A DNA stretch of 64,000 nucleotides from Escherichia coli (GTDB lineage Bacteria > Pseudomonadota > Gammaproteobacteria > Enterobacterales > Enterobacteriaceae): the NCBI RefSeq assembly GCF_013122565.1, contig NZ_CP053258.1, one strand, 5' to 3'. Shown piece by piece: positions 1 through 64,000 of this stretch. Position 1 is the first letter of the stretch, and every line of letters starts with the position of its first letter. The notes under the pieces are model-generated. The model did not search any database, was not told where the DNA came from, and saw only the letters and a list, made by a program, of their open reading frames with translations. Position numbers and translations under genes: made by a program.

Positions 1-510
1 AGCGCCATGCTCTTTCTGTTTAACTTTCGCTAGATAACTGATGGCATACCGAAGGTCATTCATTGCCGCGGTATCTGCATAGTGGATAACCTAGTCGATT
101 CGGACCGGATAATTTTCTTTAGCACGGCACAGGTGGTGGTATCCGTCTCCTTCTGTTGCCCGTTCCCAGACATCTCCCATCAAACGGGAAAGCTGGTAAG
201 GGTTCTGGTGATACTGGCCGTTCAGATAACCGAGTAGATGGATATGCAGACCTTTCTTCACTGTGTATTCCATCACCCAGTAATAACCGGCCATCGCGTT
301 TTCTGTTTCGGTCAACAGGTGTAGTATTTCTGTACACATGGTGTGTTTACAGACATGCCCGAAACTGGCGGTATTTTTCCGGTAAGCGAAATCAATTCTG
401 AAGGGTAACAGCTTAGCGAAACGCTGAAACATCGCTTCCATGTGGGCGTTGATGTCCTCCAGAATCTGACCATTCATTACGTAGTTAGGATTGGCGTTGT
501 AAGGCTTCAT
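1..510 (-). pseudogene. YfjJ/YagK-like (inovirus Gp2-type) island protein with an in-frame TAG at 91-93. The frame stays open to the window edge.
   Basis: The ORF track gives 91-585. The likely start is ATG 510, preceded by GAGGAAG. After the TAG at 91-93 the same frame reads on (VIHYADTAAMNDLRYAISYLAKVKQKEHGA) down to nt 1. The family call rests on position in a CP4-57-like gene order and general sequence resemblance, from memory. Confidence 0.45.
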
Positions 511-859
511 TTGTCTTCCTCTTGTTGAGTCAGAGGAAGACGTTGTTACGTAATTTTTACACAGGCCGATTGACCTCACATTCACCTGTAGCTTCCCCTA
601 GGGAACCAGCAACATGTACTACTCATGGCGAGACTGACGGATACCATTGATATGAGGAGAGCAGATTGTTATCAGATAAGGGGGATGGATCTGTCCTGTA
701 TGATCTCAGCAGGCAGAACTGACAGCACGGGAGAGAGCAAGTAGCATACCAGGATAAGACAACATAACTATCACTACGTCACGATATAACTTCTGCAAAT
801 AATACTAATTAACCTTAATTTATCTGTCTTGATCCCATCACGTAATGTCACGAACGGTG

Positions 860-2474
860 CAAAAGTGGCTCTTCCGCAACTTGGGTGGAGATTTTCATGC
901 CAATGGACTCATTACCCTCTGCCTGAGTAGTTCAAATCCAGCTTGACCATACATCTGGCGTTTGAGCATCTTCAGGCGATTTACATGACTTTCGACAACA
1001 CCATTACTCCAGCGACTGCTGACTGCCTCACATATAGCCGCAGCATCGGCTTCCATCACCGCAGCCACGCGCCGAAGTTCTGCTGAATCGATTTCGTGGA
1101 CTCGAGTGAACCAGCTGCTTAGCCGTGATTTAGTTTGGGTTTTCAGAATACGGTAGAACTCTAGTGCCAGTTGATGCGCTATTTTCAGCTCCGGTTCTTT
1201 TTCACACATCAGACTAATAAATCGGGAAGCATAATTTTCTTCACCCCTGATTATTCTCCAGGGCATCAACCAGCGGCTTACCCGGTACACTGAAAGAAGT
1301 CTGGCAGCAGTAGTCACCAGCGGGATCCAGCCTTTACGCCATTTGGCAACAGCATCCCTGACGATGTTTTCACTGCCTGTAACCCCCCGGGTCACCATTT
1401 CCCGCATATCCGGCTGGCATTATAATTACCACTTTCTCATTGCTCTTTTAACCACTCCCTCCAAGGGTCCAGAAGTCCTCGCTTTGGAGGCCGGGTTGAC
1501 ATTTCAGGGAATGTTCCTGAACGCGCCCAGCGACTGACTGTCACTCGCGACAGGCCTGTAATACGGGATATTTCCCTGAAACTACATCCCTTGTTATGCA
1601 GGGCCATAACCTCTGTCCAACGCTGATGCCGTTTTTTGCGGATTTGCTGTTTAAGGCGTTCCGGACGACGGAGCGATGCTGCAGGCACAGACAGTTCTGG
1701 CTCAGGTGATTTCTTTGGTGACAACTCACTGGCAACAAGACGTATCAGATGCCTATGTCTGTACATCAATCGTTCAAGCGCATCGCCAATATTTTTTAGC
1801 AGATGCTATCGATCAGCCACCTGTCTGACCTGAGGTGCACCTTCACGTGCTGCTGTCGCATAGGTTCCACTGCGATCACGCGAGACAACCTGTATTTCCG
1901 GATATTTTCTGAACCAGGTCGCCAGCGTACGCTGATCGCGGTCGGGAAGCAGGACAGTGAGTATCAAGATTGACTATTAACGTACCGTAACGGTGGCCCC
2001 GATGCCACGCCCACTCATCAATACCGACATGGGGTGAGCCTGACAGTTTCGTCTCCGGGGTATTGATAACTCTGCGAAGAAGAGTATCTGCACTGCAACA
2101 GAGACCCACTGCCGTTGCTGCCCGTTTTCCAGCCTCACCTCCAGCTATTAATCCCAGTTGACGTTGTAAATTTTGTAACGCCTGTGAAGACTGCTGGTGT
2201 GAACCAGCGAAGGGAGTAAGCGACTCGGCAAAAATTTTACGTGAACAAGCTGGGTTACGGCAGTACCAGTGGCGGGCGGAAAATACAAGCCATAGCGTCT
2301 GCCCTGTGTTGAATATTGGCATGCAAAAAATTGGATTGCGCTCGCGCCCTTAATTACCCGGCGATGGGGAATAAGCTTCATCAGCCGTTGTCCCCGGGTG
2401 TAGCGTGCACAGTTGCATATCATTCTCAGACGAACCGATGGCTGGAGGGATGGTCGCCGCAGCCTGCCATGAGA
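860..2474 (-). mobile_element. ISL3-family insertion sequence remnant. The transposase is split over at least 3 frames (895-1407, 1437-1769, 1876-2322) and its 5' end abuts or is truncated by the neighbouring IS.
   Basis: The C-terminal fragment ends SNGVVESHVNRLKMLKRQMYGQAGFELLRQRV, which is typical of ISL3 transposases. The middle fragment has an HTH (GLSRVTVSRWARSGTFPE). The N-terminal fragment has a zinc-finger-like WYCRNPACSRKIF. A GGCTCTTCCGCAA-like end lies near 867. Confidence 0.65.
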
Positions 2475-3781
2475 CTGTAATTAAAATTGTGTAATTGCCT
2501 GTTTTTGATATGTTCACTCCAATAACGGAGACAGGCAAATTATGGACGAAAAGAAACTCAAAGCACTGGCGGCTGAACTGGCTAAGGACCTTAAAACCGA
2601 AGCCGACCTCAATCAGTTTTTCCGTATGCTGACGAAATTAGCCGTCGAAACAGCGCTCAATGCGGAGCTGACTGACCACCTCGGACATGAGAAAAATGCG
2701 CCAAAAACAGGTTCAAACACCCGCAATGGCTACTCGTCAAAAACGGTGTTATGCGATGATAGCGAGATCGAACTGAACACGCCGCGTGACCGTGAAAACA
2801 CCTTCGAGCCGCAGCTGATTAAGAAGCACCAGACGCGCATTACTCAGATGGACAGCAACATTTTATCCCTTTACGCCAAAGGCATGACTACCCGAGAAAT
2901 CGTCGCCACCTTCAAAGAAATGTCCGACGAAGATGTGTCACCCACGCTGATATCTAAGGTCACCGACGCGGTAAAAGAACAGGTTACTGAGTGGCAAAAC
3001 CGACAGCTGGATGCGCTGTATCCCATTGTTTACATGGACTGTATCGTCGTAAAAGTCCGTCAGAATGGGAGTGTGATAAACAAGGCCGTCTTCCTGGTGC
3101 TGGGGATCAATACCGAAGGCCAGAAAGAGTTGCTGGGCATGTGGCTGACCGAAAACGAAGGCGCAAAGTTCTGGCTGAGTGTGCTGACGGAGCTGAAAAA
3201 CCGTGGCCTCCAGGACATTCTTATAGCCTGTGTGGACGGTCTTAAGGGCTTCCCGGATGCGATAAACAGCGTCTTCCCGCAGCCCCATATCCAGCTGTGC
3301 AGCATCCATGTGGCGCGTAACAGCCTGAAATACGTGTCCAAGAAGGACTACAAAGCCGTCACCAGCGGCTTGAAGACTGTCTATCAGGTCCGGACCGAAG
3401 AGGCGGCACTGATGGCGCTCGATGCGTTCGCGGAAGTCTGGGACGATAAATATCCGCAAATCAGCAAAAGCTGGTATGCGCACTGGGAAAACCTCAATAC
3501 GCTCTTCAGTTATCCGCCGGATATCCGCAAGGCCATCTACACCACGAACGCAATCGAATCGCTTATCAGTATGATCCGAGCTGCGATTAAGAAACGCAAA
3601 GTGTTCCCGACGGATGACTCGGTACGAAAGGTTATTTATCTGGCGACCAAAGATGCGTCGAAAAAATAGAGTATGCCGATCCAGAACTGGCGGTTAGCAA
3701 TGAGCCGTTTTATTATCGAGTTCGGTGATCGCCTGAGCGATCACCTTTAATACATTGGCAGTTACACACAATTACTGACAG
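2475..3781 (+). mobile_element. IS256-family (IS1414-like) insertion sequence.
   Basis: Imperfect terminal inverted repeats: 2475-2499 (ctgtaattaaaattgtgtaattgcc) versus the reverse complement of 3757-3781 (ctgtcagtaattgtgtgtaactgcc), 19 of 25 matches by eye. They bracket a mutator-type transposase. No flanking direct repeat was seen. Confidence 0.6.
2542..3750 (+). pseudogene. IS256/mutator-family transposase with an in-frame TAG at 3667-3669.
   Basis: The 375-aa ORF has a typical IS256-family sequence (DHLGHEKNAP, YPIVYMDCIVVKVR, NAIESL). After the TAG the same frame continues as SMPIQNWRLAMSRFIIEFGDRLSDHL and stops at 3748-3750. This matches the usual family C-terminus. Confidence 0.7.
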
Positions 3782-3840
3782 GCTCCCTGCCATAAGTTAA
3801 TAAAAAATTAACGCATATATAAATAAAAATCACCATAAAG

Positions 3841-5367
3841 TTATTCTTTCAGAGGGGGGTAGCTAAATACACTTCCGACACAGTGATATGCCGGTTTTCC
3901 TGACAGCATGTTGTGTTTTGCGTCCAGCTCTGAAGGCGTCATTTCGGAAGCAAGATATTTGACATAATGTGTTCCACTTTCATCTTCCCATAACTGAACT
4001 TTGCCTTCCTCAGCAAGCTGTTCCAGAACAGGCTCAAGATCAGCTTTTTTTCTGAGTGAACGATGCAAGCCCTGCATCATGTCACGCCTTAAAAAATCAT
4101 AAGATCCATTTTTAACAAGATGGTTTTCGAGCCACCAGATAACTCTTTCAGAATGCGAAGGCCCTCTGACAGCATCCATTTTTACAATAAAATGGTTAAG
4201 ATACCATTCTGATATTAACAACGCCGCTTCCAACGTTTCGAGCGTAATAACAGTTGAGTCAGGAGTAATAAACAACTGCATCACAGCGGCATTCCTTGCT
4301 GTATGTTCAATGTATCGTGCTGCCCAGTCGCTGTGATGGTACAACTTTTTCCCTGGTTGCATCAGATGTTTTACGTACCTGCCAACATCATGTAGCCGTT
4401 TCTTTGCATCAGGTGAAAAAGTCATACAGATACGGGGGTGATTTTTTTCCCTGCGTTCAATCCCTGCAAGTAAATGTTTTTTCTGAATAGAATAAAACGT
4501 TTCCAGGTCGGACTCATCGCCAGATACCAGCTCATCAATATCAATTAGTCTGCTGAGTAACGTAAGATCCATGGTTAACGTCCGCGCATATACTCCCGTA
4601 GCCCGTACTGTATTGCCCAGCGATTTCAGTGTGCTATCGTGTGGTTCCGGTTGCGTCATCAGCAGCATACCAAGCCGTGGATCCTTAATATCGTAACAGC
4701 CCGTTGACACACGGCTGACCCGATAATCATCACCACACCACAACGTATTAGGAACTGCTGTCTTACGGCGCATAATGCTTTCATGCAGAGCACTTCCCTC
4801 GTCAGACGTGATACCCAGACTGGGATATTCCCCTAGCTCTTTCAAAAGTGCTTCAGCCGTAGGATCCGTTACCGTGAGACGCACTCTCACGGGTTTAATG
4901 GGCTGATTTTTAAGACATTCCTCCAGTTCGTTTCTGGCTTTATCCACTCCATCTTTCTGACGCACTGCTTTCTGAAGCAATTTCTTAAGACTCTTACATT
5001 CTTCATCCCATAGTACGTATTGCCGCTCATACTCCTTCAGCCTAACTGAGAACACATCAGCCAGCTCTCTCTCAATTTGATGAATTTGCGCCATGATGAG
5101 CCTGTATACTGTCGTTTTTCTGCTTCCTGATCTCGCCAGTATTATGTGAAATTGTGACACAGGAACGATAACGCCATCATCAATTTCAACATCATACATA
5201 TCCTGACAGGCCAAGGCCATGCTCCCCTGAAGCGTCGCAAAGATAAGCTCCACCGCTGCTCTTGTTTTGCCATATATACAAAATATAACTTTTTGAAAAA
5301 AATACAAAATCGCTCTGGCGCTCAGATTAACATCATGATTTTCAGTTTTTTTATATGTGAGTTTCAT
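3841..5367 (-). CDS. YfjI-like / DUF3987-type island protein.
   Basis: A 508-aa ORF immediately downstream of alpA, the position yfjI holds in CP4-57. It has a P-loop-like ARSGSRKTT segment. The family assignment is from memory and context only. Confidence 0.45.
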   Translation of the reverse strand: MKLTYKKTENHDVNLSARAILYFFQKVIFCIYGKTRAAVELIFATLQGSMALACQDMYDVEIDDGVIVPVSQFHIILARSGSRKTTVYRLIMAQIHQIERELADVFSVRLKEYERQYVLWDEECKSLKKLLQKAVRQKDGVDKARNELEECLKNQPIKPVRVRLTVTDPTAEALLKELGEYPSLGITSDEGSALHESIMRRKTAVPNTLWCGDDYRVSRVSTGCYDIKDPRLGMLLMTQPEPHDSTLKSLGNTVRATGVYARTLTMDLTLLSRLIDIDELVSGDESDLETFYSIQKKHLLAGIERREKNHPRICMTFSPDAKKRLHDVGRYVKHLMQPGKKLYHHSDWAARYIEHTARNAAVMQLFITPDSTVITLETLEAALLISEWYLNHFIVKMDAVRGPSHSERVIWWLENHLVKNGSYDFLRRDMMQGLHRSLRKKADLEPVLEQLAEEGKVQLWEDESGTHYVKYLASEMTPSELDAKHNMLSGKPAYHCVGSVFSYPPLKE

Positions 5368-5391
5368 TGCATAATCTCTCTTTAGAAAAAA

Positions 5392-5616
5392 TTAAACACT
5401 TCTGGATGCAATCCACTCATCAACGGAAGTGGAACGACATCCAACGGAGGCAGCACCGAGTCTGACGGGCTTTGGAAACGTTTCGTCGTAATACCTGGAT
5501 TCAGGGTTTAGCTTTTCATAGATAGTTGACCGGGACAGACCGACTATTTTCGTCAGTTCTCTCATACGCAGAATACGTTGCTGTGGCTCTGGTTGGGTGG
5601 TTTGAAAAGATGACAT
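5392..5616 (-). CDS. AlpA-family (MerR-like HTH) prophage/island regulator.
   Basis: The 74-aa product from ATG 5616 is preceded by AGGAGA. The motif LRMRELTKIVGLSRSTIYEKL...FPKPVRLG...DEWIASR is characteristic of AlpA. Confidence 0.75.
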   Translation of the reverse strand: MSSFQTTQPEPQQRILRMRELTKIVGLSRSTIYEKLNPESRYYDETFPKPVRLGAASVGCRSTSVDEWIASRSV

Positions 5617-5716
5617 TATCGATTCTCCTGTGAATGTCCGGATGTGACCGAACTTTGGCACAGGATTTGGAATAATGTCCCCGTAAAAGAAACGAAACCA
5701 ACTGCAGGGAGTGACT

Positions 5717-7561
5717 ATGCATACGTTTGCCAATCTGATGTATGATGTTTACCAATCCTTTGGCTTATTCAGTAAAGGGGACCGGCAAGGCGAGATACGG
5801 GCATCTGCAACCTTTTCAGGTCATCAGCGATTTTTTGGTAATCGTGATGATGAAAGACATCAGGAACAAAAACGCTATGATGAAATCATAAGAATTATTG
5901 ATGTAGAAAAGGTGTTCAGTACAGTTCAACGAAGGGAAATCTTTTATAAATATGAGCAACTTTATAATGCGCTGATGGCTCGACCGAGCTTTACCAAACT
6001 GAGTCGAAAACAAGTACAAAAGCAGTATGCTCTGCATATCATCCCCAGACTAATCGCACTTGACATATATAAAACGTATAAAATTCAAAATAAAAACAGT
6101 TTTTATCATCATATACATCTGTTTCTGAAAGAGGACTATTGCCCATGTGGAGCAGATAAAAAAAAAGGAACTTACTCTGCAGTACGGCAGTATCTCAAAA
6201 ACCTTATAAGAAATTTAAAATTATCTTATCCAGAAAACTTGCTTCCTGTTTATCGCGTAATTGAAAACATCCGTGAGAGTTCATCACAGAAAGCAGGTGC
6301 GCTGAATGCTCCCATACAAGAGAGCATTGAGGCTTACGAAGCCATTGTTACACCAGAAGAGATTAAATACATCAGAACTGGTCTGGAAGAATTAAAAACC
6401 GCACATTATTCACTGACCGTACTCCTTAACCTTGAACGTCTATTCTCTGTTGTTAATATAATCTCGTCATATTACAGAAAGTATCTTAACGATGGAATAA
6501 GGCCAAATAATATCTCGTCTATGCTATGCAGGTATCTTTATGAACCCCAAAGTAATGACATCTTCTGTCACAGTAACATCATTAATTCAATTGTGGAGTA
6601 CTACTACGTGCGGGCAATAAAACCCCTATCACTGAATGTAAGCAATGATGTTATGCTGTGCGTGGATAAATTAAAAGACATTGTATTTAATTTTAATAAC
6701 AAAACCATTATTTCTGAAGCGGATTTAATAAATATTGCAGTTGTATTAAAAAAAGAACCTGACAATCATTGTCTGATGCCATATCTTGAACTGCATATGG
6801 TGATACATTTAATCAGCCATGGAGAAACTGACGAAGCTTATGAGATGCTTAAACGGGTTTCTCTGGATGATTTACCTTCAGGATATCTGACAGCTGCTTT
6901 TTTAATTCTCCGTACTGCATTACGAATAAAGAGAGAAAGGAAAAAAATCAAAAATGGTGTTTTCTCCTCGGATATAACAGCAATACTGGAAAGTCAGGGG
7001 ATCTATACTGACTATGTCCCTGTCATTAAGGACTATACAAACAACGGCATTGATGGGTCTCTTACGAAAAATTCATTTTTATCTGGCACCATTTTACCAG
7101 ATGCCAACAATCTGACCATCATGCGTATAGTAAGAATGTATAATAATATGGTCAGAAGAATAAGTCACTGGAATGACCTTTATCATGACGGTGTTTTTCC
7201 GGAGTCTGTTTATGGGCTCCTTGATAAAGTTGATGCCATTCTTGGTAAGATACTCAATATTATCTTTTTTGAAAATATCACATCCAGACGGAATTTAGCC
7301 TTCATCCTGAAAAATAAAAAAATCCTTACCACAAGTGAGCTGAATGATAACCTCATTGGTATACTGATTAACTGTCCACTTATAACGTGCGTACAAAACC
7401 TCGAAATTTTAATACAATACCTTCGCTGTCCGGGAGAGGAGTTAAGAAATATAATTATTTCAATTGACAGGAAATCATGGAATTTGATATGCGGAGCCCT
7501 GAAAATCCTGGAGGAAGACAGAACAGGACGAGCAGAAATAACACAGAAAGATGGGAAATAA
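5717..7561 (+). CDS. Hypothetical 614-aa protein; no motif recognised.
   Basis: A long uninterrupted ORF in visibly AT-rich DNA (the track starts it at GTG 5711). ATG 5717 is preceded by AGGGAG. It is divergent from alpA and occupies the slot that yfjH holds in CP4-57. Confidence 0.55.
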   Translation: MHTFANLMYDVYQSFGLFSKGDRQGEIRASATFSGHQRFFGNRDDERHQEQKRYDEIIRIIDVEKVFSTVQRREIFYKYEQLYNALMARPSFTKLSRKQVQKQYALHIIPRLIALDIYKTYKIQNKNSFYHHIHLFLKEDYCPCGADKKKGTYSAVRQYLKNLIRNLKLSYPENLLPVYRVIENIRESSSQKAGALNAPIQESIEAYEAIVTPEEIKYIRTGLEELKTAHYSLTVLLNLERLFSVVNIISSYYRKYLNDGIRPNNISSMLCRYLYEPQSNDIFCHSNIINSIVEYYYVRAIKPLSLNVSNDVMLCVDKLKDIVFNFNNKTIISEADLINIAVVLKKEPDNHCLMPYLELHMVIHLISHGETDEAYEMLKRVSLDDLPSGYLTAAFLILRTALRIKRERKKIKNGVFSSDITAILESQGIYTDYVPVIKDYTNNGIDGSLTKNSFLSGTILPDANNLTIMRIVRMYNNMVRRISHWNDLYHDGVFPESVYGLLDKVDAILGKILNIIFFENITSRRNLAFILKNKKILTTSELNDNLIGILINCPLITCVQNLEILIQYLRCPGEELRNIIISIDRKSWNLICGALKILEEDRTGRAEITQKDGK

Positions 7562-7579
7562 TTGCATATTTCCACCTCT

Positions 7580-7621
7580 CTCCCGGCTACACTGGCTACG
7601 TGTAGCCAGTGTAGCCGGGAG
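7580..7621. repeat. Perfect 20-bp inverted repeat with a 2-nt centre (strong hairpin), starting 19 nt after the 614-aa ORF stop.
   Basis: ctcccggctacactggctac-gt-gtagccagtgtagccgggag, read directly. No T-run follows on either strand. Confidence 0.85.
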
Positions 7622-9047
7622 TCACACCCTGAAAGTAACAATGCGAAAACCAGGAGCTTGTCCCAACAGGATTTTATTCCAGATGATTAGGCCGCTGGTA
7701 ATATACAGCAGAGCCTTATAACTTCAGTTCTTTTCCCATCAGCTCAGTATCTGACGAAAACAATGAATCCAGCTATAAACCCTACCTACTATCCACAGGC
7801 GAGCTTTCCTCCTTCTGGTATCTTCCCCTGTTTACTCGACTGAATATGAGGTTCACAGCATCGCTGCCTCCAGATAATTGCTCAACCATTCGTCATCAGC
7901 AACCTTTTCACTTTGAAAACAACATCGATAACCCCCTGCATATATTATATACTGAAATTATTACTCTTTATTTAGAAAATATAGAAAAAATGAACCTTGA
8001 AAGTTATAATTCGCAAATAAAATTAACCTAATCTTAAACCGCGGCATCAACTTTAACATTTCACAGCCAAAGATAATACTTATGCAAAACATTACGCTGG
8101 GATGCATTATGGAAGATAATTTTTGATTTCATTCGCGATAAAAACAATACTGTAAAAATTTGAATACGCAAAAAATAAATATGTAAAAGCAGATGATATT
8201 TCCATTTATGTCGAGCGCCAGCGTTATGCATAGAAGACTTATAAAAAGTAACGGTATTTTCATTGACGTTCTGTAACACAGATATAAAATAACAGGTATT
8301 CATAAAGAATAAATCATTAATACAGCTATTGCCCCAATATCTATACGACGTGTAATTATTATCAGGCAGCGCTAGCAAGGCGGACATTACAAGCACAAAG
8401 AAATAATATATCTTCGGTTTTCTACAATCACCGTAAATCGTCCCTCTTCCACTTTAAGGCCTGAAAAAATATGGCGCCAACATCATACAAACGAAGAAAT
8501 TAAATATTCTACACAACCACAGCGAATTTTCTCATTTATGACATTACTCTAATTTTATTTCTCCACTAAGCATATGCGTCAAACAATAAATACCCTCCAG
8601 CCACAGAGTCTAAACTGATATACAATATCGCTGTTTGCTTTATCGCCCCTCTTCCAATATAGAACGCATACCATTAAATCATTTACCTCTTTCCAGATAC
8701 AAGTCATGATTATACGTCCCATTGAGTTCTTATTCTCATGCAGAAATTGTGACTCAATAAATGCAGAATTAAAGCCTGTTAATATTCATGGTATAGCCAG
8801 ATTTTCTCTCTGTCTTCTTTTGTCTCCGAACAACTCATATACCATTATCCTGATTAATCTTCGCGTACTCATACGACGTCTTCCCCCTTCAACTATACCC
8901 TATTGAAATGATTTTATTGCTTTTGTTCAGACAACAAAAAAATGCGAGCTCTGACACAACAGTAAAAACCAACCGTTAAAGTATCTCTGTGTTTCCACAC
9001 TCTCCCTTGCTGAGAGGGAATTCTGAGCCCGGTCACTTGAGCTTGAT

Positions 9048-10251
9048 TCACCATCTTTTTGGATTACTGGGAAGTTGTGACATCACATAATCCGCCCACG
9101 CCTGCATCATCGGTATATGCTGATCCAGTAGATCAGTCCGGTGATATGCTGCCTCAACCTTATTTTTCAGCGTGTGGGCAAGCGCCCTTTCCGCCAAATC
9201 CCTGTTCACTACACCAGTCCCTGAATGTTGAACGAAAACCATGTGCTGTTGCCACCCGTCCGGGTATATCACTGATGGCATTCTTTTTACGCAGAAAACT
9301 CGTCAACACCATATCTGAAAGGATCTGCTGCTTTCTGGGAGAAGGAAACACCAGTTCATCATGCAAACCACGTATATTTTCCAGAACGTGAATGGCCTGC
9401 CGGGATAAAGGAATACGATGCTGTATCCTAGCTTTCATTCTTTCTGCTGGTATCGTCCATATCCGCTTATGAAAATCAATTTCAGCCCAGCGCATTCCCC
9501 TGGCTTCGCCCGAACGGGTTGCTGTAAGTATCACCATTAATAACAGTGCTCGGGTAACATTATAAGGTTCATCTGTATACACGCTTGTCGCCACAAACAG
9601 CGGTAATTGCCTCCAGGGCATTGCCGGCTGATGTTCATCACGTCCTCTTGATTGCTGTGGAAGCAAATGTTCAACCACATCAACAGGATTTGCCACACAA
9701 AAACCATGCGCCCAGCCCCACTGCATAACAACATGAATACGCTGTTTAATCCGGCTTGCCGTTTCTGATAAGGTCAACCAGATTGGACGCAGTGTCTCTG
9801 CCACGTCCGCAGCCGTAATCTCATTCAGCGTTTTTGCTCCCAATTGAGGAAACACGTAATTTTCAAGCGTCGACAACCACTGCCTGACATGCTTTGGATT
9901 TTCCCATCCCGGTGACAATTCTGCATGTACACGCATGGCTGCATCGGCAAATGTTGGGATAACAACTTTTTCAGCTTCAGCCTTTTTGATCTCCAGAGGA
10001 TCATCACCTGCAGCAAGTTGCTCTCGCATTATCCGGGCAGTACGTGCAGCTTCGGCAATACTGACCTCAGGGTAAGTTCCCAATCCAGCATTACGCCTTT
10101 TTTGTGTCACCGGACTTACATAACGAAAAACCCATTTACCCCGCCCCTTTACTGAAGAAGGATGAAGGGTCAGCCCTGTAATTCCCCCATGAGGCAATGG
10201 TTTGTCATCAGGTTTGATATGCCTTGCTTTTGTATCAGTCAATACTGCCAT
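9048..10251 (-). pseudogene. P4-type tyrosine integrase, frameshifted near 9191-9207.
   Basis: The N-terminus is MAVLTDTKARHIKPDDKPLPHGGITGLTLHP (P4-like arm domain), followed by the HGFRSTFRDWCSE box. The expected C-terminus RDLAERALAHTLKNKVEAAYHRTDLL, containing the catalytic Tyr, lies in a different frame (ORF 9048-9281). Confidence 0.8.
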
Positions 10252-10412
10252 ACGCTAATTCCTGTTTCTCTAGTATGCCATCCAGTATGCCCTTATTCTC
10301 ACACTTCACTAAGCATACATTAGATAATATCGGACAGAAAAAATTTGTAATGTATTGTTTATAATTAAATTATACAACGCCTCTGGATTAAGTCAGATTT
10401 ATTTCAGGCGGT

Positions 10413-10426
10413 CCCCCTCACCGCCA
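10413..10426 (+). repeat. Candidate att core: 14 nt matching the 3' end of tRNA-Ser (serX/serW type).
   Basis: ccccctcaccgcca matches the remembered ...CCCCCCCTCACCGCCA 3' end of E. coli tRNA-Ser(GGA). The upstream sequence is AT-rich and does not look like a tRNA. Confidence 0.4.
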
Positions 10427-10441
10427 TATTTAAATAAATAT

Positions 10442-10465
10442 CCTCCGGCATAGCCGGAGGTTTTT
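10442..10465 (+). terminator. Rho-independent terminator-like hairpin.
   Basis: CCTCCGGC-ata-GCCGGAGG followed by TTTTT, 16 nt after the tRNA-like core. This is where a native tRNA terminator would sit. Confidence 0.55.
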
Positions 10466-10469
10466 CAAA

Positions 10470-20296: not shown

Positions 20297-22855
20297 TTAT
20301 CCCTTAATGACGAACGCGTAGTAGTTGCCGCCTTCCGTTGCGCCAACAAGCAGGACATGGTTCAGCGCAAGTTTCATCGACTGGCGTACAAAATTCACAC
20401 GCTCATCAAAGAATTCCACCGTATTTGGAATCGCAGGTACTGCCTGCTTCTTAATGCAGTCAGTAATCACGGCGAGGTTAAGCAAACCAGCGGCAGAGGC
20501 GACAAAACCAAAGCAAGCGTTGTAGTTCACTACCGGCACCGCCGGGTTTTGCGCAGCGAAGGTGTTGTAAATGGCGTCAATTTCGATACGAGAATGGTCA
20601 TCGCTGCCGTTGCTGGTACCACAGACCAAATCAATATCGCCAGCAGAGATGCCCGCATGCGTAAGGGCGCGTTCAATGGCCAGCGCCATCGACGCGGATT
20701 TTTCTTCCAACAATGAGGCGTCGAAGTAGGTATTACTACATGACTTACCGTAGCCCACCACTTCCGCGAGAACCTCAGCGCCACGCGCCGCAGCCAACTG
20801 TGGATCTTCCAGCAGCAGCATGCAGGCACCCTCGCCCGGAACATAACCCTGCGGATCTTTACCGTAAATTTGATAGTCGCTCGCCTCAGCCGTCATGTGG
20901 ATCTTTTGCGTCACCGCATCCATATACAGCGACATAGACGGGAAGTACTCATCCGCGCCGCCAACCAATACCTGCGGTTGCAGGTTCTGCCGGACGATTT
21001 CATAACCGTAGGTCAGCGCGCCCAGCGCCGAGTTTTCCCCTGTCGCAAGCGTAGTGGTATACCCTTTGATCCCTTCAGAGATCCCGCAGAACGTTGGGAT
21101 CGCATTCATCAGCGAGCCAGGAAATTCCGACGTACGTACTTTGCGTGGATCGGGTTTCAGACTTTGCAGATATTTGTAGGTGGTTTCCTGCGGACCGCGG
21201 GACATCCCCATGATCATGCCCAGCTCATCGCCATCGCGTTTGATTTTACGCTTCGCCTGTTCCAGCGCTTCGGTGAGTGCGATCAGGGCAAACGTGCCGC
21301 CACGGGTCGCTTTACGCTGATCGAAACGACGCAGGTGTTTACGCGGCTCCAGCCCGGAAACCTGGAACGTTTTAAAGTTGCTTGCCGTTTCCGGAAGCGT
21401 AGCGTCGCTGAAGCTGTACTCTTCATCAAACAGCTCGGCAAACTGGTTTGATTCATCCAGCACGGCCAGCAGCTCTTTGGCTTCTTCCAGTGTATCGTCC
21501 GGGAAGGTTACGCTACCCAGTTCAACGTGGTGGTCCTGCGCCCAGATGTTTTCCAGAACCTGGTTGAGCGTGTGGCCTATTGCGGATACTGCACCGACGC
21601 CCGAGATAGCCACACGCTTCGAATCATAGGTACTGACCGGAATGGACGCGGGCTCCATGCTCAGGATCATGCAGCAATTGTTGCCGCCGAAGGCATAGTT
21701 ATTCTTCATGAAGATGTTCACTTTGCGATCGCGAAATTCATTCGGCACATAGTCCAGATCGCAATTCGGGCGTGCCTGGCTGAAATTCAGCGTCGGCAGT
21801 ACGCGGTTGTCCGGCAGTGTTGCCAGACAGGCAATCAGTTCCACAATCCCCGCTGCGCCAATGTTGTGGCCAAAGTAAGATTTGGTGGAGCTCACCAGCA
21901 GTTTATCGTGGTTAGCGAAGACCTTTTTCATTGCCAGCGTTTCGATACGGTCATTGGCTTCGGTACCCGTACCGTGCGCGTTGACGTAATCGATTTGCTC
22001 CGGGGTTACGCCCGCATTTGCCATTGCCTTGTTCATGACCTGCACCGCTCCGCTGGCACGCGGATCTGGCCCGGTTTCATGGAAAGCATCGCAGGAAGTG
22101 GCGTAAGAGAGGATCTCACCATAAATGGTCGCCCCGCGTGCTACGGCGTGCTCATACTCTTCCAGCACGATAGCGCCAGCGCCTTCACCAATCGACATAC
22201 CGGACTGACCCGAGAACGGCGTACAAGTGTCTGGATGCATGACATTCAGTGCGTAGAATCCGGCAAAGGTCGGCAGATAGATGGGCTCGGTACCTACTGC
22301 CAGCATGGTTTTGCTTTTACCATTCTGGATGTAGTCAAAGGCCATCCCCACGGCGTTCGGGCTGGCGGTACACGCGGTCGCCACCAGTTCAACCCCGCCC
22401 TGTAAGCCCAGCAGCGTTGAAACGCTGGAACAACATGATGAGAACGCGCCGGAAAAAAGTGCTTTGCGCAGCGAGAAATCTTCCATGCGCTGTTCGAACA
22501 GCGGTAAAAAGGCCTCTGTACCCGCGGAGGAAACACCGACGATCATGCCTGTTTCTTTGAGAGTGTCACGGCTATCCATCAGGCCGGCCTGACTCAGCGC
22601 ATCTTTACCCACTTTGTAGGCCCAGAGCGCTGCGTTATCCAGTGAATCGATAACATCTTCGTTCAGATCGGAGTATTCAATGTCATGCAACACTTCTGCC
22701 GCACGCGCATTTTCAAACCATTTTGCAAAGCGTTCGCTATCCTTAACGCCATTTTTTTTATTTAATAATGCTTCCCGGAAATCCTGAATATTTTCCGCCA
22801 GTGAGGACAAAATCCCCAGCCCGGTAATAACAACTCTTTTCCTGTTCGTTTTCAT
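20297..22855 (-). CDS. Fused KS - CLF-like didomain protein (852 aa).
   Basis: The N-terminal half has a complete Cys-His-His set (ATACTASPNA, NAHGTGTEAND, KSYFGHNIGAAG). The C-terminal half is KS-like but lacks all three residues (LATGENSALG, GTSNGSDDH, ACFGFVASAAG), as in chain-length factors. Confidence 0.8.
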   Translation of the reverse strand: MKTNRKRVVITGLGILSSLAENIQDFREALLNKKNGVKDSERFAKWFENARAAEVLHDIEYSDLNEDVIDSLDNAALWAYKVGKDALSQAGLMDSRDTLKETGMIVGVSSAGTEAFLPLFEQRMEDFSLRKALFSGAFSSCCSSVSTLLGLQGGVELVATACTASPNAVGMAFDYIQNGKSKTMLAVGTEPIYLPTFAGFYALNVMHPDTCTPFSGQSGMSIGEGAGAIVLEEYEHAVARGATIYGEILSYATSCDAFHETGPDPRASGAVQVMNKAMANAGVTPEQIDYVNAHGTGTEANDRIETLAMKKVFANHDKLLVSSTKSYFGHNIGAAGIVELIACLATLPDNRVLPTLNFSQARPNCDLDYVPNEFRDRKVNIFMKNNYAFGGNNCCMILSMEPASIPVSTYDSKRVAISGVGAVSAIGHTLNQVLENIWAQDHHVELGSVTFPDDTLEEAKELLAVLDESNQFAELFDEEYSFSDATLPETASNFKTFQVSGLEPRKHLRRFDQRKATRGGTFALIALTEALEQAKRKIKRDGDELGMIMGMSRGPQETTYKYLQSLKPDPRKVRTSEFPGSLMNAIPTFCGISEGIKGYTTTLATGENSALGALTYGYEIVRQNLQPQVLVGGADEYFPSMSLYMDAVTQKIHMTAEASDYQIYGKDPQGYVPGEGACMLLLEDPQLAAARGAEVLAEVVGYGKSCSNTYFDASLLEEKSASMALAIERALTHAGISAGDIDLVCGTSNGSDDHSRIEIDAIYNTFAAQNPAVPVVNYNACFGFVASAAGLLNLAVITDCIKKQAVPAIPNTVEFFDERVNFVRQSMKLALNHVLLVGATEGGNYYAFVIKG

Positions 22856-22928
22856 GAATAATACCTGTCAATCCCGCCTATTGGGGTTAATTTAAGCCGC
22901 GTAAGCTATAGTCACGCGGCGATATTCA

Positions 22929-24089
22929 TTACGCAGCGCTTTTATTTTTTGACGCGTCGATATAACTGTGCTCAGTTGGGCTAACCAACATGCTCAGGTT
23001 ATAAATAAACGGCATACATTTTGATTGCGCCGGAATAATTCCGTGAGCAGTTTGAATTTCGTAGCCGCTGATGTCAGACCAGGCGTAATCATTATCCAGC
23101 AGAGTCAGGGCAATGAAACGCTGCAACGCTGGGGAAAAGAGTGCCTTCACGATATAGCCCACGTCTTGACCTTCCACCAGCACACGATCGCCAGCCTCAA
23201 TGCCTTCGCATTCTTCCTGAGCGATCATGCCGATGAGTTTATTACCGGTATACTCCTGGGAGAGCTCTGTCACCGCGTCCTTGCCAATAAAATCATCTTT
23301 GTCGTACTGCACCGCCCACTGCATCTGCAACTGAACCGGATTCACTGCCTGACCTTCCCAGAGGCTGGCATCCCAGCACGGATTTTCGAGGCGTACGATT
23401 TTTTGATAATCCAGGCCGCCGGTCTGCATCAGGTATTTCTCGCCGACGGTTAACAGTTTTTCCCACTGCTCCGCCAGTTTCGCCTGCTCACCGATGGTCA
23501 TGTACGCATACTCACCGTGTTTACCACAGCGGAAGATCAGCAGATCCTCCTCGGTATTCATGTATTCGTAGTAAGGCAGGCCAATAACGTCAAAGCCATG
23601 AATTTCAGACATGATCTCCCAGGAGTATGGGCCTTCGAGCAGGATTGCCCCCCAGTTGTTTTCCCGCATATCCTGAATTTCAGGCATCGATTGAATATCC
23701 AGTTCTTCCGCTTTTTCGAGAATGGTATTCATGCTGGCGATCAATTCGGCAGCCGAAATATCTTCTGAAAGCAGGTAATAACCGTCAATGCTGCACAGCA
23801 CATAGACGTCTCCGCGAATGGTGCCCTCTTCATTCAACACCAGTGAGTAGATTGCCTGCTCATCACGAATGATGGAGACATCTGCGGAAACCAGCTGGTT
23901 GATCAGCGCCCAGGCATCATCGCCCATGACGCTAACAATAGAGAGGTGAGAATAGTCCACCAGCAGCGCGTTTTCACGAACGGCTTTATATTCGGTCATA
24001 GCATCGTGATAAGAAGAAGGTAGGGTACGGTTGTTATATACCCCCATTACCGCATTATTTTTCAAGTGAAATTCAGCAAGAGATTTCAT
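22929..24089 (-). CDS. GcvT/aminomethyltransferase-family (folate-binding) protein.
   Basis: 386 aa. The pattern EYKAVRENALLVDYSHLSIVSVMGDDAWALINQLVSADV...YSLVLNEEGTIRGDVYV follows the GcvT family N-terminal layout. Confidence 0.7.
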   Translation of the reverse strand: MKSLAEFHLKNNAVMGVYNNRTLPSSYHDAMTEYKAVRENALLVDYSHLSIVSVMGDDAWALINQLVSADVSIIRDEQAIYSLVLNEEGTIRGDVYVLCSIDGYYLLSEDISAAELIASMNTILEKAEELDIQSMPEIQDMRENNWGAILLEGPYSWEIMSEIHGFDVIGLPYYEYMNTEEDLLIFRCGKHGEYAYMTIGEQAKLAEQWEKLLTVGEKYLMQTGGLDYQKIVRLENPCWDASLWEGQAVNPVQLQMQWAVQYDKDDFIGKDAVTELSQEYTGNKLIGMIAQEECEGIEAGDRVLVEGQDVGYIVKALFSPALQRFIALTLLDNDYAWSDISGYEIQTAHGIIPAQSKCMPFIYNLSMLVSPTEHSYIDASKNKSAA

Positions 24090-24124
24090 AAACGTGTCCT
24101 GATAATTAATTCTTTAATAAGTAG

Positions 24125-24406
24125 TTAATCGTTGTTCTTTTGAATAACGAAGGTGGCCAGACTATTGATACTGCGCATATAGGACGGGTCGTCACTTTCG
24201 CTGATCTTGATATCAAATACTTTATCCAGCAGAACGACAATTTCCGTTGCATCGACGGAGTCCAGTTTAAAACCATTACCAAACAGCGCAGTATCATCAT
24301 CAATTTGCGCTTCATCGCGTTGAATATTCAGTCGCTGGATGATCTCAGTTTTAATGGTCATCAGAACTTCTTTACGCTGTTCAATAGCGTCATTCATGGT
24401 AGACAT
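24125..24406 (-). CDS. Acyl carrier protein.
   Basis: 93 aa and acidic. The phosphopantetheine-site context is GFKLDSVDATEIVVLLD. Confidence 0.85.
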   Translation of the reverse strand: MSTMNDAIEQRKEVLMTIKTEIIQRLNIQRDEAQIDDDTALFGNGFKLDSVDATEIVVLLDKVFDIKISESDDPSYMRSINSLATFVIQKNND

Positions 24407-24427
24407 AATATTTACTCTCTTATTGGA

Positions 24428-24976
24428 TTACTTGGTTTCACGGAAATTGATAATGGTGCCCTGACTAATCAGCTTTTTACCGACGTACGCGGTCACGGAA
24501 TAGTGTTTAAAGCCACTGGCATCCGAAAAAGCCAATTTGCTGACAACATCAATAGAATCACCCGGATAGGCGATATCTTTAAATTTCAGGTTCTGAGCAG
24601 CCAGCACGCCGCGTACCTGGCTGCGCCGGGTACGGATAATCTCCAGCATTTCAGGGCGGTGAATGCGTGCGTGAATATCACGTAACGACTTCAGCTCTTC
24701 CTCAAAACGTTCGCGCCAGATATCGCAAATGTCGGTCAGGAAAGAGAGATACTCGCTGGCCTGGCCGAAGATTTCCGAAATAATCACCCCGGGCATAATC
24801 GGATCTTCCGGGAAATGCCCCAGTAGATACGGTTCGTTATAGGTGACGTGCTTCACGACACTGACAAAGCCATTTTCACCGTATTTATAATCTGCAATTT
24901 TATCGACCATCAGCAGCGGCTGACGCCAGCCGCCCATTTCGAGGAAGATTTTCGAAGGAATCGTGTATTTGGACAT
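24428..24976 (-). CDS. FabZ/FabA-like 3-hydroxyacyl-ACP dehydratase (hotdog fold).
   Basis: The block GHFPEDPIMPGVIISEIFGQA matches the FabZ active-site block HFPxxPxMPGV. Confidence 0.8.
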   Translation of the reverse strand: MSKYTIPSKIFLEMGGWRQPLLMVDKIADYKYGENGFVSVVKHVTYNEPYLLGHFPEDPIMPGVIISEIFGQASEYLSFLTDICDIWRERFEEELKSLRDIHARIHRPEMLEIIRTRRSQVRGVLAAQNLKFKDIAYPGDSIDVVSKLAFSDASGFKHYSVTAYVGKKLISQGTIINFRETK

Positions 24977-24979
24977 AAA

Positions 24980-25744
24980 TCACCGCATGACCAGGCCGCC
25001 ATCGATAACGATGGTCTGGCCGACAATGTAGCTGGAGGCAGAGGAACTTAAGAAGACGATGGTGTTCGCCACTTCTTCACATTTACCCAGACGGCGTAAC
25101 GGGATGGTACTGGTTACCGCACGGACCACTGCGCGGGATACTTTTTTCACCATTTTCGATTCAATCATTCCCGGTGCGACCGCGTTGACGCGCACGCCCC
25201 AGGGTGCCATTTCTGCTGCCAGCGTGCGGGTGAAGCCTAGGATCGCCCCTTTTGACGCGCTGTAATTCGCCTGACCGACGCTTGGGATCAGCGCTGCAAT
25301 AGAGGCAACGTTAATAATGGCGGGATTTTCTGCCGCACGAAGCAACATCAGCGCGTCTTTCGTCAGACGGAAAATGCTGAACATGTTGGTTTCGATAACT
25401 TGGGTGAAATCCTCATAGCTCATCGAGGCAAACAGGCTGTCTTTAACGATGCCCGCGTTATTCACCAGCACATCAATCTTGCCAGCTTCGCGCTCTATCT
25501 GTTCGCACAATGCGCTCACACTCTGGGGGCAGGCGAGATCGCACTGCACAATATGCAGTTTATCGCCTGCAGGATGGCTTGCTTTCAGCGCCGTTAATTG
25601 CACGTCGTTGGATTTATAGAGCGCATAAACATCGCAGTTCTGCTCCAGATATTTTTCACAAATACCCAGTCCAATATCACCACTGGCTCCTGTCACCAGT
25701 ACGGTTTTTTCATTTAAATCATTATATTTGTACATATTCATCAT
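24980..25744 (-). CDS. 3-oxoacyl-ACP reductase (FabG-like SDR).
   Basis: Motifs TGASGDIG, NNAG and YSASK. The start is uncertain (ATGs at 25744, 25741 and 25735). The TTG start used by the track would overlap acpS. Confidence 0.85.
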   Translation of the reverse strand: MMNMYKYNDLNEKTVLVTGASGDIGLGICEKYLEQNCDVYALYKSNDVQLTALKASHPAGDKLHIVQCDLACPQSVSALCEQIEREAGKIDVLVNNAGIVKDSLFASMSYEDFTQVIETNMFSIFRLTKDALMLLRAAENPAIINVASIAALIPSVGQANYSASKGAILGFTRTLAAEMAPWGVRVNAVAPGMIESKMVKKVSRAVVRAVTSTIPLRRLGKCEEVANTIVFLSSSASSYIVGQTIVIDGGLVMR

Positions 25745-25754
25745 ATATGTTGAG

Positions 25755-26123
25755 TTAATAAACGATGACAGTCGCAATGGCGTGGGTACGGCAATGCGAA
25801 ATACTCAGGGAGTTATTTTGCAACCCCTGCCCGAGAAAAATTTCTTGTAGTCTTCCGGAAATAACGAAATAAGGTGCTTTGGCCGCATCATGCTTTATTT
25901 CAATATCCTGGAAACGTACGCCATCACGAAAACCACAACCAATCGCTTTAACTAACGCTTCTTTCGCCGCCCAGAATCCAGAGGCCCGTTCATAATCAGG
26001 TTCTGCAGGATTAATGAGTAAGCGCTCATGAGCAGTATAAACACGCTCATAAAAAGCCATCTCTCCATTAATAATGGCTTTGGTTATTCTGGCAATTTCA
26101 ACAATATCTGTTCCTATTCTCAT
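25755..26123 (-). CDS. Holo-ACP synthase (AcpS-type 4'-phosphopantetheinyl transferase).
   Basis: 122 aa. [13 protein letters not shown]... and [13 protein letters not shown] are typical of AcpS. Confidence 0.85.
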
Positions 26124-26138
26124 TAGTCTCGTTATCCT

Positions 26139-27758
26139 TTACATTTGGTACGAAAAATTAAAATTTATATTCACCCGATCAATATCTAATGTCGCCGGGT
26201 ACTTTAATGGGGTAGAAACGGAAAAGTTATACTCAAGACTTTTTATGTTTCCATCAATACCAACTGCCGCGCCCACCAGTGATTCATCGCCATAAGAAGC
26301 GTCCTGATACACTTGCCCAAAATCAAGACCGGCATAATAATTAGCTTTCATTCCAGGCAAAGGAAATGCCAGCGTATTTTTTATATAAAAACCATCATTC
26401 CCTGACAAACCTACGCTATTTTCAAACCCGCGAATACTCCAACGATCGCCAACTGTAATTTGATCTTGCAAAGTCAGTTCACACGGTGCGTACTGGGCAA
26501 AAAAAGCGGTATTGTAATATCCATTATCTATTTGTCGGGTATAGTTACCCTCAAAATTAAAGATATTGCTTACCGGGCTAACGTCGCCATATTGCATATT
26601 CGGCGTTTTTTCACCACCGAACCAAGTTAAAAAGCGTTGCCACGAGAGGGTTGAATCCCAGAACGCGCCGGGTAACTGTTGCTTATAATTTAGCCCCAGC
26701 TTGATATTTCCCATATCCCGCGCCTGTAATGTCAGCTCCTCACCATTAAGCGTGTAATTCGACTTTCGTCGAATGAGTTCTGCACTCCCGGCGAATTTTT
26801 TTGTTTTATCGCGATAAACGGTACGCGTCGCCTTTGCGCTCAAGTATTCGCTGGTGCCAACATAATCCAGCGAGATGTACGAAAGCGGAATCACCTGCTG
26901 CGATTTACTTTTGCTATAGAAAAAGCCGTACTCCCAGTACCCCACCGGAATGGAATAATAGCTACTGACGTTTTCGTACTGTCCAGTAGTACTACGCGTA
27001 CCGGCGAGATAAAACAGATCCCCCATTTTCGCTGGATTAAACAGATAACCCACCGCGGTTGTCTGGTAACGGCCCGTTTCTTCATCGCCCCAATTGTTGT
27101 AACTTGCCCGAACGCTCCAGTTTTTGCCCCGGTGTGTATCAATATGAACGATGCTGTAACCATCCCGTGTTCCCGGTTCAATATTAATTTTCACATCAAC
27201 GTCAGGTACTCGCTGAAGATTTTCCAGCCCCTGTTCAATATCGCGAATATTGAGAATATCGTTACGCTGAAAAGGTAACATCCATTCACTGATATCATTA
27301 CCTTCCACAATCGTTTTTTCTATCTTCCCGGCATTAACCTGGAAACGTAGCTTGCCTTTAGAAATATCCTGCGAAGGGATACTAATTCGCGTTGTGATAT
27401 ATCCGGCATTAATATAATAATCCTGCAAGGCAGCAGCAATTTTTTGCACACCAGCACTACCGACACAACGTCCGGCAATCGCTTTTTGCACTTCAGAAAT
27501 AAACTGACCATCCAGAAAGTTATCTTCCAGTTCAATCCGATTAATGATAAAGCAATTCTTTTCCTGCGGTAGATCACTCAGAGTAAACGCATTACGTTGT
27601 GCATTTGAGTAAACATCTTTTTTTTCTAATTTATGCGCGCGTAACGTGCTTTCATCTGCATTTTTTTGCTGCTTGATCAAATTATCAATACTGTCTTTCG
27701 CTGCAACCTGAAAACAACAAAGAATGAGCAGCAAACCAAAATTAAATCGTAATTGCAT
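26139..27758 (-). CDS. TpsB outer-membrane transporter (ShlB/FhaC/HecB family).
   Basis: 539 aa with a signal peptide, a POTRA-like N-terminal region and a beta-barrel ending NFSYQM. It lies directly downstream of a TpsA. Confidence 0.85.
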   Translation of the reverse strand: MQLRFNFGLLLILCCFQVAAKDSIDNLIKQQKNADESTLRAHKLEKKDVYSNAQRNAFTLSDLPQEKNCFIINRIELEDNFLDGQFISEVQKAIAGRCVGSAGVQKIAAALQDYYINAGYITTRISIPSQDISKGKLRFQVNAGKIEKTIVEGNDISEWMLPFQRNDILNIRDIEQGLENLQRVPDVDVKINIEPGTRDGYSIVHIDTHRGKNWSVRASYNNWGDEETGRYQTTAVGYLFNPAKMGDLFYLAGTRSTTGQYENVSSYYSIPVGYWEYGFFYSKSKSQQVIPLSYISLDYVGTSEYLSAKATRTVYRDKTKKFAGSAELIRRKSNYTLNGEELTLQARDMGNIKLGLNYKQQLPGAFWDSTLSWQRFLTWFGGEKTPNMQYGDVSPVSNIFNFEGNYTRQIDNGYYNTAFFAQYAPCELTLQDQITVGDRWSIRGFENSVGLSGNDGFYIKNTLAFPLPGMKANYYAGLDFGQVYQDASYGDESLVGAAVGIDGNIKSLEYNFSVSTPLKYPATLDIDRVNINFNFSYQM

Positions 27759-27777
27759 TATCTTCTCAAACTAAATA

Positions 27778-27838
27778 AAGACAGCAGCAACCCCTGCGTG
27801 ACATGACGCATTAATATTAAATGCCACTGCTGTCTTTG
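27778..27838. repeat. 11-bp inverted repeat (aaagacagcag / ctgctgtcttt) with a 39-nt spacer in the tpsA-tpsB gap.
   Basis: Read directly. On the transcribed (minus) strand the second arm is followed by atttagttt. This could be a partial terminator or processing site. Confidence 0.5.
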
Positions 27839-27846
27839 GTTACATC

Positions 27847-30800
27847 TTACATGCCGACAATAGTACCGGTGTTGTCAGTTTCGTTTGCTTCTAACGCTAA
27901 ACCGTAGAAGCCACCGAGAACAGCGTCTTTACCGCTATTCGTAACCTTATTTGCCGATACGCCAGCGACACCATAACTCAGCATATTGAGGTAGTTATAA
28001 ATATTACCGGTGGTTTTAACACCCAGAGAATAATCACCCACAATATTTCCACGGTTATTAATGTCATTCACGGCATTGATCGCGATGGTTTGTCCCAACA
28101 TATTACTGTTGCTGTTGTTGGTAACATACTTCTGCGTATCAATAGTCAGCGCAGTTCCCGCCACAATGTCTTTAAAGTTCTCAACACCGTTCAGGGCATT
28201 AATGGTCAGCGCGTTGTCCGCTGCGATGGCATTACGGTTATACAGCGTGCCTTTCAGAACATTGAAATGCACATCCCCTTTACCGCTGATCCAACCATAG
28301 TTAGTGACGCTGTTATCAACGTTCAGATCTAGGTTTTTGTCAGACGCAATCACGCCCGTGGCGGTATTGTCTTCCAGACGACCATCACTGGCGTTACTCA
28401 ACGACGCCGCATAAACATCGAGATTACCGGCGCTGTAAGTGGTGGCATAGTTGTTGTAGAACATACCAGCCGCACGGATGATGGCATCAGCCCCACTGCT
28501 AAGAAGCGCGCGGGTATTATCCAGCGTTCCCCTGGACAGCAGATTAAGCGGACCATTTTCAGCGATGATGCTGCTGTTATTGTTGTAGACGTTCTGAGCA
28601 GAAAGCGTGACACCTTCTTTACCCACAATGCCACCAACGTTGTCAGTAATACCGAAAACTTCACCGTTATAACGCAGGAAGTTATTCCCGTCGCGGTTTT
28701 CGAGGTTGCCGCCAGCGTTAATAACCAGCTTTTTATTCGCCGCGATCAGCGCAGTGTTGTTGTAAATCGTCGATTTAGCATCGACAGAAACATTCTCACC
28801 GGCAATCAAACCATAGGCGTTGTCTACAATGTTCGCCGTCAGAGTCACGTCGCCCGTTTCAGAGGTCAGCGAGCCCTTAAAACTGTCGTAGTTGCCCGTC
28901 AGTGCCAGCGTGACGTCGTCATAACCACGAATTTCACCGTAGTCGTTGTTCAGATTGCTGCCTTTTACAGACAACACGCCGTTCAACGCATGCAGCTTAC
29001 CGCGGTTGTTACCCACGTTGCCCTTCGAATCGATAATCAGATCGCCTGTCGCTTCGATGGTCGCGTTATTGTTGGCCACGCTATTTGCCGTTAATGCGAC
29101 ATCCCCATAACCCACCATATAGAGATAGTTATACAGGTTGCCTTTGGTTGTCACGTTCAGGTCAACATCACTGACAATGTTGCCACGGTTGTTGATATCG
29201 TTAACCGCGTTAATAACGATATTCTGCCCCACCATATTGCTGTTGGAGTTGTTGGTCACATGGCGATTGGTGTTCATCGTCAGGTCGCCGCCAGCAGAAA
29301 TATCCTTCCAGTTTTCAATACCGTTCAGTGCTGCAATGTCCAACCCCTTTTCAGCCGCAATAGTATTGCGGTTGTACAGGTTGCCATTTTTCACCGTGAC
29401 ATCAACATCACCTTTACCGCTGATCCAGCCGTAGTTGGTAAGGCTATTCACCACTTCCAGTGACAGATTTTTGTCAGATGCAATGAACCCGGTCGCATTG
29501 TTATCGATCATCGTACCGCTGCTGCTGTTTTGCAGCGTGGTCGCGTCGATATCCAGGTTGCCCGCACTCCAGGTGGTAGCGTAGTTGTTGTAATACGTTC
29601 CGCCAACCTGAATAGATGCATCCGCCCCGCTGATGACCAGAGCTCGCGTGTTGTCGAACGTGTTCTGCGCCTGCAGAGTCAGAGGACCATCCTCAGCGAT
29701 AATACGGCTGTTGTTGTTATAGATGTTCTGCCCGGAAAGCTCGATGCCTTCCTTGCCGACCATTCCACCCGTTTGCTGAGGCATGCCGAAGTACTGACCA
29801 TAAGCATTACCGAAGTTATTGCCATCGCGGTTTTCGATACTGCCGCGCGCATTTATCTTCAGTTTTTTGCTGGCCACGATCAGCGCTGTGTTGTTATTGA
29901 CGCCAGACATCGACTCCATCGTGATGTTCTGCCCCATCATGAAGCCGCCGTGGTTATCCACGGAGTTGGCTAACAGGGAGATATCACCCTCTTCAGAGCT
30001 GATCACGCCAATATTATTGGTCAGGCTGCCGCCAACGGCGACTTCAATACCCTGCTTACCGCTGATCCCCCCGGTATCGTTACGCAGAGAGCTTCCCTTG
30101 ATAATCACTTTGCTGTTGGACAGAATTTTGCCCGCATAGTCGTCGATCGTGCTGTAACTTGACAGGGAGACGTTGCCATTAGACGCAATCTGTCCGCCAT
30201 TGTTATTGATGTTGTTCGCACCAATTTCTACGCCGGTATCTGCAATAATGCCCAGAGAGTCAGAACTGCCGGTATCGGCGGTTTTGGTTGAACCATTATT
30301 TACGCTACCTGCCGCACCAATAACGATATGCCCGGTGGACGAACGGATCAGACCTTTGTTGTTATCCACATTACCGTTACTGATAATGGCGATATCGCCA
30401 GTGGTCTGGATATCACCGCTGTTGTTATTCAACGCGCCTGATTCAAGCCCCACATAACCGCCGCGAATCTGACCATTGCTGTTGTTGAGCGTTCCGGTTT
30501 TCAGCGCCACGAGCCCCGCTTCAATCCCGACAGAACTCCCTTTACCAGAGTTAATCAGCGTGGCGTTATTGGTATCAACCGCCAGCATACCTGCTGCGGC
30601 GAGCTTGCCGTTGGTGTTATCAATCGTGCCACTGTTAACGTAGATATCGCCCATCGTAGAGATGTTACCCGCACGGGTATTCACGATAGTATTCTTGTTG
30701 GTATTAAGCGAGATAGTGCCTACAGATGTCACCGTACCGGTGGTGTTATCCAGAGTACCATTTGTTGTCAGGTTGATCGTGCTTGCAGACTGAATCTGGG

Positions 30801-50805: not shown

Positions 50806-52123
50806 TCGCATCGTATCGTTTTTTATATTATGTCTGGTGTTATGCATACCCCTATGCGTAGCGTACTTTCACTCTGGTGAACTGATGATGAGGTTCGTTT
50901 TCTTCTGGCCGTTTTTTATGTCCATTATGTGGATTGTTGGCGGCGTCTATTTCTGGGTCTATCGTGAACGCCACTGGCCGTGGGGAGAAAACGCACCAGC
51001 TCCCCTGTTGAAAGATAATCCGTCTATCTCCATTATCATTCCCTGTTTTAATGAGGAGAAAAACGTTGAGGAAACCATACACGCCGCTTTAGCACAGCGT
51101 TATGAGAACATTGAAGTTATTGCCGTAAATGACGGTTCAACAGATAAAACCCGTGCCATCCTGGATCGCATGGCTGCACAAATTCCCCATTTGCGGGTCA
51201 TTCATCTGGCGCAAAACCAGGGGAAAGCCATTGCGCTTAAAACCGGAGCTGCCGCGGCGAAAAGTGAATATCTGGTGTGCATTGATGGCGACGCGTTATT
51301 AGACCGCGATGCGGCGGCATATATTGTGGAACCGATGTTGTACAACCCGCGTGTGGGTGCCGTAACCGGTAATCCTCGTATTCGCACACGTTCTACCCTG
51401 GTGGGTAAAATTCAGGTTGGCGAGTATTCCTCAATTATTGGTTTGATCAAGCGAACCCAGCGTATCTATGGAAACGTATTTACCGTTTCCGGTGTTATTG
51501 CCGCATTTCGTCGCAGCGCCCTGGCAGAGGTGGGTTACTGGAGTGACGATATGATCACCGAAGATATTGATATTAGCTGGAAGCTGCAGTTGAATCAGTG
51601 GACGATTTTTTACGAGCCTCGGGCGCTGTGCTGGATATTAATGCCTGAAACGTTAAAAGGGCTGTGGAAACAGCGCCTGCGCTGGGCTCAGGGCGGTGCA
51701 GAAGTATTCCTCAAAAATATGACAAGGCTATGGCGCAAAGAAAACTTTCGAATGTGGCCACTGTTTTTTGAATACTGCCTGACAACAATATGGGCCTTCA
51801 CCTGCCTGGTCGGTTTCATTATTTACGCAGTCCAACTTGCCGGTGTACCGTTAAATATTGAATTGACACATATCGCTGCGACACATACTGCCGGAATATT
51901 ATTGTGTACGTTATGTTTACTGCAATTTATTGTCAGCCTGATGATCGAGAATCGCTATGAGCATAATCTGACTTCATCGCTTTTCTGGATTATTTGGTTC
52001 CCGGTTATTTTCTGGATGCTGAGCCTGGCAACGACATTGGTATCATTTACACGAGTCATGTTGATGCCTAAAAAGCAACGCGCCCGTTGGGTAAGTCCTG
52101 ATCGCGGGATTCTGAGAGGTTAA
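50798..52123 (+). CDS. pgaC: PNAG synthase PgaC (GT2 family).
   Basis: 441 aa. GT2 motifs VNDGSTD and CIDGDA, plus QRLRWAQG (QxxRW). Confidence 0.9.
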
Positions 52124-52124
52124 T

Positions 52125-52538
52125 ATGAACAATTTAATTATTACGACCCGACAATCGCCAGTACGTTTACTGGTTGATTATGTTGCCACAACCATCTTGT
52201 GGACATTATTTGCTTTGTTCATATTCTTATTCGCCATGGATCTGCTGACGGGTTATTACTGGCAAAGCGAGGCCCGAAGCCGACTTCAGTTCTATTTTTT
52301 GCTGGCAGTGGCGAATGCCGTCGTGTTAATTGTCTGGGCGCTGTACAATAAGCTGCGTTTTCAAAAACAGCAGCATCATGCAGCCTACCAATATACGCCG
52401 CAAGAATATGCAGAGAGCTTAGCAATACCTGATGAGCTCTATCAGCAACTACAAAAAAGCCACAGGATGAGCGTACACTTCACCAGCCAGGGGCAAATAA
52501 AAATGGTGGTTTCAGAAAAAGCGCTAGTCCGGGCATAA
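52125..52538 (+). CDS. pgaD: PNAG synthase subunit PgaD.
   Basis: 137 aa with two TMs, directly after pgaC. Confidence 0.85.
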
Positions 52539-52540
52539 AC

Positions 52541-52570
52541 ACCCAAAACAAAGCCCGGTTCGCCCGGGCT
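52541..52570 (-). terminator. Rho-independent terminator for phoH.
   Basis: AGCCCGG-ttcgc-CCGGGCT at 52552-52570. On the minus strand it is followed by ttgtttt. Confidence 0.6.
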
Positions 52571-52587
52571 CTGCACCGATAATACAC

Positions 52588-53652
52588 TTAACTGTATGCA
52601 TGTAGCGTACGTTGGCAAAGTGCCGAACGTACGCAATCCTCTTTACCGAATCGGACGATCCCGACCATTTCATCTTCTTCGAAACGTTCCAGTGCGTCAC
52701 TTAATCCGGAGCGCACGCCGCGAGGTAAATCGCATTGCGTGATATCACCGTTAACGATAACCGTCACGTTCTCCCCGAGGCGGGTTAAAAACATTTTCAT
52801 TTGCGCGGCAGTCACATTCTGCGCCTCGTCAAGAATGACAACTGCATTTTCAAAGGTACGTCCACGCATATAGGCGAACGGCGCAATTTCCACCTTCCCT
52901 ATTTCCGGTCGCAGGCAGTACTGCATAAAGGAAGCCCCTAAGCGCCGGACCAGCACGTCGTATACCGGGCGAAAATAGGGAGCAAACTTTTCTGCGATAT
53001 CTCCAGGTAAGAAGCCAAGATCTTCATCGGCTTGCAGAACTGGACGGGTGACGATAATCCTGTCGACATCCTTATGTATCAGGGCCTCTGCCGCTTTTGC
53101 TGCGCTGATCCAGGTTTTTCCGCACCCGGCTTCGCCCGTAGCGAATATCAGCTGCTTACTCTCAATAGCCTTCAGATAGTGCAATTGCGCTTCATTTCGC
53201 GCGAGGATGGGCGAAGTATCGCGACTGTCGCGGGCCATACCAATGGCTTCTACGCCGCTCATCTGCACAAGCGAGGTGACCGATTCTTCTTCACGCTGCT
53301 TATGGCTGCGCGAATCCCGTCTCAGCACACGTTTTGCCTCGCGACGAGCTTTGATCACTGCTTTTTGTCTTCCCATGGAGAGCACCTTGAGTTGTTTGTA
53401 TTCATCACACGCGCCGTTGGCAGCGCGATTATGCGCACGAACATCAGAGGGTTGGCTTCCTTGTAAGCCATAGTTTGCTTTTGGATAAAATGCCGAAAAA
53501 CGGCTACGCGCACCGTTTACGGCGTCGGTAACACATGAAAAGAAAGGATGAGGTTGAAAATGCAAAGTGACGAGATGACTACCGGAGGAGAAAACTCCGC
53601 GAGTGGTGGCGCGTTGATTATCTAAAACATGTCCAGTACAGGACGTTACCAT
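52588..53652 (-). CDS. phoH: Phosphate-starvation-inducible ATPase PhoH.
   Basis: 354 aa, with Walker A GEAGCGKT and the PhoH-family block VILDEAQN. Confidence 0.9.
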   Translation of the reverse strand: MVTSCTGHVLDNQRATTRGVFSSGSHLVTLHFQPHPFFSCVTDAVNGARSRFSAFYPKANYGLQGSQPSDVRAHNRAANGACDEYKQLKVLSMGRQKAVIKARREAKRVLRRDSRSHKQREEESVTSLVQMSGVEAIGMARDSRDTSPILARNEAQLHYLKAIESKQLIFATGEAGCGKTWISAAKAAEALIHKDVDRIIVTRPVLQADEDLGFLPGDIAEKFAPYFRPVYDVLVRRLGASFMQYCLRPEIGKVEIAPFAYMRGRTFENAVVILDEAQNVTAAQMKMFLTRLGENVTVIVNGDITQCDLPRGVRSGLSDALERFEEDEMVGIVRFGKEDCVRSALCQRTLHAYS

Positions 53653-53800
53653 CCGCGATCTCCATAGTGACTGACTATCACTGCCGGGAACTTCCGCTGC
53701 TACTTAATAAGTACAACAGATCTCGCATTCATTGCAACAATATATTCACTTATATTTAACTATAAAACACCATTTTAGTGACATTAGTTTCTACTGGAAA

Positions 53801-53819
53801 GATGACAGAGTGATGACAG
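53801..53819 (-). promoter_or_regulatory. Pho box (PhoB binding site) upstream of phoH.
   Basis: The minus strand reads CTGTCATCACTCTGTCATC. This is two CTGTCAT repeats spaced 4 nt apart, matching the consensus CTGTCATAWAWCTGTCAY. Confidence 0.75.
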
Positions 53820-53876
53820 AGATGAAAAAAGCTGTGTGCTTTCAGCAGGATTCACATCAGGCATCAGTGCACGATC

Positions 53877-53963
53877 GCCGGATGCGGCGTGAACGCCTGA
53901 TCCAGCCTACCGACCCCGCACCGATTGTGGGCATGATAAGCAGCGCAAGCGCCACATCAGGCA
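53877..53963. repeat. REP/BIME element (two inverted REP units).
   Basis: gccggatgcggcgtgaacgcctgatccagcctac at 53877-53910 and the inverted gataagcagcgcaagcgccacatcaggca at 53935-53963 both resemble the E. coli REP consensus. Confidence 0.7.
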
Positions 53964-53996
53964 TCTGCGCACAAATGCCTTATCCGCCTAAAAACA

Positions 53997-55268
53997 TTAA
54001 ACCCGCAATAACGCGCTTCCGAGATAATCATTCGCGTCCTTCACTCCCGGCAGCGCAAAAAAATAGCCGCCGCCGATAGGTTTAACGTATTCCTCCAGCG
54101 CTTCGCCATTGAGCCTTTTTTGTACTGTCAGGAAGCCTTTTTCCAGATCGTGCTGGTAGCAGACAAACAGCAACCCCATATCCAGTTGTCCGGAGTTGGT
54201 GACGCCCAGTGAATAACTGTAGCCACGACGCAGCATCAGGCTGGACTCACTCTCCGCCGTGCGGGGATTCGCCAGCCGGATATGGCTGTCCAACGCAATC
54301 ACCTTCCCTTCCGGGTCGCTGGCGTAATCAGGCACATCATGCTCATGCTGCATTCCCAGCGGCGCACCGGTTTGCTTATCACGGCCAAAAATCGTCTGCT
54401 GTTCTTTCAGCGGCGTTCTGTCCCAAAATTCCACTCGAAACTGAATCAAGCGTACTGCCTGATAGCTGCCACCGATTGTCCACGCAGGCTCCTGCTGATC
54501 TGCCGTTACCCACACCACTTTTTGCATCAACTTATCATTCTGGCTATCGGGATTGGCAGTGCCGTCTTTGAAACCCAGCAAATTAATCGGCGTCTCTTTG
54601 CCTTTACTACGCGCCGCGTGATCGGAAATAAACCCTTCCCGCTTCCAGCGCACACTGAGCAAATCCGGCGTGTGTTTGATGATATCGCGCAGCGCATGGA
54701 TAACCGTGTCCTGGGTGTTGGCGCAAATCTGTAGCAACACATCACCATGACATAACGCCGCATCCAGCGAGTCGTTGGGGAAACGCGTCATCTTCTGCAG
54801 CTTTTTTGGCATCTGTGGCGCAAGGCCAAAGCGCTCATCAAACAATGAGTGACCCACCGATAACGTGATGGTGAGATTATCGGGCGCAATGTAGCCGCCA
54901 AGAATGCCGGAATCGAGTGGTGGCAGGCGCGGATTTGGCGTTTCTGGTGCTGCTCCGCCCTGAGTCAGAAAAGCAAAACGCTGAGTCAACAAGCGAAACA
55001 ACCGCTCAAGATCGGCTTTATCGCTGGCAAGCACATCAAACGCCACCAGCATCATTGCGGCCTGTTGTGGCGTCAGGATCCCTGCCTGATGCTCACCATA
55101 AAACGGCTGTTTCTCATTGCGAGCATCCGGTGAAAGCGTACCCGGCGCACTTTGCGTTTTTTGTGCATGAGCGACCGGACAACTTCCCGCCAGCGCCAGT
55201 GCACCTATCACTTTCAGTAAACGTCGGCGTGACGGTTCATTCACGCCGTTTTCATCTTTATACTGCAT
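53997..55268 (-). CDS. efeB: Dye-decolorising/haem peroxidase EfeB (Tat-secreted).
   Basis: 423 aa with the twin-arginine signal [17 protein letters not shown] and a DyP-type C-terminus. Confidence 0.9.
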
Positions 55269-55273
55269 AACGC

Positions 55274-56401
55274 TTAATCCAGTCCCAGCACACCGCGAAG
55301 TTGCGCCAGATCTTCCGCCAGCGCAGTAATCGGTCCTTTCAGTGCATTCCGGTCGGCATCGGTCAATTTGTCGTAGGTTTCAAAACCGTCTTTAGTACGG
55401 TATTTCGCCAGAATGGTATCGACCTTTTTAAAGTTGGCATCGACTTTTGCCAGCAGTTCCGGGTTGGCTTTTTGCAGTTGTGGACGCAGCAAATCGACAA
55501 TTTTCTGCGAGCCTTCAACGTTAGCCTGGAAATCCCACAGATCGGTGTGGCTGTAGCGATCTTCTTCACCGCTAATTTTGCTGGCTGCCACTTCCTCAAT
55601 CAGTCCGGCTGCGCCGCCGACCACTTTTGAAGGTGGGAAAGCCAGTTCACTGATGCGTTTTTGCAAATCGACCACATCGGTATAAAGCTGCTCAGCGTAC
55701 TGATCCATCCCTTTGGTGGTGTTGTCGCCAAACAATGCTTTTTCCAGACGGTGGAAACCAGTGAATTTTGGGTCGGCGGCTTTTTGCTCGTAATCATCTT
55801 CACGGGCGTCAATGCTGCCATCCAGATCGGAGAACAGTTCAGCAATCGGTTCAATACGCTCATAGTGCTGGCGCGTCGGTGCATACAGTGCTTTCGCTTT
55901 TTCGATATCGCCTGCTTTAATCGCGTCGGTAAAGGCTTTGGTGTCGGTCACCAGCTGCGTGGTTTCCGCCATGACATACGCTTTATATGCAGTAATTGCA
56001 CCACCAAGACTTAACAGCGCATCACTTTGCGCCGCATCCGCCGTTGCCTCACCTTTGACGATCAACTTCCCTTTCGGGTTAGTCAGCAGACCGCAGGTCA
56101 TATCGTATTCGCCAGGCTGTAAATTCGCCGTCATTTTCTGGCTAAAGCCAGGGGCGATATTTTCCCGCTCTTCCACCACCATCACGCCTTTGAGGATCTC
56201 CCACTCCAGCGCCTTCTGGCTGTGGTTCTGAATAATGAACTGTGTTTTCCCGGCGTTAACCGTAATGGTCATCGGTTCGCACTGCTTATCCGTCACGGTC
56301 ACTTTGACCTGCGGCACATCAGCGGCGTTAGCCATAAAAGCAGAAGAAAACAGCGCAGCCACGCTCAACTGCAATGCGTTACGGCGGAAGTTAATGGTCA
56401 T
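55274..56401 (-). CDS. efeO: Periplasmic iron-uptake component EfeO.
   Basis: 375 aa with a signal peptide, a cupredoxin-like N-terminal domain and an imelysin-like C-terminal domain. It lies between efeU and efeB. Confidence 0.9.
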
Positions 56402-56458
56402 GACGAGACTATCCCTTTAAAGTATGTTGTAACTAAGCAAGAGTTTGCGTCGTATTTG

Positions 56459-57289
56459 TTACGCGGAGCGAGACGCTGTCGCCCCTGCGCGTGGTGGCAG
56501 AGCAAATGCCACCAGCGCCGGGATGAGATAAATAAACCAGACGGCGACTTCGCTGACGCTCGGCGCTTCCTGATAGCCAAAAATCCCTTCCATCAGCGTG
56601 CCAAACAGCGAGTGAGTTGAGAGCACCGCACTCATATCGAAGGCGATTTCCTGAAAGTGGTTCCACAATCCGGCTTCATGAAATGCGCGAATGGCACCAG
56701 CTGCCAGCCCTGCGGCGACGAAGAGAATAAACAGGCTGGTCCATTTAAAAAATGCACCAAGATTGAGGCGAATACCGCCCCAGTAGAGCAGGAAGCCTAG
56801 CACCACGGCAGTAGCAAGACCGAGCATTGCACCCAGCGGCGGCCAGATCCCGACATCTTGTTGAAATGCCGCCAGCAGGAAAAAGACCGACTCCAGCCCT
56901 TCCCTTGCAACGGCAAAAAAGACCATCATCACCAGCGCCCAGCCATGATGATTTCCACGCTGCAATGCGCTATCGACTGCCTGTTCCAGTTGCACTTTGA
57001 CGTTGCGCGACACTTTGCGCATCCAGAAAACCATCCAGGTAAGGATCACCACGGCGATCACCGCCACGATACCTTCAAACAGTTCCTGTTCTTTTTGCGG
57101 AAATTCGCCGGTGGTTTCGTTAATGAAGATACCCAAGCCCAGGCACAACGCAGCGGCAAGCAACACGCCAATCCACATCACACCAATCCATCGGCCTCGC
57201 TGGGTACGCTTAAGATAGCTGGCAATCAAACTGACAATCAGCGCGGCTTCAAGTCCTTCGCGCAACATAATGAGAAACGGAACAAACAT
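56459..57289 (-). CDS. efeU: Ferrous iron permease EfeU (FTR1 family), intact.
   Basis: 276 aa from ATG 57289, with two REGLE motifs (LREGLEAAL, AREGLESVF) and no frame disruption. Confidence 0.9.
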   Translation of the reverse strand: MFVPFLIMLREGLEAALIVSLIASYLKRTQRGRWIGVMWIGVLLAAALCLGLGIFINETTGEFPQKEQELFEGIVAVIAVVILTWMVFWMRKVSRNVKVQLEQAVDSALQRGNHHGWALVMMVFFAVAREGLESVFFLLAAFQQDVGIWPPLGAMLGLATAVVLGFLLYWGGIRLNLGAFFKWTSLFILFVAAGLAAGAIRAFHEAGLWNHFQEIAFDMSAVLSTHSLFGTLMEGIFGYQEAPSVSEVAVWFIYLIPALVAFALPPRAGATASRSA

Positions 57290-57348
57290 GCCACCCACCC
57301 TTAAACGTTTTTCTGAGTCAATCTATGCAAAGAAAAGTAAATCGCAGT

Positions 57349-57366
57349 GATAGCGATTATCATTAC
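57349..57366 (-). promoter_or_regulatory. Fur box upstream of efeU.
   Basis: The minus strand reads GTAATGATAATCGCTATC, against the consensus GATAATGATAATCATTATC. It lies about 60-80 nt upstream of the efeU start. Confidence 0.65.
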
Positions 57367-57498
57367 GGCAAAGAAAAACACAAGCGGAATGTTTATAAAA
57401 TGATGTTGGAATGTAAACAAAGAGAGGTAATGCCAGGGGATATAAACGATTATTCCAGGGTAGAAAGATGGGATTGTTTGCAAAGAACCATGTGTTCT

Positions 57499-57533
57499 TG
57501 CCGGATGCCGCGTAAACGCCATATCCAGCCGAC
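57499..57533. repeat. REP element.
   Basis: tgccggatgccgcgtaaacgccatatccagccgac resembles the REP consensus. Confidence 0.65.
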
Positions 57534-57831
57534 AAAACTGTCCAGACTCAATGCATCAGAGCTTCCATGTAAAACTGATAAGCGGGTGTATCAAGCAATT
57601 TCGTCCATCCGCGATTATCAAATCTAACTTTTTGCCCGGAACATAATAACAGCTCGGGTGTTGGTGGCGTCAAAATCGCTGAAGCGTTCCCCGAAGGCCG
57701 GGACAGCAGGGGGCGGCGGCGATTGGCCGCCCCCTGCGCGCTCCCTGCACCATTCAATTTATATGGCGAGGCACATTAAGGGAGCGCAACCCGCTGCTGA
57801 AGCCAAACAAAACCGCCGCAGGCTAAGTCCC

Positions 57832-59340
<1,509 letters not shown>

Positions 59341-59528
59341 CTAAAGTCTCCAAAAAATTATTATCGGCAATGTCGAAACTTGCCGTTATATCTGCCACCG
59401 GAACGGGGTAACAGAGTTTATGTTTTACCAGGGCGACCGTATCCTGCCGGAAGCGCTGGTTATTCACAATCGATTTAACACACCATTTACATTAAATTTT
59501 AGTGCTCAGCGACACTATTTTTCATCAG

Positions 59529-59736
59529 GTTGCACTCTCTCACATTTTTTGCGGTTGCACCTTTCAAAAATGTTAACTGTCGCAGAGAAAAAGTCTGAGT
59601 TATTTTTTTAATCCCTGTCATATCGATTTCTTTTATTAACATTTCATTCATTTTTAAGCTTGCTACGCAAGTCACATTTAACATGGTTGCACAAAGTTGC
59701 AACATCGTGGATATTTCACGATAACGTTAAGTTGCA
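59529..59736 (+). promoter_or_regulatory. put control region with five GTTGCA PutA operator motifs.
   Basis: GTTGCA occurs at 59529-59534, 59554-59559, 59686-59691, 59696-59701 and 59731-59736, all on the plus strand. It is established that PutA binds five GTTGCA sites in the putP-putA intergenic region. Confidence 0.8.
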
Positions 59737-59762
59737 CCTTTCAGAACAACAGGAGTAATGGC

Positions 59763-62700
59763 ATGGGAACCACCACCATGGGGGTTAAGCTGGACGACGC
59801 GACGCGTGAGCGTATTAAGTCTGCCGCGACACGTATCGATCGCACGCCACACTGGTTAATTAAGCAGGCGATTTTTTCTTATCTCGAACAACTGGAAAAC
59901 AGCGATACTCTGCCGGAGCTACCTGCGCTGCTTTCTGGCGCTGCCAATGAGAGCGATGAAGCACCGACTCCGGCAGAGGAACCACACCAGCCATTCCTCG
60001 ACTTTGCCGAGCAAATTTTGCCCCAGTCGGTTTCCCGCGCCGCGATCACCGCGGCCTATCGCCGCCCGGAAACCGAAGCGGTTTCTATGCTGCTGGAACA
60101 AGCCCGCCTGCCGCAGCCAGTTGCTGAACAGGCGCACAAACTGGCGTATCAACTGGCCGATAAACTGCGTAATCAAAAAAATGCCAGTGGTCGTGCAGGA
60201 ATGGTCCAGGGGTTATTGCAGGAGTTTTCGCTGTCATCGCAGGAAGGCGTGGCGCTGATGTGTCTGGCAGAAGCGTTGTTGCGTATTCCCGACAAAGCCA
60301 CCCGCGACGCGTTAATTCGCGACAAAATCAGCAACGGTAACTGGCAGTCACACATTGGTCGTAGCCCGTCACTGTTTGTTAATGCCGCTACCTGGGGGCT
60401 GCTGTTTACTGGCAAACTGGTTTCCACCCATAACGAAGCCAGCCTCTCCCGCTCGCTGAACCGCATTATCGGTAAAAGCGGTGAACCGCTGATCCGCAAA
60501 GGTGTGGATATGGCGATGCGCCTGATGGGCGAGCAGTTCGTCACGGGCGAAACCATCGCGGAAGCGTTAGCCAATGCCCGCAAGCTGGAAGAGAAAGGTT
60601 TCCGTTACTCTTACGATATGCTGGGCGAAGCCGCGCTGACCGCCGCAGATGCACAGGCGTATATGGTTTCCTATCAGCAGGCGATTCACGCCATCGGTAA
60701 AGCGTCTAACGGTCGTGGCATCTATGAAGGTCCGGGCATTTCAATCAAGCTGTCGGCGCTGCATCCGCGTTACAGCCGCGCCCAGTATGACCGGGTAATG
60801 GAAGAGCTTTACCCACGTCTGAAATCACTCACCCTGCTGGCGCGTCAGTACGATATTGGTATTAACATCGATGCCGAAGAGGCCGATCGTCTGGAGATCT
60901 CCCTCGATCTGCTGGAAAAACTCTGTTTCGAGCCGGAACTGGCAGGCTGGAACGGCATCGGTTTTGTTATTCAGGCTTATCAAAAACGCTGCCCGTTGGT
61001 GATTGATTACCTGATTGATCTCGCCACCCGCAGCCGTCGCCGTCTGATGATTCGTCTGGTGAAAGGCGCGTACTGGGATAGTGAAATCAAGCGTGCGCAG
61101 ATGGACGGCCTTGAAGGTTATCCGGTTTATACTCGCAAGGTGTATACCGACGTTTCTTATCTTGCCTGTGCGAAAAAGCTGCTAGCGGTGCCAAATCTAA
61201 TCTACCCGCAGTTCGCGACGCACAACGCCCATACGCTGGCGGCAATTTATCAACTGGCAGGTCAGAACTACTATCCGGGTCAGTACGAGTTCCAGTGCCT
61301 GCATGGTATGGGCGAGCCACTGTATGAGCAGGTCACCGGGAAAGTTGCCGACGGCAAACTTAACCGTCCGTGTCGTATTTATGCTCCGGTCGGTACACAT
61401 GAAACGCTGCTGGCGTATCTGGTGCGTCGCCTGCTGGAAAACGGTGCTAACACCTCGTTTGTTAACCGTATTGCCGACACCTCTTTGCCACTGGATGAAC
61501 TGGTCGCCGATCCGGTCACTGCTGTAGAAACACTGGCGCAACAGGAAGGGCAAACTGGATTACCGCATCCGAAAATTCCCCTGCCGCGCGATCTTTACGG
61601 TCACGGGCGCGACAACTCGGCAGGGCTGGATCTCGCTAACGAACACCGTCTGGCCTCGCTCTCTTCTGCCCTGCTCAATAGTGCACTGCAAAAATGGCAG
61701 GCCTTGCCCATGCTGGAACAACCGGTAGCGGCTGGTGAGATGTCGCCCGTTATTAACCCTGCGGAACCGAAAGATATTGTGGGCTATGTGCGTGAAGCCA
61801 CGCCGCGTGAAGTAGAACAGGCGCTGGAAAGTGCGGTTAATAACGCGCCAATCTGGTTTGCCACTCCTCCGGCTGAACGCGCGGCAATTTTACATCGCGC
61901 TGCCGTGCTAATGGAAAGCCAGATGCAGCAACTGATTGGTATTCTGGTGCGTGAAGCCGGAAAAACCTTCAGTAACGCCATTGCCGAAGTGCGCGAAGCG
62001 GTCGATTTTCTCCACTACTACGCCGGACAGGTGCGGGATGATTTCGCTAACGAAACCCACCGTCCATTAGGGCCTGTGGTGTGTATCAGTCCGTGGAACT
62101 TCCCGCTGGCTATTTTTACCGGGCAGATCGCTGCCGCACTGGCGGCAGGTAACAGCGTGCTGGCAAAACCGGCAGAACAAACGCCGCTGATTGCCGCGCA
62201 AGGGATCGCCATTTTGCTGGAGGCGGGTGTACCGCCAGGCGTGGTGCAATTGCTGCCAGGTCGGGGTGAAACCGTGGGCGCGCAACTGACGGGTGATGAT
62301 CGCGTGCGCGGGGTGATGTTTACCGGTTCAACCGAAGTCGCTACGTTACTGCAACGCAATATCGCCAGCCGCCTGGACGCTCAGGGTCGCCCTATTCCGC
62401 TCATCGCTGAAACCGGCGGCATGAACGCGATGATTGTCGATTCTTCAGCACTGACCGAACAAGTCGTAATAGATGTGCTGGCCTCGGCGTTCGACAGTGC
62501 GGGTCAGCGTTGTTCGGCGCTGCGCGTGCTGTGCCTGCAAGATGAGATTGCCGACCACACGTTGAAAATGCTACGCGGCGCAATGGCCGAATGCCGGATG
62601 GGTAATCCGGGTCGCCTGACCACCGATATCGGTCCGGTGATTGATAGCGAAGCGAAAGCCAATATCGAGCGTCATATTCAGACCATGCGTAGCAAAGGCC

Positions 62701-64000: not shown

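Follow-up and report, generated by a model that had tools for sequence, protein, structure and literature searches.

A GcvT-like gene paired with an acyl carrier protein gene in a type II PKS/FAS-like cassette of Escherichia coli

In the window, a 64,000-nucleotide stretch of Escherichia coli DNA, a gene for a GcvT-like protein stands between genes for an acyl carrier protein (ACP) and a ketosynthase/chain length factor (KS/CLF)-like didomain protein. We find that the ACP gene is its obligate neighbour and that contacts to tetrahydrofolate (THF) known from T-proteins are lost across the family to which it belongs. The explanation that we tentatively put forward for these observations as a whole is that the protein is an ACP-partnered, folate-independent GcvT-like core subunit of a type II PKS/FAS-like cassette. 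If this is true, type II PKS/FAS systems, whose core components are few, would gain a new type of enzyme, and the aminomethyltransferase fold would have abandoned folate in a second independent case after YgfZ/Iba57, with a new partner, the ACP, identified.

Distribution of the gene cluster

In sequence, the window corresponds to the E. coli island known as O-island 47 (OI-47). The cluster is part of an island in E. coli O157:H7 and O55:H7, and if our reading is right, the GcvT-like gene gives a tangible way into this lipid cluster, so far an orphan. Of 5426 complete E. coli genomes, 381 carry the gene. Clusters of a related kind are found in Enterobacter, Klebsiella oxytoca, Proteus mirabilis and Providencia, and the GcvT-like subfamily is broadly distributed across Proteobacteria and Myxococcota as well as environmental metagenomes. 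Literature searches combining GcvT-like or aminomethyltransferase with KS, ACP, polyene or aryl polyene, chain length factor and polyketide, as well as searches by O157 locus tags, found nothing relevant, and O-island reviews covering OI-47 discuss only the regulator GrvA. We found no previous description of the subfamily in the literature.

Domain structure and predicted fold of the GcvT-like protein

The gene and its immediate neighbours are as follows.

22929..24089, minus strand: GcvT-like gene, ATG start, 386 aa, member of the ACP-linked subfamily
24125..24406, minus strand: ACP gene, 93 aa (PP-binding, E 4.8e-6; motif KLDSVDATE)
20297..22855, minus strand: KS/CLF-like didomain protein, 852 aa (Pfam ketoacyl-synt twice, in two ketoacyl-synthase domain pairs)

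The open reading frame at 22929-24089 was confirmed, and the identical gene is annotated in RefSeq as 'aminomethyltransferase family protein', flanked by 'acyl carrier protein' on one side and 'beta-ketoacyl-ACP synthase family protein' on the other. Pfam GCV_T (PF01571) covers residues 5-259 (E 3.7e-33; 115.3 bits against a gathering score of 25.6) and GCV_T_C (PF08669) residues 284-361 (E 1.7e-7; 31.4 bits against 25.9). An AlphaFold2 (AF2) model of the protein (pLDDT 94, pTM 0.91) aligns with the solved T-proteins 1WOS, 1YX2, 1V5V and 3A8K at a TM score of about 0.80 and with DmdA at 0.78, compared with 0.62 for YgfZ and 0.48-0.58 for Iba57. Both Pfam domains and the three-domain fold of the model place the protein in the GcvT superfamily.

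Every cut-off of the NCBIfam curated families was missed, both for GcvT proper (TIGR00528, 99.1 against 235.85; NF001567, 136.2 against 300) and for the demethylases DmdA (74.1 against 410), DesA (29.8 against 800) and LigM (27 against 580). Neither gcvH nor gcvP was found in the annotated 41-kb neighbourhood of the gene. The protein lacks the YgfZ/Iba57 signature KGC(Y/F)xGQE and the essential Cys within it; the matching region, which contains K264, reads YDKDDFIGK and has no Cys. Identity with YgfZ/Iba57 was rejected on the grounds of this missing signature and the much lower structural match of the AF2 model.

Linkage to the ACP gene

The initial annotation had placed a GcvT-family gene 35 nt after the ACP gene and 73 nt before the KS-CLF gene, and the coordinates and Pfam assignments agree with this. 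The ACP gene, whose carrier Ser lies in LDSVD, is upstream on the same strand across a gap of 35 nt (24090-24124), the KS/CLF-like gene is downstream across 73 nt (22856-22928), and no terminator-like site was detected in either gap. The arrangement is ancient. The gene immediately upstream of the GcvT-like gene encodes an ACP, on the same strand, at 35 of 36 genome loci and at 69 of 70 distant ones; the median gap is 41-52 nt. The full ACP-GcvT-like-KS/CLF order is maintained in 35 of the 36 genome loci, which span many genera, and is also seen in relatives of only 25-35% identity. More than 100 independent loci show the arrangement, far beyond chance. Further genes recur beside the pair: among the 77 loci with a length of 8 kb or more, 70 contain a KS, 66 a KR, 58 a DH and 53 an AT.

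Seven natural ACP-GcvT-like fusions were identified, two of them in-frame fusions at loci L066 and L068 and the other five being database cluster representatives (P0150, P0163, P0185, P0249 and P0251) that contain PP-binding, GCV_T and GCV_T_C domains together with the family signature. At locus L041 the ACP-GcvT-like pair is kept although no KS is nearby, and at the aryl-polyene-like locus L106 a second ACP adjoins the KS while the GcvT-like gene retains its own; minimal cassettes have one ACP each. The conserved synteny, its persistence in distant relatives and the ACP fusions strongly support the view, already expressed in the initial annotation, that the gene is functionally part of a lipid/PKS operon. 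A lone Salmonella copy (L031) outside such a cluster was considered as a counter-example to the linkage and rejected: it is an isolated remnant next to fimbrial genes and carries substitutions at sites that do not vary among the orthologues.

The names given in RefSeq and JGI, for example 'glycine cleavage system aminomethyltransferase T', would imply a hitch-hiking glycine-cleavage T-protein paralogue, or otherwise a DmdA/LigM-type catabolic demethylase, with no lipid role. All curated family cut-offs are missed, neither gcvH nor gcvP is nearby, and the gene holds an invariant cassette position in the more than 100 loci and is found fused to ACP. Because the genomic context is conserved, we consider this reading effectively refuted, and the database name 'Glycine cleavage system aminomethyltransferase T' to be wrong for the ACP-linked subfamily.

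Residues at the folate site

In human GcvT, THF is contacted by five residues, Met56, Asp101, Tyr197, Glu204 and Arg233, and the role of Asp101 has been described (PMC9551070). Glu204 is the one THF contact that is conserved in all THF-dependent demethylenases of the superfamily, including SesA and BrdA (PMC5547118). We tabulated these positions in 119 members of the GcvT-like family, using human numbering, and cross-checked the folate columns by HMMER alignments to 1WOO, 1YX2, 1V5V and 3A8I and with a motif table. The window protein carries L49, D94, K190, M197 and Q229 at the five positions and thus lacks the canonical THF-binding set, and three of the five contacts are lost across the family. 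The pterin-stacking Tyr197 is replaced by Lys in 116 of the 119 members. The pterin-anchoring Glu204 column contains no Glu among the 119, holding M/L/Q/K or L/G/D/W/S instead (Asp in 13 of 83 distant members), and the Arg233 column has no Arg family-wide but Gln, Leu, His or Val. The Met56 position, L49 in the window protein, is M in most orthologues, and the position of the catalytic Asp101 is D or E in 118 of 119 members. Asp101 conservation alone would be weak evidence for catalysis, because Iba57, which is folate-independent, retains this residue even though it is dispensable there (PMC9551070).

The family has acquired invariant features of its own. Its signature is R187-x-G-K190-H/T-G-E193-x-x-Y196, plus W157, N236 and D94; the polar or charged residues R187, K190, E193, E235, N236, K264 and S366 are invariant across 25-100% identity, and the C-terminal tail is conserved as PFxxNxS...PxxHSY. 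These new invariant residues and the conserved tail set the family apart as a separate subfamily of the GcvT fold. With the missed curated scores and the lack of a gcvH/gcvP context, the non-canonical THF residues led us to reject assignment to GcvT proper; a DmdA/LigM/DesA-type demethylase was rejected on the missed equivalog scores and a Glu column that is not Glu. DmdA, LigM/DesA and SesA/BrdA resemble the protein in being stand-alone GcvT-fold enzymes that act on non-glycine substrates, but they retain the pterin-binding Glu (PMC5547118) and use free small molecules.

These residues bear directly on the THF-dependent C1 step proposed in the initial annotation, which had named conservation of the folate-binding residues as its own test. 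In its fullest form, the proposal is a THF-dependent C1 transfer or demethylation on an ACP-bound starter or chain, with the ACP acting as an H-protein. The fold is genuinely that of GcvT and closest to real T-proteins, the Asp101 equivalent is retained in 118 of 119 members, a swinging-arm carrier is encoded next door as in gcvT-gcvH, and the 13 distant members have an acidic residue, Asp, in the Glu204 column. Against this, the canonical THF contacts (PMC9551070) have changed, with Tyr197 turned to Lys, Arg233 gone and a Glu204 column that is never Glu, the very contact kept by all THF-dependent demethylenases (PMC5547118). The former pterin-edge positions are variable, which suggests relaxed constraint, and C1/folate genes do not recur in the neighbourhood. 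A folate-dependent C1 step therefore appears unlikely from the alignments, rather than disproved, and THF-dependent C1 chemistry on an ACP-bound substrate seems to us very improbable. A non-canonical site for folate or another cofactor would be compatible with the loss of the canonical contacts. Of the initial annotation as a whole, operon membership is supported and the THF-dependent C1 step is not.

The same substitutions might instead reflect a non-catalytic, degenerate T-protein that does no more than bind and protect the chain tethered to the ACP, or that acts as a scaffold holding the ACP to KS/CLF. The pattern of loss is that of the folate-independent Fe-S cluster maturation proteins YgfZ/Iba57, whose fold also derives from GcvT and which have a hydrophobic residue in place of Glu204, no Tyr197 and a retained Asp101 (PMC9551070). 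The tight ACP linkage and the fusions would suit such a role. The protein differs from YgfZ/Iba57 in its PKS/FAS rather than Fe-S metabolic context, in lacking both KGC(Y/F)xGQE and the essential Cys, and in a fold much nearer to T-proteins (TM 0.5-0.62 to YgfZ/Iba57), and its invariant R187, K190, E193, E235, N236, K264 and S366 suggest a defined ligand or catalytic site. We consider a non-catalytic role distinctly unlikely.

Composition of the cassette

The remaining genes of the cassette are listed below.

19069..20292 (RefSeq start; longest ORF to 20358), minus strand: second, divergent KS-like protein (Pfam, alignment, RefSeq)
18119..19072, minus strand: 317-aa protein, family unassigned (no database family)
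24428..24976, minus strand: FabZ/FabA-like (ApeI-like) dehydratase (Pfam FabA; the orthologue in locus L038 is a weak ApeI-like match)
24980..25741, minus strand: SDR ketoreductase, FabG-like (Pfam adh_short and KR; RefSeq coordinates)
25755..26123, minus strand: dedicated holo-ACP synthase, AcpS-type PPTase (Pfam ACPS)
12313..13257, minus strand: malonyl-CoA:ACP transacylase, FabD-like (Pfam Acyl_transf_1)
13268..18108, minus strand: export block with an ABC ATPase, a 218-aa protein, a MacB/FtsX-type permease, a LolA-like (TP_0789-like) protein and a 462-aa protein (RefSeq, Pfam on L038 orthologues, synteny in 32 loci)

Triad columns were compared over 63 didomain proteins. The N-terminal domain of the 852-aa protein has a Cys-His-His triad, and its C-terminal domain is inactive because the triad positions hold Glu/Thr/Phe; it is not a Gln-type CLF, Gln being found in the CLF-like domain of three of 35 enterobacterial and none of 28 distant proteins. 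A CLF-like domain without the priming Gln, together with the lack of a recurrent KSIII in the cassettes, would equally fit a role of the GcvT-like protein in chain initiation. The second KS-like protein (19069..20292) has a probable Cys, followed by a His and by a Tyr that seems to replace the second His. The 317-aa protein occurs only in enterobacterial-type clusters (35 orthologues by jackhmmer) and has no match in Pfam, NCBIfam or, by profile, the PDB; hhalign gives a 1% probability of relationship to KS, with only a faint similarity to the KS active-site helix. A recurrent ORF of about 320 aa in metagenomic cassettes was considered as its counterpart and rejected, as it encodes a TAT-signal protein. 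The 462-aa protein of the export block, which has no assigned family, may be an outer-membrane protein.

A census of 148 other neighbouring ORFs found thioesterase, AMP-ligase, FabH and folate/C1 genes in no more than three of 28 loci each. No enoyl reductase (ER) is annotated in the island, and aryl-starter genes (an AMP-ligase such as ApeH, TAL/chorismate lyase) are neither annotated there nor recurrent in the 28 distant loci. The operon thus has the components of a highly reducing type II PKS, with an active KS and an inactive CLF-like partner, ACP, KR and DH and no ER, and lacks the starter machinery of aryl-polyene (APE) clusters. The likeness to aryl-polyene and highly reducing type II PKS systems extends to an ApeI-like DH, a dedicated ACP and an export block of LolA-like and transporter proteins; it differs from aryl-polyene clusters in that no aryl-starter enzymes (AMP-ligase, TAL/UbiC-type) were found, KS and CLF are fused and a GcvT-like subunit is present. 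We know of no GcvT-like subunit in APE clusters, and none was found in the literature on them. We suggest that the KS/CLF didomain, ACP, GcvT-like protein, KR, AT and DH, without an enoyl reductase, form a self-contained cassette of the highly reducing type II PKS/FAS-like kind, related to aryl-polyene systems, in which the GcvT-like protein would be a core subunit.

Proposed function of the GcvT-like protein

On balance, we think it somewhat likely that the GcvT-like protein is a folate-independent ACP-partner enzyme. With GcvT/AMT and its H-protein it shares the three-domain fold (TM about 0.8 for the AF2 model), the catalytic Asp and an adjacent gene for a swinging-arm carrier. It differs in that this carrier is a phosphopantetheinyl ACP and not lipoyl-H, in the loss of Tyr197, Glu204 and Arg233, in the extra conserved C-terminal tail, in missing TIGR00528/NF001567 and in its lack of gcvH/gcvP context. 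The subfamily may thus have exchanged partners, the phosphopantetheinyl ACP replacing the lipoyl-bearing H-protein, with canonical THF binding gone. On a more speculative note, the pair could be a re-invention of T-protein and H-protein, and the subfamily a new class of carrier-protein-dependent enzyme that performs a hitherto undescribed, folate-independent step at the pantetheine sulfur in type II polyketide or lipid synthesis, either release/transfer or priming.

The ACP would dock as H-protein does on T-protein and insert its pantetheine arm through the ancestral arm tunnel into the central cavity. There, D94, the equivalent of human Asp101, would activate a nucleophile, water or an acceptor, in a remodelled former pterin pocket lined by the invariant Lys190, Trp157 and Asn236. 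The nucleophile would then attack the thioester carbon and so free the chain or pass it on, restoring holo-ACP. The usual task of the retained acidic residue is to deprotonate the nucleophile attacking the carbon on the carrier sulfur. We infer that the target of the protein is probably the carbon attached to the phosphopantetheine sulfur, during off-loading or starter processing. Chain off-loading as the specific step is conceivable but doubtful. Type I systems have the order ACP-TE, which the order of ACP then GcvT-like protein mimics, by analogy only. Reading the protein as the missing thioesterase is ambiguous because thioesterases are rare in the cassettes (three of 28 loci) and yet in L106 the next gene downstream of that for the GcvT-like protein encodes one, of the 4HBT type.

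The GcvT-like protein could otherwise belong to a starter-unit module and make the KS primer on the ACP, for example by converting malonyl-ACP to acetyl-ACP; it would then do the work of ApeH/ApeE, the loading pair in aryl-polyene clusters, or of the Gln-type CLF found in aromatic type II PKSs. This would agree with the scarcity of Gln in the CLF-like domain (3/35 enterobacterial, 0/28 distant) and with the absence of a recurrent KSIII or AMP-ligase, and the new invariant Lys in the cavity could conceivably bind a carboxylate. The separate ACPs of KS and GcvT-like gene at L106, and the coexistence of a thioesterase with the gene there, point in the same direction. Decarboxylation by a GcvT fold is without precedent, however, and the usual place of a loading enzyme, whether as a separate gene or in a fusion, is upstream of its carrier, whereas in the fusions seen here the ACP comes first. 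Minimal cassettes have a single ACP, and FabF-type KS domains can be self-priming. We regard a starter-unit role as unlikely.

At L106, release by the GcvT-like protein may be partly redundant with the neighbouring thioesterase. This locus also carries LpxL-like and PlsC-like acyltransferases, a GT2 and an MMPL protein.

Genomic setting of the GcvT-like gene

The 386-residue GcvT-like protein is encoded within an Escherichia coli genomic island that adjoins tRNA-Ser and ycdU, and whose gene order agrees with that named in the literature as O-island 47 of O157:H7. Strain RM14516 is the best match, at 100% identity, and 381 of the 5426 complete E. coli genomes, O157:H7 and O55:H7 among them, carry the GcvT-like gene (95-100% identical). 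The genes are arranged as follows.

Gene order in the window
27847-31659, minus strand: TpsA-like hemagglutinin
26139-27758, minus strand: ShlB/FhaC-type TpsB
25755-26123, minus strand: AcpS
24980-25741, minus strand: SDR ketoreductase
24428-24976, minus strand: FabZ-like dehydratase
24125-24406, minus strand: ACP
22929-24089, minus strand: GcvT-family gene
20297-22855, minus strand: 852-aa double ketosynthase protein
19069-20292, minus strand: divergent ketosynthase (KS)
18119-19072, minus strand: 317-aa protein, no family match
13268-18108, minus strand: ABC ATPase, 218-aa protein, permease, LolA-like protein and 462-aa protein
12313-13257, minus strand: FabD
11330-12316, minus strand: ycdU

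The gaps of 35 nt (ACP to GcvT-like gene) and 73 nt (GcvT-like gene to KS gene) reported in the initial annotation are exact, and neither contains a terminator-like site. The 73-nt gap (22856-22928) contains a hairpin, GCCGCGT-N11-ACGCGGC, that has no T-run and was not called as a terminator; it could serve in the processing or stability of the mRNA. At its ycdU end the cluster is bordered by an ORF resembling phage-type integrases (9160-10251) and by one for an IS200/IS605 transposase (10542-11051); RefSeq annotates the IS200/IS605 tnpA of the identical region as frameshifted, with ISEc31 adjacent. Together with low-GC blocks at ~6-10 kb, 32-34 kb and 40-46 kb, these elements are consistent with a mosaic mobile island. 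The two-partner secretion pair directly upstream of AcpS (26139-31659, minus strand), which includes a 1270-aa TpsA-like protein whose gene is marked as frameshifted by RefSeq in the identical strain, keeps this position in ~32 loci of many genera and is absent from the distant cassettes. A 287-aa form of the GcvT-like protein (database representative P0034; 97% identical, 72% query coverage), which represents 143 sequences on NCBI E. coli chromosomes, suggests that one E. coli lineage has a truncated or frameshifted copy.

The canonical folate site is not retained

The canonical tetrahydrofolate (THF) contacts of human GcvT are Met56, Asp101, Tyr197, Glu204 and Arg233, of which the first four are invariant in TrmE and dimethylglycine oxidase too, while Arg233 is GcvT-specific (PMC9551070). 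Glu204 holds the pterin by a double hydrogen bond, Tyr197 shapes the pocket, and Asp101 takes the proton from N10 so that it can attack the methylene carbon borne by the lipoyl arm (PMC9551070); in the THF-dependent demethylenases of the superfamily, the Glu is the sole THF contact kept in every enzyme (PMC5547118). In gap-free HMMER alignments to 1WOO, 1YX2, 1V5V and 3A8I, the GcvT hallmark GYTGE(D)G(F/Y)E aligns with GKHGEYAYM of the window protein. We read the equivalent columns in 119 family members, with three true GcvTs as controls.

Folate-site columns (human GcvT numbering), window protein and family of 119
Met56: L49; variable hydrophobic, Met in most enterobacterial orthologues
Asp101: D94; Asp or Glu in 118 of 119
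Tyr197: K190; Lys in 116 of 119
Glu204: M197; Glu in none of 119; Met, Leu, Gln or Lys in enterobacterial members, Leu, Gly, Asp, Trp, Ser and others elsewhere (13 Asp)
Arg233: Q229; Gln, Leu, His or Val

The initial annotation had proposed a THF-dependent C1 step and had named loss of the folate-binding residues as evidence against it. Since Tyr197 has given way to Lys, Glu204 is never Glu and Arg233 is replaced, this proposal finds no support, and folate-dependent C1 chemistry is, judged from sequence, unlikely; a non-canonical form of it has about one chance in eight. The pattern of replaced Glu, lost Tyr and kept Asp is that of the folate-independent Iba57 and YgfZ (PMC9551070).

The protein belongs to the GcvT family, as originally annotated: both Pfam GcvT domains score above threshold, and the AlphaFold2 model (pLDDT 94, pTM 0.91) superposes on solved T-proteins with a TM of ~0.80, much nearer to these than to YgfZ/Iba57, whose signature KGC(Y/F)xGQE is absent from the window protein. 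None of the curated NCBIfam cut-offs for GcvT, DmdA, LigM, DesA, SoxA or TMAO demethylase was reached. Membership of GcvT proper, the DmdA/LigM-type demethylases and YgfZ/Iba57 was rejected after examination of their defining features. The family has invariants of its own (W157, R187, K190, E193, Y196, N236 and K264) and a common C-terminal extension, PFxxNxS...Px(x)HSY, in which P360 and S366 are near-invariant; distant relatives (25-42% identity) align across the C-terminal 40 residues too, unlike true T-proteins. Databases know the protein only as 'aminomethyltransferase family protein' or 'glycine cleavage system T', and the latter label is wrong.

The GcvT-like gene is a conserved partner of the ACP

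A scan for close orthologues (one genome per species, queried with an alignment of ten orthologues) gave 36 loci, against which all 17 cluster proteins were searched by tblastn. The whole cluster is kept in the same order and orientation in 32 of these, including Enterobacter, Kosakonia, Mixta, Izhakiella, Buttiauxella, Tenebrionibacter, Silvania, Rahnella, Serratia, Klebsiella oxytoca, Neisseria sp. and Acinetobacter sp. Proteus mirabilis, Providencia burhodogranariea and Serratia rubidaea have a divergent version (GcvT-like protein 40-47% identical) with the AcpS-KR-DH-ACP-GcvT-KS-KS core kept. The sole exception is Salmonella enterica strain s1 (locus L031, 10001-11149), where a 382-aa ORF with 48% identity and substitutions at several orthologue-invariant positions stands alone near putA, next to genes for a fimbrial usher and chaperone and without ACP or KS genes; it appears to be the remnant of an OI-47-like island.

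Distant relatives, found when 1.84 billion representatives were searched exhaustively with HMMER, again lie in the order ACP, GcvT-like, KS/KS didomain, or at minimum ACP, GcvT-like. A metagenome scan with 20 distant members as queries added 80 loci, in which two architectures recur: one where ACP-GcvT-like precedes between one and three KS/KS didomain genes, and KS/KS didomain-ACP-GcvT-like-KR-AT-DH. The gene directly upstream, on the same strand, encodes an ACP domain in 35 of 36 genome loci and in 69 of the 70 distant loci with enough upstream sequence (median gap 41-52 nt). Among the 77 loci of at least 8 kb, KS occurs in 70, KR in 66, AT in 53 and DH in 58. In-frame ACP-GcvT-like fusions occur at two metagenomic loci. 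The Pfam architecture PP-binding, GCV_T, GCV_T_C is also seen in five database cluster representatives (459-477 aa), independent of one another, which share the ACP motif GLxLDSVDAxE and bear the signature of the family. The claim that the gene is embedded in the pathway is upheld by synteny with ACP and KS and by the ACP fusions, evidence far stronger than the initial annotation had at its disposal. Because of these conserved contexts, upstream counts and fusions, the GcvT-like gene is no E. coli oddity but a core, ancient subunit with the ACP as its primary partner, and an unrelated housekeeping paralogue is effectively excluded.

In two loci of GCA_036704275.1 (L039 and L040, 9575-18604), three consecutive KS/KS didomain genes, each for a protein of ~800-830 aa, come after the ACP and GcvT-like pair; an SDR and two acyltransferases are next, and a type II secretion operon is adjacent. 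This unusual multi-KS type II assembly shares its three-didomain layout with metagenome loci L047-L051, L058 and L120.

A candidate role on the carrier arm

The closest working likeness is that of T-protein and H-protein, in which the enzyme depends on a carrier arm. By this analogy, the ACP would dock on the GcvT-like protein as H-protein does on T-protein, and its pantetheine arm would carry a thioester into the central cavity. In T-protein, the retained acidic residue activates the nucleophile that attacks the carbon bound to the carrier sulfur (PMC9551070); here, a new invariant Lys (K190) lies in the former pterin pocket. Chain off-loading or transfer is favoured as the specific step because T-protein chemistry, in which a nucleophile attacks the carbon on the carrier thiol and the thiol leaves, would become hydrolysis or acyl transfer if moved to a thioester. 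This assignment is tentative, with one chance in four or slightly better; a folate-independent, ACP-partnered enzyme in general is somewhat more likely than not. Type I systems have the order ACP-TE, which the ACP-then-enzyme order of the genes and fusions resembles, as an analogy only. A non-catalytic ACP chaperone or scaffold is improbable. We found no description in the literature of a GcvT-fold subunit in highly reducing type II PKS or aryl-polyene-type systems, and the family may, with a little less than even probability, constitute a new class of carrier-protein-dependent enzyme.

Composition of the synthase

Among highly reducing type II PKS/aryl-polyene clusters, the window operon represents a variant that lacks aryl-starter enzymes and has its KS and chain length factor (CLF) fused. 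The N-terminal KS of the 852-aa protein has Cys-His-His in 35 of 35 orthologues. Its C-terminal domain, with Glu/Thr/Phe at the triad positions and Gln in only 3 of 35 enterobacterial and 0 of 28 distant members, is by its residues CLF-like and inactive, a fused partner that does not belong to the Gln type. The cassette also encodes a KR, an ApeI-like FabZ-type DH, a FabD-type AT and a dedicated AcpS, with no enoyl reductase; export genes for a MacB-type ABC transporter and a LolA/TP_0789-like protein follow the synthase genes. In 28 distant loci, a Pfam census of the 148 other neighbouring ORFs found no family in more than three loci; genes for AMP-ligase, FabH, thioesterase, SAM methyltransferase or folate/C1 functions do not recur. 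From the cassette contents and this census, the minimal machine is therefore KS/CLF, ACP, GcvT-like protein, KR, AT and DH, a set in which no enzyme is assigned to chain initiation or to chain termination.

The second KS-like protein (18119-20358 region, minus strand) has a probable Cys, then His, and Tyr replacing the second His. Its gene is overlapped by 4 nt by the downstream gene for the 317-aa protein, which matches nothing in Pfam, NCBIfam or the PDB and shows a faint likeness to the KS active-site helix only; its 35 orthologues are confined to enterobacterial-type clusters. The two are possibly a second, cryptic KS/CLF-like pair. Two extra gene families (L078, 6572-7528; L092, 11323-12777; and relatives) recur in eight of the KS/CLF-ACP-GcvT-KR-AT-DH cassettes. 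One encodes a ~320-aa protein that bears a twin-arginine-like signal and matches no Pfam family, the other a PD40/TolB-like beta-propeller protein, and they hint at an envelope-directed product.

In gut metagenomes, a distant GcvT-like member (L106) lies inside a plainly aryl-polyene/flexirubin-like cluster with LpxL-like and PlsC-like acyltransferases, GT2, MMPL, an FMN-reductase-SCP2 fusion, DedA and two ACPs, the second of which adjoins KS; a 4HBT thioesterase gene directly follows the GcvT-like gene. This co-occurrence, together with the CLF-like domain without Gln and the lack of KSIII in the cassettes, speaks for primer formation, for example by malonyl-ACP decarboxylation, as the step of the GcvT-like protein, a reading to which we give roughly one chance in five. 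Similar aryl-polyene/flexirubin-like settings were seen in L108, L110, L113 and L122, from gut and other metagenomes.
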